Part shown: positions 1-64,000 of the stretch, piece by piece | Layout: each line of letters begins with the position of its first letter | Numbering within the stretch: the first letter of the stretch is position 1 | Origin: Candidatus Latescibacterota bacterium | GTDB lineage: Bacteria; Latescibacterota; UBA2968; UBA8231 | Direction: 5' to 3' | Length of the DNA: 64,000 nt | Assembly (NCBI GenBank): GCA_965217585.1 | Contig: OZ244561.1 | Coordinates: forward strand, 1,568,001 to 1,632,000 | The notes under the pieces: generated by a model | Database searches by the model: none | What the model saw: only the letters and a program-made list of their open reading frames with translations | What the model was told of the DNA's origin: nothing | Made by a program: the position numbers and the translations under genes

Positions 1-2
1 AA

Positions 3-401
3 CTCAAAGAACGCCGCCGCGCCAGCCCTAGCCGCCTCGCTCGCGTCGTCGAAGGGTATCTCGGCGTACCCTACAAGTGGGGCGGCACCACCCGCGCTGG
101 CATGGACTGCTCGGCCTTTACCCGCGCCATTTTCCGCCAGACTTATGGCATCGAATTGCCCCGCACCGCCAAGCAGATGTACGGCGTCGGCCGCACCGTC
201 AGCCGACGACAGGACCTCAAACCAGGGGATCTGGTTTTCTTTAGGAATACCTTCTCAGGACCGGGCGTCTCCCACGTTGGGATCCATCTCGGCAAGGGGC
301 GCTTCGCCCATGTGGGCGTGAGCACCGGCGCGACCATTACCTCGCTCAACCACCCTTATTTCCACCACCGCTATGTCGGCGCTCGGCGCGTCGAGCGCTG
401 A
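3..401 (+). CDS. NlpC/P60 (C40) cell-wall peptidase, 5'-truncated by window edge
   Basis: Frame is open from position 3: GYLGVPYKWGG..GMDCS, LPRTA..MY, LKPGDLVFF, HVGI...FAH (Cys-His-His triad pattern). Confidence 0.9.
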   Translation, partial: LKERRRASPSRLARVVEGYLGVPYKWGGTTRAGMDCSAFTRAIFRQTYGIELPRTAKQMYGVGRTVSRRQDLKPGDLVFFRNTFSGPGVSHVGIHLGKGRFAHVGVSTGATITSLNHPYFHHRYVGARRVER

Positions 402-402
402 C

Positions 403-1704
403 GTGTCCATCCGCCTGCTACTGCTCGCCAGTGCCATTGAAGCGTGCTGCTGCTATCTGGTCTCCCTCGGCGATCTCCAGCGCCAGATCGGAGCGCTGTG
501 GGCCGGCGTCTTTCCAGCTTTTATCTGCTGCGTACTCGCAGCCTATCTCGTCTTGCGCCAAGGTGCGCCCCCCGGACGACCACACCTGATCCTCGGAGCC
601 GCCCTCGTCTTCCGCCTGACGCTGTGGTGGAGCCCGGCGACGCTCTCGGACGATATTTTCCGCTACGTCTGGGATGGCCGCGTCCAGCTAGCCGATATCA
701 ACCCGTACCTCTACGCGCCCTCGGCACCGCAGGTAGCGCACCTGCGTGACGCCCTCTACCACAGTGTCAACCACGCCGCCATTCCCACGATCTATCCGCC
801 GCTAGCGCAGCTTTTCTTTCGCGCGATTTGCCTGCTAAGCGCGACGCCGGCCGCATTCAAATTGGCCCTGCTACTCTGCGATTGGGGACTCTGCCTGCTC
901 TTGGCACATAGCCTCGTCCGGCGCGGCCAAGATCCGCGCCGCGTCGTGCTCTACGCTTGGAATCCCCTGCCCCTAGTCGAAGTCGCCGGCAGCGGCCACA
1001 TCGACGCGCTGGGTGTCCTGCTCCTCTTCGCGGCCCTGTACGCACTCCACAGCCAGCGCTGGGCCGCAGCCGTCTGCGCCCTCGCCGGAGCCTTTCTCGT
1101 CAAACTAGTGCCCCTCGCGCTGCTGCCCACTTTTTGGCGTCGCCCTCGCGCCGCTTGGCTCAACTTTCGCAAGCGGGGTGCCCTGCTGCTGTTTCCAACA
1201 CTGGGGCTATTGGCCTTTTGGCCTTTTGCCGACGCTGGGGAAAAGCTCGCGACGGGCCTGCTGACCTACGTGCAACATTGGCACTTTAACGCGGCGGCCT
1301 ACTCACTCCTGAGTTTTGCCTTACAGCCGTGGGACGTCCATGCCTACGCACACGCTCGCTGGCTCTGCACGGCCCTGTTCGCTCTCGTGGCTCTCGGCGT
1401 CCAAATCCGCTACCGCGACCCCTACCGAGCCGCCTTTGCAACCCTCGGTGCTTACGTCTTGCTCTCGCCGACCGTGCATCCCTGGTACTTGCTTTGGGTC
1501 CTCCCGTTCCTCGTCTTTTTCCCCAGCCCCGCTTGGATGCTCCTCAGCGGCTTGATCTTTCTTGCTTACGAGGTGCAGATCGGCTATGGCAGCGAAGGCG
1601 TGTGGCGCGAAAAGCCGTGGGTTCTGTGGGCGCAATACGCGCCTTTTTACTTGCTCCTCAGCACCACGGCCTGCTACAGGCACCTCAATCGCCGCGACGC
1701 TTAG
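403..1704 (+). CDS. GT-C fold polytopic membrane glycosyltransferase (GT87/DUF2029-like)
   Basis: LSDDIFRYVWDG..INPY, TIYPP, WNPL..E..GSGHID, HPWY motifs; many TM helices; GTG at 403 directly after the NlpC stop (ORF track starts at 373). Confidence 0.8.
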   Translation: MSIRLLLLASAIEACCCYLVSLGDLQRQIGALWAGVFPAFICCVLAAYLVLRQGAPPGRPHLILGAALVFRLTLWWSPATLSDDIFRYVWDGRVQLADINPYLYAPSAPQVAHLRDALYHSVNHAAIPTIYPPLAQLFFRAICLLSATPAAFKLALLLCDWGLCLLLAHSLVRRGQDPRRVVLYAWNPLPLVEVAGSGHIDALGVLLLFAALYALHSQRWAAAVCALAGAFLVKLVPLALLPTFWRRPRAAWLNFRKRGALLLFPTLGLLAFWPFADAGEKLATGLLTYVQHWHFNAAAYSLLSFALQPWDVHAYAHARWLCTALFALVALGVQIRYRDPYRAAFATLGAYVLLSPTVHPWYLLWVLPFLVFFPSPAWMLLSGLIFLAYEVQIGYGSEGVWREKPWVLWAQYAPFYLLLSTTACYRHLNRRDA

Positions 1705-2399
1705 CGAGCGGACGCGCGATCCCTGTCCCGCCGCTGCCACGCGAAGGGCAGGTGCATTAGAGCGAAAACGGTGAGAAAAATGGCGGAGACGGCCACTAGG
1801 AAGAGCCAGTGCGGGTAGGCGTGGATAAAGGCGAGCTGTTTCGGTGCCGAGAGCGTAAAAAAATAATTGGTCCCGAGATAGAGATTGATCGGGGTAATGG
1901 CCAAGGCGTAGAGGTGGACGGCGATATAGCTGCGCAGGATCGCCCGCACCGGCGGGCGGTAGCGGCACCCAAAGGTGAAATAGAACCCCGCGCCGACCAA
2001 GGCGACATGGGTCAGGAAATAGCGGATCTCGGCGATGAGGCGGATCGACCCGGTCTCCGAGATTGCCGGGAAACACACCGCCAGCAGAGCACCGACCACC
2101 CCCGCGTAATACGCCAACTCAGACCACAACCTCCCACCGGTTGCCAGCCCGGCGAACAGGACGAATACCGACAGGTCGCACAGGTGCAGGGGCAAGTTGT
2201 CGGCGATGGGGATGCCAGCGGCGAAGTGCCGATAGGCGAACCAGCCGAGTTCGTTGACCAGCACCAGGGCGAAAAGCGCGAGCCGGAAGGCCGCATGGGC
2301 TCGCCCAACCGGCGGCCACCGCCTCATATTGGCGCAGCCCGCAGCGAAGAGCGCGGCCACCCCGATCCAGAACAGGTGGCGCGCCGAGAATAGTTCCAT
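1701..2399 (-). CDS. YwaF/TIGR02206-family integral membrane protein
   Basis: LPLHLCD, YFLTH and GTNYFF motifs; about 6 TM segments. Confidence 0.8.
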   Translation of the reverse strand: MELFSARHLFWIGVAALFAAGCANMRRWPPVGRAHAAFRLALFALVLVNELGWFAYRHFAAGIPIADNLPLHLCDLSVFVLFAGLATGGRLWSELAYYAGVVGALLAVCFPAISETGSIRLIAEIRYFLTHVALVGAGFYFTFGCRYRPPVRAILRSYIAVHLYALAITPINLYLGTNYFFTLSAPKQLAFIHAYPHWLFLVAVSAIFLTVFALMHLPFAWQRRDRDRASAR

Positions 2400-2414
2400 G
2401 CCGCCCCGAGGTCC

Positions 2415-2542
2415 TCAGCAGCCGTCTCAAAATTCTAAGTGCGCTCCGCCCAACGTCATTTCACCTCTGCGTTCATCTGCGTTCATCTGCGGATACCTTG
2501 CCGTCGGGAGACAGCCGATAGGGGTTTTGAGACCGCTTCTCA
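2415..2542. repeat. Small element with imperfect terminal inverted repeats and an internal (TCTGCGTTCA)x2.6 tandem
   Basis: Left end TCAGCAGCCGTCTCAAAA vs reverse complement of right end TGAGAAGCGGTCTCAAAA (15/18); 10-bp tandem at 2466-2491; ends resemble 44834-44897 and 52595-52620. Confidence 0.55.
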
Positions 2543-3643
2543 GAAAACCTGCGAAAAAGTGATGTATAGTGCCCTGCGGCCGCCCGAGGTGCCGTAATCG
2601 GCCCGCACGATCGTGCTCTGCCAGTGGCAACGCACTCCCATGCCGCTGCCGCCGCGCCACCCACTGCTCGTCGGCAGTGCGTCGCGGGCGAAGATCTGCC
2701 CGATGTCGCCGAAGGCCACTAGCCCCAGATACAGGTGCTGCCGGCGCCATACCGGTAGCCCGCGCCAGCGCAGCTCGCCGTTGAACACTATCCGCGCCTC
2801 GCCCCGGTCCCTAGCGCTGGCCATGCCGCGGACCGTGCCGCTGCCCCCCATGTCCAGTTCCTCGTAGAAGGGTAGGGCACCGATGGTCCAATTGACGCGC
2901 AGGCGGTTGGCGGCCACCAGCCCGCGCCCCAAGGTATGGAAGTGCCGGTGGTCGAAACTGAGCGTCCCCCCCCGGTAATCTCCGCCGCCGCCAACCCCGA
3001 AGTCCACCAGTAACTCCTCCAGCACGCCCGAAGTCGCGTTGTTGTAGTTGTCGCGCGTGTCGTAGCGCAGCGAGCCGACGAACTGGGCGAACGCGCCCCC
3101 ATCTGCGCCGAGGGGGTCGAGCGCGGAGAGGATGCCATCGGCGGCATTCGGCTCGATATCGCTGTGGCTCAAACGCCCCCCGATGCGCAGACGCCAGGGG
3201 AAGCGCAGGGTGCGGATCCACTTGACCTTGAACTCCGGGAAAGCGTGCCGGAACGTCCTCTGGGCCCGCGAATACCCGGCGATATCCTCGTCGCTGAGGC
3301 CGCCGTAGTAATTGGCGAAATCTTCCTTCTCGTAGACCAGTTCGACCTCGAGCCGCCGGCCGGGCCGGAATTCGGGCGTGTCGACGAGCAGGCGGTGTAC
3401 CCACTTGCCCTTGGTTGAGATAAATACTTGGGCGCTGTATTTGCGGCGATAGGGTACGCTCTGGCCGTCGTATTCGAAGAGATTGGCCCGCAGCCCGTAT
3501 CCGGTGCCGTCGTCCGAGCTGAAATTCAGCAGCGGCACCATGGTCGGGCGCCGGCCGACTGTCTCGTGGACCGGCTGGGCGCCGCTCGGACAAGCCCACG
3601 CGAACGCCAAGGCCGCCGCAATATTAAGGACCCGATTCAGCAT
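2540..3643 (-). CDS. Omp85/BamA-TamA-family beta-barrel without obvious POTRA domains
   Basis: Signal peptide; YDTRDN, TVRG(M), GELRW, FGDIG, RADYG motifs; C-terminal Phe (FSQVF). Confidence 0.8.
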   Translation of the reverse strand: MLNRVLNIAAALAFAWACPSGAQPVHETVGRRPTMVPLLNFSSDDGTGYGLRANLFEYDGQSVPYRRKYSAQVFISTKGKWVHRLLVDTPEFRPGRRLEVELVYEKEDFANYYGGLSDEDIAGYSRAQRTFRHAFPEFKVKWIRTLRFPWRLRIGGRLSHSDIEPNAADGILSALDPLGADGGAFAQFVGSLRYDTRDNYNNATSGVLEELLVDFGVGGGGDYRGGTLSFDHRHFHTLGRGLVAANRLRVNWTIGALPFYEELDMGGSGTVRGMASARDRGEARIVFNGELRWRGLPVWRRQHLYLGLVAFGDIGQIFARDALPTSSGWRGGSGMGVRCHWQSTIVRADYGTSGGRRALYITFSQVF

Positions 3644-3937
3644 AGATCGCCCCTCGCTAAAGTAGTTTTATACGCTATGCAGTAGTCCGCATTGCCCGCA
3701 TTAAGTATGGTCAATCCGCAGATGGGGTGCTACCGGTCCGCGCAGCTTGCGGTGGACCGCCAGCGGACGGCGGTAAAAGGAACGAATCGCCCCCTTGCGA
3801 TGTCTCTCTATAACCAAGCTCTGCCATAACGCGCCTTTTTACTTGCTCTTATGCGGCACCGAATTAGCTCGTCGCCGGATGGGAACAGATAGCTCGTGAA
3901 GGCAGAAGTGTGAAAAATAGTTCAAAGCGCTTCTGTG

Positions 3938-3959
3938 TGTTATATTCCTAATTATAACA
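3938..3959. promoter_or_regulatory. Palindromic operator candidate TGTTATA-N8-TATAACA in a divergent promoter region
   Basis: Perfect 7-bp inverted repeat in an AT-rich patch about 40 bp upstream of the TPR lipoprotein gene. Confidence 0.4.
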
Positions 3960-3996
3960 ATGGCGCAAGGCGATAACGACCTCGCGCCGGGGAAAA

Positions 3997-4584
3997 TTGC
4001 GCGTGAATTGCTCGATAAAAAATACCTTGCACCTCGTGGCCTTTGGCCTGGGCGCGCTGTGTCTGCACGGCTGTCTAGAGCTGGTCCGCAGGCCGCCAGC
4101 GGGCGAACCCTTCGGCTACGAGCAAGCCCAAGCCGCCGACACCACGGCCACGAGCGCAGCAGCCGTCCAACCCACGCCGGCGCTAGTCGTCATAGATCGC
4201 CCCAAGCGCTCGCGCCAGCAGTTGCAAAACATCGAGCAGGTCAACAAATACGCGCTCTGGTGCATCGAGAACGCCATGTGGAACGAGGCCCAATCGCACA
4301 TGGAACGCGCCCTAGCGCAAGACAGCTCGTCGGCCAGCCTGCACAACAACCTCGGGGTCATCTACGAGCGGCTCGGCATGACCGACAAAGCCACTGAATT
4401 CTACGGCCGGGCGTGGGCCCTCAACCCTGCCCAAGAAGTCTATGCAGCCAATTTGCGCCACTTGCAACAATACCAGCAGGCCAGCAGCGACTCCACAGGC
4501 TCACTTGATATATTCAAGTTGGACCATGGCCAGCCGCCGCGGACCGGACGCCCGGACAATTCACCTACATCCACGGGAGAGTGA
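3997..4584 (+). CDS. TPR-containing lipoprotein
   Basis: Lipobox-like CLHGC; TPR pattern (ERALAQD..SASLHNNLGVIYERLG...A.EFY.RA..LNP); start may be GTG 4003. Confidence 0.75.
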   Translation: MRVNCSIKNTLHLVAFGLGALCLHGCLELVRRPPAGEPFGYEQAQAADTTATSAAAVQPTPALVVIDRPKRSRQQLQNIEQVNKYALWCIENAMWNEAQSHMERALAQDSSSASLHNNLGVIYERLGMTDKATEFYGRAWALNPAQEVYAANLRHLQQYQQASSDSTGSLDIFKLDHGQPPRTGRPDNSPTSTGE

Positions 4585-7500
4585 ACGTGCAGGCTATAAC
4601 GAGATTCCGCAGCCTCGCCTGCGCCGCCCTGCTCGCTTGGGGCACCGCAGACCTCGGCGCCCAAGACATCCTCACCTTGCAGCTACAGCAGGGATTCGGG
4701 AAAAACAAGGTCCGCTACCGAGACTTCCAGTGGGAGATCCTCGAAAGCGAGCACATAGAGCTTCACTTCGAGCCTGAATTCCAGAATCTGGCCGTGCAGG
4801 CGATCGAGTCCCTCGAAGAGGGCTACGATCACATCAGCCAAATCCTGCACCACGAGCTTTCGCACCGGCCGCCGGTCGTCATCTATCAGTCTCACTACCA
4901 GTTCCAGCAGACCAATATCTTCCCCGACTTTCTGCCACCCGGCGTCGCCGGTTTTGCCGAGCCACTGCGCTTCCGCATGGTCGTCCCCTTTGCGGGCGAC
5001 CTCGACGAGTTCCGCAATGTCCTCGTCCACGAGCTGACCCACATTTTCCAGTACGACATCGTTCACAAAGGCCCCATTCGCCGCATTACCAGCCCGATCG
5101 TTCAGCCGCCCACTTGGCTCATGGAGGGCATGGCCGAATACACCACCCCGGGCCGCAACACCGTCGATGAGATGGTCCTCCGCGACGCCGTGCTCACCGA
5201 TGGCCTCATCCCCGTCGAAACCATGAATCAGGCTTGGGGCCAAGGCAACGTATTCCTCGCATACAAGCAGAGCCACGCGCTCATGGAATACATTGCCCAG
5301 CAGTACGGCCCCGAAAAAATCAGCCGCATCCTCCGCCTGTGGGACAGCCAGCACGACACCGACAAGCTCATGGATCGCCTGATCGGCATGGACTTGAAAA
5401 CCCTCGACGAGCGCTGGTCGGCCCAGATGCGCAAAACCTACTGGCCTCTCTTGCAGACGCGCGACTACACCTCCGAATTTGCCGAGGAAATAGGCGACGA
5501 CGAGAATATCCACAGTTTCTCTAGCGCCTGCTGGTCGCTCAGCGGCGACATGCTCGCCGTCCACTCCTCAGACGGGATCGAACAGCACGTGGACATCATC
5601 CGCCTGCGCGATGCCTCGCTCGTCGAGCGCGTCACCGAGAGCATGCGCGCCGCCGACTACGATCACCTCAGCATCGGCAGCGGCACCGTGGCTTGGGCAC
5701 AGGACGGCCAGACCATCGCCTTTGTCGCCAAAGAAGGCCCCCGCGACCGCATCATGCTGTGGGATCTCTACGACAAGGAGCTTGTGGAGACCCTGACCAT
5801 GCCCGATATGGATCTCGTCGAGAGCCTAACCTGGGCACCCGACAGCCGCCAACTTGCCTTTATAGGCACCGGGCAGGGCCAGAGCGATCTCTACATCATT
5901 GACGTGCAGAGCGGCGAGCGGCGCCAGCTCACGGGCACGCCCGAGCGCGAAGATTATCCGAGCTGGTCGCCCGACGGCCAGCACATCGCCTTTAGCACCA
6001 AGTACCGCAACCAGTTCGACATCAAAATTTACGATCTAACCGAGGGCATGGCGCACGCGGCCATATCTAGCCCCACCGACGACCTGTGGCCTCAGTGGCT
6101 GCCCGAAGGTAACAAGCTGCTCTTTGTCTCCACCCGCGACAAGATCAACGATCTCTTCGTCTATCACCTCGACGAGGGCCGCGAATTCCGCCTGACCCGC
6201 AGCCTCAGCGGCATTATGAACCCCGCCCTCTCGCCCGATGGGCGGCAGATCGTGTTCAACACCTACTTCAAGGGCCGCAGCCACCTCTACCGGATGGCCA
6301 TGCCCGAATGGCCCGAGGTCAAGCGCAAAGACGCACAGCTACTGGCGCGCGTGGCCGAAGCAGCGCCGCCAGCCGAAGCAGCGCCGCCAGCCGAAGTAGC
6401 GCCGCCAGCCGCCGAGGAGCCAGCCCCAGAGACGCCCCCGGCGCGGCCCGTAGTACTGGGCGACGCCACGCTCTCCGACCAAGGCGGCATCCCAAACCTA
6501 GGGCAGGTCTCGGCCCTGAAGGATCAGGGGCTCTCGGACGACGCCGTGCTCCTAGCCGGTGCCAGCGGCCCGTTGCCCCCCACCGAATCCCAAGAGCCGC
6601 AAGCCCCCGTCCAACTCGCCGCTGCCGACGACGACGACGGCGAATTGGAACTGCGCCGTCGCCGCTACACCCCCAAGCTCGAATTCGACGGCATCTCCGT
6701 ACAGATGGGCTATTTCGATGGGTTCTTATCGTCGGTTGCCCAGTTGAGCATGAGCGACCTTTTGGGCAATCACTCGCTGATCTTGGCCACGGATTACGTG
6801 GCCGCGCAGGACATCAGCAATGACTTCAACTTTGCCGCTAGCTACAACTACTACGGCAAGCGGCCCACATACCGCGTATCCATTTTCAATTGGAACCAGT
6901 ACTTCTTCAACGACCGCAACTTCATCGTCCCAGGCCGCCCCCCGACTCGGGGCACGAGCCGTGTCCAGCAACGCGGTGCCTTGGCCAACGCCAGCTATCC
7001 GCTCGACCTCTATCGCCGCCTCGATCTGAGCTATACCTATGTCGGCGAGCAAGAAGAACAGGTCCATCCCTTCTACGAAGCAGATTCTACTGCTACCAGT
7101 ACTCATCTGTTCAAGACCGCATACGTCCACGACTCCATTACCTACGGTCTTTTGGGCGCCACCGCCGGCAAGCGCTACTTCCTCTCGGTGGGGCGCACGC
7201 TCGATCTCGGGTCGGCCACGCGCTCTTTCTCGCACCTCGAATTCGACTATCGTCACTACTTGCGGCTAGGGCGTTGGTCGGTGCTGGGCCTGAGAGCCTA
7301 TAGCGTGGGGTCTTTGGGCCGCGACGCCCTCGAATACAACCTAGGGGGGCCGACTTGGTACTTGCCCTTCTATACGGGCTTCAACCTCAATACCGGCCCG
7401 CTGCGCGGCTATCAGTTCTCGGCCTTCACTGGCAGCCGGGTCCTGCTGACCAATGCCGAGCTGCGCGTCCCCTTTGTGCGTGGCATCCTCTTTGGCTGGC

Positions 7501-7769
7501 CCGGCACCTTTCTGATTCCGGCGGTTGACGGCAGCCTGTTTGTGGATGTGGGCATGGCTTGGGACAAGGGCGACGAAATCGACCTGTGGCCCTTCCACAA
7601 TCCACACGCCCCACCCGCGTCCTCCCCGCGGCAGGTACACGCCAGCGTCGGTTTCGGCCTCTTAATGTACTTCTTGCTGCCGATGAACTTTGAATTCGCC
7701 AAGCAGATGGACCTACAAGGCAACTTCTCGGACTTCAAGTTCCACTTCAGCTTTGGACGGAGCTTTTGA
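4581..7769 (+). CDS. Fusion protein: MA-clan zinc metallopeptidase domain + TolB/PD40 beta-propeller + Omp85 beta-barrel
   Basis: Signal peptide; HELTH (HExxH) and WLMEGMAEY; repeated W[SA]PDG..IAF PD40 motifs; PLRGY, AELRVP, FVDVG, C-terminal GRSF. Confidence 0.85.
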   Translation: MNVQAITRFRSLACAALLAWGTADLGAQDILTLQLQQGFGKNKVRYRDFQWEILESEHIELHFEPEFQNLAVQAIESLEEGYDHISQILHHELSHRPPVVIYQSHYQFQQTNIFPDFLPPGVAGFAEPLRFRMVVPFAGDLDEFRNVLVHELTHIFQYDIVHKGPIRRITSPIVQPPTWLMEGMAEYTTPGRNTVDEMVLRDAVLTDGLIPVETMNQAWGQGNVFLAYKQSHALMEYIAQQYGPEKISRILRLWDSQHDTDKLMDRLIGMDLKTLDERWSAQMRKTYWPLLQTRDYTSEFAEEIGDDENIHSFSSACWSLSGDMLAVHSSDGIEQHVDIIRLRDASLVERVTESMRAADYDHLSIGSGTVAWAQDGQTIAFVAKEGPRDRIMLWDLYDKELVETLTMPDMDLVESLTWAPDSRQLAFIGTGQGQSDLYIIDVQSGERRQLTGTPEREDYPSWSPDGQHIAFSTKYRNQFDIKIYDLTEGMAHAAISSPTDDLWPQWLPEGNKLLFVSTRDKINDLFVYHLDEGREFRLTRSLSGIMNPALSPDGRQIVFNTYFKGRSHLYRMAMPEWPEVKRKDAQLLARVAEAAPPAEAAPPAEVAPPAAEEPAPETPPARPVVLGDATLSDQGGIPNLGQVSALKDQGLSDDAVLLAGASGPLPPTESQEPQAPVQLAAADDDDGELELRRRRYTPKLEFDGISVQMGYFDGFLSSVAQLSMSDLLGNHSLILATDYVAAQDISNDFNFAASYNYYGKRPTYRVSIFNWNQYFFNDRNFIVPGRPPTRGTSRVQQRGALANASYPLDLYRRLDLSYTYVGEQEEQVHPFYEADSTATSTHLFKTAYVHDSITYGLLGATAGKRYFLSVGRTLDLGSATRSFSHLEFDYRHYLRLGRWSVLGLRAYSVGSLGRDALEYNLGGPTWYLPFYTGFNLNTGPLRGYQFSAFTGSRVLLTNAELRVPFVRGILFGWPGTFLIPAVDGSLFVDVGMAWDKGDEIDLWPFHNPHAPPASSPRQVHASVGFGLLMYFLLPMNFEFAKQMDLQGNFSDFKFHFSFGRSF
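6354..6410 (+). repeat. 18-bp tandem repeat x3 encoding an AE(A/V)APP linker
   Basis: GCCGAAGCAGCGCCGCCA x2 + GCCGAAGTAGCGCCGCCA, in frame between propeller and barrel. Confidence 0.9.
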
Positions 7770-8455
7770 TCCGCGCTACTGCCCTTGCACTGCTTATTGG
7801 CCTAGCGGGCTGCAGCGGCCGCGGAGCTTTCACGCGAGTGGAATTCCGCGCCCCGTCGCAACCCGACCCGGTCTTGCGCCCCTTCCTCGCTGAAGTCGAT
7901 CACATCGGCGTCGTTTGCGCGACCAACATCGAACCCTTCCGAGAGCTAGACATCGAGAAGGTCCTGGCGCGTCTGTCCAACGCCGTGGTCCGGAGCCTCG
8001 GCAACATGCCCAAGACCGAGGTGATGAACCAAGACGAAATCACCTACAAGCTCAAGGATATTCGCCTCGACTCGACGAGCGTCCACCAAGACTCGATACA
8101 GGCCGTTCTCAGGGAAGAACTCGAGCTCGACGCCTTAGTCTTCGTCGAGCTGAGGCACTTACAGGCGCGGATGATGCCCATGTCGCCCACGCCCTACGGC
8201 ATGTCGCCCAACCCCGGCATAGACCTGACGATAGATCTCAAGGTCAGCCTGATCAACCTCAACACCCACCAAGTCTGGCAACAGGGGGGCACGCAGCGCA
8301 ACTACCAGCCGGTGCAACTACAGCTCTTCGGCGGCAATAAACAAGGCGAGCGCCAACTGCTCATGGCCCTCGCCCGCCCGCTGCAACGCTTCCTCTTCCG
8401 CATCGCCCCGCCGCCCAAGCCGCAGGCCCGCCACTTTGATCTAAGCGGCGACTAA
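7766..8455 (+). CDS. Hypothetical lipoprotein (possibly CsgG/TolB-N/LpoB-like fold)
   Basis: Lipobox LAGC; TTG start overlaps the upstream stop; C-terminal 'LKVSLINLNTHQVW' strand resembles such folds. Confidence 0.65.
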   Translation: MIRATALALLIGLAGCSGRGAFTRVEFRAPSQPDPVLRPFLAEVDHIGVVCATNIEPFRELDIEKVLARLSNAVVRSLGNMPKTEVMNQDEITYKLKDIRLDSTSVHQDSIQAVLREELELDALVFVELRHLQARMMPMSPTPYGMSPNPGIDLTIDLKVSLINLNTHQVWQQGGTQRNYQPVQLQLFGGNKQGERQLLMALARPLQRFLFRIAPPPKPQARHFDLSGD

Positions 8456-8497
8456 CAAAAGAAGCGGAGAGCCTTTCGTGGCCCTCCGCTTCTTTTG
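8456..8497. terminator. Bidirectional intrinsic terminator
   Basis: CAAAAGAAGCGGAG...CTCCGCTTCTTTTG stem with A/T tracts, between convergent genes. Confidence 0.85.
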
Positions 8498-8513
8498 CGT
8501 CTCTATCGAAAAA

Positions 8514-9227
8514 TCAGCGCCGTCGCTTCTTGGGCTTGGCCGACTCCTTTGTCGCGGACGATTTGGAGGCTGGTGCCGACGTCGTTGCGGGCGCTTTCGT
8601 CGCTGACGCACTCGGCGGCGAGCTGACCGAGGACCGCGGCGTGGGCGTAGGCGCATTGCGGACCCGAGGTTCTACCCGCCGCTGCCACACTTCTTCTTCG
8701 CGGCGCTGTACTCGGGTAGCCGCTGCGGGGTCGGTAGTCATCGGCGTCGTATTCAGCCGGCTCGCCGCGCGCAAATCGTCGAGCTGGCGCGTGTTGACCA
8801 GTTCATAACCTGGTGGCACATAGTAACCCCCCGAACTCCGATAGTACGGATCGTAGCCATAACTATAGGGCCCATAGCCGCCATAGTAGGGATTGTAGCT
8901 GCCGTAGTAGGAAGGATAGCCATAGCCACCATAGCCACCATAGCCACCATAGCCACCATAGCCACCATAGCCACCGTAGCCACCATAGCCACCATAGCCA
9001 CCGTAGCCACCGCGCACACCCGGATAGCGGTAGAAATCGTCCATGTAGTCGCGGTCGTCGAACTGGCCAATCGTCGGTGCCTCTACATCGCGGCTCTTGG
9101 CGCGGGCCAGATCCTCGTCGTGCAGGTTGGCCACCTCGTACGGGCTGCTGAGCACCGTGTAGCAGCCGCTGGCCATCAGCGCGGTTAGCGACAGGGCCGA
9201 GCACAAAATCAAAGCCTTCGTTTTCAT
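8514..9227 (-). CDS. Gly/Tyr-rich low-complexity lipoprotein with basic C-terminal tail
   Basis: ATG 9227 with GAGGAGG RBS; lipobox ASGC followed by YT; (GGY)10; S/T/A/P-rich tail ending KPKKRRR. Confidence 0.8.
   Translation of the reverse strand: MKTKALILCSALSLTALMASGCYTVLSSPYEVANLHDEDLARAKSRDVEAPTIGQFDDRDYMDDFYRYPGVRGGYGGYGGYGGYGGYGGYGGYGGYGGYGGYGYPSYYGSYNPYYGGYGPYSYGYDPYYRSSGGYYVPPGYELVNTRQLDDLRAASRLNTTPMTTDPAAATRVQRREEEVWQRRVEPRVRNAPTPTPRSSVSSPPSASATKAPATTSAPASKSSATKESAKPKKRRR
8922..9011 (-). repeat. 9-bp tandem repeat x10 encoding (GGY)10
   Basis: (A/G)TAGCCACC repeated 10 times on the + strand. Confidence 0.95.
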
Positions 9228-9311
9228 GGACTTAACCCTCCTCAAGGGGCGTTAAACTCATCTCTGGACCTGAAATATACACAAACCGGCGACTGAAGCA
9301 AAAAAAGATCC

Positions 9312-10658
9312 CTAAAAGTTGTAGCCCACGCCGACGACGAGGCGATTGATTGCGTAGTCCTCGCTAAGGACGTTGTCTGAGTATTTTTCTACTTGCTTAA
9401 ACGCACCCCACACCCAAGCTATATCTATTTGCATGGCCTCGTCGATCAATATCCCGGCCCCGAGAGTGATAAAGCGCCGGTCTTCCTCAATGTGGATGGG
9501 CGGATCGTCGGAGCCGGGGTCGCGCGGGCCGATAAAGGGAACCGGGTCCACGAAGTAGCCTGCCCTCAGATCCAGCGCGACGACCGGCACCCGGTACTCG
9601 ACGCCGAAGTGGTAGCGCAAGACGTCTCTGTACTGCGTCTCAAACGAGGTGTCAGCGCGCAAGCCATCGTCGTCGGCCCCCTTGTATTCGCTCTGCGACC
9701 ACTCGGCCAAATGCAGGCTGCCAGCCAGCGTCAGGCCCGGCAGGGCCTCGGCCGAAGCGCCCACGCCAAACTCAAAAGGTAGCGCGAGCTGGTACGTGTT
9801 GTTCACCTCTTCGTCCGCGAATTTTTTTACAGTCCCGTCATCGCACTCAATTAAGCCAAGGTCAGCTTCGAGTAAGTCGTCTGGGTTACAGGGATTTATT
9901 TCATCATAGGATACAGGACCGTTAAACTTGTAGCGAATTTTGTGCGTCCCCCCGGTGGCAAACGTCGCGCCCAACCTGTAGCGGGGCTTGTCCCGCGGTG
10001 TGCGCAGCATCGCGCCCAAGACGGCATACGGAGTCCACTGGTATTCGTCTGTAAAGGTGTCGCGCGCGAAATAGCGCTGCCCGTGGAATTTGTCTTGCGA
10101 ATCCGCCCAGTCAAATTCATTGACGGCTTGGTCTTCGCCGCTGACCAAACCCAAGGTCGCACCCAGCGAAACGGCCGGCGACACGTCAATGGCCGCAGAC
10201 ACACCGGCCAAGGCCAACTCGCCCTCGTGCTGGAAGGCGTGATCGGCAGCAAGGCCCTGGTCGTCGCCTTGGCGATTGAGGCTCCAGTCGAAGTCCTTGA
10301 TGCGGGTCAGGCCAGCCGCCAAGACCAAGCTACCGCGATAAACCGGATAGGGATAGACAAAGCCCAGTGAGCCAAAGCGCGTATTGGTCAACTCGCTTCT
10401 CCCCGCAGTGCCGTTGAAAACCGAGTCATTGGCGCGGCTATTGCGCAGGAAAGACACCTGCACCTCGCGATGCTGCATCTGGGCCAAGCCCGCCGGATTC
10501 CAGTACATGGCCGTGAAGTCATCGGCCACCCCAACAAAGGCACCGCCCATACCCATGGCCCGCACCCCGACCCCGGCGAAATTGTCGATGGCCCGCTCCT
10601 CCTGAGCCACTGCGCCACGGCCCCAAACGCAAAGCAAAGCAATAGCCAGTATCTTCAT
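9312..10658 (-). CDS. OmpP1/FadL (PorV-like) outer-membrane beta-barrel
   Basis: ATG 10658 with GGAGGA RBS, overlapping the upstream stop; GVRAMGMGGAFVGVADD.TAMYWNPAGLA N-terminal motif; C-terminal GYNF. Confidence 0.85.
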   Translation of the reverse strand: MKILAIALLCVWGRGAVAQEERAIDNFAGVGVRAMGMGGAFVGVADDFTAMYWNPAGLAQMQHREVQVSFLRNSRANDSVFNGTAGRSELTNTRFGSLGFVYPYPVYRGSLVLAAGLTRIKDFDWSLNRQGDDQGLAADHAFQHEGELALAGVSAAIDVSPAVSLGATLGLVSGEDQAVNEFDWADSQDKFHGQRYFARDTFTDEYQWTPYAVLGAMLRTPRDKPRYRLGATFATGGTHKIRYKFNGPVSYDEINPCNPDDLLEADLGLIECDDGTVKKFADEEVNNTYQLALPFEFGVGASAEALPGLTLAGSLHLAEWSQSEYKGADDDGLRADTSFETQYRDVLRYHFGVEYRVPVVALDLRAGYFVDPVPFIGPRDPGSDDPPIHIEEDRRFITLGAGILIDEAMQIDIAWVWGAFKQVEKYSDNVLSEDYAINRLVVGVGYNF

Positions 10659-11383
10659 CGGAATTTCCTCCTGTAAGTGACGGACAACTCCCGAATGGAT
10701 TGGGAGCTGAAGTGATCGCTTTCCAGCGCGTTTTTGAGATAGTACGCGACCCTTAGCTGCGGCGATACGGCCCAAGCCCCTCCGACATTCAAATAGCCTC
10801 CTCCCACGCCCTGATTCTGTAGGCCGTTGTTGCGGCCCAAGTCGTACTCGGCGAATAGGGCCATGAACCTCAAACTCTTGTCTATACCAAACCACGCCGA
10901 CCAGTCGCCATCGTCGTCGTCCTCGCGCGACAGATTGGCACCCGCGTGGATGCCGAGTTCCCCAAGCATTGAGGTATAATTCTTGCTCAACACCAAGTAG
11001 ATTCCCTTGGATTTGACTTGGTAGCGCCGGCTTCTATACGGCCCGACGCCTTGAGTATCGAAGCCCAAGAGCAGCGCCGGCCACGTGTAGCCCTCTTCGA
11101 GGATCCGGCATCGAGCGGCCACTCCCACTCGCGGGTACCAATCAACCGCACCCGTACCAATAAGCTGCTCGCCACCAAAAGACACGCCCACGCTCAGACG
11201 CTTGAGCACGCCGACGTGCAAGCGACCGACAGCCCCCCCGTCGGCAAACAGGCGAACATTCACCGCATAGTGGCCTTTGTTGACTAGCCCGGCCGTCGGG
11301 CTATCGACCAAGCTCGTCAACTCGGCTCTGTCGGCCGCTGCCGGTCCAGCGGTAATGCAAAGGCACAGTATCAGCCGCTGCAA
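10655..11383 (-). CDS. YjbH-domain-like outer-membrane beta-barrel protein
   Basis: Signal peptide; LVDSPTAG start motif; YLVLSK, FAEYD, YLNVG amphipathic strands. Confidence 0.6.
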   Translation of the reverse strand: MQRLILCLCITAGPAAADRAELTSLVDSPTAGLVNKGHYAVNVRLFADGGAVGRLHVGVLKRLSVGVSFGGEQLIGTGAVDWYPRVGVAARCRILEEGYTWPALLLGFDTQGVGPYRSRRYQVKSKGIYLVLSKNYTSMLGELGIHAGANLSREDDDDGDWSAWFGIDKSLRFMALFAEYDLGRNNGLQNQGVGGGYLNVGGAWAVSPQLRVAYYLKNALESDHFSSQSIRELSVTYRRKFR

Positions 11384-11407
11384 AGTCCCCTCCCTTTGGC
11401 CAATTTC

Positions 11408-11863
11408 TCAGAACTCTATTTCGTCCACCCCATCCCCTTGCAAAGTAATCCGCCGCTCACAAGCCTCGCCGTGCTCTAGCCATACATGGCAGCACCTATC
11501 GGGCAACGAGCCATCGGCGCGCTCGGCCCACTCGACCAAGCAGACACCACGGCCGTAAAAGTACTCTTCTGCCCCTAATTCCTCAAGCTCGTCAGCGCCC
11601 CCCAGCCTATAGAGATCAAAGTGATAGACGGGCAGATCGCGGCCTCTACATTGCCCGGCGTATTCGTTAATCAGGATAAAAGTCGGGCTCGTGACGTAAT
11701 CGGCCACTTGCAGAGCCTCGCACACGCCTTGGATCATGCAGGTCTTGCCACTGCCCAATTCGCCGCGAAAGGCAACCACATCGCCCGGTGCCAAACGCCG
11801 GCCCAGCGCAGCGCCCAGCGCGTGGGTCTGGGCCGCCGAGTGCGTGGTGAAAACCTTTTTCAC
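11408..11863 (-). CDS. tsaE: tRNA t6A biosynthesis ATPase TsaE
   Basis: GELGSGKT, VTSPTF, HFDLYRL, VEWAE. Confidence 0.95.
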   Translation of the reverse strand: MKKVFTTHSAAQTHALGAALGRRLAPGDVVAFRGELGSGKTCMIQGVCEALQVADYVTSPTFILINEYAGQCRGRDLPVYHFDLYRLGGADELEELGAEEYFYGRGVCLVEWAERADGSLPDRCCHVWLEHGEACERRITLQGDGVDEIEF

Positions 11864-11868
11864 TTTCC

Positions 11869-13431
11869 CTACTTGGGCTCCATAATCGCCACGGGCAAAA
11901 TCATCTCCTCCAGAGATACGCCGCCGTGCTGAAAGCTGCCCTTGTAGCGGCGTTGGTACTTGTTGAACTGGGTCGGATAGACGAAGTAGAAGTCCTCGCG
12001 GGCGACGACGAAGCTATGACCGAGGCCCGTCGAAGGCAGCCCGTAGGCCTCCGGGTCGGCGATCAGCAGCGCGTCTTTTTCCTCGCAACGGAGATTCTGG
12101 CCATACTTGTAGCGCAGGCTCGAAGACGTGCTGCGGTCCCCGTACACCACCGAAGCGCGCGTGCCGCGCATTGAGCCGTGGTCGGTCGTCAGCACCACAA
12201 CCGCATCGGTCTGGGCAATATTCTTGAGGGTCTCAAAGAGCGACGCATTGCCAAACCACGTCTGCACCAATGCGCGAAAGGCCGCCTCATTAGGTGCCAT
12301 TTCCTTGAGCAGATCCGACTGCGCCTGGCTGTGTACCAGCATGTCGAGGAAATTGTACACCACCGACACGAGCGGCCACTTGCCCAGCGATGGTATCTTG
12401 CGGGTCAATTTCCGCGCCTCACTCGTGTCTAGCACCTTGACGTAGTGCGAACCCGGTTTGAGCGCGATGCCCATGTCGCGGACCAAGTCGTCGATGAATT
12501 GGTGCTCGTGCCGGTTGAGACTGTATTCGTTGTCTTGGGCCTCGCCCCACATGGTGCGGTACTTGTCGGCGATCTCTTTGGGGAACAGCCCGCTGAAAAT
12601 CGCGTTGCGCGCAAAGGGTGTAGCCGTAGGCAAAATCGAGTAGTGGTAGGAACGCTTGATGTTGAAGTACTCGGCCAATTGGGGCTCCATCACCATCCAG
12701 TGATCTAAGCGCAGGCAATCGACCACAACAAAGAATACCTGCCGGCCCTGTTCGAGATAGGGCACCACGAACTCGGGCACCACATCCACTGACAGCGGCG
12801 GCGAATCGCCTTCGTCCGCTATCCAGCGCGTGTAATGCTGCTCGACAAAGCGCCCAAACTCGCGATTGCATTCGCGCCGCTGATCCCCAATCATCTGGCC
12901 GAGACCTGCGTCGCCCAAGCGCTCCACTTCGATGTCCCACTCGCAGAGCTGTCGATGTACGTCAACCCAAGTCTGCCAAGTGCCTGCGCCCGCAATCTGG
13001 TCGCGGATCTGGCCGGCCCTAGAGACGTAGTGCTGCCCGGCTTGGCTTTGGCGAATCTGCCGCGTGTCGAGGAGCTGTTTGCAAGCCATGAAGATCTGGC
13101 TGGGGTTGACCGGCTTTGTCAGGTAGTCGTCAATGCGGCGGCCAATGGCCTCATCCATCAAGTGTTCTTCTTCGTTTTTGGTGATCATAATCACCGGCAC
13201 GTTGGGATCGGCCCTCTTGATCTGTTCCAAGGTCGAAAGCCCGTCCAGCCCCGGCATCATCTCGTCGAGCAGCACGATGTCAAAGGGGGCTTGGGCAATC
13301 AGGGCGATGGCATCCTTGCCGTTGCTCACCGGCGTCACCGCGTAGCCCCTTTCATCGAGAAAGCGCCGGTGAGCACGCAATAGGTCAATCTCGTCGTCGG
13401 CCCAGAGTATCTTTCGCTTATCCCCTTCCAT
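11869..13431 (-). CDS. porX: PorX-like response regulator with C-terminal PglZ (alkaline-phosphatase-fold) domain
   Basis: ILWADDE, LLDEMMPG receiver; DCLRLD, ILPTATPFARNAIF, TTDHG, FQHGGVSLEEM; porX-tsaE adjacency as known from Bacteroidota. Confidence 0.88.
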   Translation of the reverse strand: MEGDKRKILWADDEIDLLRAHRRFLDERGYAVTPVSNGKDAIALIAQAPFDIVLLDEMMPGLDGLSTLEQIKRADPNVPVIMITKNEEEHLMDEAIGRRIDDYLTKPVNPSQIFMACKQLLDTRQIRQSQAGQHYVSRAGQIRDQIAGAGTWQTWVDVHRQLCEWDIEVERLGDAGLGQMIGDQRRECNREFGRFVEQHYTRWIADEGDSPPLSVDVVPEFVVPYLEQGRQVFFVVVDCLRLDHWMVMEPQLAEYFNIKRSYHYSILPTATPFARNAIFSGLFPKEIADKYRTMWGEAQDNEYSLNRHEHQFIDDLVRDMGIALKPGSHYVKVLDTSEARKLTRKIPSLGKWPLVSVVYNFLDMLVHSQAQSDLLKEMAPNEAAFRALVQTWFGNASLFETLKNIAQTDAVVVLTTDHGSMRGTRASVVYGDRSTSSSLRYKYGQNLRCEEKDALLIADPEAYGLPSTGLGHSFVVAREDFYFVYPTQFNKYQRRYKGSFQHGGVSLEEMILPVAIMEPK

Positions 13432-13492
13432 GCGCCGCCTTTATCTGTAAAATGTCATTCTTAATATGACGATCTAAGCCCGCGCCCGTTCC

Positions 13493-15268
13493 TCAACCCA
13501 AGGGCAAAATCACCTCAAAGGTCGTGCCCTCGTCCGGCGCGCTCTGCACCAAGCTGATCTTGCCCTTGTGGTATTCTTCAACGATGCGCTTGACAAACAC
13601 CAGCCCCAGCCCCCAGCCGCGCTTCTTGGTGCTGAACCCCGGCTCGAAGATGCGCTTGACGTACTCGGGTTCAATGCCGCGCCCGTCGTCCTGAAACGCG
13701 ATCTGCACGGCGCGGCCTTCGGGCAAAAGCTCCATGCGGATGCGCAAGCTGCCCGTCTGGCCATCCATGGCGTCGATGGCGTTCTTGCACAGATTCTCAA
13801 AAGCCCAGCTCATCAATTCGGCGTTGATCGGCACCGGAGGCAACTCGCCTAGGCATTCCAGTTCGATTTCCTGCCGCCCGAACTGCGAGACGCGACGCCG
13901 GAAGTACTCGATCGTCTCCTTCAGCACGACGGCTACGTCCTCTTCCTTTAGTTCGGGCACTGAGCCGATCTGGCTGAAGCGCGAGGCAATTTGGTCGAGG
14001 CGGCGCATGTCCTGCTGTATCTCCCCGATCATCTGATCGACGCGTTCCCAACGCTCGTCTCGGTCCGGCCTCGGGGCGGTGGCGACCTCACCGCGCAGCA
14101 GCTCTAGCCACCCGGACAGCGAGGAGAGAGGAGTCCCGAGTTGGTGAGCTGTCTCCTTGGCCATGCCCACCCAGAGCGAGCGCTGTTGGCTGCGCTTGAT
14201 GTTGCGGTAGCCGATATAGCCGACGAGCATAAAGAGGAACAACACGCCGATCTGCACGAAAGGAGCGAGGGAAATGCGGCCGACTAAGCTCGTATCGCCG
14301 TAGTGAATATAGTGCTCGGCCGGGATTCTGAACTCTAGGGGGGCGCGCTGACTGGCCAAGCTATCGACAAAGGCCCGGAGTTGATCTTGGACCGCTTGGG
14401 TGGGGTCATCGCTGGCCGGCGGTAGCCCAGCCCCCACCCAAGCCCTAAATCGGCCCTCAATGTCTGCGATGATCGCGTTGGTCCCGTCCCAATGCAGAGA
14501 GCTGAAGCTAACAGCCGGCACGCTGAAGGGCAGCGGTTGTCCGCCCTCCATCTCCTGCAACGCCCGTTGCACTTCGGCGAGGGCAGTCGCCGAAGTGTCG
14601 CTGTTCACGGGCAGGCCTGTTCCCTGCCAAGCCGCGATAGCCCCTTGCGTATCCGCGATGATGACTCGGCCTCCCTCGCAGTAGAGCCGCCCCAGGGTCT
14701 CTGGCGACCAATAAAAGGAAATAGGCGGATTCTGGAGGTCCATTTCCTCGATCAGCCTGTGTAGCCGAGCGGTCGATACGGCGTGCGCGTCCGCCGCTTC
14801 GCTGCGCCAAAAGGCCCAGTTATCCAAGAAACTCGAAGTATCGATGTCCTCGGCTTGGATGATCTCGCCGCGGTGATTGGTGATGATGCGCGGGAAATCG
14901 ACCTTGGTAATCACCTCGGTAAAGAGGGTGGGAATCTGGCCTTCCGATGCCTGCGGCGTGAACGAGATCAGGTGTGCATAGAGATCGACCCGGTTCTTTT
15001 CGTGTTCGCGCAATTCGGCGATGATCGACTCGTTGTAGAGCAGGAAGGCCAGAATAGCGGCAATGCTGCCGAGAAAGATATACGCACGGAAAACCGGCGA
15101 CGCGCCCAAGCTGGCTAGGGCACCGCGCCGCCAGCGCCGCCAGCCGCCTGTAGGCGACGCGCCCTTTGCCGGCCGATTCCGAGCACTCGGAGGTACCGCG
15201 ATCTCCTCCACTGGAGCCGAGCGGCGGTGGCGGCGGCGCTTGGACGCGGTATGGTCGCGTTGGCTCAT
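13493..15268 (-). CDS. Membrane sensor histidine kinase
   Basis: Two TM helices; WVGMAKETAHQLGTPLSSL H-box, ENLCKNAIDA N-box, DDGRG, FSTK..GWGLGL; start codon uncertain (15268 or 15298). Confidence 0.92.
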   Translation of the reverse strand: MSQRDHTASKRRRHRRSAPVEEIAVPPSARNRPAKGASPTGGWRRWRRGALASLGASPVFRAYIFLGSIAAILAFLLYNESIIAELREHEKNRVDLYAHLISFTPQASEGQIPTLFTEVITKVDFPRIITNHRGEIIQAEDIDTSSFLDNWAFWRSEAADAHAVSTARLHRLIEEMDLQNPPISFYWSPETLGRLYCEGGRVIIADTQGAIAAWQGTGLPVNSDTSATALAEVQRALQEMEGGQPLPFSVPAVSFSSLHWDGTNAIIADIEGRFRAWVGAGLPPASDDPTQAVQDQLRAFVDSLASQRAPLEFRIPAEHYIHYGDTSLVGRISLAPFVQIGVLFLFMLVGYIGYRNIKRSQQRSLWVGMAKETAHQLGTPLSSLSGWLELLRGEVATAPRPDRDERWERVDQMIGEIQQDMRRLDQIASRFSQIGSVPELKEEDVAVVLKETIEYFRRRVSQFGRQEIELECLGELPPVPINAELMSWAFENLCKNAIDAMDGQTGSLRIRMELLPEGRAVQIAFQDDGRGIEPEYVKRIFEPGFSTKKRGWGLGLVFVKRIVEEYHKGKISLVQSAPDEGTTFEVILPLG

Positions 15269-15342
15269 CGGCAATAAGAAAAAATCCATCGGCAGCACGC
15301 GGTGCAGATGGATTTTTCACGCAAAAACGAGGTGGTAAAGCG

Positions 15343-15798
15343 CTATTTCTTTTGTACTTGGGGTTTAGGCGCGGACGGGAAGGGCTTTGCAGCGTCGCCG
15401 CCTTGGGCACCTGCTGTCGGCGACGCCCCCTTCTTCTCGTGGTTTTCCATCGAACAAGACCCGTGGAAGATCGCGCCCTCGGAGACTGTGAACGAGTCGG
15501 TGTGCACTTCACCGGTAAAGCGCGACTGCGTGTCCAACCGCACCTTATCGGCGCGCACGGTGCCATTCACGACGCCGTCGATGTACGCGTCTTTGCACTG
15601 TAAAGTAGCATCGGCCTCGCCCGACTGGCTGATCGTCAGCTCCCCTGAGCAGGTCAGTTCGCCCTTGAATACGCCGTCTATTCTGACGCTGTTCTCCACC
15701 GTCAGCTTTCCTTCAAAGCAGCTACCGCGGCCGATAATCGTATTGAGCGCTTGGCCGTTGCTAGAAGTGGAACCCCCTTTCTTTTTGCTGCTCAGCAT
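15343..15798 (-). CDS. Bactofilin (polymer-forming cytoskeletal protein)
   Basis: TIIGRGSCFEGKL...VRIDG...IDGVVNG...FTGEV...EGAIFHGSC. Confidence 0.9.
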   Translation of the reverse strand: MLSSKKKGGSTSSNGQALNTIIGRGSCFEGKLTVENSVRIDGVFKGELTCSGELTISQSGEADATLQCKDAYIDGVVNGTVRADKVRLDTQSRFTGEVHTDSFTVSEGAIFHGSCSMENHEKKGASPTAGAQGGDAAKPFPSAPKPQVQKK

Positions 15799-15901
15799 TT
15801 CTATCCTAACTTGGTTACGCGTTTTCACGGCTAAGAAGCCGTGATTTTTGGAATATACAATACAATCTATGGTTGGGCGAATCAACGAGCGGCGCGCCGC
15901 T

Positions 15902-17077
15902 TCAATTGGCCGCGCGCTTCTTGCGGGAGGCACTCAGGGCCTTGCGGATTTCCTCCTGCTCCTGCAACTGCTCGCTCACTACCATGGCGACCTCGCTCGT
16001 CAGGCTCTCGACCGAGGTCGTGGTAATCACCGGAATGCCGTGGGCAGCACTCGTTTCAATGAGATAGTCCTGAATTTTGAGAATATCCTCCAAGTGCTCC
16101 ATATAGCGATGGGCCGAGCGCGACGGAGCCTCGCTGGCGCGCTGGGCAAAGCGATTCTCAAAGGCGTCGCGGCCAGGAAGCTCCAAACACACCGGCGTGA
16201 TAAAGGCGTCGCCAGCGTATCCCTCTAAGTCCAGCATGTCGCTGATTAAGTGTACACCGTCGATGATGACGCTGGTGTTTTCCTCGATGCAGCGGCTGAT
16301 GATGGCCTTGACCCCAACGCAGACGCTACGCGCCTGCTCGCGAAATCCGGCGACAACCGCGTCGTGATGACCGGCCGCAGGGGCGACCTTCCAAGCGGTG
16401 TACGAGGAGGCATGCAGGGCCGGCATCAGCTCCTGTGCAAGCGTCAGGCGCATGACTTGGCGCAAGTCATCGGTAGCTACCACCCGAGGAATATCGAGCA
16501 AATTGGCCAGCGCAATCGCCAACGTAGTCTTGCCGACCCCGCTGGCACCGCCGATGAGGATAATCAGGGGTTTATCTACATCGCCCCAAGCCCGCCACAA
16601 GCGGTAGCGCTCGGCAAAGGACTTGTCAAAGGACTTTTCGATCAGCTCGGCCGCCAGATCTTCCAGCTCCCAGTGCGCGATATGCTGGCGACGCTGGTCG
16701 ATCAAGCGCGCTTCAATCGTCTGCGCAATCTCGTAGCTCTGGTCTGGAGGCAGCCCAGACGCCTGAATGGAATCCGACAGCAACTCCTTGGAGAAAGGCC
16801 GCGACCCGCTCTTGCGCTCGACGGTGATAGTGGTGGGTTGGCGCTCCCAGAAAATTAGGTCGCCGGCCTCGTACGTGCCGAACCCCTTGCGAATGGCACT
16901 ATGTACGAGCTGCACCATGTCCTTCTTGCGTACGAACTCTACTTTGCCCAAAGACGCGCGCACCGCATTGGCCACAGCGCGGGCGTCTTCGTAGCTGAAG
17001 CCGCGTTCGATTAGGTAGTGCACCAGCATCCCGCGCATAAAGGGGATGCGCTTTTTGCCATCGACTATGGTTGCCAC
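15902..17077 (-). CDS. 2-phosphoglycerate-kinase-like protein (two ATP-cone-like domains + P-loop)
   Basis: PFMRGML and PFSKELL cone starts; ILIGGASGVGKT; VATDDLRQVMR; LHASSY; IIDGVH; ILKIQDYL. Confidence 0.8.
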   Translation of the reverse strand: MATIVDGKKRIPFMRGMLVHYLIERGFSYEDARAVANAVRASLGKVEFVRKKDMVQLVHSAIRKGFGTYEAGDLIFWERQPTTITVERKSGSRPFSKELLSDSIQASGLPPDQSYEIAQTIEARLIDQRRQHIAHWELEDLAAELIEKSFDKSFAERYRLWRAWGDVDKPLIILIGGASGVGKTTLAIALANLLDIPRVVATDDLRQVMRLTLAQELMPALHASSYTAWKVAPAAGHHDAVVAGFREQARSVCVGVKAIISRCIEENTSVIIDGVHLISDMLDLEGYAGDAFITPVCLELPGRDAFENRFAQRASEAPSRSAHRYMEHLEDILKIQDYLIETSAAHGIPVITTTSVESLTSEVAMVVSEQLQEQEEIRKALSASRKKRAAN

Positions 17078-17092
17078 GATAAGCGATCCCTT

Positions 17093-18040
17093 TTATTGCT
17101 GCGCGGCGGTGGAGTCTTCCCACGCCGCAATCGTCCGCTCCAACCCTTCGGCAAGCCCGACCCTCGGCTCGTAGCCCAACTCGGCCCGGGCGCGCGATAT
17201 ATCGGCTGACGAGAAGCGGATATCACCAGCCCGAGGCGGGGCGAACATCGGCACCAGCTCGGTCCCCAAAATCTGGTTGAGCGCGGCGATCAATTCCAGC
17301 AGTGACGCGCTGCGGCCGCAGCCGATATTGTATATCCGCCCAGCGACTCCCGGAGTAGTACTAGCCCTCATATTGGCCTCGACCACATCGCCGACATAGA
17401 CAAAATCGCGCGATTGGTGGCCATCGCCGCAAACGGTCGGCGCCTCGCCTGTCCGCATCCGAGCGACAAAAATCGAAATGACGCCCGAGTACGGAGAAGA
17501 CGGCACCTGCCTAGGGCCAAAAACATTGAAGTAGCGCAAGCCAACCACCTCCAAGCCGTAGACTCGGCTGTACACTCGAGCGTAGTGCTCGCCCATGACC
17601 TTGGAAACCGCGTAGGGCGACTCGGGTTCAGGCACCATGTCCTCGCGCTTGGGCATTTGCGGGTTATTGCCATACGCCGAGGCAGAACTGGCAAAAACCA
17701 CGCGGCGCACCCCGGCCTGCCGCGCCGCTTGCAAAAGCCGCAGCGTTCCCACGGCGTTGACTTCCTGCTCGACGAGAGGATGATCGACCGAAACCGGCAC
17801 CGAGCCGATGGCTGCGTGGTGCAGGACGCAATCGACCTGTTGCACCACCTCGGCGAGCAAGGCCGCGTCGCGGATATCGCCCTCGACGAACTCTATCTCG
17901 CCTAGGATTCCGGCCAAGTTTTCGCGCCGCCCCGTGCTCAAGTCGTCGAGCACTCGCACCGCGTGCCCTTCTGCACACAAGCGCTGACAGAGATGAGAAC
18001 CAATAAACCCCGCCCCACCCGTGACCAAATACCGACCCAT
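17093..18040 (-). CDS. NAD-dependent nucleotide-sugar epimerase/dehydratase (extended SDR)
   Basis: LVTGGAGFIGSH, ASSASAYG, YAVSK, RYFNVFGPRQ. Confidence 0.93.
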   Translation of the reverse strand: MGRYLVTGGAGFIGSHLCQRLCAEGHAVRVLDDLSTGRRENLAGILGEIEFVEGDIRDAALLAEVVQQVDCVLHHAAIGSVPVSVDHPLVEQEVNAVGTLRLLQAARQAGVRRVVFASSASAYGNNPQMPKREDMVPEPESPYAVSKVMGEHYARVYSRVYGLEVVGLRYFNVFGPRQVPSSPYSGVISIFVARMRTGEAPTVCGDGHQSRDFVYVGDVVEANMRASTTPGVAGRIYNIGCGRSASLLELIAALNQILGTELVPMFAPPRAGDIRFSSADISRARAELGYEPRVGLAEGLERTIAAWEDSTAAQQ

Positions 18041-18120
18041 ATTCCCTCGTATCAAAGTTGGCCGACTAATATAGCAACAGCCGGGTGGCCGCGCACAGCG
18101 CCTTGAGCGGCGCAATCGAC

Positions 18121-18149
18121 TTGTTGATTTGCGCCTACGCTTGTATATT
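18121..18149 (+). promoter_or_regulatory. Possible sigma70 promoter for zwf
   Basis: TTGTTG-N17-TATATT about 70 bp upstream of the zwf ATG. Confidence 0.3.
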
Positions 18150-18220
18150 TGCAAAGCTCACACGAGGCGGTGTGGGGGGCCATGGCGTTCGCTGTGGCCT
18201 TTTTTTATTGACTATACGTT

Positions 18221-19705
18221 ATGATCCAACAACGCATCCCCGATCCCTGTGCCCTCGTCATCTTCGGTGCCTCGGGCGACCTGACCCGGCGCAAACTGGT
18301 GCCGGCTATCTGGCACTTGCAACACCAAGGTCGCCTGCCCCAAGCCTTTCACCTAGTGGGCGTAGCCCGCCGCGCCTGGGACGACGACCTCTTTCGCCAA
18401 AAGATGCGGGAGTCCTTGGCCGAATTCGTCGGCCCGCTCGACGATAGCGCGCGCGACGCCTTCCTCGCCAAGTTCCACTACGTGCGCGGCGACCCGGGCG
18501 ACCCGGTGACCTACGCCGCGCTCAAAGCACGACTCGAAACCCTCGACCGCGAATGCGGCACCGAGGGCAATCGCTGCTTTTACTGCTCGGTGCCGCCGCA
18601 GATATACCTCGACATCGTCGAGCAGCTAGGGCGCGCCGGCCTCAGCTACCAACACCGAGACCACCAAGGCTGGTGCCGGATCATCGTCGAAAAGCCCTTT
18701 GGCCACGACCACGACTCGGCCCGCGAACTCAACCAAGCCCTGCATTCGGTCTTTGTCGAAGAGCAGATTTACCGCATCGACCACTACCTCGGCAAGGAGA
18801 CCGTGCAGAACATCCTCGTCTTTCGCCTCGGCAATTCAATTTTTGAGCCACTGTGGAACAGGCGCTACGTCGATCACGTGCAGATCACCGCGGCCGAGCG
18901 CGTCGGCGTGGAGCACCGCGCTGGCTACTACGACCAATCGGGTGCCTTGCGCGACATGATCCAAAACCACCTCTTGCAGGTTCTCTGCGTCATTGCCATG
19001 GAGCCACCTTCCTCGTTTGACGCCGAGAGCGTGCGCCTCGAAAAGCTCAAGGTGCTCAAGGCGATCCGCTCCATCCGCATCGGTCAAGTTGACCGCTATG
19101 CGGTCCGCGGCCAATACGGACCCGGTGAGAACGCGCCGGGCTACCTGCAGGAACAAGACGTGCCCCCCAACTCGCGCACCGAGACCTTCGCCGCCCTCGA
19201 ATTCACTGTGGACAACTGGCGCTGGCAAGGGGTGCCGTTCTACGTGCGCACGGGCAAGCGCATGGCCAAGCGCACCAGCACGATCACCCTGCAATTCCAC
19301 CAGCCTCCACACCTGATTTTCTCCCGAGCCGACGCCCTATCCCCCAGCACCCTCACCATCCGCATCCAACCCGAAGAGGGCATCTCGCTTTCCTTCAACG
19401 GCAAGATCCCCGGTCCCGATGTCAACTTAGGCACCGTCAACATGGACTTCAGCTACGCCGATTCGTTCGGCGGACGCACGCCCGAAGCTTACGAGACCCT
19501 GATCCTCGACTGCCTGCTCGGCGACGCGACTCTCTACTCAGACAGCGATTGGATCGAGCAGTCGTGGGCACTCCTAACGCCCATCCTCGACGCTTGGCAA
19601 GCACCTTCATCGGGCGAGGTGCCGTCCTATCCGGTCGGTGCCGCCGGCCCCGAGGAAGCCAACGATCTGCTCGGGGAGGCTTGGAGAAAGTGGGCACCCC
19701 TGTGA
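18221..19705 (+). CDS. zwf: Glucose-6-phosphate 1-dehydrogenase
   Basis: GASGDL, EKPFG, RIDHYLGKETVQN, RWQGVPF. Confidence 0.97.
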   Translation: MIQQRIPDPCALVIFGASGDLTRRKLVPAIWHLQHQGRLPQAFHLVGVARRAWDDDLFRQKMRESLAEFVGPLDDSARDAFLAKFHYVRGDPGDPVTYAALKARLETLDRECGTEGNRCFYCSVPPQIYLDIVEQLGRAGLSYQHRDHQGWCRIIVEKPFGHDHDSARELNQALHSVFVEEQIYRIDHYLGKETVQNILVFRLGNSIFEPLWNRRYVDHVQITAAERVGVEHRAGYYDQSGALRDMIQNHLLQVLCVIAMEPPSSFDAESVRLEKLKVLKAIRSIRIGQVDRYAVRGQYGPGENAPGYLQEQDVPPNSRTETFAALEFTVDNWRWQGVPFYVRTGKRMAKRTSTITLQFHQPPHLIFSRADALSPSTLTIRIQPEEGISLSFNGKIPGPDVNLGTVNMDFSYADSFGGRTPEAYETLILDCLLGDATLYSDSDWIEQSWALLTPILDAWQAPSSGEVPSYPVGAAGPEEANDLLGEAWRKWAPL

Positions 19706-20676
19706 TCATCGCCGGTGATGTCGGCGGCACCAAAACGTACCTCGCCGCTTTTGACCCAGCCGCCCAAGGCTTTGACCCCCTCGTCGAACGGCGCTACCAA
19801 ACTGCGTCCTACTCCAGCGCCGGTGCGCTGCTCAAAGCCTTCGCCGACGAGACGCAGATCGATCCCAGCCGCACGGTCTTAGGCGTACCCGGCCCCGTCC
19901 ATCAGCTTCCCGTTCGCGCCGTCAATCTGCCCTGGCTCATCGACCCCAGCGAAATTTCGGCGGTACTCAACGGCACCGAAGTACATCTGCTCAACGACCT
20001 GCAAGCGACTTCCTACGGCACCTTGGTGTTGGAGCCGGACGACCTGTGTCCGCTCAACCAAGGTCAGCGTGACCCCAAGGGTAACATCGCCGTCATCGCC
20101 GCCGGCACCGGGCTAGGTGAGGGGGGCTTGTGCTGGACCGAGGGCCGCTACGCAGCCATCGCCTCTGAGGGAGGACACGCGACCTTCGGTCCTAGTTCCG
20201 CGCTTGAAGTCGAGCTTTGGCGTTTCCTCAACGAGCGCTATGGCCACGTTAGCTGGGAACGGGTCGTCTCGGGCCAGGGCTTGGCCGCAATCTACGACTT
20301 CCTGTGCAAACGACATCCCGACCGCGCCGACGCTTCTCTGGCCCCCGAGGCAGAACAGCCCGACCGCGCCGATGCCATCGCTCGCGCCGGTCTCGAAAGC
20401 CACTCTGCGCTGGCCGTAGCGGCCCTCGACCTCTTCGCGCTCCTCTACGGTCGCGAAGCGGGGAACTTGGCGCTGAAGCTGATGTCTTCGGGGGGGGGTT
20501 TCGTCGGCGGCGGCATCGCGCCCAAGATCCTCGCCAAGCTGCGCGACGGCCGCTTTATGGAGGGCTTTATGGACAAAGGCCGCATGGGCGAGCCGCTAGC
20601 GGCCATTCCCGTCCACGTCGTGCTCAACGACAAGACCGCGCTGCTGGGTGCCGCCTATTGGGGGGCGCAGTTTTAG
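19702..20676 (+). CDS. glk: Glucokinase
   Basis: GDVGGTKT, LLND, GTGLG, SEGGH, ERVVSG.G; GTG start overlaps the zwf stop. Confidence 0.93.
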   Translation: MIIAGDVGGTKTYLAAFDPAAQGFDPLVERRYQTASYSSAGALLKAFADETQIDPSRTVLGVPGPVHQLPVRAVNLPWLIDPSEISAVLNGTEVHLLNDLQATSYGTLVLEPDDLCPLNQGQRDPKGNIAVIAAGTGLGEGGLCWTEGRYAAIASEGGHATFGPSSALEVELWRFLNERYGHVSWERVVSGQGLAAIYDFLCKRHPDRADASLAPEAEQPDRADAIARAGLESHSALAVAALDLFALLYGREAGNLALKLMSSGGGFVGGGIAPKILAKLRDGRFMEGFMDKGRMGEPLAAIPVHVVLNDKTALLGAAYWGAQF

Positions 20677-20680
20677 TCTG

Positions 20681-21880
20681 CTAGCCGAGCAATTCCCTGA
20701 GCCGTCGGGCGATCTGTTCAGGCTCGCCCTCCTTGAGACACATCGGCCCAAAAATCACCGCACCTTCGTAAACATCGGTCGGGTTAGCGGCGATCTGCGG
20801 TCGGCCTTCCTGTAGCGCCTTAACCAGTTCCAGCGCCGTCATGCCTGCGCCTTCCTCGTCGAGTACCAGCCGCGCGGTCGGAATCTCGACGCGCTTGCGG
20901 TCGGCTACCACCGCGATCTCGGCGTGTCGCAGCACTCCACACGCGGCGACCAGTTCCTCCATCAGCGCAGACCAGCGCCGCCGTCGCGCCGCCGGGTCCT
21001 CGGCGACAAAAAGACGCAGTGCCTTCACCAAACCCGCGATCTCTTCCTTGCCGACCTTGCAAGGCCGCCCAATGCCATGCTGTGGGGCACCGGGTAGCTG
21101 CGACTTATCGATCAAACTCGCCGGTGGTTCCCACAGCTCGGGCATCACGTCGAGGTCCTGGTGTTGCAGCGCTGCCGAGGCGATCAAATCCCGCCGCCCG
21201 CACAAAATCCCCGAAGCTTGCGGCCCGCCTATGGTCTTGCCACCGCTAAAGGCAACCAGATCGGCTCCGGTGGCAATGAAGCGCTGCAAGTTGCTCGCCG
21301 GCGGGAGCTGACCGGCTGCATCCACAATCACCGGCACGCCGCCCTTGCGCGCCGCAGCCACCACCTCCTCCAGCGACGGCTGCGTGTGCGCGTATGCCAC
21401 GTACACGATCGCTGCCGTCCGCTCGCTGATCGCCGCCTCGATCTCCCATCCTTCCGCATCGCGCACTCCGGCCCCGGAAAAGCGGTCGGCAATCCCCACT
21501 TCCACCAACTCAATCCCCACCGAACGCACCGCGTGGTCGTAGAAGTTCCGGTGGCTGCGCGCCATGATCACTTCGCTCTTCATCCCGGACGTATCCGGCA
21601 AGCGGTTCATCTTCCCTGGGTCCAATCCGGTCACACAAGCCGCCGTCCCTAGCAACAAACCCGCCGCCGCCCCGCTCGTCACATACCCGGCCTCCGCGCC
21701 GGTGATCTCGGCGATAATCTCCCCAGCCCGCGCCTGCATCTGCGCTATATCCACGCAGCGCTCCGAAGCCTGCCGCATCGCCTCGGCCACCTCCGGGTGC
21801 ATGATCGACCCGCTCAATCGCGTCGCCGGTCCCACGGCGTTGATAATGGGATCGACGCCTAGTTCTTGATATATGTCCAT
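20681..21880 (-). CDS. SelA/DgaE-like PLP-dependent enzyme (not canonical SelA)
   Basis: INAVGPATRLSGS, VTSGAAAG, VDAAG, FSGGK.IGGPQ, GRPCKVGKEE. Confidence 0.85.
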   Translation of the reverse strand: MDIYQELGVDPIINAVGPATRLSGSIMHPEVAEAMRQASERCVDIAQMQARAGEIIAEITGAEAGYVTSGAAAGLLLGTAACVTGLDPGKMNRLPDTSGMKSEVIMARSHRNFYDHAVRSVGIELVEVGIADRFSGAGVRDAEGWEIEAAISERTAAIVYVAYAHTQPSLEEVVAAARKGGVPVIVDAAGQLPPASNLQRFIATGADLVAFSGGKTIGGPQASGILCGRRDLIASAALQHQDLDVMPELWEPPASLIDKSQLPGAPQHGIGRPCKVGKEEIAGLVKALRLFVAEDPAARRRRWSALMEELVAACGVLRHAEIAVVADRKRVEIPTARLVLDEEGAGMTALELVKALQEGRPQIAANPTDVYEGAVIFGPMCLKEGEPEQIARRLRELLG

Positions 21881-21882
21881 TT

Positions 21883-23202
21883 TTAGAGCGGCCTTCCCCC
21901 GCCGTCGTAGAGTAAGCCAGGTGCCGGAAAACGGGCGCAGAGTGCCCGCACTTCAGCTGCCACTTCGGCGTACTCCGCTTTCCGGTCGTCGAGTTCCAGC
22001 GCTTTATTGGCCCGCACCTCGGCCACCCGCTCCATCCACTCGGCCAACTGTCTCATCTCCTCGGTGCCAAAGCCCCGGCTGGTAATCGCCGGCGTGCCGA
22101 TGCGGATGCCGCTGGGCTTGCGCGCCGGCCGCGGATCAAAGGGCACGCGATTGAAATTGCAGACGATACCCGCCGCGTCCAGCGCCTTGGCCATCGCATA
22201 ACCCGTAATGCCTTTATCGGTCATGTCCATGAGGATCAGGTGGTTGTCGGTGCCGCCCGAGCTGAGGGCAAAACCGCGCGCCGACAGGGCGACGGCCAAG
22301 GTCTGGGCATTGGCGACGATCTGTTGGGCATACCGCTTAAACTCCTCGCTCATCGCCTCCTTGAGCGCGACTGCAATCGCCGCCGTGGTGTTGTTGTGCG
22401 GCCCGCCCTGCAACCCTGGGAACACCGCCTTATCGAGGGCCTCAGCGTACTGCGCCCGGCATAAGATCATCCCGCCGCGCGGCCCCCGCAGCGACTTGTG
22501 AGTTGTGGTCGTTACCACATCCACGTGCGGCACGGGGCTGGGATGCACCCCGGCGACCACCAACCCGGCAATATGCGCCATATCGGCGACCACGATGGCC
22601 CCCACGGAATGCCCGATCTCGGCAAAGCGCGCAAAGTCAATGATGCGCGGATAGGCCGTGCCCCCGCAGAAGATCAGCTTGGGCCGGTGCTCTTTGGCCA
22701 GCGCTTCGACTTGGTCGAAGTCGATCTGGCCGGTGTCCCGGCACACCCCGTATTGCACGGACTTGTAGTGCATCCCCGAGATACTGACCCGGTCGCCGTG
22801 CGTCAGGTGGCCTCCGTGCGCCAGCGCCAAGCCCATGACCGTATCGCCCGGCGCGCACAAGCCGACGTACACGGCCTGATTGGCCGGCGAGCCCGAATAG
22901 GGCTGCACATTGACGTGCTGGGCACCAAAAACCTCCTTGGCGCGCTCGACGCAAAGCCGCTCGATCTTGTCGATTTCTCGCTGGCCCTCGTAGTAGCGCA
23001 CGCCTGCGTATCCTTCGGAGTACTTATTCGTCAGGATTGAACCGCTGGCTTCGAGTACGGCTTGACTGGCGTAATTTTCAGATGGGATCAGGCGAATTTT
23101 ATTGTGCTGACGTCTGTTTTCAGCGCGAATGATGGCCTCGACTTCTGGGTCCACTGTCGCCAGCGTCCCCGCGATTTCGGGCTGCACCGCCACTACTTCC
23201 AT
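21883..23202 (-). CDS. glyA: Serine hydroxymethyltransferase
   Basis: LIPSEN, NKYSEGY, GGHLTHG, TTTHKSLRGPRGG, QGGP. Confidence 0.97.
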   Translation of the reverse strand: MEVVAVQPEIAGTLATVDPEVEAIIRAENRRQHNKIRLIPSENYASQAVLEASGSILTNKYSEGYAGVRYYEGQREIDKIERLCVERAKEVFGAQHVNVQPYSGSPANQAVYVGLCAPGDTVMGLALAHGGHLTHGDRVSISGMHYKSVQYGVCRDTGQIDFDQVEALAKEHRPKLIFCGGTAYPRIIDFARFAEIGHSVGAIVVADMAHIAGLVVAGVHPSPVPHVDVVTTTTHKSLRGPRGGMILCRAQYAEALDKAVFPGLQGGPHNNTTAAIAVALKEAMSEEFKRYAQQIVANAQTLAVALSARGFALSSGGTDNHLILMDMTDKGITGYAMAKALDAAGIVCNFNRVPFDPRPARKPSGIRIGTPAITSRGFGTEEMRQLAEWMERVAEVRANKALELDDRKAEYAEVAAEVRALCARFPAPGLLYDGGGRPL

Positions 23203-23279
23203 TGGTTTTGTTCTCCCCAGCGCGTTTGTTTGTTAATTTTGGTGTAAATAGCTCACAAAAACTACGCCGGGACATTTCT

Positions 23280-24848
23280 ATGAGCAAGTATTTGGGCATT
23301 GACTCTAGCACCCAATCCATCACCGGTCTGCTCATCGACGCGGAGCAGCGCACCATCGTCGCCGAAGCGTCCATCAACTTCGACGAGCACTTCAAAGCCA
23401 CGTATGGGGTCGTCAACGGCGTCTTCGATCTCGGCGAGGGCGCGGTCCACAGTGCACCTCTAATGTGGGCCGAAGCGCTGGACCTGCTCCTGCAAACGCT
23501 CGCCAACCAAGGCCACGATCTCGGTGCAGTGCGGGCTGTCGCCGGCAGCGGCCAGCAGCACGGCACCGTCTATCTCAACGCCAGCGCCGGCCCAGCCCTA
23601 GCGCGCCTGTCGCTCGGCCAGCCGCTCAAGGACCAGCTCGCCGCCATCTTCGCTCGCCCAACTTCTCCCATCTGGATGGACACTTCCACGGCCTCGCAAT
23701 GCGCCGAGATCGAAGCGGGCGTCGGCGGGCGCGCAAGCCTGCTCGCACTCACGGGCAACGCGGCCTTTGAGCGCTTCAGCGGCCCGCAGATCCGCAAGTT
23801 TTACCAAACCGAACCCGCTGCTTACGCCGACACTACCTACATCGGCTTGGTCAGCTCCTATGTCGCCAGCCTGCTCGCAGGACAGCTCGTCGGCGTTGAT
23901 CCCGGCGATGGCAGCGGCACCAACATGATGGACATTGCCGCTCGCCAGTGGAGTGCGCTCGCGCTCGACGCTACGGCTCCCGGCCTAGCCGCCAAACTCC
24001 TGCCCATCGCCCCCTCGGGCCAGCCCGTCGGCCCCATCAGCCCTTATTATGTGGGTCGCTACGGCTTTGCGGACGACTGCCTCGTGTTGCCCTTTTCGGG
24101 CGACAATCCGTGCAGCCTCATCGGTCTCGGCCTCGTCGTCCCGGGGCAAGTCGCCCTGAGCTTGGGCACTTCGGACACCCTGTTTGCCTGCATGGACCAG
24201 CCGCGTACCTCCGCGGCTGGCGAGGGTGCGGTCTTCGCCTCGCCCGACGGCACGCACTACATGGCCCTGACTTGCTATCTCAACGGCAGCTTGGCCCGCG
24301 AGGCCGTGCGCGACCAATACGGCATGGACTGGCAGCAGTTTACCCAAGCCTTACACGCCACGCCGCCGGGCAACAACGGCGCGCTCATGCTCCCTTACTT
24401 CGCGCCGGAAATCGTCCCCAAAGTCCCCCGGTCCAACGTCGTCCGCCAAAACCTCGACCCCACCGATGCGCCGGCCAATGTCCGCGCCGTCATCGAGGCT
24501 CAAGCCCTTTCCTCGCGCATCCACGCGCGTTGGATGGGTGTGGACATTTCCTCGCTCTACGTCACCGGCGGCGCATCGGCCAACGCCGAAATCCTGCGCG
24601 TCTTCGCCAACGTCCACAACTGCCCGGTCCACCGCTTCGAGACGACCAATTCAGCGGCCCTAGGCGCAGCCTTGCGCGCCGCCCACGCCCACCAATCCTC
24701 AGCCGGCCATGCGCCTTCGTGGGCGGAAGTTGTCGAGCCATTCGCGCAGCCGGTCGCCGGATCAACGATTGAGCCAGAACCAAGGGCCGTAGCCGCATAC
24801 GACGAACTCATCGGCCAGTACGCCGCTTTAGAGCAAGCGCACACTTAG
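23280..24848 (+). CDS. xylB: FGGY carbohydrate kinase, eukaryote-type xylulokinase-like
   Basis: LGIDSSTQS, GSGQQHG, SPIWMD, ERFSGPQIRK, GDNP, SLGTSDT, NGSLARE. Confidence 0.8.
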   Translation: MSKYLGIDSSTQSITGLLIDAEQRTIVAEASINFDEHFKATYGVVNGVFDLGEGAVHSAPLMWAEALDLLLQTLANQGHDLGAVRAVAGSGQQHGTVYLNASAGPALARLSLGQPLKDQLAAIFARPTSPIWMDTSTASQCAEIEAGVGGRASLLALTGNAAFERFSGPQIRKFYQTEPAAYADTTYIGLVSSYVASLLAGQLVGVDPGDGSGTNMMDIAARQWSALALDATAPGLAAKLLPIAPSGQPVGPISPYYVGRYGFADDCLVLPFSGDNPCSLIGLGLVVPGQVALSLGTSDTLFACMDQPRTSAAGEGAVFASPDGTHYMALTCYLNGSLAREAVRDQYGMDWQQFTQALHATPPGNNGALMLPYFAPEIVPKVPRSNVVRQNLDPTDAPANVRAVIEAQALSSRIHARWMGVDISSLYVTGGASANAEILRVFANVHNCPVHRFETTNSAALGAALRAAHAHQSSAGHAPSWAEVVEPFAQPVAGSTIEPEPRAVAAYDELIGQYAALEQAHT

Positions 24849-24972
24849 GGCGCGGTCCGACGCAAAAAGATCGGGTTATATGCGTAGGCCCGTTGGCGTC
24901 TGGGAGTCGCCAGCGAAGACTGCTAGCAGCCCGACCGCCGCTGAGACAAGCAATTACAGGAAAGGATGAACA

Positions 24973-25884
24973 ATGACGCGATTTGACGACATGAAGGGGG
25001 TCTTCGGACTGCTGCCGACCCCGTACAGGGACGACCTCGAGATCCACATCGACGACCTGAAGAAGGTGGCCAACTTCTGCTGCGAGAGCGGCCAGCACGG
25101 CATCGTCTGGCCGGTTATGGTCGGGGAGTTTTGGTTTTTGGGCGAGGAAGAACGGGTCCGGGGGCTAGACGCGGTGCTGGAGGAGGTCAACGGCCGCCTG
25201 CCCGTGGTCTTCGGCTGTTCTGGGATCTCGGTGCCGCAGGTGCTGCTCTATGCGCGGGCGGCGCAAAAAGCCGGGGTGGATTCGATTATCGCCATGACGC
25301 CGGCGCGCACCGACCCCGCCACGGCGATGGACATGTACCGGCGGTTGGCTGGGGTGTTCGACGGGCCGATCATGGTGCAGAACGCCGATATGTACGCGCC
25401 GTTGCGCGGCGAGCAGGTGGCGCAATTGGTCGACGAGATCCCGCAGGTCGAATACGTCAAGGAGGAGCGGCAGCCCGGCCCTAAGCACATCGCCGAGGTG
25501 GCCGAGATGGTCGGCGACCGGGTCAAGTGCATCTTCGGCGGGGCAGCGGGCAAGTTTTTGCCCGACGAGATGCGCCGCGGCGCCAATGGCAATATGCCAG
25601 CCTGCGAACTGGCCGATGTGCTGGCCAAAATCACCGAGCTGTGGTGGGCCGGGCAGGAGGAGGATGCGCGCGCGATGCACCGCCGCCTGTTGCCGCTGAT
25701 CATTCTCGAAACCCACCCCTTTATGCGCTATATCCTCAAGCGCCGAGGGGTGTTCAGCACACTGGTGGAACGAGCACCAGCAGGCAAGCTGGCGCTGGAC
25801 GAGGGCGACAAGCAGGAGATCGCGACCCTGCTGGAAACCGTCGCGGAGGATATCGAGTCGTTTCCGATATTACCGGAGCACTAG
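24973..25884 (+). CDS. DHDPS/NAL-family class I aldolase
   Basis: LPTPY, VGEF..L..EER, YVKEE Schiff-base Lys; QN rather than YN; AGGA RBS. Confidence 0.85.
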   Translation: MTRFDDMKGVFGLLPTPYRDDLEIHIDDLKKVANFCCESGQHGIVWPVMVGEFWFLGEEERVRGLDAVLEEVNGRLPVVFGCSGISVPQVLLYARAAQKAGVDSIIAMTPARTDPATAMDMYRRLAGVFDGPIMVQNADMYAPLRGEQVAQLVDEIPQVEYVKEERQPGPKHIAEVAEMVGDRVKCIFGGAAGKFLPDEMRRGANGNMPACELADVLAKITELWWAGQEEDARAMHRRLLPLIILETHPFMRYILKRRGVFSTLVERAPAGKLALDEGDKQEIATLLETVAEDIESFPILPEH

Positions 25885-26020
25885 CGCGTGTCGTGCAGGT
25901 ATCCAACAATTGCGGTTCCTGGCTGCTCATATTCGATCCTGTTCGCAGCGACGGACCGTTGAGCTAGGCCGCTCCATCTTCGACTACCAAGTTGCGCCCA
26001 ACGGCTCGGAGAGATCACCT

Positions 26021-26869
26021 CTATGCCAATTCTGGGTATTGCGCCGCGTAGATCGTCAACTTCGTCGCCTCCCCGATTTGTTCCAATTCCGGCCGCCGCC
26101 CCGACAAGCGCAGGCTGTCGCGGACCAAATTCAAAAACCCCTCGCCCCGTGCTTCCAGAAAACTAGAGCCCGTAACCGGGCTTTCGTAGTAGCGCATAAA
26201 GCCGGTGAGAAACTGATTCCGGCGCGCCGGCTGACACCCGGCGTACAAATTTTCGATGGTCAATGTGTTGTAGAGCGCCCCGGGATTTTGGAACTCGATG
26301 CGGTCGGGGAACATGCGAATGATGATCTGCGATCCGGCGACTCCGTAGTCCCGATGAATGACGGCGTTTACGACGGCCTCTTGGAGTGCAGTGTCTATAT
26401 AGCTGGGGTAATCTCGCCGGCCGTCACCGCTTTTCCGCGATGCGATCGGCGTCAAAGGAGAGGCTTGGAAATACGACGCGATCTTGGCGATTTGCTCGGG
26501 TAAAGGCCCGGTGATTTGCCGGCTATCCACGGTGTTGCCGTCGGGAATGTCGTGGTTGTACACGGCCAGATCGATGTACGCGCCGGAAATGTACTGCTCG
26601 GGCTGCTTGGCAAACAGCAGGATGCCCAAGTGCGTCGGCGTGGCCCCCACCTCCGCGATCGCAGCGAGTTTGTGCGCCGCCAGCGTGGAAGCCCAGTCTT
26701 CTGGCGGGGACCAGTCGGGGAAGCGCCGACTGAAGTACTGTTCGAGTCGGGTTTTGTCCAAGTCGTCGAGACTGCTGCCGACTAGGGGGCGCACCTCAAG
26801 CGGGATAGCCAAGCGACTTTCCGTCAATCGGATGGATGAAATGAGTTGGGTTTTGTCGATCATGATCAA
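26021..26869 (-). CDS. RecG-C/HATPase_c_4-type ATP-binding protein lacking the usual N-terminal AlbA/Schlafen domain
   Basis: LDDLD, GILLF, ALQEAVVNAVIHRDY, DRIEFQNPG, RNQFL, EARGEG. Confidence 0.75.
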   Translation of the reverse strand: MIMIDKTQLISSIRLTESRLAIPLEVRPLVGSSLDDLDKTRLEQYFSRRFPDWSPPEDWASTLAAHKLAAIAEVGATPTHLGILLFAKQPEQYISGAYIDLAVYNHDIPDGNTVDSRQITGPLPEQIAKIASYFQASPLTPIASRKSGDGRRDYPSYIDTALQEAVVNAVIHRDYGVAGSQIIIRMFPDRIEFQNPGALYNTLTIENLYAGCQPARRNQFLTGFMRYYESPVTGSSFLEARGEGFLNLVRDSLRLSGRRPELEQIGEATKLTIYAAQYPELA

Positions 26870-27783
26870 TCCGCGTTTTTAAGCTGCTCCAGAATGTCCA
26901 TCCCCACCCGCTGACTCCACGCCTCCATCACTCGCCCGAACAGAGGGCCGGGCTTCCCGTCGCCAATCGGCGTATTGTTGATGCGCGTACACGGCGCTAG
27001 ACAATAGGGCGTGCTAGTCAACCAAGCCTCGTCGGCATTGACCGCGTCGTAGGGCTGCAATTCCTTCTCGACCCAACCCAACCCCAACTCGGGTGCCAAT
27101 TCCCGTAGCGTCACCAAGCTCACCCCTTCTAAGATATTGCGGCTGGTGGGCGTAAAGATCGCATCGTTTTCTACCACGACGAAGTTGGCCCCCGAGCACT
27201 CGGTGAGGTTGCCGTCCAAATCGAGCAGCAGCGAAGTGGCTGCGGGATCGACTGCCTGCGATTGCTTATCGGCCAGCCAATAGTGCAAGCGCGAGCGGTT
27301 TTTGGTCTTGGGGTCAACGCATTGGGGCGGCACGTGGCGGATGGAGGGCGTGACCGCGTGGACGCCCTGCTCAAAATAGGGCCGCCACACGGCAAAGGGC
27401 AGCGGAAAGGAGTGGATGCACAACGTGGGCGTCAGGCGCGCCGTTTTCCCAGCACTGCCAGCGTAGATCTGGTTTTCCCCCGGCGTTACAAAGTGGACGA
27501 TTCCCAAATCCTGCTCGGGATCTATCAGTTTGCTATTGGTCTCGATCAAGGTCCGCGTGCATTCGGCCAACCCCTCGTGGTCCAATGCCAGCTCAATGCC
27601 GGCGTACTTACACGACCGCAACAGCCGCCGCACGTGCTCCTCCAAGCGGAACGGTTGGTGCCTGAACGTGCGGGTCATTTCGGTCAGGGTGGCACCCAGT
27701 ACGATCCCCAAATCGTAGATCTTGAGATGGGCCTGGGAAGCGGGGACGAAGCCATCGTTGAGATAGACGACCGGTTCGTTCAT
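26866..27783 (-). CDS. Class IV PLP aminotransferase (IlvE/PabC-like)
   Basis: FRLEEHVRRL, KTKNRSRL, ECSGANF, ILEGVS, ADEAWLTST, IGDGKPG. Confidence 0.9.
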   Translation of the reverse strand: MNEPVVYLNDGFVPASQAHLKIYDLGIVLGATLTEMTRTFRHQPFRLEEHVRRLLRSCKYAGIELALDHEGLAECTRTLIETNSKLIDPEQDLGIVHFVTPGENQIYAGSAGKTARLTPTLCIHSFPLPFAVWRPYFEQGVHAVTPSIRHVPPQCVDPKTKNRSRLHYWLADKQSQAVDPAATSLLLDLDGNLTECSGANFVVVENDAIFTPTSRNILEGVSLVTLRELAPELGLGWVEKELQPYDAVNADEAWLTSTPYCLAPCTRINNTPIGDGKPGPLFGRVMEAWSQRVGMDILEQLKNAD

Positions 27784-28592
27784 AGCGCGTTACTCTCCTG
27801 TGAATTCAAGGCGGCACAGGCAGCGTAAAAATCGGCCGTCGAGGTAGAAAAACCATGCACCTGTTCGACCTCGCGCACGGCCAATTCCGTGGCCCACCGC
27901 GCCTTTAGGGTATCGGGAAATTCCACTCCTTCGGTGGCGTCGCGCACCAAAATGGTATTATAGCCCCGCCCGCGCATGGCGCGGATGCCGTAGTCGCGGC
28001 CCAAAATACACCAATTGGTCGCAAAGCCGGCGAAAAGCAAATGCATAATGCCGCGCTCATCGCACAAATCGTGCAGTTGCTGGCCCGTGCCGACGACGAA
28101 ATCGCCCTCCTCCACGGCGATATGGGGCGAAAGATCGAGTTGCCCGGTTAGGCTCTTCCAATAGGGACCAATGCCCGGCTCTTGGTCGCGCGGTCCCCGG
28201 AAACAGGCGTACGCTCCCTGCCGGTTGCGGAACTCAGTCGGCGGCCAACTCGGCGGCGGCCCCGGCTCAGGCTCAGGCGTGCAGCCTTGGTACACTTCGT
28301 ACTTATCCGGGAAATTGGCCAGCACTCCGGGACTAGGTGCCTGCACAATGGTCAGGCCGCACTTCCGCGCCCGCCCGATGAGCGGCGCAATCACTTCCTT
28401 GGTCACCGCCTCGGCGCGCTCGATCCAGCTATCGATGTGATGCACGTTCCACAGGTCGATCAGCACCAGCGCCGTCTGCCCGACCGGCAGGGGGAAGCCC
28501 AGTTCCCGCACGACGAAATTCTCTTCGCGGCAGGGCACGTCCGCGGGCGTGCTATCTTGGAAGTACTGCACTTTCAGTCGTAAAGTCTCCAT
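27780..28592 (-). CDS. Isochorismatase-family cysteine hydrolase
   Basis: TALVLIDLW, AGFATNWC, ILVRDAT; ATG 28592 with AGGAG RBS. Confidence 0.8.
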   Translation of the reverse strand: METLRLKVQYFQDSTPADVPCREENFVVRELGFPLPVGQTALVLIDLWNVHHIDSWIERAEAVTKEVIAPLIGRARKCGLTIVQAPSPGVLANFPDKYEVYQGCTPEPEPGPPPSWPPTEFRNRQGAYACFRGPRDQEPGIGPYWKSLTGQLDLSPHIAVEEGDFVVGTGQQLHDLCDERGIMHLLFAGFATNWCILGRDYGIRAMRGRGYNTILVRDATEGVEFPDTLKARWATELAVREVEQVHGFSTSTADFYAACAALNSQESNAL

Positions 28593-28606
28593 GGTCTCTC
28601 CTCTTA

Positions 28607-29230
28607 TCACAACTCTGCGATCATGTCGTAATTATTGGTGCCCCCGGCCTCGAAATCGCCCACGCGCCGAAAACCGAATTTGGTGTAGAAGTGGACGGCG
28701 CGGGGATTGTCCGCGCGCACTCCGCCCCACAGCAGCAGGCGCTGCCGCCCCAGCCGTGGCAACAGTCTCAGCAGATGCTGCATCATCAAACTGCCGAGCC
28801 CCTCGCTCTGGTACGCGTCGGCCACGGAAGGAGCCAAGGTGCAATCGGTCTCGTCGTGCAGAGCCAAGCCCAATGCTTCGTAGCGCCGGCGATCCCCGGC
28901 CCGCACGCCCAGTTCGACGACGAAATACCCCACAATGCGCTCGACCCCCTCCTCCTCGATCCAAGCCAACATACGCAGCGTGTGGGCGCTGTCCAACGCG
29001 GCGCAAAAACCATCGGCCGTCTCCTGGTCAAACCGGTGCGGTCCGTACACCCGGCGGGTGGCTTGCGACAAGCCGGTGAAATACGCGCCCAAGGCAGCGG
29101 CCTGATCGGCGCGCAACGGGCGGAAATAAACCCGTTGGCCCGAAGCCAGTACCTCGCTGGACGAGACCAGATCGGGGTGCGCATCTATGGTATTGGGATC
29201 AATCTGCATGAGGACATTGTTCCCGCACAT
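28607..29230 (-). CDS. GNAT-family N-acetyltransferase
   Basis: VADAYQSEGLGS acetyl-CoA motif, N.RAVHFYTKFGF; ATG 29230 coupled to the upstream TAA. Confidence 0.85.
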   Translation of the reverse strand: MCGNNVLMQIDPNTIDAHPDLVSSSEVLASGQRVYFRPLRADQAAALGAYFTGLSQATRRVYGPHRFDQETADGFCAALDSAHTLRMLAWIEEEGVERIVGYFVVELGVRAGDRRRYEALGLALHDETDCTLAPSVADAYQSEGLGSLMMQHLLRLLPRLGRQRLLLWGGVRADNPRAVHFYTKFGFRRVGDFEAGGTNNYDMIAEL

Positions 29231-30156
29231 TAAATCAAGCCATGCTCTTCCAGAAACTCGGTGGTCATGGTCGCGCATTCTTGCGAGAATTCGAGCGGCA
29301 GAAAGTGGGTTGAGTCCGGGATAAAGTCATAGTCCATCATGGAAAGCGTACCTAATTTTATGCCGGGCAGGAATGAGAATGGGACTGTGGGGTCGGCACC
29401 GATTGCCTTTGCAGGGCAGGAAAGGCCAAGGCGTTCCATTTCTTCGTACGCTTGCATGGTCCAGCCAAAGTAGTAGTCGCAGACTTGCGCTTCGTACTCT
29501 CGCGGACAACGCAACTCATATCCCCCGTCGCCATCGGGACGCAGCGTGGTCTGGCTGAATAGCTCTATCACGCCCGGTTGGAGACGCTGGAACGTGCGCG
29601 AACGTCTGAGGGATTCACTAAAATCCTCCAAACTAGCGAATTTGACCGTGCGCTGGCGCGCTCGTTCTCCCATGGTGTAGCCGATTTCCAGATTGTCCTC
29701 GGGCGTGTTGCGGGAAGGACAAATGGGCACGTCGAGCAGCACTAGGGCCGCAAAGCCGCTTTCACCTTGCAGTTGATGCAGCAGTGCTATCAACGCCGAC
29801 ATGGAATGAAATACGCCAATCTGCGGTTTCGCTCCAAAGTGAGCGTCGATCTCCCGTGCGATGCTTTGGCTGTCGCTGACGAACGTGGGGAAATTATGCG
29901 TTTGACGATCCCAGACCGGATTCCAGCCATGGCTGCGGATATCATAGAGCATGATGTCAAAGCGATCCATTAGCAATGACCAGAATGGATAGTACAGGTC
30001 AGCGGCGAGCGCATTGCCGTGGCTGAGCACCATCCGCGGGCCGGAGGGGTTGCCGTGCCGGCGCAGCGCGATAGGTGCGCCGTCCGCCATCTGAACCCTC
30101 ACAGTCTCCAAGGGAGTGGGTACGTTCCAACGTTCGGGCGGTGTTGACCTTTGCAT
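29230..30156 (-). CDS. Alpha/beta hydrolase
   Basis: SHGN, YDIRSHG, FHSMSA nucleophile elbow, THFLPLE. Confidence 0.82.
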   Translation of the reverse strand: MQRSTPPERWNVPTPLETVRVQMADGAPIALRRHGNPSGPRMVLSHGNALAADLYYPFWSLLMDRFDIMLYDIRSHGWNPVWDRQTHNFPTFVSDSQSIAREIDAHFGAKPQIGVFHSMSALIALLHQLQGESGFAALVLLDVPICPSRNTPEDNLEIGYTMGERARQRTVKFASLEDFSESLRRSRTFQRLQPGVIELFSQTTLRPDGDGGYELRCPREYEAQVCDYYFGWTMQAYEEMERLGLSCPAKAIGADPTVPFSFLPGIKLGTLSMMDYDFIPDSTHFLPLEFSQECATMTTEFLEEHGLI

Positions 30157-30178
30157 TTTGTCAGCACTCCTACTCTGC

Positions 30179-30736
30179 CTAAACTTCCCGGGCAACTCGG
30201 ATATTGCCTTTCCCCAGCAACGCCTGATACGCCACCAACGCCCCCGCCACGTGAACATTCATCGACGGCCCCTTGCCGTACATGGGGATATAAACTGCCC
30301 CATCGCACAGCGCCAAGGTCTGTCGATAGACACCTTTGGTCTCGTTGCCGAGCACCAAACACACTTTGTCGGGGAAATCGTATTCCAAATAGCACATCGC
30401 CCCCTGCACCATTTCCAACGCCACCAAGTGATACCCCTCGTCCCGCAGTGCGTTGGCCGCTTCGTCCATGCGCCCGATCCGCCGCCACGCCACCCGCCGC
30501 TCATGCCCCCGCGCCGTGCGTTCAATATCCTCGTGCGGCGGCGAGGGCGTTGCGCCCGTAAAAACCAACTCGCGCGCCCCGCACGCATCGGCAATGCGAA
30601 ACATCGAGCCGACATTGAGCGGGTCTTCGACACTCTGCAGTAAGAAGGCTAGCTCCACCTTGGGCGGGTAGCTCTTCGCCGCGTCCGCAAAGAGCCGCTT
30701 GACCTCAACCTTGCGCAAGGGGCGCATCGGCTTCAA
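30179..30736 (-). CDS. TrmH/SpoU-family RNA methyltransferase
   Basis: NVGSMFR.ADA, LVLGNETKGV, IPMYG...SMNV. Confidence 0.9.
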   Translation of the reverse strand: MKPMRPLRKVEVKRLFADAAKSYPPKVELAFLLQSVEDPLNVGSMFRIADACGARELVFTGATPSPPHEDIERTARGHERRVAWRRIGRMDEAANALRDEGYHLVALEMVQGAMCYLEYDFPDKVCLVLGNETKGVYRQTLALCDGAVYIPMYGKGPSMNVHVAGALVAYQALLGKGNIRVAREV

Positions 30737-30746
30737 TAGGGCCGGA

Positions 30747-31574
30747 TCAAAAGCGGATGGCCTTGTACTTCTTCACGTGCTCGGTAATGGCCACTTCTAC
30801 CGGCAACCGCTCCATGCTCGACGCGCCGTAGAAGCCATCGACGCCCCGCGTGTTTTGCAACACGTATTCGGCGTCCTCTGGCTCTGAAATCGGCCCCCCG
30901 TGGCACAGCACAATCACCTCTTTGGACACCCCGCGTGCCGCGTCGCATATCGCCTGCACAAACCCCACTGATTCCTCCAGAGTCAGCGCGGTCGTCGCGC
31001 CAATCACGCCCTTTGTAGTAAGCCCAGTGTGCGCCACCACAATGTCGGCACCGGCCGCCGCCATCTGCTCGCCCTCTTGGGGATTAAACGCATACGGCGT
31101 CGTCAACAACCCCATCTCGTGCGCCGTGCGGATCATCTCCACCTCCTCCCCATAGCCCATCCCGGTCTCCTCCAAGTTCTGCCGATACAACCCGTCAATC
31201 AGCCCCACGGTCGGAAAATTCTGCACGCCGGAAAACCCGATTGCCGCAACTTCGCGCAAGAAAACGTCCATCTGCCGGAACGGGTCCGTCCCGCACACAC
31301 CGGCCAGCACCGGCGTATCCTCCACTACCGTTAACACCTCCCCAGCCATATCCATCACAATCGCATTGGCATCCCCATACGGCATGGTCCCGGCCAGCGA
31401 CCCCCGGCCCGCCATGCGAAATCGCCCGGAATTGTAAATCACAATCAAGTCAACCCCGCCGGCCTCCTCGAACTTTGCGCTGATCCCGGTGCCAGCCCCC
31501 GCGCCGATAATGGGAACCCCATCGGCGATGTTCTGCCGCAACCTCGCGAGTACTTCTTCTCTAGTAAAAGCCAT
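30747..31574 (-). CDS. TIM-barrel signal-transduction / PEP-hydrolase-like protein (homologous to the Tm-1 C-terminal domain)
   Basis: [52 protein letters not shown]. Confidence 0.9.
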
Positions 31575-31580
31575 GGCCGC

Positions 31581-31994
31581 CTATCCGTTTAATGCCTTTT
31601 CTATCTGCACCCCTTCCATCTTCCGCAACTCGGCCTCCGGCCCAAACGGCGCGTATATGGCGATCAACTTCATCGGGGCGTCCCCATTGTTGACCGTCGA
31701 GTGATACACGGCCGTCGGAATGTGTACTAGTTCCCCTGGGCCGATCTCCTTTTCCAGCATGCCCGACTCCAGCTCTACTGTCTGAATCCCGGTGCCCTCT
31801 ATCACGTAGAGGATTTCCTCGCTGTAAGGATGGTTGTGGCGCACGTGGCCCTTGCCCGACTCCAGCTCCACCACGCCGCAGCTAAAGTGCTCGGCCGCGG
31901 TCACCAGCGGCTCGGAAAGCCAGTTCAGCCGACCCCAGTCAAAGACTTGGGTTTCCACATCGGCGCACTGGATGAATGTCTTTTTCTCGCTCAT
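31581..31994 (-). CDS. Cupin-domain protein
   Basis: GHVRHNHP.SEEILYVIEG and IPTAVYH metal-binding motifs; ATGA overlap with the upstream gene. Confidence 0.88.
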   Translation of the reverse strand: MSEKKTFIQCADVETQVFDWGRLNWLSEPLVTAAEHFSCGVVELESGKGHVRHNHPYSEEILYVIEGTGIQTVELESGMLEKEIGPGELVHIPTAVYHSTVNNGDAPMKLIAIYAPFGPEAELRKMEGVQIEKALNG

Positions 31995-33226
31995 AACTCC
32001 TCTCCTGCTTTCTCGGCAATTAGCTCCAGCAGCAGCGCGGTCGCTGCGGCTGCAAACGCTGGATCGTTGATGTTGTGATCGACTTCGCGGACGAGGATGC
32101 CCTCGTCCAAGTTGGCTTTGAGGGCGTCGCCAAAGGCGCGGTCGGCTTCGCGGTCGCAAAACAGCTCGCCATCGCCATCGAGGATCGACACGCCTCTAAG
32201 CGGAATGAGCAAGGCGACCGGACCTGTGGCAGCGTTGAGCTTTTCAGCAAATATCCGGCCCATCTGCGCATTCTCCTCGGCATTGGTGCGCATCAAGGTC
32301 ACCTCTGGATTCCACTCGTAAAAGAGCCGCGTGCCGTCCTTGTATTTTGGCGGCACAGTATCCATGCCGCCAAAATTGGCCATGTCCACGCAGCCGGGGA
32401 CCACTAGCTGGGGCAAACCCGCCCGGCCCGCTGCGTTCAAGCGGTCTGGACCCGCGCTAAAGACGCCGCCGCACACTTCGTCGGCCCACTCGGTAGTAGT
32501 GATGTCCAGCACCGCATCCACCAAGCCCTCGTCAATGAGCGACTCCATGGTGCGGCCGCCAGTGCCAGTGGCGTGAAAGACCAAGACTTCGTACCCGCTT
32601 GCCGATAGGGCCTCGCAGCACGCGTTGACGCATTCGGTGGTATTGCCAAACATCGACGCGACGACGATTGGCTTGTCATCGCCAGCCGGTGCCGGCTCGG
32701 CCTCGACCATGCCGCAGATCGCGCCAGCGGCCCGCGTAAAAATCACCCGCGAAATCCGATTGACCCCGGCCACATCCACAATCGACGGAATGAGCACGAC
32801 GTCCTTGCTGCCCACGTACGCGGCGGTGTCGCCAGCCGCCACGGTCGAAACGCACACCTTGGGCACGCCCACCGGCAGGGCGCGCATGGCCGCGGTCACC
32901 ACGCTGCTGCCACCGGACCCACCCATGCCGACGATACCGTCAAACCGGCCCTCGGCGTACCCTTGCTCCGCCACCTTGGCCGCGCCCTCACCCATAGCTT
33001 TCATGGCGGCACCGCGATCGCCAGCCGCGCGCAGCGACTCCAGCGATGCGCCACCGGCCGCCGCCACTTCGCTGGCATCCACGTCCACGGTAAAGGCTTC
33101 GCACTCACCCATAACGCCCGTATTCACCGCCAGCACTTCGTGGCCGCGAGCTAAAATCTGCTCGTGCAAGAAGGCGTATTCCACGCCCTTGGTGTCAAAC
33201 GCCCCAACCATCATAATCGTAGCCAT
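31991..33226 (-). CDS. UPF0261 / Tm-1-like ATP-binding domain protein
   Basis: DTKG.E, GGSGG, PVGVPK..VST, SMFGNTT, FHATGTGG, LDITTTE, PG.VDM.NFG, HNINDP.FA. Confidence 0.92.
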   Translation of the reverse strand: MATIMMVGAFDTKGVEYAFLHEQILARGHEVLAVNTGVMGECEAFTVDVDASEVAAAGGASLESLRAAGDRGAAMKAMGEGAAKVAEQGYAEGRFDGIVGMGGSGGSSVVTAAMRALPVGVPKVCVSTVAAGDTAAYVGSKDVVLIPSIVDVAGVNRISRVIFTRAAGAICGMVEAEPAPAGDDKPIVVASMFGNTTECVNACCEALSASGYEVLVFHATGTGGRTMESLIDEGLVDAVLDITTTEWADEVCGGVFSAGPDRLNAAGRAGLPQLVVPGCVDMANFGGMDTVPPKYKDGTRLFYEWNPEVTLMRTNAEENAQMGRIFAEKLNAATGPVALLIPLRGVSILDGDGELFCDREADRAFGDALKANLDEGILVREVDHNINDPAFAAAATALLLELIAEKAGEEL

Positions 33227-33267
33227 AACGCTCTCCTCAAGCTGGCGTCGTTAGGTGCTTTTCTTCT

Positions 33268-33295
33268 TGTCATGCTGAGCGCAGCGAAGCATCTC
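33268..33295 (+). repeat. REP-like intergenic motif TGTCATGCTGAGCGCAGCGAAGCATCTC
   Basis: Matches from memory a widespread GTCATnCTGAGCG(A/C)AGCGAAG(C/A)ATCT repeat; internal ATGCT...AGCAT pairing; single copy here. Confidence 0.55.
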
Positions 33296-33342
33296 ATACC
33301 CAAAGTGCCCCATGCGCAACATCAGCCTGTAATATGGCGGCT

Positions 33343-35571
33343 TCAGCCAAAGCGCCGCAACCGGAGCGCGTTCATCACCACCGACACCGACGAAAAGGCC
33401 ATCGCGAGGCTCGCCAGCATCGGATTGAGCAGCGGACCGCCGAACAGGTAGAGCGCGCCCGCGGCCACCGGAATGCCCGCGGCGTTGTAAAAAAACGCCC
33501 AGAACAAATTCTGCTTTATGGTCCGCACAATCGCTCGGCTCAGCTCAATGGCCCGCGCCACATCCGCCAACCGGCTGTGCATGAGCACCACCGGAGCAGA
33601 CGCGGCCGCCACATCCGTGCCGGTGGCAAAGGCCATGCCCACATCGGCGGCGGCCAGCGCTGGCGCGTCGTTGATCCCATCGCCGACCATGGCCACGCAG
33701 CGGCCCTCAGCCTGCAAGGCCTGCACGGTCGCGGCCTTGTCTGCGGGCAAAACACCAGCGCGCACGGTTTCAATCCCCACCTGACGGGCCACAGCCTCAG
33801 CAGCCGGACGGCTGTCGCCCGTGAGCATCACCACCTCCAAGCCGTATTGACGCAGCCGAGCCACGTCGTCCTTGCTCTGCGGGCGAGGGCGGTCCGCCAA
33901 AGACATGCGCCCGGCCAATGTGCCCGCCGCCGCGACCCACACGGTGGTGGTACCAGCCGTCGGATCGCTGTCCTCGTCTATGTGAACTCCCACCGCCGCC
34001 ATCATGGCGCGATTGCCCACCACCACGTCCTCGCCTTCCACCACGGCCTGCGCGCCTTTGCCCGGCGTCGCCACGACTCCGCTGGCCTCCGGCACGGCAA
34101 GGTCCCGCTCTGCAGCGGCGGTCACAATCGCCGCGGCCAGCGGATGCTCCGAACCGCTCTCCACGGCCGCGGCCAACCTCAGCACTTCGTCGGCGCAGCG
34201 TCCGTTTAACGGCTCTACTGCCACAACCTGCGGCCGCCCCTCGGTGATCGTGCCGGTTTTGTCCAGCACCACGGCATCCACTTTGTGCGCCGTTTCCAGC
34301 ACTTCTGGGCTTTTGAACAAGATGCCTAAATGCGCTCCCCGACCCGTGCCGACCATGATGGCGGCCGGCGTGGCCAAGCCCAGGCTGCACGGGCAGGCGA
34401 TGATCAACACGGCCACGAAAACCTGCAACGCAAAGCTCAGGCCCTCCCCGGCCCACAACCAACCCACCGCAGCCACCACGCCTAGGACCAGCACGACCGG
34501 CACGAAATACCCGGCGACGACATCGGCTAAGCGGGCAATCGGCGCTTTGCCCGCCTGCGCGGCTTCGACTAAGCGCACCATTTGCATCAGCAGCGCATCC
34601 CCGGCCACGCGCGTTGCCCGCACCATGAGCGCGCCCGCGCCGTTGAGACTGCCGCCGGTCACAGCATCACCTAGTCCCTTGACCACGGGCAGCGATTCGC
34701 CGGTCAGCAGCGACTCATCCACTGTAGAATTTCCTTCGACGATTTCGCCGTCGGCTGGGAGGCGCTCGCCCGGACGCACGCGCAAGCAGTCGCCCACCTC
34801 GATGGCGTCGGCCGCAATTTCCCGCTCTCCATCGCCGGTCACCAGCGCGGCCTTGTCGGGCCTGAGCTGCAGCAGGGCACCTATGGCCTCCTCGGCCCGC
34901 AACCGCGAGCGCGCTTCGAGATAGCGGCCCATCAGCATCAAAGTGACAATCGTCGCAACCGTCGGGAAATAGGAGTCAAACGCCGCGGCCGCACCCACGG
35001 CGACGGACCCCAAGCCCCAAGCGCTGTAGAGCCAAGCCGCAGCCGTGCCAATGGCGATGAGCGAAAACATGTTGGGTCGGCCCCGCCACAGAGCCTGCCC
35101 GCCCTCGGCGTAGATCTGGCGGCCAACCCACAGCACCGGCAGCGCAAACAGCAGGTGCAAAACGCCCACCCGTAGCGGATGCTGGGCCAACGACAGCGCC
35201 TGGACAACGGGCGCACCCATCTGCTCGGCCATCTCCACCGCGAAGAGCGGTAGCCAAAACACAACAGCCCAGCGAAACGCACCCGCCTGCGCAGCCAGTT
35301 CGACCCGCTTGCGCTCCTGTCGCCTAGCTGCGCCTTCGGCTTCTGGGGCTTGCAGCCGCGCCTGGAACCCCGCTTTTACCACGGCCGCTGCAATGCTTTC
35401 CTCATCTACAGCCGCCGGATCAAAGCGCACGGCCATCTGCTCGGTCGCCAAGTTGACGTCAGCTACCTCGACGCCGGCCAAGCCGGACACTTGCTGCTCG
35501 ACCTGCCGCACGCAGCCAGCGCAGTGCATGCCCTCAATGGCAAAATGCTGCTCTCTACTGTTTTCTGTCAT
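33343..35571 (-). CDS. copA: Cu(I)-translocating P1B-type ATPase
   Basis: GMHCAGC HMA domain, TGES, ACPC, DKTGT, SEHP, GDGIND, FYN, MAFSS. Confidence 0.95.
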
Positions 35572-35608
35572 GCTGCAACCTCACAACTCAACCGACGAAC
35601 CCGCTCAA

Positions 35609-35651
35609 CGCGGTGGTTTTCAACGCCGGCACGACGTTGAAAACCACCGCG
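35609..35651. repeat. Perfect 17-bp inverted repeat (REP-like hairpin, no U-tract)
   Basis: CGCGGTGGTTTTCAACG-N9-CGTTGAAAACCACCGCG between co-oriented genes. Confidence 0.85.
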
Positions 35652-35670
35652 ACAAGCCATCTGATCCGCC

Positions 35671-36126
35671 TCAGTCGAGCGCGCCTATCAGTTGCTTGAT
35701 CCGCGCCCAAGTCGTCTCCGCAACAGCCGTATCTTGCGGTGCGGGCGGCGGAGTGCTCGCTGGGTCGGCGGGATGAAATGTCTCACCTTCTGGATTGGCA
35801 TCGCCGGCCACCCAAGTGCCGTCTGGATCGCCCAACTCCACGCCATTGGCTATTCCATCGCCATCGGAGTCTAAGGCCGCTAGCTCTGGGCCCCAAACTA
35901 CGTCGCCGGCTGCACCAGCCGCGGTGAGGAAGTTGGTTTCGATCTCTAGGCCAAACGAGTTGCGCGGCGTGCCGCCGCCGGCCGTGTGGCAGGCGTTGCA
36001 GCTAAACGCGGCACCATTGGGAATCTGGCTTACGCGCTTACCGCGTGCAGCGGCCTCCTCGGCGACCAAGCCACCGCAGAGTATAGCTGCCGTCATCAAC
36101 GCGCCCATCTTTTTCCACGTCGTCAT
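35671..36126 (-). CDS. Secreted temptin-like protein with a CxxCH haem-c motif and a C-terminal TAVxxxTWxxIK tail
   Basis: GAAGGAG RBS; signal peptide; IPNG..CNACH..GGGTPRNSFG..W.PEL..LDSDGDG..NGVELGDP..W..HP. Confidence 0.75.
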   Translation of the reverse strand: MTTWKKMGALMTAAILCGGLVAEEAAARGKRVSQIPNGAAFSCNACHTAGGGTPRNSFGLEIETNFLTAAGAAGDVVWGPELAALDSDGDGIANGVELGDPDGTWVAGDANPEGETFHPADPASTPPPAPQDTAVAETTWARIKQLIGALD

Positions 36127-36276
36127 AAGAGGTCTCCTTCCTTTTGTTTATAGATGTGTATTAAACTTGGCTCTCTCTGACTTGCCGGACAAGTCCCTAG
36201 CCGGTCGGCCCGTAGTGCCCCACGTCAGGGTTGCGTATATTGAAGCTCAATCTCGATCTACTCACGCGAGGAGGCA

Positions 36277-38103
36277 ATGCTCATGTCCACCGCTCAACGT
36301 CTCGACCTAAGCGAAATGCGGCCGCAGATCGATGTCGATCCAGCAACCTGCGTCTATCACCGGCTCGCACCGGCTAGCGAATTTGCCACAGGCGAGGGCC
36401 GGCCCTTTACCATTGATGGCATTCACCTCGCGGTCTTTCTCTACGAGGGGTCCTTTCACGCTGTTGACAATCGCTGTCCGCACATGGGCTACCCCATGTC
36501 CAAAGGCAGCATCCGCGACGGGGTGCTGATCTGCCACTGGCACCACTGGGAATTCGATCTAAAGACCGGCGGCTGCCTGCTAACTTCGGGCGACGACCTG
36601 AAAGCCTTCCCCGTGGAAGTGCGCGACGACGGCTGCGCGTGGGTGGGCATCCCGCCCGGCGAAAGAGAAGAGGCCCGCCTGCGGCTGGTGGCCCGCGGCA
36701 AGCGCGCACTCGAACAGGGGCTTAAGGACCGCAGTTCCTTCCTCATCGCCAAGGCGGTCGCCGCGCTCCGTCAGACGGGTGCCACCCCGCAGGAAATCAT
36801 CCAGCAGGGCCTCTACTACGGCGCGCACAAAACCAGCGAAGGCTGGTCGTCGGGCGTCGCCATCCTGACCCTCGCGGCGAACATGTGGGACGACATCGCC
36901 GAGGCCGATCAAAATCTCTTTCTCGTCCACGGCTTGACTCAGATTTCGCAGCGCACCTCCGGCTCGTCGCGCCGCCAGCGCTTCCCCTTTCCCCGCGCCA
37001 ATGCCGACCAAGACTTGGCCACCCTCAAGCGCTGGTTTCGCACCTTTGTCGATCAGCGGCACCACGGCGCGGCCGAGCGCATCTTGCTCACTCTGCACGA
37101 CCGCGACTGCGGCAAGGAAACCCTCGCGGATTTCGTCTTCACCGCGGCCACGGATTTCTACTTCACCGGCGACGGGCACGCCCTCGACTTTGCCAACAAA
37201 ATGTTCGAGGCCCTCGACTATGTGGAATGGGCCGGCGCGCACGAGATCCTCCGCCCGATCGTCGTTGATTTGGTGAGCCGCACCCGCCACGAAGAGACCT
37301 CGCGCTGGGCCGACAGCCTGCCGGTCTTAGAAAACATCTTCGCGCGCCTAGACGAGATCTGGGAGGACAATCAGCGCAACGAAGCTACCATCGACGTCGC
37401 CGAATTCACTCAAGTCATGCTCGGCGACGACTTTGAACCCATCCTCGTCCGCGTCGAAGCGGCCCTGCGCGCTGGCGTCCCGCCGACCCAACTCTGCCGC
37501 GCCATGACCTACGCCAGCGCGCAGCGCACCCTGCGCTTCCACCTCAAAAACGAGGGCGACTGGCACGACGTGGCCAACATTTACTCCTACGCCCACGCCC
37601 TGTATGAGACCTTCCACTACGCCGCCAGCAAGGAGCTGCTGCGCGCCATTTTCCACGGCGCGGTCTTCCTCACCTACCTGCGCTGGCTCAACATGCCGGC
37701 TGCCCGCGTCCCACGGCACGGGCAGAAGCTCGACGAGCACTTCGCCTCCAGCGAGGCCATGCTCAAGCACCTCGGCGAATTAGCCGATTTCCAAAAGGTC
37801 TTTGAGGCCGAAGTCCTCGTCAGCCAGTACCTCGAAGAAGGACGCGACATCGCCAAGCTCCGCCACGCCTTGAGCCACATCATGCTCCGCGAAGACGCCG
37901 AGCTGCACATGTTCCAAGTGCTCGAAGCTGCGTTCCGGCACTACGACCTGAGCAGCGACCCGGAGGAAAAGCGCGTCCACCTCTTGGCGGCGACCCGCTA
38001 CATCACCGCGCAAAAGGTGATGAAAAACATCCTCTGGGCCACGGAAAACGCCGAGCGGCTCCAGCGCGGCGAACTCCTCAGCGAGCGCGAAGACGACGAT
38101 TGA
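36277..38103 (+). CDS. Rieske [2Fe-2S] ferredoxin domain fused to a large helical domain of unknown function
   Basis: DNRCPHMG...CHWHHWEFDL; about 480-aa C-terminal region with GHALDF.NK, DWH, EDAELH; GAGGAGG RBS. Confidence 0.85.
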   Translation: MLMSTAQRLDLSEMRPQIDVDPATCVYHRLAPASEFATGEGRPFTIDGIHLAVFLYEGSFHAVDNRCPHMGYPMSKGSIRDGVLICHWHHWEFDLKTGGCLLTSGDDLKAFPVEVRDDGCAWVGIPPGEREEARLRLVARGKRALEQGLKDRSSFLIAKAVAALRQTGATPQEIIQQGLYYGAHKTSEGWSSGVAILTLAANMWDDIAEADQNLFLVHGLTQISQRTSGSSRRQRFPFPRANADQDLATLKRWFRTFVDQRHHGAAERILLTLHDRDCGKETLADFVFTAATDFYFTGDGHALDFANKMFEALDYVEWAGAHEILRPIVVDLVSRTRHEETSRWADSLPVLENIFARLDEIWEDNQRNEATIDVAEFTQVMLGDDFEPILVRVEAALRAGVPPTQLCRAMTYASAQRTLRFHLKNEGDWHDVANIYSYAHALYETFHYAASKELLRAIFHGAVFLTYLRWLNMPAARVPRHGQKLDEHFASSEAMLKHLGELADFQKVFEAEVLVSQYLEEGRDIAKLRHALSHIMLREDAELHMFQVLEAAFRHYDLSSDPEEKRVHLLAATRYITAQKVMKNILWATENAERLQRGELLSEREDDD

Positions 38104-38109
38104 GGGGCG

Positions 38110-41100
38110 TTACTCCGCAGACCGCCAAGCCGCAAGCCGCAGCTTCCACTCCTCGACCGCGCAGTAGAGCACCGGCACAATCGGCGCGGTCAGCACCACC
38201 GCCATCATGCCGCCGAAGGTAGGGATGGCCATCGGCAGCATGAGGTCTGCGCCGCGTCCGGTCGCCGTCAGCACGGGGATCAGCGCCAAGATCGTGGTAG
38301 CCGCCGTCATCAGACAGGGGCGAATGCGCCGCACTCCAGCGGCGAGCGCCGCGCGGCGCATCGCCTCGACGGTCGCTGGCTTTTGCTCGCGGAAGAGTTG
38401 GCGCAGATAGGTCGCCACGATCACGCCGTTGTCCGAAGCAATGCCAAACAGCGCGAGAAAACCCACCCACACCGCCACGCTCAAGTTCACAGGACGGATG
38501 TGGAAGAGCGAGCGCATCTCCGTGCCGAAGACGGAAAAGTCCAAAAACCATTCCTGCCCGTAGAGCCAGAGCATGGCAAAACCGCCGGCCCAAGCCACGG
38601 CAACCCCGGAAAAGACCATCAGGGCCGTGGCGGCGTTGCCAAACTGGAAATAGAGGATGAGGAAGATCGTCGCCAGCGCGAGCGGCAGCAGCACGTTGAG
38701 CTTCTTTTGCGCCCGCAGTTGGTTTTCGTAACTACCGGCGAAGGCGTAGCTGACGCCGGTCTCCAATACGAGATCGCCGCTGGCCCTTTTACTGGCCAAA
38801 TAATATCGACACGCTTCCACCACATCGACTTCCGCGTACCCCGGCTTCTTGTCGAAGAGCACGTAGCCTAGCAAAAACGTATCCTCGCTTTTGATGACCT
38901 GGGGGCCGCGCACGTAGCGAATCTCGGCCAGCTCGCCCAAGGGGATCTGCGCCCCGTCCGGTGCTGGCACCAAAATTCGCACCACTTCCTCGATGCTGTC
39001 GCGCAATTCGCGCATGTAGCGCACCCGCACGGGATAGCGCTCGCGGCCTTCCACCGTGGTCGTGACCAGCTTGCCGCCGATGGCGATCTCAATGACGTCC
39101 TGCACCTCTTGCAAGGCGATGCCGTGGCGGGCAATGGCCTCGCGGTCGATGTGGATCTCCAAGTAGGGCTTGCCGACGATGCGGTCGGCGTTGACGGTCG
39201 CCGACTCGACCATGGGCACTTTCTTGAGCAAGCGCTCTAGCTGCAAACCGGCGCGCTCGATGGCCTCCAAGCTCGGGCCTTTGATCTCAATGCCCATGGG
39301 GGCGCGCATCCCACTCTGCAACATGACGAGCCGCGCGGCAATCGGCTGTAACTTCGGTGCCGAAGTAGAGCCGGGGATTTGGCCGGCCTGGGTGATCTCC
39401 GCCCATATATCGTCGGCCCCCTGTATCCCCGGCCAAGCGGCGCGTCCCAGATTAAGCGCGGGATCCAAGGGCGGACGCCACAAGCGGAAAGGCCGCCCAG
39501 CGGCGTCGGGCACGAGGCGGCCGGCTGCGTCGCGGAGATAGCGGCCTGGCACCTTGTAGGGCGCACCATCGGGAGCGGACGCAGGCGTGCCATCGGGAGC
39601 GCGGAACAGGTCCGTGGCGCGCTCGTCAAAAGCGAATAGCAGGCGACGGCCAACCTCGTCGGTGAGGTATTCCGCGCGATAATTAACCACGGTCTCAATC
39701 ATGGAAATCGGCGCGGGGTCCAGCGGGGTCTCCGCCCGTCCCAGCTTCCCCACCACGGACTCCACTTCTGGTATCTGCGCAATGGCCGCGTCTTGCTTCT
39801 GCAGGACGTCGAGTACCTCGCCGATGGAGGCGTGGGGCATGGTCGTCGGCATCCACAGGAAGGAACCTTCGTCGAGGGGCGGCATAAACTCCTTGCCCAA
39901 TCCGGGCAGGGCCTCGTCGAGGGCGGCAAAGGGCGCTGAATTGCGCAGGACAGGCGGCACAAAGCCGAAGACGCGGGCAAAACCTAGCCACGCGGACGCG
40001 CCGGCCAGCAGCAGTAGCACGGGAAACAGCAGCGCCAACCCCTTGTGGTCCAGGCACCACCGGAGTACGCGGGGGAATACATGTTGCAAGACGCGAAAAA
40101 GTGCCAACAGGCCGCCGATCAATCCAGCGACGAAAAGAAAATTGCGCCATCCGCCCTTTTCCGGGCCAAGGGGCAACCAGTGTTCCGCTAGTACAACAAC
40201 GACCCCGATAGCCGCAGCGGCCACCACACCCCGCGCCACCCATAAGCGCACCCACTCCGGCACGCGGGCGGCGAGTAGGTGATACGCCCCAATAGCTATC
40301 AGCAGCAGACCGATCCACCACGACAGCGCGAGGGCCACTCCGAGGCCACAGACCGCCCAAAGGCCAGGTGCCCAACGCCCCGGTCGCGTGCCAAACGCGC
40401 AGTGCGCCAAGGCCGGCAAGGCCGTCAGCGACAGCCACACCGCGGCCAACAGCGCAAAGGTCTTGGTAAAGGCCAGCGGCGTAAAGAGCTTGCCCTCGGC
40501 TCCTTCCATGGCGAAGACGGGCAAAAAGCCCACCACCGTGGTCAGCACGGCGGTCAGCACGGCACTGCCGACCTCGCGCGTGGCGCGGAAGATCACTTCT
40601 AGGCGGTCGTCCTCTGCCTCTGCATCCTCTAGGTGCTTGAGAATGTTCTCGCTGATGACGATGCCCATATCGACCATAGTGCCGATGGCAATGGCAATGC
40701 CGGAGAGGGCGACTATATTGGCGTCAATGCCAAAGGCCTTCATGGCGGCGAAGCAGGCGAGCACGGCCAGCGGCAACAGCCCAGAGACCAACACGGCACC
40801 GCGCAGATTCATCACCAGCGCCAGCACCACGATCACCGTTACCAGCACCTCCTCGCTCAGGGCGCGCTCCAGCGTGCCCAGCGTCTCCTCGATCAATCCG
40901 GAGCGATCGTAAAAAGGGATCACCTGCACTTGGCTGACCCGCCCGTCGGGCAGGGTTTTCTTAGGCAGGCTCGGGGCGATTTCCGCGATCTTGGCCTTGA
41001 CGCTTTCAATGGCGGCTAGGGGATTGGCACCGAAGCGCGCCACAACCACGCCGCCGACCACCTCCGCACCTTCCTTGTCCAACGCGCCGCGCCGCAGCGC

Positions 41101-41976
41101 TGGCCCCAGCGCGACCCGCGCGACGTTTTTGACGTAAATCGGCACGTTGTCCCGCGCCTTAATGACGGCGTTTTCAAGGTCGGCCAATCCTTTGACAAAG
41201 CCGATGCCGCGGATGACGTATTCGGCTCGATTCAGCTCTACAGTGCGCGCACCCACGTCCCGGTTGGACATGCGCACCGCGTGGAACACCTCGTCGAGCC
41301 GCACCCCATAGGCGCGCATCGCGTCCGGGTTGACGTCGATTTGGTATTCCTGCACGAAGCCGCCCACGGAGGCCACCTCGCTGACGCCGTCGGCAGCCAA
41401 CAAGGCATAGCGCACCTGCCAGTCCTGAATGCGGCGCAACTCGTGCAGATCCCAGCCGCCGGTGGGCGCGCCCTGTTCGTCGCGGCCTTCCAACGTGTAC
41501 CAGAATACCTGCCCCAAGGCCGTTGCGTCCGGCCCCAAGGCCGGCTGGACGCCCTCGGGCAGCAGGCCTGCCGGCAGGCTACTGAGCTTCTCGAGGATGC
41601 GGGAGCGCGACCAATAGAAATCGACTTCTTCGGCAAAAATCACATAGATGCTCGAAAAGCCGAACATCGAGAAGCTGCGGATCGTCTCGACGCCCGGCAC
41701 GCCCAAAAGCGCCGTAGTCAGCGGATAGGTCACCTGATCTTCCACGTCTTGCGGCGAGCGACCCGGCCACTCGCTGAAGACGATCTGTTGATTCTCGCCG
41801 AGGTCTGGGATCGCATCTACGGGCACCGGGTCGCGCGGCAGCCACGCTATATCCCAAGCAAAGGGAGCGACCGCAAGGCCCCAACCCACGAGGCCGGCCA
41901 ACATGAGCGCGGCGACCAGCTTGCGCGTGAGAAAGAAGCGCACCAAGCGGGCGAGCAGCGAGTTTTGCCCTTCCAT
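38110..41976 (-). CDS. cusA: CusA/CzcA heavy-metal RND permease (long variant with insertions)
   Basis: DAIPDLGENQ, GRSPQDVEDQVTYP, GPDATALGQ, EFMPPLDEG..MP, PAPISMIET, RIRPCLMT. Confidence 0.92.
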   Translation of the reverse strand: MEGQNSLLARLVRFFLTRKLVAALMLAGLVGWGLAVAPFAWDIAWLPRDPVPVDAIPDLGENQQIVFSEWPGRSPQDVEDQVTYPLTTALLGVPGVETIRSFSMFGFSSIYVIFAEEVDFYWSRSRILEKLSSLPAGLLPEGVQPALGPDATALGQVFWYTLEGRDEQGAPTGGWDLHELRRIQDWQVRYALLAADGVSEVASVGGFVQEYQIDVNPDAMRAYGVRLDEVFHAVRMSNRDVGARTVELNRAEYVIRGIGFVKGLADLENAVIKARDNVPIYVKNVARVALGPALRRGALDKEGAEVVGGVVVARFGANPLAAIESVKAKIAEIAPSLPKKTLPDGRVSQVQVIPFYDRSGLIEETLGTLERALSEEVLVTVIVVLALVMNLRGAVLVSGLLPLAVLACFAAMKAFGIDANIVALSGIAIAIGTMVDMGIVISENILKHLEDAEAEDDRLEVIFRATREVGSAVLTAVLTTVVGFLPVFAMEGAEGKLFTPLAFTKTFALLAAVWLSLTALPALAHCAFGTRPGRWAPGLWAVCGLGVALALSWWIGLLLIAIGAYHLLAARVPEWVRLWVARGVVAAAAIGVVVVLAEHWLPLGPEKGGWRNFLFVAGLIGGLLALFRVLQHVFPRVLRWCLDHKGLALLFPVLLLLAGASAWLGFARVFGFVPPVLRNSAPFAALDEALPGLGKEFMPPLDEGSFLWMPTTMPHASIGEVLDVLQKQDAAIAQIPEVESVVGKLGRAETPLDPAPISMIETVVNYRAEYLTDEVGRRLLFAFDERATDLFRAPDGTPASAPDGAPYKVPGRYLRDAAGRLVPDAAGRPFRLWRPPLDPALNLGRAAWPGIQGADDIWAEITQAGQIPGSTSAPKLQPIAARLVMLQSGMRAPMGIEIKGPSLEAIERAGLQLERLLKKVPMVESATVNADRIVGKPYLEIHIDREAIARHGIALQEVQDVIEIAIGGKLVTTTVEGRERYPVRVRYMRELRDSIEEVVRILVPAPDGAQIPLGELAEIRYVRGPQVIKSEDTFLLGYVLFDKKPGYAEVDVVEACRYYLASKRASGDLVLETGVSYAFAGSYENQLRAQKKLNVLLPLALATIFLILYFQFGNAATALMVFSGVAVAWAGGFAMLWLYGQEWFLDFSVFGTEMRSLFHIRPVNLSVAVWVGFLALFGIASDNGVIVATYLRQLFREQKPATVEAMRRAALAAGVRRIRPCLMTAATTILALIPVLTATGRGADLMLPMAIPTFGGMMAVVLTAPIVPVLYCAVEEWKLRLAAWRSAE

Positions 41977-43496
41977 CAGTGCCCTCCGTGACTGTGCTCA
42001 GGCGCGGATGTGTCGCCGGATGCCGTGGAGGATGCGGACGCGCTACCTCCACCGTGGTCGTGCCCGTGCGCTGGCGCGCCGCCGGCTGGATACATCGCAC
42101 TGGGCTGGGCGCGTATCTGGAGGGCACTGTCGATTTTGAACGCGCCATTGACCACCACTTCCTCTCCCTCGCGCAGCCCCTTGCGGACCAAGTAGTAATC
42201 CCCAGCCCGCGGCCCCAGCACCACCTCGCGGCCCTCGTACAGGCCCTCGCCGAGCGCGACGTACACCACGGCTCGTTTGCCCGTCAGCAGCGGTGCCGAA
42301 GCCGGCACCACTAGCGGCGCGGCACGCCCTGCCTCGTCGCCCGCGCCATAGCCCAGCTCTTCGGCACGCACTAGGGCCATGCCGCAAATGTCGCAGGTGC
42401 CGGGCGCGTCGCGGACGATCTCTGGATGCATCGGGCTGATCCATTTGCCCAGCAGCGCGGGAGACATGGCGCGCCCATTGGCCCCCACTTCGGCCTGGGC
42501 CACGGCCCACACCAGCATCCCCGGTTTCAGCCGACCTTGCTCGTTGGCCACGTTGACCCGCACGCGCACGGTACGCGTGCGCTCGTCCAGCACTGGATCG
42601 ACGAAGGATATTTGGCCGCTGAACACCTCGCCCGGATAGGCCTCGGCCGAAAATTCGACGGTCTGACCGTAGTGGATCCAAGACAAGTCCGACTCGTAGG
42701 CGCGGAGTTCTAACCACAGCCGCGACAAATCCGCGATGGTGTAAATCGGCGTTCCGGTCTGCACGTACGCTCCTTCACTGAGGTGCTTTTTTATCACCAC
42801 GCCGCCTGTTGGCGCGTAGATCGTCAGGTGGTCGAAGGCTTGGCGCTCGCGCTCGACGCGCTCGATTTGTTCCTCTTTCAGCCCGAGCAGGCGCAGCTTT
42901 TCGCGCGCGGCCGCAACCGTTGCCTGCGCCGTCTGCCCGACCGACGTGCCGCTGTCAACCAATCGCTCGTGAGCGCGCAGGGCTTGGATCAGCTCCTCTT
43001 GGGCGGTCAACAGTTCGGGGCTGTAGAGATAGGCTATGTGGTCGCCCTCTTCGACTCGCACGCCTGTGTAGTCCACGTACAGCCGATCAAGCCGGCCCGC
43101 TACCCAAGCGGTAATGGAGCGGACCTGCGTCTCATCTACCGCGATCTTGCCGACCATCCGCGTCTCGACCGGCGCGAAGCGGCGCTTGACTGGCGCGGTC
43201 TGGATGCTGGCGAGCTGCTGCGCGGCGGGCGATAGACGCAACTGGCGTGGCCCCAAGGAGTCGCCGACAGCGGGTGCGGCCACCGGGATTAGGTCCATCG
43301 CGCAGATTGGACACTGACCTGGGCCAGGCTGGCGGATCTGCGGGTGCATTGAGCAGGTCCACGTTTCGCCCTGCTCGGCGACCGCGGCGGGTGCGTGACC
43401 GCTAGGTGTATCCGAGCCGCCCAAACCCCAGCCCACGGCCAAGCCGACGATCCCCGCCACGATGCCGGTAGCTATCACTTGCTTTGTCGCTTTCAT
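41976..43496 (-). CDS. cusB: CusB-type periplasmic adaptor with two heavy-metal-binding domains and a His-rich tail
   Basis: WTCSMHP...CPICAM; WISPMHP...CDICGM; YSPEL; LKPGM; HGHDH...HSHGGH. Confidence 0.92.
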   Translation of the reverse strand: MKATKQVIATGIVAGIVGLAVGWGLGGSDTPSGHAPAAVAEQGETWTCSMHPQIRQPGPGQCPICAMDLIPVAAPAVGDSLGPRQLRLSPAAQQLASIQTAPVKRRFAPVETRMVGKIAVDETQVRSITAWVAGRLDRLYVDYTGVRVEEGDHIAYLYSPELLTAQEELIQALRAHERLVDSGTSVGQTAQATVAAAREKLRLLGLKEEQIERVERERQAFDHLTIYAPTGGVVIKKHLSEGAYVQTGTPIYTIADLSRLWLELRAYESDLSWIHYGQTVEFSAEAYPGEVFSGQISFVDPVLDERTRTVRVRVNVANEQGRLKPGMLVWAVAQAEVGANGRAMSPALLGKWISPMHPEIVRDAPGTCDICGMALVRAEELGYGAGDEAGRAAPLVVPASAPLLTGKRAVVYVALGEGLYEGREVVLGPRAGDYYLVRKGLREGEEVVVNGAFKIDSALQIRAQPSAMYPAGGAPAHGHDHGGGSASASSTASGDTSAPEHSHGGH

Positions 43497-44761
43497 CGTT
43501 GAATTTCCTCTGTGGTTGAGGGTTCGCCGACCAGCTTTTCAATCTCGGCCCCATGCAGAGCTTGGTCGGTGCGCGCTCGTTCGTACGCTAGCTGGAACTC
43601 CAGCAGGGTGCGTTGGGCGTCGATGACCGCGAGAAAATCGCTGCGATCGGCGGCAAAGGAGCGTTGGGTTACGTTGAGCGCCTGTTCGGCCTTGGGCAGC
43701 AGGCTGTCTCGGTAGAGGGTGCTGCGACCTTGGGCGTCGCGCCGTTTGTACAAGGCCAACTCCAGCTCGGCTACGAGCCTATTTTTTTCGTCCGCAACGC
43801 CCTGCAAGGCGGCCTGATAGCTCAGCTTGGCCGCGCGTTCTCCGGCCTCATAAGACGAACGCCACAAGGGCAAGTTGAGCGTAGCCATCGCCATCAGCGG
43901 ATTCTCCCCGCGGTCCCCACCGATGTGGATGTAATCGAGGCTCACGGTCAGGTCCGGGTAGAACTGTTTGCCGGCCAACTCGACGCCTAGGGACTGCGCC
44001 CGCGCCTGCACTTGTCGCATTTGCAGCGTTGGGTTCGCGGCCTGCAAGCGCGCTTTTAGCACCTCCTCGTCGAGATCCGACGCGGGCATGGGCAACGAGT
44101 CGGGCACGGCTACCGGCGCAGTCGCCGAGCGGCCAAGTGCGGCATTCAACCGGGCCGTGGCCGGCCGCCGCTGCTGACGCAGACTGCGTAGCTGGTCCTC
44201 TAGGCGGCCCAATTCCACCTGCGCCTTGAGCACGGGAGCGTGCTCTCCAGTGCCGCTGCGATAGCGGGCGCGGCCTACTTCTTCCAGGTGAGCCAACAGC
44301 CGCAAGTTTTCCTCGGTGACGGCGATGGCCCGCTGCAAAAAGTAGTAGTCGTAGTACGCGGCCTTGACCTCGAAAATAAGCGACCGCCGCACGGTCTCAT
44401 AGCGCTGGCCTTCGACTGCGGCCTCTTGCTGAGCGATCCTCCCCTTGAGATCCAATTTGCCCTTCCAAGGGAAGGTTTGCGCCGCACTAAAGCGCATTTC
44501 CTGCGGACCGGTGCGCGTCTCCACCGGACGCGCGAAATAGCCGTAGGTCAGGCGGGGATCGACCCAAGCGCACGCCGGGTCCACCTTTGCTAGGGCGGCT
44601 TTATAGCGCGACAAAGCCTGCTTGAGCTTGGGGCTGTGCGATTCGGCGTAGCGCGCGTACTCCGCGAGCTCGGCGCGGGGATCGAGCGCGACTTCTTCCT
44701 GCGACCAGACCGGGCCTGCGACCAGACCGGCCAATAGCAGGGCCGTTCTATTTTTGTACAT
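43493..44761 (-). CDS. cusC: TolC/CusC outer-membrane efflux factor
   Basis: QTFPWKGK, FYPD, LNLPLW, FLAVIDAQR; ATGA overlap with cusB. Confidence 0.88.
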   Translation of the reverse strand: MYKNRTALLLAGLVAGPVWSQEEVALDPRAELAEYARYAESHSPKLKQALSRYKAALAKVDPACAWVDPRLTYGYFARPVETRTGPQEMRFSAAQTFPWKGKLDLKGRIAQQEAAVEGQRYETVRRSLIFEVKAAYYDYYFLQRAIAVTEENLRLLAHLEEVGRARYRSGTGEHAPVLKAQVELGRLEDQLRSLRQQRRPATARLNAALGRSATAPVAVPDSLPMPASDLDEEVLKARLQAANPTLQMRQVQARAQSLGVELAGKQFYPDLTVSLDYIHIGGDRGENPLMAMATLNLPLWRSSYEAGERAAKLSYQAALQGVADEKNRLVAELELALYKRRDAQGRSTLYRDSLLPKAEQALNVTQRSFAADRSDFLAVIDAQRTLLEFQLAYERARTDQALHGAEIEKLVGEPSTTEEIQR

Positions 44762-44833
44762 GCAAATACTCCTCGCCGCGACGGCCTAGGATTCGCGCAC
44801 AGGCCCCCGCAAATTGAGTGGAGTGTGAGACTT

Positions 44834-44897
44834 ATAAGCCGTCTGGAAATTCCGGGTGTCCCCTAAGCGCAACTGCTAGGGGTTTCGGACAGCTTAT
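44834..44897. repeat. Short element with imperfect terminal inverted repeats, same family as 2415-2542 and 52595-52620
   Basis: ATAAGCCGTCTGGAAA...TTTCGGACAGCTTAT; internal CCCCTA/TAGGGG stem; TCTGGAAATTCCGGGT is identical to the 52604 copy. Confidence 0.6.
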
Positions 44898-44922
44898 TAG
44901 AACGAACTCAGTGCGGCGAGGA

Positions 44923-45279
44923 TTAGATCAGGAAGGAACAGTAGAGCTGGAAGAGCGGGGGGTGCGATTGGGGGATGCGGTTGGGCCGCGACGGCAGCGC
45001 AGACGAGCGAGGCGGCGGAGAGGCGGCCGCCGCCATTCCGACCACGGGCGTTGAGACGGACGGCTGCTCGGCTGGGGGGACGAACTGGGGGGATGCGCTG
45101 TTTGCTGCGCGCAGACAGCAACAACCCGCTTGCAGGCCCTCGTCGCCGCAGGCATTGGCGACGTGGCAGGGCATGGGGGCAGGCTCTGCGGCACATGGGG
45201 CGCAGAGAACCTGCAAGCCGCTACAAGCGAGGGCCAGCAGCAGGGTTAGAGACGTGGTTAAAGGGCGCAGGTTTTTCAT
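44923..45279 (-). CDS. Small Cys-rich exported protein heading the cus operon (DUF2946-like)
   Basis: Hydrophobic N-terminus; CAPC, PCH, GCCC; C-terminal PPLFQLYCSFLI; upstream of cusC. Confidence 0.65.
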   Translation of the reverse strand: MKNLRPLTTSLTLLLALACSGLQVLCAPCAAEPAPMPCHVANACGDEGLQAGCCCLRAANSASPQFVPPAEQPSVSTPVVGMAAAASPPPRSSALPSRPNRIPQSHPPLFQLYCSFLI

Positions 45280-45354
45280 TGTTAATGAGTCGCTCGGCTA
45301 CGGGCCATACGTAGATTGACGACCGACAACACAAAAAAGTTCCAACGGAGTCCG

Positions 45355-46071
45355 CTACTTGGGCACCATCTTGCGCACGCCGCGCTCGTACACCACTTCG
45401 TATTCGCCCTCCGGCACCTCCATGGCTCGCACCGCCAACTCGCCCATCGTCACCATCGGCTCAGACTTCAAGAGCAGCTCGTCGAACGACTCCTCGGGCG
45501 TCTTGCCGGTAGTGTCTAAGACGATTGTGCGGTTTTGGTGGGTAAACAGCGACGCGGCGATCTCTTCCTCAAAGCGCGCTTTGACCTCGGCAATATGTTC
45601 TTGGCGCACGACCGGATATTCGTGCGGGCTGTCCTGCATCCGCCGCGCGATCTCCTCGTCGGAGGCCGTTACGTGGAATAGCACCACGTCGGGCAGATGG
45701 GCCTCGAGCACCAACGATTCGTAGAGCCGCTGGAAGCCGTAGTGGAAGTTCGGGTAATAAAAACTGTTCGGATCGTCGCCGTAAAAGCGAGTGTACACGG
45801 CCTCCTCTAGGTGCCAGCCGACGATCAGCGGACAGGCGTACTTTTTGATGATGTCCACGTGGTAGTGGATCTGCATCCGCTGCCCGCGCTCCTTTATGTC
45901 GTTGGGCAGGCCGACCAAGATCTTGCGCGACTCCGGGCTGAGCGAAGCGTCGGGGAGAGTGAAGTGATCGTCGCCGTGGATGGGAACCCGGCGGTGCCGA
46001 TAGTACTCCCCGAGCATGGTGGCCAACGTGCTTTTCCCCGCGTATTCAATACCTGCGAAAATGCTGCGCAT
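45355..46071 (-). CDS. Hypothetical P-loop nucleotide-kinase-like protein
   Basis: N-terminal GIEYAGKST Walker A; ASDEEIARR lid-like segment; LDTT..TPEE; AGGAG RBS. Confidence 0.7.
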   Translation of the reverse strand: MRSIFAGIEYAGKSTLATMLGEYYRHRRVPIHGDDHFTLPDASLSPESRKILVGLPNDIKERGQRMQIHYHVDIIKKYACPLIVGWHLEEAVYTRFYGDDPNSFYYPNFHYGFQRLYESLVLEAHLPDVVLFHVTASDEEIARRMQDSPHEYPVVRQEHIAEVKARFEEEIAASLFTHQNRTIVLDTTGKTPEESFDELLLKSEPMVTMGELAVRAMEVPEGEYEVVYERGVRKMVPK

Positions 46072-46160
46072 ATCTACTCTCCTTTGGGCTTTTCAAGACG
46101 GCGTTCTCGGATATATTGTCAAAAGTAAGTCGCCTCACACCCTTCAGCAAACGACCGCTT

Positions 46161-47177
46161 ATGCCTGCTAGCTCATCCAGAATTGGCGTCCTCGTCGCCC
46201 AGCTCGGTACACCCCAAGCACCCACCGCCCGCGCGTTGCGTCCCTATCTGCGCCAATTTCTCTCCGATCCGCGCGTCATCGACCTCCATCCGCTCAGGTG
46301 GTATCCCATTCTCTATCTGTTTGTCCTCACCCGCCGACCCGCGCGCTCAGCCGCCCTGTATGCCAATATCTGGACCGACGAAGGCTCGCCTCTCATGGTC
46401 CATTCCCAAGCGCAAACCCGCGGCTTACAAGAGCGGTTGGGCGCGGCGTATCGGGTCGTGCTCGGCATGCGCTACGGCGAGCCGAGCATCGCGCGCGCCG
46501 TCCAGTCCCTAGAGCAGGAAGGCGTCGAGCGCATCCTCGTCTTTCCCATGTACCCGCAGTTTTCTTGCGCCACTACCGGCTCGATCTACGACGCGGTCAA
46601 CCGCGCTGCCTTGGGCCGGCGCTGCCCTTGGTTTTTCGACCGCAAACGCCAGATGCCGGCGCTGCGCTTCGTCCCGCCCTATGCCGACCATCCCGCGTAC
46701 ATCAACGCGCTCAAACAGTCGGTCGCCGCAGCAGTCGCCCGCCTCAGTTGGACCCCCGACCGCTACCTAATCACCTTCCACGGCATTCCCCGACGCTACG
46801 TCGATGAAGGCGACCCCTACCGCCGCCACTGCGAGGAAACCGCGCGTCAACTAGCCGCGGCGCTGGGCCTCGCAGACGACGAGTGGGTCAGCGGCTTCCA
46901 ATCGCGCTTCGGCAAAGAGCCTTGGCTAGAGCCTTATACCGAGGAGGTGCTGGCGTGCCTCGGGGGACTGGGCGTGCGCCGCTTAGTGGCCATCTGCCCC
47001 GGCTTCACCGCCGACTGCCTTGAGACACTCGACGAAATTGGCCGCGAAGGGGCCGAGCAGTTTTCCCACGGGGGCGGCCAACAGTTTCACTTAGTGCCCT
47101 GCCTCAACGACCACCCGACCTGGCTCGACGCCATGGCAGCCATTGCCCGCCAAGAACTGGCCGGCTGGAACGCCTGA
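46161..47177 (+). CDS. hemH: Ferrochelatase
   Basis: QLGTP, FLSDPRV, GSPL, MRYG.P, PMYPQFS, FHGIP, FQSRFG..PWLEP, DCLETLDE. Confidence 0.96.
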   Translation: MPASSSRIGVLVAQLGTPQAPTARALRPYLRQFLSDPRVIDLHPLRWYPILYLFVLTRRPARSAALYANIWTDEGSPLMVHSQAQTRGLQERLGAAYRVVLGMRYGEPSIARAVQSLEQEGVERILVFPMYPQFSCATTGSIYDAVNRAALGRRCPWFFDRKRQMPALRFVPPYADHPAYINALKQSVAAAVARLSWTPDRYLITFHGIPRRYVDEGDPYRRHCEETARQLAAALGLADDEWVSGFQSRFGKEPWLEPYTEEVLACLGGLGVRRLVAICPGFTADCLETLDEIGREGAEQFSHGGGQQFHLVPCLNDHPTWLDAMAAIARQELAGWNA

Positions 47178-47195
47178 CGGCAGCGTGTCATTTGC

Positions 47196-47225
47196 TTGAC
47201 AATTCTGTGTCTTTTTTGCCATACT
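47196..47225 (+). promoter_or_regulatory. Sigma70-type promoter with extended -10
   Basis: TTGACA (47196-47201), 18-bp spacer ending TGc, then CATACT (47220-47225); only 13 nt before ATG 47239. Confidence 0.55.
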
Positions 47226-47238
47226 TAGCGCGACTGCT

Positions 47239-48348
47239 ATGGACAAACTACCCCTCGCGCTCGAACGCAAACTCATCCGGCTCGGCACTCGTCTCATCGA
47301 CCAAAAGCGCGGCCGACGCCTCGTCGAGCCAACCAAGGACCGCGACGGCTTCTGGTTTGGCGGCGGCAACTCGGTCCGCGATCCCAGCGATGGCAGCCTC
47401 TGGCTCATCGGCCGCTACCGCGACGCTGGCGACAGCCGCACGGGGCTAACCGCCGGCCCCCGAGGCCGCGCCCTAGCCATCTTTCGCTCGACCGACAATG
47501 GACGGAGCTTTGCCGAGGTTCGCACTTGGGATAAATCCGACCTCTACTGCGGCTCGGCCGTGCTCAGCATCGAAGGCAGCGCTCTGCGCCTCAACAAGCG
47601 CCGCGTTCAAGTGCTGGTCTCCACCGAAAAAGTTCGCTTCTACCCACGGCCCGTCGCCGCGTTTCAGAAGCCGGGCACTGGCGTCTGGAGCATCGACGCC
47701 TTCGCCGCCACCTCCATCAACCGGCTCGACCCACAGGAGTCGATTGCCCCGCTGCTGACCAGCGACGATCCGGCCTATCTGCACCTCAAAGACCCCAACC
47801 TCTCGGCCGGAATGGGCCGGCAGCCCCTGCTGCTTTACTGCACCCATCCGTACACTTGGTCTGCAAGCACTTCGGGTCGCGCCGTGCTCGCGGCTCATTC
47901 GTGCGAGAGCCACGGCCACGACTTCTTTTCCCGCGGCCCGACCTGGGATGTGGCTGCCTTGCGCATCACCTGCCGCTTGCCTGTGCCCAAGGTGGGCGCG
48001 TTCGCTTATTTGCCCTCGCTCTCGCTCTATTTCTACGATGGGGCCGAGTCCATGCACCCGCTCAAAGCGCACGCAAAGGGGGTCGTCCGGCCGCGCGGCT
48101 ACTCCTGCGAGGAATTGGGCGGCTTGGCGTACGGCTTCGATCGCCAATTCCCGCGCCTCCACCGCCTCAGCTACCTCCAGCCGCTCTTCGTCTCGCCGGA
48201 AGGCACGGGCTGCTCGCGCTACGCGTCCGTGCTGACAGAAGCAGACGGGGGGGTTTTCGCCACTTGGCAGCGCTCGACCCAAACCCGCTCGCAGCCGCTT
48301 TTCGGCCACCGGCTCACGCCAGCGCGAGTCAAGTCCCTGCTCTCCTGA
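47239..48348 (+). CDS. Sialidase/BNR-like beta-propeller hypothetical protein
   Basis: Asp-box FRSTDNGRSF; GRYRDAGDSRTG; HLKDP; SRY; no signal peptide. Confidence 0.6.
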   Translation: MDKLPLALERKLIRLGTRLIDQKRGRRLVEPTKDRDGFWFGGGNSVRDPSDGSLWLIGRYRDAGDSRTGLTAGPRGRALAIFRSTDNGRSFAEVRTWDKSDLYCGSAVLSIEGSALRLNKRRVQVLVSTEKVRFYPRPVAAFQKPGTGVWSIDAFAATSINRLDPQESIAPLLTSDDPAYLHLKDPNLSAGMGRQPLLLYCTHPYTWSASTSGRAVLAAHSCESHGHDFFSRGPTWDVAALRITCRLPVPKVGAFAYLPSLSLYFYDGAESMHPLKAHAKGVVRPRGYSCEELGGLAYGFDRQFPRLHRLSYLQPLFVSPEGTGCSRYASVLTEADGGVFATWQRSTQTRSQPLFGHRLTPARVKSLLS

Positions 48349-48355
48349 AATTTCT

Positions 48356-49006
48356 CTAGAGGGTGTCCAACTGCGCCCGCAGCCAAGCGTCCAAGTCCTC
48401 TAAGCACGGCTGGGCAATCGCGTGGGGCATATCGTATTCTTTGTACAGCAAGTCCAACCCGAGGGGAGCGAGCAGGTCTCTGGAGGCGCGGGCTTGGGCA
48501 ATGGGGATGACTGGATCAAAGCGCCCGTGCGACATAAAAATCTTCAGGCCACGCACCGACGCCGTATCTTCCGGCACCATATCCGGACTGCACACCCCGC
48601 TCAATGCAATGGCCCCGGCAAAGTCCCGAGGCCGCTTTAGCGCGGCCGCCAAGGCCATGCTCGCCCCTTGGCTGAACCCCGCGATGAAGATGCGCGCGGG
48701 ACGGTGCACTCGCCGCAGCGCGTCCACCAAGGACAATATCTGCGCTAGAGGTTCTGCGGCCTCAGCAAAATCAAAGCGCACTCCCTCCGCGCCGATCTCG
48801 ATATTAAACCATGCGAAACCGCCGAAATCGAGCGCATAAGGCGCGCGGGCACTGACGCAAACAAGCCGCGCATCCAAGTGCGGCGCCAAGCCCAGCAGAT
48901 CCTCCTCATTGGCACCATAGCCGTGCAAAAGTAGGAGCAGTGGCGCACCCTCGGAGGGTATGTCGGGCGACTTGTGGGCAACGTGGTAGAGGGACGCTGT
49001 GGCCAT
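48356..49006 (-). CDS. Phospholipase/carboxylesterase
   Basis: LLHGYG, GFSQGA, HGRFDPVIP, MPH. Confidence 0.92.
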   Translation of the reverse strand: MATASLYHVAHKSPDIPSEGAPLLLLLHGYGANEEDLLGLAPHLDARLVCVSARAPYALDFGGFAWFNIEIGAEGVRFDFAEAAEPLAQILSLVDALRRVHRPARIFIAGFSQGASMALAAALKRPRDFAGAIALSGVCSPDMVPEDTASVRGLKIFMSHGRFDPVIPIAQARASRDLLAPLGLDLLYKEYDMPHAIAQPCLEDLDAWLRAQLDTL

Positions 49007-49013
49007 GTCGCCG

Positions 49014-51116
49014 CTACTTTACCGAGACCTCGTACTGCCCAGCCCGCCGCAACACCATCACCATCCGCTCCTCTTGGCTGATCAGCTCATGCACGTGGAA
49101 GTTGGGGTGGGCCTTCTCGTTGCGCCACACCGTCTCGCCGTTGATTTCGATTTGGGGGAAGCGCTTGTCGCAACGGGGTACGGAAAAGTGCGTTGCGCCG
49201 TCGTGCGGCACGGTAAGGCGTGCGGAAAAGCCGCCGCCATACGCCCCCCAAGCGACCTCGACATCGCCGTGCGGCGTGGGCACGACGCCCTCGGCGCGTT
49301 CGAGCCCGGACAACTGCGGCCGAACCTCCAAGATCCCCTCGGCCGTAGGCACAATCCCTAGCACGTGGGCCGCCAGCAAGCTCTCCGGCCCGGGTTGCGC
49401 GGCCGACGACCCGGCCTTCTCACCCCACGTCCGGCCCGGGCGCGCCAGCAAGCGGCCCCATTTTTTTTGTACGTAAGCCAAAGCCGACTCGCCTGCGCCC
49501 GCCCGCCACAGCGCCCCAGCGACAAAAAACGCCTGCCAAAAATCGTCTTCTGACGCCAAGCCGCCGGCTAGGTGCTGCGCCACGCGCATCTGCTGTCTGG
49601 GATTGGCCAAAGCAAAATAGAGCACCAAGGCATTCGTCCAGCGGCTGCAATCACCGGCCCCGGCAGCATCGGCAAAAAGCCCTTGCTCTTCGCTCCAAGC
49701 GGCTTGCAATCCCTTGCGCGCCCGGTGATGGGCGCGCTCGCATTGGATGGCTTGCTGACGGTCACCGATGCGCCGACACAAGGCCGCGACCGCTTGCCAA
49801 GCTCCGGCCCGCAGGGCGACAGTAGCGGTCGCTGGCGCGGATTCGTCTTCGGCCGTTTGCAATCCGTTCACTAGGCTCGCTAGCCGCTCGGCAGTCAATC
49901 GGTCGCCGCTGTGGCGCTGCGTCAGCTCGACAAACAGCGCGTGGAAACAGGCCTGTTCTCCGCCAATCGGTGCCTCGCTGCCGGCTAGCACAGCGCGCGC
50001 CGTATCCACGCTGCCGGTCGCGTACAAATCGTTCATGGCCCAAACGTAGAGCTGGTCCCAGTTGAGCCGTTCCTCGCCGAGGGCGTACCCCTCTTGGCGG
50101 CTAGCGGCTAAGGTTTGCTCTCCGGTGCGCCACAGTTGCGCCCAGTCTTCGTCCACGGTTGTAAAGCGTCCGCGCGCCGCGACGGCCACGCGACGCTCCA
50201 CCAGCGAGACACTGTCTATTTCCACTTGCTCTGGGCACGATCCGATCCGCACCACTAGGTAGCGGCACGTCGCCAATTGCGGCGACGTCCACTCTTGCAA
50301 CCCGTCGCGGCACACGTAGCGCAAGCGCGATTCCACCGCGCCCGCCGCCCGCGCAAAACCTAGGTCAATCACCGCGCCGGCCCGACCCCGCAGCCGCAGA
50401 TGAGGGAATCCGCGCAGCAACCGCCCGAAGTCCAAAACTATATACGCGGCCCGGGCTGCATCTTTTGCCTGCACCAAGGACTGGGTTTTACCGGCTGTCA
50501 GGAGCGCTTCCCGCCGCACGCATTTGGCGGTCTGCATGGCCTCGGGGTGGGCGACCCATTCGAGCACGCCCTCGCTAGCTACCTCGCCAAAAGCCATCAC
50601 CTCCCGCGCCCACACCATGCTTTCCTCAACGGGCAACGGCGACCAATCCCTCGGCGCGGCTCCGGCCACCACGGCGGCTTCCCGCCATCCCGCAAACCGC
50701 CCTTTGGCCCACTCAGCCGGTGCCAGCACGGCTGCGTAGCCGGCTGCGCCTTGCCAAGCATCGGCCGGCCGCACCTGCCAAGGCGTGCCGGTGTACAGCA
50801 CCTGCTCGGCCCCATCGCTACGCTCAATTTTTCCCTCGGCGCGGAACCAGTCTTCTGCACCGCGGCCCACGGCAAAGACCAACAACACATTTTCGCCATC
50901 CCGCAGCGCAGCATCTAAAGCGAACTGCTCCCACACGGCCACTTCTGCCGCCGCTGGCCCCAATCCCCTGCCCACTCGCTTGCCATTCAAGAACACCTCG
51001 TACGGCCCACTCGCAGCACAGCGCAATACGCCGTTGGCTGCTGCGCCGGTCAGGTGGAATTCGAGGCGGATATATACGGCCAACGCGGCCGGATGCCATA
51101 TAGCTTGCGAGCGCAT
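49014..51116 (-). CDS. GH78 alpha-L-rhamnosidase-like protein with degenerate catalytic motifs
   Basis: YEVFLNG, VLDFGR, RYLVV, C-terminal RPQLSGL..AEGVVPTPHGDVEVAW; canonical DCPxRER-W-GD not recognisable. Confidence 0.7.
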   Translation of the reverse strand: MRSQAIWHPAALAVYIRLEFHLTGAAANGVLRCAASGPYEVFLNGKRVGRGLGPAAAEVAVWEQFALDAALRDGENVLLVFAVGRGAEDWFRAEGKIERSDGAEQVLYTGTPWQVRPADAWQGAAGYAAVLAPAEWAKGRFAGWREAAVVAGAAPRDWSPLPVEESMVWAREVMAFGEVASEGVLEWVAHPEAMQTAKCVRREALLTAGKTQSLVQAKDAARAAYIVLDFGRLLRGFPHLRLRGRAGAVIDLGFARAAGAVESRLRYVCRDGLQEWTSPQLATCRYLVVRIGSCPEQVEIDSVSLVERRVAVAARGRFTTVDEDWAQLWRTGEQTLAASRQEGYALGEERLNWDQLYVWAMNDLYATGSVDTARAVLAGSEAPIGGEQACFHALFVELTQRHSGDRLTAERLASLVNGLQTAEDESAPATATVALRAGAWQAVAALCRRIGDRQQAIQCERAHHRARKGLQAAWSEEQGLFADAAGAGDCSRWTNALVLYFALANPRQQMRVAQHLAGGLASEDDFWQAFFVAGALWRAGAGESALAYVQKKWGRLLARPGRTWGEKAGSSAAQPGPESLLAAHVLGIVPTAEGILEVRPQLSGLERAEGVVPTPHGDVEVAWGAYGGGFSARLTVPHDGATHFSVPRCDKRFPQIEINGETVWRNEKAHPNFHVHELISQEERMVMVLRRAGQYEVSVK

Positions 51117-51118
51117 AC

Positions 51119-52501
51119 TCAATTTACGGGCATCCGCATCCCTACCAGCCGCGTCCCTCGCTCTCCCAGCACCCGCATCCTAAACGCGGCCCCTAGCTCA
51201 ATTTCTGCCAATGCATCCTCATAGTCTTCCACGGTTTCCACCTGTTCGTCGTTGATCTCCTGAATGAGCATCCCTCGGCGCAAATTCCGCTTCGCCGCCT
51301 CACTGCCTCTGGCCACCCGCACGATCACCACCCCAGATTCGTCTTCGTACCCCAAGCGTTCCGCCCACTCGTCCTTTAGGTTCTCCACCCTTAAACCCAG
51401 CGGCCCCCGCGCCTCGTTGGAATCTCGGGTACCGGCTGTCGAGGCGAGTACCTCTTCGGTCAGGGCTTCCAACTCGACCTTGATGCGCTTCCTCTCGCCA
51501 TCGCGCAACACCAGCAACTCGACCTCCACGCCGGGGGCCGTACGCCCGATTAGACTTCTCAGGTCGACCGCATTAGGCACGGGTTGCCCATCGACTTCCA
51601 GCACTATGTCGTCTCTTTTGACACCGGCCTTATCTGCCGCTCGCCCGGAACTCACGCCGGTGATCAACACGCCTTGGGTATTGTCCAGCCCCATGGCTTC
51701 GGCCAACAGCGGCTTCAAGTTGTCGATATTCACGCCGAGCAAACCGCGCCGCACCTCGCCGTGTTCAATAAGCTGCTCGGCCACGTCCTTGACTAAGTTG
51801 ATCGGAATGGCAAAGCCAATGCCTATATTGCCGCCGTCGTTGCTGGAGATGGCGGTGTTGATGCCCACGAGTTCCCCGCGCAAGTTGACCAGCGCACCGC
51901 CGCTATTGCCCATATTAAGAGCGGCGTCGGTCTGGATGAAAGAGCCGTACTCGGCCCCGAAACGCTTCCGCCCCAGCGCACTGACCGTGCCCATAGTCAC
52001 GGAGTGGGCAAAGGTCAAGGGATTGCCTATGGCCATTACCCACTCGCCCTCGCGTAGCTGGTCTGAGTCGCCCAATGTAACGGTGGGCAGGTCCTCGACA
52101 TCGATCCGCAGCACGGCGACATCGCTCAACGAATCGCGGCCAACCACCTCGGCCTCAAAGAAACGCGAATCCGTCACTTCTACGCGGATGTCGTCGGCGC
52201 GGCGAATCACGTGGTTGTTGGTGATGATGTACTGCTGGCCGTCAAATTCAGCGATCACGCCCGAGCCTTGGCCACGGCGAGGCTGGTTGGGGGCGCGGAA
52301 GGGCCTTCTCCACGGAAGGTCAAACACGCGGCCTTCCTCGGTGCCCTCCGTGGTGATTTTTACGACGCCGGGCTTGACCTGCGCGGCGAGTTCGGCGAAG
52401 CCGTCGCTCATCTGGCGCAGGAGCTGCAAGTTCTCGCTGGCTCGGGCATTGCCAGCCACGGCGAGGCTTAAAATGAACAGGGAAAAGCAAAACTTCCGCA
52501 T
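51119..52501 (-). CDS. degP: HtrA/DegP (Do) serine endoprotease with two PDZ domains
   Basis: Signal peptide; GSG, TNNHV, DVAV, AIGNP, IQTDAALNMGNSGG, GIGFAIP. Confidence 0.93.
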   Translation of the reverse strand: MRKFCFSLFILSLAVAGNARASENLQLLRQMSDGFAELAAQVKPGVVKITTEGTEEGRVFDLPWRRPFRAPNQPRRGQGSGVIAEFDGQQYIITNNHVIRRADDIRVEVTDSRFFEAEVVGRDSLSDVAVLRIDVEDLPTVTLGDSDQLREGEWVMAIGNPLTFAHSVTMGTVSALGRKRFGAEYGSFIQTDAALNMGNSGGALVNLRGELVGINTAISSNDGGNIGIGFAIPINLVKDVAEQLIEHGEVRRGLLGVNIDNLKPLLAEAMGLDNTQGVLITGVSSGRAADKAGVKRDDIVLEVDGQPVPNAVDLRSLIGRTAPGVEVELLVLRDGERKRIKVELEALTEEVLASTAGTRDSNEARGPLGLRVENLKDEWAERLGYEDESGVVIVRVARGSEAAKRNLRRGMLIQEINDEQVETVEDYEDALAEIELGAAFRMRVLGERGTRLVGMRMPVN

Positions 52502-52594
52502 GGGTATTTCCTCTCTGAAAAAGGGTGTGAAAATACGGATAATTTTCAATGTCCACAAAAAGAGACGACAAGCACTAAACTGCGGTTCCCGCTT

Positions 52595-52630
52595 TAGAAG
52601 CTATCTGGAAATTCCGGGTATGACCCGAGC
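52595..52630 (+). repeat. Left end of the dispersed inverted-repeat element family (no matching right end seen)
   Basis: TAGAAGCTATCTGGAAATTCCGGGT shares 16 identical nt with 44842-44857. Confidence 0.5.
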
Positions 52631-52841
52631 GCGAGCACTTATACGCCGACTTTAGGCGGTGCAATCTCGGTTCCCGCTCAGGCCGGCGGCTGGTGCCGCA
52701 CGGCCAACTGGCCTTCGTCGAGCACCACCTCAACCCGCGACCTCTCCGGCATGTCGCCGGCCACTTGACACATCTAACCCATAGAATGGGACATTGTGGC
52801 ACTTAAGACGTTGGAATGGGCAGAAAAGGCCGAGGGGGCCG

Positions 52842-54284
52842 TCAGACGAGACTCAAGCGAAAAAACATCACGGAAATGGCGGTGCCTTTCGCTAAGCCTG
52901 GGAAGAGGCCGCCGCGCATGGCGAGGCTGGTCTCCAAGAAGTGGATCTGCATAGACGACAGCACAAACGGGCCGAAGGCAAAGCCGATCGCCGAACTGCT
53001 GCTCCGCCCGCCCAGCGACAGGCCAATGCGGGCCGGCAACCAGTCCGCCAGCCAGTACTCGACCCCACTGGCCAGCCGCGGTCGAGTCCGCATCCCAAAC
53101 TTAGAGCTGAACGCCTGGTCCCAATTGCCGACCACCGTTAGCTGGGGCGTGGCCTGATAGGCCACCCCGAGCCGCAGCATGGCCGGCAGCGAGCGCGAGA
53201 AAGGCTTTTGGCCGATCTGCTTGGTGAAGTCTGGATCGCCGTCGCCGTCGAAATCCGGGTTGTCGAATACTTCCTCAATGGACCGCGAGTCCGCGTCCAA
53301 GAAGCGGGAGATGCGCAATTCGTTGGCCGCGAGAAAAATGGAATCTTGGCGCGCTCCCCTGCTCCAAGAGAAGGTGTCGAGCAGATTGAGCACACTGAAG
53401 CTGAAGGTCGTCTTGCGGTTTTTGCTCCGGCCAGCGATGCCAACGTCGAGGCCAACGCCGAGGCCCATTTTGGCGTGCTGGGCAATTAGCCAAGCGTCCG
53501 CCTCGGCACCGCCGACGCGACCCACGAGCCCGGTGCCGCCGGATTCGATAATTTCTCCGTAGCTGCCCATCGAGAGCTTGAGCGTACTGCCAACTGTGAA
53601 CTCGCTTAGATAGGGTGCGAGACGAGCAGGCAGGGCGGGCTTCGCCGCGGCGACATTGAGCGTGCCCACGGCCCATCCCGATCCATTCCAGTCGCTGATG
53701 TCGTACCCTTCGCTCTTGCCGGCGGCCAAGCGGTCCTCTGCAAACTCGTTGCCAAAAAAGAAAAGCTCTAACACGTCCTTGGGAATTTCGCTCTCGACCC
53801 CGCTGGTGAACCCCACGGCAATGGCCGAGCGCACTTGTCCGATGGCAAAGGCCACGCCCCCGTTGAGCGGGAGGCCCGCGACGACCGTCGGCTCGATATC
53901 CCCATTCATGCGCAGGCCCGCGTCTGGGATGTCGGCCAACAGCTTCTTTTTTCTTACTGGGCTGATGTAGTACGGGCTACCGTTGGGGGATACGCTATCG
54001 TTGGCGTCCGTGAAGTGGGCGTTGTACGCGGCAACCGACAAACTGTTGTTTTCGGCAATCAAGCAAAGGCCCGCGCCGAGCAAGTCCCAAGAGAACTTGC
54101 GGCTGTCCGCAAGCGCTAAGTTCGCCGGATTCCAGAAGACGGCTTCTGGCCCGCGGGCCAGTGCGGTATAGGCTTGGCCCAGCGCCATGGCCCGGGGGCT
54201 GGCGTCACCGGGAACGGCGGCCACCGGCCCGTAAGCCCCGGCGATGAGTAGAGCCGCTATAACGATCAATCCCTTGCCTTGCAC
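52842..54284 (-). CDS. FadL/PorV/DUF5723-like outer-membrane beta-barrel
   Basis: Signal peptide; SPRAMALGQAY.ALARG.EAVFWNPANLA; GVGLDVG; SLPAMLRLGVAY; GVEY. Confidence 0.75.
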   Translation of the reverse strand: MQGKGLIVIAALLIAGAYGPVAAVPGDASPRAMALGQAYTALARGPEAVFWNPANLALADSRKFSWDLLGAGLCLIAENNSLSVAAYNAHFTDANDSVSPNGSPYYISPVRKKKLLADIPDAGLRMNGDIEPTVVAGLPLNGGVAFAIGQVRSAIAVGFTSGVESEIPKDVLELFFFGNEFAEDRLAAGKSEGYDISDWNGSGWAVGTLNVAAAKPALPARLAPYLSEFTVGSTLKLSMGSYGEIIESGGTGLVGRVGGAEADAWLIAQHAKMGLGVGLDVGIAGRSKNRKTTFSFSVLNLLDTFSWSRGARQDSIFLAANELRISRFLDADSRSIEEVFDNPDFDGDGDPDFTKQIGQKPFSRSLPAMLRLGVAYQATPQLTVVGNWDQAFSSKFGMRTRPRLASGVEYWLADWLPARIGLSLGGRSSSSAIGFAFGPFVLSSMQIHFLETSLAMRGGLFPGLAKGTAISVMFFRLSLV

Positions 54285-54291
54285 CTGTACC

Positions 54292-55863
54292 CTATTCGAC
54301 CAAGTCCTCGTTGAATTCCATGAAAATCACCGCTCCAGCCTCCACGGCGATGAAGTCGCTCCCCCGCATCACTACCTCGCGCGACGTCTTTTCCAACTCG
54401 ACCAGCATACCCGTATAGACGCCGTCCTCCCGCAGAAAGACCTGCACGTCTTCGTCCGAGAGCGCGATCCGTTGGTGGCTGAATGCACTCGCCACAACCT
54501 GCCCCTCGGAGCCGACATCGCCGGCACCCACCACAAAGGAACCCTGCTTGGGAATCCGCAGATAGCCGTTGGCCTCGTTGTCGGTGAATAGGTCTTCACT
54601 GCCGTACACATCTTCAACCTTCGGCGCGACCCACAGGCTGACGCGGATCGCGGTGGGCAGGTGATTTTCAATCGCGGTGATTACGGCGGCACTGTCGAGG
54701 CTGGCGTGGATACGGCGGCGGGCATCGTCGTCCTGTAGGCGGCGGAAGATCGGGTCGATCTCAATGCGGGTGTCTTCCGCTAGCTGAAAATGGCCCTGCG
54801 TTGCAAAGCGCACGTGGTCGATCTGCACCCAATGACTAGCGTCGATGACCTCCACCGCCTCGCCGTCGCCGATGCGCACGGTCGGCGCGACTGCGACTTC
54901 GGTCGGCAGCAGGTTGAGAAACTCGGTCAGCTCTGCGGAGGCTAGCGATAAGGTGAGTGACACCGGGTGGTCTGGGTCGCCGCGCTGGAACGCTGCGGAA
55001 ATCATCAGGGAACTCCGCTCGCCTTGGCCGTTGGTGCCCTCGATCTGGAGGTCAATGCGGCTGCGGAAACCAACGCCCGACGTCAAGCCGACTTCTAGGG
55101 CAACCGAGTTGAAGGCGATCTGGTCTAAGCCCGCGGGAAAATTGATCATGCGGGCGACTGGTGCGACCGGCAGGAGGATCTCGTCGAGCACCCCCTCGAC
55201 GCGGCTGAAGAGCAAACTCTCGGTCTCAGCCTCTAGCAGTAGCTCGTCGGTGGTGACAGCCTCGGCCAACTCGCCCTGCACTCGGTATGAAAACCGCAAT
55301 TCGAGGGGGTTCTGCGGAGCAAATTCGCTGCCGGCCAAGTCAAAGGACACGGTCTTGCTCTCGTTGGGGGCAAGCGCGTCGATGAGGAAGGCATGGGGCG
55401 TGCCGTCCGGCCTTGTGACATCGTCCAAGACCAGCTCGACCTGCAAAGGGATCGCGGTCTGGTTGGTCGCCTTGATAGTCAGATCTCCCTCGGCGATGAC
55501 TGCGTGCGCAATTTGGATGCGGTCGTCGGCAAAGGCGAGGACCTCGGTCTTGGCAATGGCATCGTCAGCCGGCCCAATCGGCACTGCCAAGGCCGTGGAG
55601 ACGAGCGCGACGCGAAGGCGGTCGCCGACTTCCTCGCGGTGGTTGAAGTCCGCGGTAAAATCTACCGCGAGCAGGCCCTCGTCGTCGATCTTCAGGAAGT
55701 CGGCGCGCTCGGCGGCCAAGTCCTGCACCGTCGTCCGATCGGCGGCGACCGGGATGCTGAGCTGGAAATTGGTGCTGGGAATTTGGGGGGAGTTTACCGC
55801 ACAGCCCGTCAACGCTCCGGCTCCTAGGAGCGCACTCAACCATCGGCACAGTACGGCAATCAT
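54292..55863 (-). CDS. Large beta-rich lipoprotein, partner of the downstream barrel
   Basis: Lipobox LTGC; P...LSIP motif; repeated N.xP/N.LP beta-sandwich-like segments. Confidence 0.7.
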   Translation of the reverse strand: MIAVLCRWLSALLGAGALTGCAVNSPQIPSTNFQLSIPVAADRTTVQDLAAERADFLKIDDEGLLAVDFTADFNHREEVGDRLRVALVSTALAVPIGPADDAIAKTEVLAFADDRIQIAHAVIAEGDLTIKATNQTAIPLQVELVLDDVTRPDGTPHAFLIDALAPNESKTVSFDLAGSEFAPQNPLELRFSYRVQGELAEAVTTDELLLEAETESLLFSRVEGVLDEILLPVAPVARMINFPAGLDQIAFNSVALEVGLTSGVGFRSRIDLQIEGTNGQGERSSLMISAAFQRGDPDHPVSLTLSLASAELTEFLNLLPTEVAVAPTVRIGDGEAVEVIDASHWVQIDHVRFATQGHFQLAEDTRIEIDPIFRRLQDDDARRRIHASLDSAAVITAIENHLPTAIRVSLWVAPKVEDVYGSEDLFTDNEANGYLRIPKQGSFVVGAGDVGSEGQVVASAFSHQRIALSDEDVQVFLREDGVYTGMLVELEKTSREVVMRGSDFIAVEAGAVIFMEFNEDLVE

Positions 55864-55882
55864 CTGCTAGCCGCTCAAGGCT

Positions 55883-57049
55883 CTATTTGATCCCCACGGC
55901 CTGGCGCAGCGGCTCAACCTTGTCGGTCCGTTCCCAGACGAACTCCGGCTCTTCGCGTCCAAAGTGACCGTAGTTGGTGGTTTTCCGGTAGATGGGTCGC
56001 CTCAGTTGTAGGACCTCAATGATGCCTTTGGGAGTTAGCTCGAAGACCTTTTCCACGGCCGCGGCGATCTCCTCGTCGGGCGCGACGCCCGTGCCAAAGG
56101 TATCGACCCGCACGGATACGGGTGCGGCCACGCCAATGGCATAGGCCAGTTGCACTTGGCAGCGAGCGGCCAAGCGGGCGGCCACCACGTTCTTGGCCAC
56201 GTAGCGCGCCATGTAGTGGGCACTGCGGTCCACCTTGCTGGGGTCCTTGCCGGAAAAGGCACCCCCGCCGTGAGGGCACGCGCCCCCGTAGGTGTCGACG
56301 ATAATCTTGCGGCCGGTCAATCCGCAGTCGCCGTGCGGCCCGCCGATGACAAAGCGACCCGTGGGGTTGACGTGGTATTGGGTGTCTGCGTCGAGCAGGT
56401 GGGTGGGGATTACTTCTTTTATGACCTGTTCAATCATGTCTTTTTCGATCTGCGCGTGACTGGCCTCGGGGGCGTGTTGGGTCGAGAGGACCACGGCCCC
56501 TACCCGCACGGGCTGGCCGTCGTCGTACTCGACAGTGACCTGAGACTTAGCGTCCGGGCGTAGATAGGAAATTTTCTCGTCCTTGCGCAGCCGCGTCAGA
56601 TGCTGCATCAGCGCGTGCGCGAGGGTAATGGGGAGCGGCATGAGTTGGGGGGTTTCGCGACAGGCATAGCCAAACATCATGCCTTGGTCGCCAGCGCCCT
56701 CTTCCTTGTGCAGCCCCTCGCCCTCGTTGACGCCCTGGGCTATGTCGGGCGATTGCTGGCCCAAGGCCACGAGAATATCGCACGAGCGAAAGTCAAAGCC
56801 TTGCTCGGGATCGCAGTAGCCAATATCGGCGATGACCTGCCTGACGAGGGCCTCGATGTCTAGGCGAGCTTCGCTTTTAACCTCGCCAGCGACGACGACT
56901 TGGCCGGTGGTAACTAGCGTCTCGCAGGCGACTCGTGCGTTGGAGTCCTCGGCGAGCATGGCGTCGAGCACGGCGTCGGAAATCTGGTCGGCAACCTTGT
57001 CGGGGTGCCCTTCGGACACGGATTCGGAAGTAAATATGTATTTGGACAT
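55883..57049 (-). CDS. metK: S-adenosylmethionine synthetase
   Basis: [39 protein letters not shown]; GAAGGAG RBS. Confidence 0.98.
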
Positions 57050-57068
57050 AGTGTATTCCCAAGCTCCT

Positions 57069-58835
57069 TCAGTTATACTTCTGACGCCAGAAGGGTACGT
57101 ACTCGCCGACGGCATCCTCCAAATGCCGCCGCACCTCAGCACCAGTGTCCATGGCCAAGCATTCGCTGGCGATCTGCTGTGCCTTTTCAGCGTGGATGGC
57201 GCGAATGACCTCCTTGACTTCCGGGATGAGCCCGGGGCTTAGGCTCAGACAATCCAGCCCGAGCCCGATCAAGAGCGTCGTGGCCAGGGGGTCGCCAGCC
57301 ATCTCGCCGCAGATGCTCACGGGCGTGTTGGTGCGCTGGCCGCTGTCGGCGACCATCTTGATCAAGCGCAGGACCGCCGGGTGAAACGGGTCGTAGAGCC
57401 AAGCTACTTTGCTCATGCCGCGATCCACGGCCAACGCGTACTGGGTCAGGTCGTTGGTGCCGAGGCTGAAAAAATCTACTTCGCCGGCAAAGTGATCGGC
57501 CATCAAGGCCACGGACGGCACTTCGACCATAATGCCCAGCTTGCAATGCTCGGCAAAGGGTCGCCCCGCCGCCCGCAGCTCGTCTTTGGTTTCCTCCAGT
57601 AACACCCGGATGCGCCGCAACTCGTTCAGGCTAGATATCATCGGCAATAAAATCTGAGCCTCGCCGTGTGCCCCGGCCCTGAGCAGGGCGCGTAGCTGCG
57701 TCTTGAATAGGTCTGGGGTATCGAGACAAATGCGGATGCCGCGCCACCCCAAGAAGGGATTGGCCTCGGGCGGCACCTCCAAGACGTGAGACAGCTTGTC
57801 GCCGCCCAAGTCCATGGTGCGGATCACCACGGGATGCGGAGCCAGCGATTCGACGAGGGCGGAATAGACCTTGAACTGCTCCTCCTCAGAGGGCAAGCGG
57901 TAGTTGAGATACAGGAACTCGGTGCGGTACATGCCCACGCCGCGGGCGCCGTGGTCGAGCGCCATCTGCACTTCGGTATTCACATCGACATTGGCCATCA
58001 ATACGATTTCCTGCCCGTCTCGGGTAACGGCGGGCAAGTTTCGACGCCGCTCTAGGTTGCGCTCGCGCCGAAGCTGACGCCGCCGCCGCGCCCGATAGCG
58101 CCGCTCGCCGAGGGCATCGGGCCGCAGGTGGACCTGGCCTTCGTTGCCATCGACGACCACCAAGTCGCCGTCCGCCACTTGCCGCGAACAGTCGCCGGTG
58201 CCGACGACCGTAGGTAGCTGCAACGAGCGAGCGATGATAGCCGTATGCGAAGCCGCGCCGCCAGCATCGAGCACCACGCCTTTGATCCGACGGCGCTCTA
58301 GGCGCACCATCTCCGAGGGCAGCAAGTCGTGGGCTAGGACAATCGTGTTGGCGCGGAGCGAATCGAGCGCTTTGACCTCGCCTCCCGCCAACCGCATCAA
58401 TACCTGGTTTTCGATATCCGCTACGTCGCTTATCCGCGCCCGCAGGTATTCGTTTTCAATGTTGCCGAAGGCCTCCTTGACTCTCTCCAACTCTTGGGCG
58501 TACGCCCGCTCGGCTGAATAGTTCTTGCCGAGGATCAACGCCTCGGTGCGCTCTTTTATAGATGGGTCCTCTAGCATGGCTAGCTGGGCGTCGAATATCT
58601 GCGCCAGTTCCTCTCCCTGCTCGCTGGCCACCCAGCGGCGAATGCGCCGAATCTCGTCCCCAGCTTGATGGAGTATGTTGCGAAAGCGCTCGACCTCCGC
58701 CCCAACCAGATGCTGCGCCACGCGTCGGCGGGTTATGACCGGGGCTCGCTTGTGGTATGCGAAAGCTCGGCCAATGCCAATGCCGGGGGAAACGCATATG
58801 CCATCGAAAACCCTATGTGTGCTGGTCGTGGTCAA
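57069..58835 (-). CDS. ptsI: PTS enzyme I
   Basis: SHTAI phospho-His, [37 protein letters not shown]. Confidence 0.96.
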
Positions 58836-59104
58836 GTTTGCCCCTCGAATGTGCTCTCCAGCAGGGAGACCATGGCCTCGACGGCCGCATCCTCGTCCTC
58901 GCCCTCGGCCCGGACGGCGACTTGGGCACCTTGCTCGGCGGCCAGCATCATCACGCCCATGATGCTTTTGCCGTTGACCCCATCGACGTCGCCTTTGGAA
59001 AGGTAAATGTCGGCCTTAAACTGTGCCGCCCTCTGCACCAAGAGCGCGGCCGGACGAGCGTGAATACCCAGCGGATTGTTGATCGTGACCGTCTTTTCAA
59101 CCAT
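58832..59104 (-). CDS. ptsH: Phosphocarrier protein HPr
   Basis: GIHARPA (His15), KSIMGVM (Ser46). Confidence 0.96.
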   Translation of the reverse strand: MVEKTVTINNPLGIHARPAALLVQRAAQFKADIYLSKGDVDGVNGKSIMGVMMLAAEQGAQVAVRAEGEDEDAAVEAMVSLLESTFEGQT

Positions 59105-59113
59105 GGCCCATTG

Positions 59114-59869
59114 CTACTCCTGTCCTTCTTTTGCGTGTACTGCCCGGCTCAGGGCGCACAAGCGCTGCTGATCGTCTTCGACGACGCTGCCCGTGACGAC
59201 GAAGCCCGCACCGGCCTCCACCTTGGCCCGCGCTACCCCCGGGTCGCGGATGCCGCCGCCGACGACGACCGGCACCGAGACGCAATCGGCTACCGCGCTC
59301 ACCATCTCGTCGGGCACAGACGCGCATGCGCCGCTGCCCGTCTCTAGGTAAATAAGCCGCATGCCCAAGTACTCGGCCGCCAAGGCGTGGGCCATGGCAA
59401 TGTCGATCTTGTCGCGCGGAATGGGCCGGGTATCGCTCATAAATTCCACGGATGTCAGGGTCCCGGACTCGACCAGCATATACCCGGTGGGAATGGCCTC
59501 AATGTCGTACTCGCGGATCAAGGGGGCGGCCTTGACGTGCTCGCCGATCAAGAGCTCGGGGTTGCGCCCGCTGATCAGCGACAGGAAGAGGATCGCATCG
59601 GCCGTAGGCACCACCTGGCCCGAGCTCCCGGGAAAGCTGATCACCGGCACATCGACCTTGGCCCGTACGCGCTCGAAACAGACCGCGTTGCGAGACGAGA
59701 ACATCAGGCTCGTGCCGATGAGGATGGCGTCGGCCCCGGCCGCAACGCAGCGCTGGGCGCGAGCCTCCAATTCGTCTGGAGCCAACCGATCTGGATCCAG
59801 CAAGGGCAGATAGCCAGCGCCACGGCGGTGGCGGATGTCCAGTAGGTGTTGCAGTACACTGCTAGTCAC
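59114..59869 (-). CDS. Group II geranylgeranylglyceryl-phosphate (GGGP) synthase
   Basis: LLDPD, FPG..Q, LSLISGRNPELLIGEH, PTGYML, YLETGSGA, VGGGIR. Confidence 0.9.
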   Translation of the reverse strand: MTSSVLQHLLDIRHRRGAGYLPLLDPDRLAPDELEARAQRCVAAGADAILIGTSLMFSSRNAVCFERVRAKVDVPVISFPGSSGQVVPTADAILFLSLISGRNPELLIGEHVKAAPLIREYDIEAIPTGYMLVESGTLTSVEFMSDTRPIPRDKIDIAMAHALAAEYLGMRLIYLETGSGACASVPDEMVSAVADCVSVPVVVGGGIRDPGVARAKVEAGAGFVVTGSVVEDDQQRLCALSRAVHAKEGQE

Positions 59870-59881
59870 GAATCAGCTCGT

Positions 59882-62506
59882 CTATTTTAGCTGCTGCTCG
59901 ACGATACATGCCACTTGCTCTAGCACCTCGTCTAGTTTGCCTGGGTCGCGTCCGCCAGCCTGGGCCAAGTGCGCCTTGCCGCCACCCGAGCCGCCGGCTA
60001 GCTGCGCTACGCCGCGCACAATGTCGCCGGCCTTGAGACCGCGGCCCTTGATTAGATCGTCGGTAACAACGGCGATAAAGGAAACCTTGCCGCCGATATC
60101 CGCTCCCAAGACGCCGACCCCCGAGCCCAAGCTCTCGCGCAGTCCGTCGGCCATGGCTCGCAGGCTAGGCACGTCCTCTGCCTCGGTGCGCCGCGCCACA
60201 ACCGTGACCCCTTCCACTTCACGCGCTCCATTCGACAGATCGCTCGTCTCTAGCGCCGCAACCCGACGCCGCAACTCGTCGAGGGACCGCTCCAACTGGC
60301 GGTTGCGCCCTAAAAGTGCCTCAAGTTTGTCCGCTAACTCTTCGGGTGCAGCATTGAGCCGGGTGCCCAAATCCGCCAACACCTGCCGCCGCAGGCGGAC
60401 GGCGCGCTCGGCTCCCGCGCCGGTCAACGCCTCGCTGCGGCGAACACCAGCGGCAATGCCGCTTTCGGAGAGCAAATCGAATGCGCCGATCTCGCCGGTC
60501 GAGCGCACGTGGGTGCCGCCGCACAGTTCGAGACTAAAGTCACCGATCCGCACAACCCGGACTTGGTCGTCGTATTTTTCGCCGAAGAGCGCCTGTGCCC
60601 CCATCGCCTTGGCCTTTTCCAACTCTTCTTGGAAGGTGCTCACTGCTAGATCGGCGCGGATCTGCTCGTTGACTCGCTCCTCGATTTCGCGCAACTGCTC
60701 GGGATCAACCGAGGCAAAATGCGAAAAGTCAAAGCGCAAGCGGTCCGGTGCGACCAGCGAACCCATCTGACCTACGTGGTCGCCGAGGGTCTGCCGCAGC
60801 GACTCATGCAACAGGTGAGTCGCCGTGTGGTTGCGCGCGGCGTCCATGCGGGCCTGACGATTGACGCGGGCGACTACTGCACCGGTCAACGCCCCGGTCT
60901 CGCCTTCCGTCAACCGACCGATGTGGAAGATACCGCCGTGCTCCTTCTCCGTGTTCTCGACTTCGACGACAAAACCTTCTCCCTCGATTCGCCCTCGGTC
61001 GCCAACCTGCCCCCCCGCCTCGGCGTAGAAAGGGGTCCGGTCCAGCACAAGCCGCACCCGGTCGTCTTCACCTTCGCCGATACGATCCGCCTGCACAACC
61101 TGAGCCTCTGCTTCCAATTCGTCGTAGCCGACGAAGACCTCCTCCGCGGCGGCTTGTACGCTGACGGTCGGTTTCCCCGCCGTGAAAACAACCGAGACAT
61201 CGCGGGCTTGGCGCGACCGCTGCCGTTGGGCTTCAAGCGCGTGGTCGAATTCCTCCCGCTCGACTAGTGAAATCCCCTGCTCGCGGGCCATCAGCTCCGT
61301 CAAGTCCAACGGGAAGCCGAAGGTATCGTAGAGTTGGAAGGCATCGCCGCCGGTGATCTGTCCCTTGGCGGCGAACCGCGCGAAGATATCCAAGCCGCGG
61401 TCGAGGGTCTTGCCGAAACTCTCCTCCTCGGAACGGATCACCAAGTCGATGTGGTCCTTCTTCGCGGCAACCTCCGGGAAGACGTGGCCCATAGTTTCGC
61501 CCAACGTGCCAACTAGCTGATGAATGAAGGGATCGTGCTGATCGAGCTGGCGGGCGTAGCGCGCGGCGCGACGCAGGATGCGGCGCAGGACGTAGCCACG
61601 GCCCTCGTTGGAGGGCATTACTCCATCGGCCATGGCGAAGCTGAGTGTGCGCACATGGTCGGCGATAACCTGCATGGAGACGCGGTGCTCGCCGCCGTAT
61701 TCTTTGCCCGTCAGCTCGGCGATGCGGCCGATGAGCGGCTGGAAGACATCGGTCTCGTAGTTGCTCTCGGCCCCCTGTAAGAGGCTGCACATCCGCTCAA
61801 AGCCCATGCCGGTATCCACGTGCTTCTCAGGCAGTGATTGCAGCGCCCCGGTCTCGTCGCGGTTATACTGGATAAAAACCAAGTTCCATATTTCAACCAA
61901 ATCGCCGGTGTCGTCGATGAGCATACGGCGGTCCTGCGCGGCCAGATCGTCGCCCAAGTAGTAATGAATTTCAGAGCAGGGGCCGCAGGGGCCGGTCGCG
62001 CCCATTTCCCAGAAGTTTTCCTTGGCCGGTAGGCGTACGACGCGGCCCGGCAGCAGGTCGGTGCATTCGTACCAGAACGTCTCGGCCTCCACGTCGGGTT
62101 CTACCGCGTCGTCGCCCACAAAGACGGTGGCCCAGAGCCGCTCCTTGTCCAAGCCAAAGTGCTCGGTAATTAACTCCCAACCCCATTCAATAGCTTCTTT
62201 TTTGAAATAGTCGCCAAAGGACCAGTTGCCCAGCATCTCAAAGAAGGTGTGGTGCCAAGGGCTGTAGCCGACTTCGTCGAGGTCGTTGTGCTTGCCCGAG
62301 ACCCGAATAACCTTCTGCGTATCAACCGCTCGGGTGTAGTCGCGCCGGCCCAAGCCCAAGAAGACATCCTTGAACTGATTCATACCGGCGTTGGTGAAAT
62401 AGAGCGTGGGATCATCCTGCGGCACGACCGGTGCGCTCGGTACGCGCACGTGGTCCTTACCTTCGAAAAAACGGAGAAACGTCTCCCTAATCTCCTTCGA
62501 CTTCAT
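59882..62506 (-). CDS. alaS: Alanine--tRNA ligase
   Basis: FTNAGMNQFK, FEMLGNWSFGDYFK, DTGMGFER, HTATH, ELCGGTH, GGSGGG. Confidence 0.98.
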   Translation of the reverse strand: MKSKEIRETFLRFFEGKDHVRVPSAPVVPQDDPTLYFTNAGMNQFKDVFLGLGRRDYTRAVDTQKVIRVSGKHNDLDEVGYSPWHHTFFEMLGNWSFGDYFKKEAIEWGWELITEHFGLDKERLWATVFVGDDAVEPDVEAETFWYECTDLLPGRVVRLPAKENFWEMGATGPCGPCSEIHYYLGDDLAAQDRRMLIDDTGDLVEIWNLVFIQYNRDETGALQSLPEKHVDTGMGFERMCSLLQGAESNYETDVFQPLIGRIAELTGKEYGGEHRVSMQVIADHVRTLSFAMADGVMPSNEGRGYVLRRILRRAARYARQLDQHDPFIHQLVGTLGETMGHVFPEVAAKKDHIDLVIRSEEESFGKTLDRGLDIFARFAAKGQITGGDAFQLYDTFGFPLDLTELMAREQGISLVEREEFDHALEAQRQRSRQARDVSVVFTAGKPTVSVQAAAEEVFVGYDELEAEAQVVQADRIGEGEDDRVRLVLDRTPFYAEAGGQVGDRGRIEGEGFVVEVENTEKEHGGIFHIGRLTEGETGALTGAVVARVNRQARMDAARNHTATHLLHESLRQTLGDHVGQMGSLVAPDRLRFDFSHFASVDPEQLREIEERVNEQIRADLAVSTFQEELEKAKAMGAQALFGEKYDDQVRVVRIGDFSLELCGGTHVRSTGEIGAFDLLSESGIAAGVRRSEALTGAGAERAVRLRRQVLADLGTRLNAAPEELADKLEALLGRNRQLERSLDELRRRVAALETSDLSNGAREVEGVTVVARRTEAEDVPSLRAMADGLRESLGSGVGVLGADIGGKVSFIAVVTDDLIKGRGLKAGDIVRGVAQLAGGSGGGKAHLAQAGGRDPGKLDEVLEQVACIVEQQLK

Positions 62507-62975
62507 TGGCTAACTCCTGCCATACCTGTTCGACCGCTGCTCTGGCCATTTCCTGATCGCAACCACGCCGGGCCAAAAAGCCCAGCATCCGACGCTTGGC
62601 CTTGTCGGGTGCCAATCCCCGGTAGCGCCAAGCCTGCTTGCTCAGCAGTTCGACCGCCCGTTCGCCCGAATCGAGCGCGGTGGCGTACTCGGCGATGACC
62701 TCGTCAACTACGCCTGCGGCCACGCCTTTGTGCCTGAGATCCTGGGCTAGTTTACGCGCGCCATGGGCCCGCTGCAACCGCGCCTCAACCCAGCGCCGGG
62801 CAAACTCGCGGTCGTCGAGGAGCTTCTGACGCTGTAAGTCGGCAACGACCTCGGCGACGACCTCAACGGCAAAGTCCTTCTCCCGTAGCTTGTCGCGCAC
62901 CTCCGCTACGGACCGCGCCCTATAGCTGAGATAGCGATAGGCGGCGTCCTTGGCCTTTTGCAGCTGGTCGTCCAC
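62487..62975 (-). CDS. recX: Regulatory protein RecX
   Basis: LSYRARS..E..KL, LLDDREFA, L..KGV, FLARRG; directly downstream of recA. Confidence 0.92.
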   Translation of the reverse strand: MDDQLQKAKDAAYRYLSYRARSVAEVRDKLREKDFAVEVVAEVVADLQRQKLLDDREFARRWVEARLQRAHGARKLAQDLRHKGVAAGVVDEVIAEYATALDSGERAVELLSKQAWRYRGLAPDKAKRRMLGFLARRGCDQEMARAAVEQVWQELANEVEGD

Positions 62976-64000
62976 TTATTCGTCCGCCTCGCCAACCTCG
63001 TTCTGTCCTACCGCAACTTCGAGTCCCAACTCGACGCGCAACTTGTGCTCTATCTCCGAGGCTACTGTTGGATTCTCGCGCAGAAAGGTCCGGGCGTTGT
63101 CTCGGCCCTGCCCCAATCGTTCGCCATTGTAGGAAAACCACGCCCCGCTCTTGTCAACAAACCCTTTGGCGACGCCGATATCAATCAAATCGCCCTCCCA
63201 GGAAATGCCGATCTGGTCGCCGTGGAAAATCAGGTCGAATTCGGCTTCGCGAAAGGGGGGTGCCACTTTGTTTTTGACGACCTTGACCCGAGTGCGATTA
63301 CCAATATCGAGATCTCCGTCTTTGATGCGGGCGATGCGGCGGATGTCGATGCGCACCGAGGCGTAGAAGGGCAGAGCGCGCCCGCCAGTGGTGGTCTCCG
63401 GGTTGCCGAACATTACGCCGATCTTCATGCGCAACTGGTTGAGGAAAATCAGACACGTGTTCGAGCGGTTGATCGAGCCAGCGAGCTTGCGCAGGGCCTG
63501 GGACATCAGCCGCGCGTGCAACCCCATGTGCGAATCGCCCATATCGCCTTCCAACTCGGCCTGGGGCACTAGCGCGGCCACCGAGTCCACCACGATGACA
63601 TCGAAGGCACCGCTGCGCACCAAGGTATCGACGATTTCGAGAGCCTGCTCGCCCGAATCCGGCTGTGATATGATTAGATTTTCTACATCGACGCCGATGC
63701 GCCGGGCAAAGCTGACGTCAAGGGCGTGTTCGGCGTCGATAAAGGCCGCTGTGCCGTTCTGCTTCTGCGACTCGCGGATGGCGTGCAGCGCGAGCATGGT
63801 CTTGCCCGCCCCCTCTGGACCGGATATTTCGACGATCCTCCCCTTGGGCAAGCCACCGATGCCCAGTGCTGCATCTACAGCCAGCGATCCGGTCGAGATC
63901 GCCTCCACCTCTTGCACCCCACCCTCGTCGCCGAGGCGCATAATCGACCCCTTGCCGTACTGCTTCTCAATCTGCGACATAGCCAGTTCCAACGCTCTGG
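62976..64000 (-). CDS. recA: Recombinase RecA (5' end beyond window edge)
   Basis: [57 protein letters not shown]. Confidence 0.97.

Follow-up and report, generated by a model that had tools for sequence, protein, structure and literature searches.

The temptin-like gene of the window (the whole 64,000-nucleotide stretch of DNA analysed here) is a conserved, real gene encoding a member of the Temptin_C family, and the Temptin_C domain of its product is likely, to judge from its sequence and those of its relatives, to bind haem. The domain is very probably a Ca-stabilised haem-c domain of a type not described before, and the protein as a whole probably represents an unrecognised kind of small cytochrome. 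This reading is favoured because a full CxxCH motif is kept in a domain predicted to be exported, the host encodes a cytochrome c maturation (Ccm) system, and relatives of the domain are fused to redox enzymes or encoded beside Rieske/cytochrome b operons. The copper-efflux context, the bc-complex context and the C-terminal tag of this protein are new here.

In the explanation that we prefer, and to which, taken whole, we give somewhat more credence than doubt (an exported mono-haem c domain with a calcium loop and a tag, employed in envelope redox chemistry), the small protein would be exported by the Sec pathway, and its Temptin_C domain of about 90 residues would most likely be a covalent mono-haem c-type domain, with the haem joined to C43 and C46 by the Ccm system of the host and H47 serving as the proximal ligand. 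An EF-hand-like Ca2+ loop (D86–E97) would hold together a fold that is almost free of secondary structure, and the haem would be five-coordinate or weakly ligated, since no distal His or Met is conserved. The Pro-rich linker and the C-terminal tag would probably fix the location in the envelope, where the protein may act as an electron carrier or carry a haem that reacts with small ligands or metals. Electrons might be passed to or from periplasmic copper, given that the gene lies beside Cu(I) export genes, either closing cusCBA or upstream of copA.

Table 1 Features of the temptin-like gene, its product and the adjoining genes in the window
Feature	Position	Strand	Evidence
copA, P1B ATPase of the Cu(I) type (single HMA domain at the N-terminus; CPC motif)	33343..35571	-	TIGR01511 2e-179; HMA, E1-E2_ATPase and Hydrolase domains
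Spacer hairpin ahead of copA (20-nt arms, 3-nt loop, no T run)	35609..35651	-	repeat search
Temptin-like CxxCH protein gene (151 aa, ATG start)	35671..36126	-	ORF list and translation; stop codon 35671-35673
C-terminal tag DTAVAETTWARIKQLIGALD, residues 132-151	35674..35733	-	pattern TAVE-x2-[ST]W[GA]x[IV]K
Pro-rich linker ADPASTPPPAPQ, residues 120-131	35734..35769	-	28-homologue alignment
Temptin_C domain, residues 29-119	35770..36042	-	Pfam envelope; pLDDT 96-98 over residues 31-120
Putative calcium loop DSDGDGIANGVE, EF-hand/TSP3-like, residues 86-97	35836..35871	-	residue spacing, conservation
CNACH (CxxCH), haem-c attachment motif, residues 43-47	35986..36000	-	conserved across homologues
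Predicted Sec-type signal peptide, residues 1-27, cleavage after A27	36046..36126	-	hydropathy, n/h/c layout
Ribosome-binding site AAGGAAGGAG (coding strand)	36134..36143	-	AGGAG 7 nt before ATG, read from sequence
608-aa protein, N-terminal Rieske [2Fe-2S] domain, uncharacterised C-terminal part	36277..38103	+	Pfam Rieske 5.3e-16
cusA	38110-41976	-	ACR_tran (Pfam)
cusB	41976-43496	-	HlyD_D23 + HMBD (Pfam)
cusC	43493-44761	-	OEP (Pfam)

The gene occurs once in the source genome (one contig, 94.6% complete) and is probably expressed; the GGAAAGGAG block of its ribosome-binding site is kept in an upstream alignment of 15 loci. We infer that the N-terminus is a Sec signal peptide, with a basic n-region (K5, K6), a hydrophobic core (residues 7–21) and an A-A-A/R cleavage site, of which A27 and R28 are invariant among 28 homologues of 51–95% identity, and residues 3–26 form a single helix in the structure model. 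The mature protein contains two Cys (C43 and C46, both in the CxxCH motif), two His, and neither Met nor Tyr. All of the motif strings quoted in an earlier note on this DNA, which had described the product as a temptin-like protein with a haem-c motif, were located: IPNG (35–38), CNACH (43–47), GGGTPRNSFG, W78-PEL, LDSDGDG (85–91), NGVELGDP (94–101), W105 and HP (118–119). In the last of these, P119 is conserved, but H118 is variable (H/A/N/R/F) in the 28-homologue alignment. The same alignment places a His/Asp/Glu-rich insert directly before the Pro-rich linker in several orthologues.

Membership of the family is clear, as the domain scores 49.9 bits with the Pfam profile PF24784 (Temptin_C), for which the cut-off is 27 (E 4.6e-13, covering positions 5–96 of 98 in the profile), and the relationship to temptin asserted in the earlier note therefore stands above the curated cut-off over residues 29–119. 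Temptin itself is a protein of the water-borne pheromone complex of Aplysia. The skeleton IPNG...H...NxFG...W...DSDGDG.xNGxELGDP...W, which we take to be that of animal temptins, is visible in the bacterial alignments of 28 and 97 sequences. Animal temptins presumably carry disulfide-forming Cys pairs outside the position of the conserved His. In contrast, the window protein has a CxxCH at this His and no other Cys in its mature part, so that the disulfide Cys are indeed absent, as had been claimed; it also differs in its predicted signal peptide of bacterial type and in a C-terminal tag specific to the lineage.

Relatives of the protein are numerous. A word-indexed search returned 244 at E<=1e-3, with PF24784 present in 120/120 among the matches listed, while an exhaustive profile search returned 2863 representatives of 50%-identity clusters at E<=1e-3 (1136 at E<=1e-10). 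Within the Latescibacterota, Temptin_C was found in 103/125 genomes, and the best 80 of 108 confirmed loci from public genomes, which were surveyed for gene context, are labelled Latescibacterota, Gemmatimonadota, Ignavibacteriota, Myxococcota, Bacteroidota, Planctomycetota and Pseudomonadota. No match to the window protein was found by tblastn against 72,556 plasmid records. A printed account of bacterial temptin-like proteins was not found in a literature search that covered journals outside subscription, where the matches concerned animals only.

Conservation is concentrated in the CxxCH motif and the calcium loop. In the 28 closer homologues (51–95% identity to the window protein), no substitution occurs at C43, C46 or H47 (28/28), nor at D86, D88, D90, G91, N94, G95, E97, L98, G99 or P101. 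Across the 97 sequences of a deeper alignment (32–58% identical), P36, C46, H47, W78, D90, N94, G95 and D100 remain invariant and C43 is kept in at least 90%, and the loop residues D86, D88, D90, G91, N94, G95 and E97 are invariant or nearly so in both alignments. Motif counts from 149 of the best 150 of the 2863 representatives gave CxxCH in 147/149 and D.D.DG in 137/149 among the matches listed; of the two representatives lacking CxxCH, one is a record truncated at the N-terminus (P0169) and the other has a garbled N-terminal sequence in which NCH is retained (P0214). The conservation of the haem motif that the earlier note proposed to check, and of the DxDxDG loop that it had read as calcium-binding, is thus borne out. 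Because it is invariant in the close homologues and present in nearly all of these representatives, the CxxCH motif is more than a chance occurrence. The count of the motif in six-frame ORFs is uninformative in this respect (135 CxxCH versus 164 HCxxC in the reversed control). The match of the calcium loop to the TSP3_bac profile is weak and below the cut-off (E 0.043), and the EF-hand/TSP3-like assignment follows from residue spacing and conservation.

The source genome encodes the machinery expected for haem attachment, with three PF01578 genes, among them an 829-aa CcmF-like frame and a CcmC-like protein, together with CcmE, so that the host can make c-type cytochromes; ResB was not found in this genome. 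All 103 Temptin_C-positive genomes contain a PF01578 gene, but so do 124/125 genomes of the phylum, and the co-occurrence test therefore has no power. The protein resembles c-type cytochromes (class I, cytochrome c' and class III/c7) in its predicted export, its single CxxCH and its Ccm-positive host. However, it shows no detectable relation to them in sequence or fold, and its domain includes a conserved calcium loop. No cytochrome c family was matched in Pfam at E<=1, the single NCBIfam match was to diheme_GEGP (E 0.23), and a feature match to cytochrome c7 in the Atlas (0.84) lies below the trust level of that tool. A second conserved His or any conserved Met was not found in the 28- and 97-sequence alignments; with no invariant Met or His beyond H47, a distal ligand of the class I type is missing. 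Cytochrome c' is five-coordinate, and the missing distal ligand here would resemble it. No cytochrome family described so far accommodates the protein.

Domain fusions and gene neighbours of relatives provide a further indication of function. A domain scan of 23 representatives, chosen among the 149 as longer or odd, showed Temptin_C fused to a PQQ glucose/sorbosone dehydrogenase (P0249), a cupredoxin (P0259) and CHRD domains (P0182, P0213). In the locus survey, an operon for a Rieske protein, cytochrome b and a multihaem cytochrome c lies 79–162 bp downstream of the temptin-like gene in 6/80 loci (L026, L027, L034, L043, L045 and L065), which are scattered over the tree of the lineage. Together, the redox-enzyme fusions and the Rieske/cytochrome b/multihaem neighbours point to electron transfer. 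The same survey of fusions also recovered dockerins and Ig-like domains, and most relatives are cargo proteins with type IX secretion system (T9SS) sorting domains, dockerins or Ig-like domains. This, and the fact that the calcium-loop residues are conserved as much as CxxCH, would be expected if the domain were a Ca-binding module without a cofactor, like the animal pheromone component, with the CxxC forming a disulfide, a role in cell-surface adhesion or matrix binding, and an adjacency to copA that was simply inherited. We consider such a module quite unlikely, as a disulfide leaves the invariant His at +1 unexplained, the redox fusions and bc-operon neighbours do not fit it, and a Ccm-positive host is expected to load an exported CxxCH with haem.

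Within the source genome, a cytochrome b was not found, so the bc partner of the relatives is absent here, and a single haem-copper oxidase was identified, so that an acceptor for a cytochrome c may nevertheless exist. If haem is bound, the domain would be a widespread c-type haem module (2863 clusters), unrelated to any solved cytochrome fold and deployed on exported and surface proteins in many phyla about which little is known, and the animal temptin family would gain a bacterial redox ancestry. If it is not, it would be puzzling in itself that Ccm-positive bacteria keep CxxCH invariant in proteins that they export.

The structure model is consistent with a haem-wrapped domain of this kind. 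Built from the 97-sequence alignment, it reached a pLDDT of 90.2 and a pTM of 0.74 and is mostly irregular, while a model from the shallow 28-homologue alignment was poor (pLDDT 58) and was set aside. Small haem-wrapped domains are mostly irregular too, and small multihaem proteins likewise have little regular secondary structure. No match to a solved fold in the PDB was found by Foldseek, none of 48161 chains reached Z>=2 with VIA-align, and a BFVD fold search gave no match; these results do not amount to proof of a new fold, and the model used included the signal helix and the tail. Sequence searches of the PDB found no solved structure for the temptin-like domain, their matches being restricted to the FlgD-like sorting domain of longer relatives.

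In the window, the temptin-like gene lies among genes for copper export, in the order cusC-cusB-cusA (minus strand), the 608-aa Rieske gene (plus strand), the temptin-like gene, copA and a UPF0261 gene (minus strand). The cusCBA genes (38110..44761, minus strand) are predicted to encode an efflux system of the heavy-metal RND type. As the earlier note had it, copA is co-oriented with the temptin-like gene, its start lying 99 bp downstream on the same strand. Counting against the preferred explanation, the opposite-strand 608-aa gene separates the temptin-like gene from cusA, and a strong hairpin separates it from copA. The divergent 608-aa gene is found upstream of the temptin-like gene in the close clade as well, at 85–97% identity.

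The association with copper genes is strong in one part of the family. Within the available flank of the 80 surveyed loci, copA was detected in 29, cusA in 23, csoR in 7 and the Rieske/cytochrome b module in 6. In a tree of 81 domain sequences (127 columns, with many forks unresolved), the window falls in a group of 35 rows (support 94/88, unstarred), and cus genes and/or copA are nearby in 33/35 rows of this group versus 3/46 of the other rows. Identity of CopA to that of the window falls to 59–67% within the group, and the intervening genes differ. For example, in L038, L040 and L042 the temptin-like gene lies 80–174 bp after cusA and closes cusCBA, without a terminator-like hairpin between them; in L040 and L042 it is followed by a hairpin with a T run, then by a promoter-like site that overlaps a palindrome of the CsoR type, and then by csoR and copA, while the record of L038 ends 21 bases past the gene. 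In L026, L027 and L034, the Rieske/cytochrome b/multihaem operon stands between the temptin-like gene and copA, with csoR detected ahead of copA in L027 and L034, and L045 and L065 contain the bc module without copA. The subclade of the window has the 608-aa Rieske gene as an upstream insertion, with copA directly after the temptin-like gene.

Non-copper neighbours are conserved to the same degree. Genes for UPF0261 and a PEP hydrolase are kept throughout, with or without copper genes, and UPF0261 directly follows the temptin-like gene in L046, L052 and L054. The region is a syntenic backbone, with copper and respiratory modules present in some loci and missing from others, and much of the copper link may be plain synteny, because UPF0261 and the PEP hydrolase are conserved likewise. 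The persistence of this backbone (ferrochelatase to UPF0261 and PEP hydrolase) also favours the inherited adjacency assumed for a module without a cofactor. The link to copper suggested in the earlier note consequently holds in part: it is real for the clade of the window (33/35 loci), but it is not family-wide (3/46 others) and not cleanly separable from synteny. It is kept alive by the last position of the gene in the cus operon of one subclade, by the His/Asp/Glu-rich inserts and by the fact that a Pfam search of the source genome found no CusF, multicopper oxidase or CsoR. A role of the temptin-like protein in copper handling is accordingly plausible, though we regard it as less likely than not. 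The copper context (closing cusCBA or beside copA, in genomes without CusF or a multicopper oxidase) is nonetheless one of few functional clues for the family, the Rieske/cytochrome b operon context being another.

Small exported proteins encoded beside copper genes are known from other bacteria. For example, CopJ of Rubrivivax gelatinosus is described as a small, Cu-induced, exported CxxC protein encoded beside copA (PMC4600104), and a listing of a Cupriavidus cop cluster has copJ as a 'putative cytochrome c' (PMC12029693). CopJ and CopI are small exported proteins adjoining copA or other cop genes, as is predicted here, and are likened to the temptin-like protein by position and description only. 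Similarly, CusF is a small periplasmic protein encoded in or closing the cus operon, and the temptin-like gene is placed likewise in L038, L040 and L042. However, the window protein has no match to CusF_Ec (PF11604) at E<=1 and no Met in its mature part, belongs to a different fold family, and is encoded in the window with an opposite-strand gene between it and cusA. The likeness to CusF and CopJ is one of gene position only. In animals, temptin has been listed among markers of low-dose copper exposure in mussel larvae, which is an expression observation with no mechanism (PMC8696127).

These parallels raise the alternative that the CxxCH is a Cys2-His metal site and the protein a periplasmic Cu(I) chaperone or buffer passing copper from CopA to CusCBA as a stand-in for CusF or CopJ. 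Such a function would suit the position of the gene between cusCBA and copA in the window and directly after cusA in three relatives, the lack of a detected CusF homologue in the genome, the inserts of some orthologues, which are typical of metal-binding loops, and the example of CopJ; in addition, an Atlas lead (score 0.80, below the trust level) joins Cu-binding_MopE and Temptin_C in a cluster from the Myxococcota. We nevertheless judge a copper chaperone unlikely, as the CxxCH including its His is kept in 147/149 representatives, mostly in contexts unrelated to copper, such as T9SS surface cargo and dehydrogenase fusions, with copper genes near 3/46 of the other loci, and the mature protein lacks both Met and a CusF_Ec match. 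Moreover, Ccm is scarcely selective among exported CxxCH motifs when attaching haem, and in the periplasm, where Cys pairs are oxidised, Cu(I) is usually bound by Met and His. The boldest version of the haem-binding reading combines three propositions, namely that Temptin_C represents a structurally new class of c-haem domain, stabilised by Ca and open on its distal side, that it is the missing periplasmic partner of Cus and CopA, oxidising Cu(I) or exchanging electrons with copper, and that animal temptin is its haem-less descendant; this combination we consider very unlikely.

Where in the envelope the protein resides depends on its C-terminus, and periplasmic retention versus outward sorting by the tag bears directly on the copper readings. 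The protein ends in TAVAETTWARIKQLIGALD, and tails of the pattern TAVE-x2-[ST]W[GA]x[IV]K, many of them with F as the last residue, were identified on 63 ORFs of the genome, nearly all of them with signal peptides. Of eight tag-bearing proteins that were scanned, six have no family, and the other two are a PD40 propeller and an FGE-sulfatase-type enzyme. A Pfam or NCBIfam model covering the tag was not found, and the same tag occurs on 11/149 family representatives among the matches listed. As the source genome also encodes a T9SS (SprA and 48 Por_Secre_tail matches), the tail would be a second, undescribed C-terminal tag. T9SS-sorted temptin-like proteins of the FCB group share the N-terminal domain, the CxxCH and the Ca loop with the window protein. 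However, while 9/23 scanned relatives bear a Por_Secre_tail/FlgD_ig sorting domain at the C-terminus, Pfam found no such domain on the window protein, which has the 20-residue tag in its place.

A further alternative, offered as a possibility in the earlier note, is that the protein is eukaryote-like, derived from or aimed at an animal host such as a sponge and mimicking temptin signalling. Judging by record titles, some of the nearest relatives are indeed MAGs whose isolate names are of a sponge type, and the label sponge metagenome is borne by two RNA runs holding part of the stretch. Ankyrin-repeat protein genes adjoin the temptin-like gene in two loci (L010 and L021). Derivation from a eukaryote as a host-interaction factor is unsupported, however, because the family is broadly bacterial, spanning 2863 clusters, many phyla and most genomes of its own phylum. 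In addition, the GC content of the gene (0.63) equals that of its neighbours, though its GC3 is lower (0.66 versus 0.75–0.82), and, to our knowledge, secreted animal proteins could not use a haem motif, given the way in which cytochrome c is matured. Host mimicry therefore appears highly improbable.

The regions flanking the gene have distinctive features of their own. The 99-nt spacer before copA folds as RNA at -52.9 kcal/mol (z -6.3), and the arms of its hairpin are unique in the genome. Many close relatives have a similar hairpin in this position, and others bear a different GC hairpin in the spacer. A scan of 35300-36500 for consensus promoters and terminators gave no match, and the hairpin, which is not a consensus terminator, may modulate read-through or stabilise the upstream message. 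No nameable operator was found in the upstream alignment, in which a TTGACT-containing block is conserved in most relatives, with the window, L010 and L021 having a different spacer. Assembled contigs from RNA libraries cover the temptin-like gene in 4/4 runs from three studies (88–99% identity), which indicates presence in such libraries and not transcription, strand or operon structure, and stretches without contig cover carry no meaning. One of these contigs (X20, 1633 nt) bridges the start of copA and the temptin-like gene.

The neighbourhood of the temptin-like gene was examined at the best 80 of 108 confirmed loci in public genomes. In six relatives, the gene is followed by a compact operon encoding a 150-aa Rieske protein, a cytochrome b of 383-425 aa and a membrane-anchored multihaem cytochrome c with c7/c3-type motifs. 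A search of the whole genome containing the window found no cytochrome b. In the window, a ferrochelatase gene is located beyond the cus genes as seen from the temptin-like gene; it is immediately 5' of the temptin-like gene in one relative (L045) and close to it in two others (L027 and L065), and this haem-synthesis gene is therefore part of the conserved backbone. In addition, the window encodes a protein of 608 aa, with a NirD-like Rieske domain at its N-terminal end (residues ~29-118) and ~490 other residues lacking any family match. Members of the close clade keep this protein, at 85-97% identity, 5' of the temptin-like gene, and it is also present at two loci without copA (L010 and L021). 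At these same two loci, the temptin-like gene is adjoined by genes for ankyrin-repeat proteins, eukaryote-like repeat proteins of a kind frequent in symbionts.

Features around the temptin-like gene in the window and at loci of relatives (L-numbers)
Feature	Location	Strand	Remark
C-terminal tag of temptin-like protein	window 35674-35733		TAVE-x2-[ST]W[GA]x[IV]K-x2-(F)
608-aa Rieske protein	window 36277-38103	+	
CusA-like RND pump, 1288 aa	window 38110-41976	-	ACR_tran match in three stretches
CusB-like adaptor	window 41976-43496	-	HMBD (PF19335), heavy-metal-binding, matched twice
Ferrochelatase	window 46116-47177	+	
Ferrochelatase	L045:6637-7680		
Rieske/cytochrome b operon	L026:7397-9812; L034:8543-10934; also L043, L027, L045, L065		directly 3' of temptin-like gene
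Ankyrin-repeat protein, 556 aa	L010:8591-10258		copA missing
Ankyrin-repeat protein, 643 aa	L021:8565-10493		copA missing
Hairpin and T run, then promoter-like site	L040:8478-8540; likewise L042, L035		after temptin-like gene

Copper-related features also occur in these neighbourhoods. In three relatives, csoR-copA lies downstream of a promoter-like site; in L040 this site reads TTGTCA...TAGAAT, with a perfectly palindromic spacer (ATATACCCCC-A-GGGGGTATAT), a predicted operator of the CsoR type. Within the window, the CusA-like pump is ~250 aa longer than the ACR_tran profile (1021 positions) and probably has a large insertion. No CusF homologue was found by searching the whole genome, and the HMBD matches on the CusB-like adaptor may substitute for a separate CusF.

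Alignment of the temptin-like protein with its homologues revealed inserts of 20-70 residues between domain and linker in eight orthologues (P0074, P0076, P0085, P0089, P0098, P0101, P0105 and P0113). The inserts contain many His, Asp, Glu and Gly residues, include conserved blocks such as EEDH-x-EH-x-HEGD, and look like metal-binding loops. At rank 19, the ESM Atlas returned a Myxococcota cluster of ~590-aa proteins, every member of which carries annotations for Temptin_C as well as for Cu-binding_MopE (PF11617); because its similarity score of 0.80 is under the tool's trust level, this is no more than a lead to a possible second, independent copper association.

The temptin-like protein ends in an undescribed C-terminal tag, in which 63 exported proteins terminate in the genome-wide ORF listing. 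The majority of these belong to one paralogous family of ~300-330 aa, for which a Pfam search gave no match. Alongside this tag, the genome has a T9SS and T9SS sorting domains.
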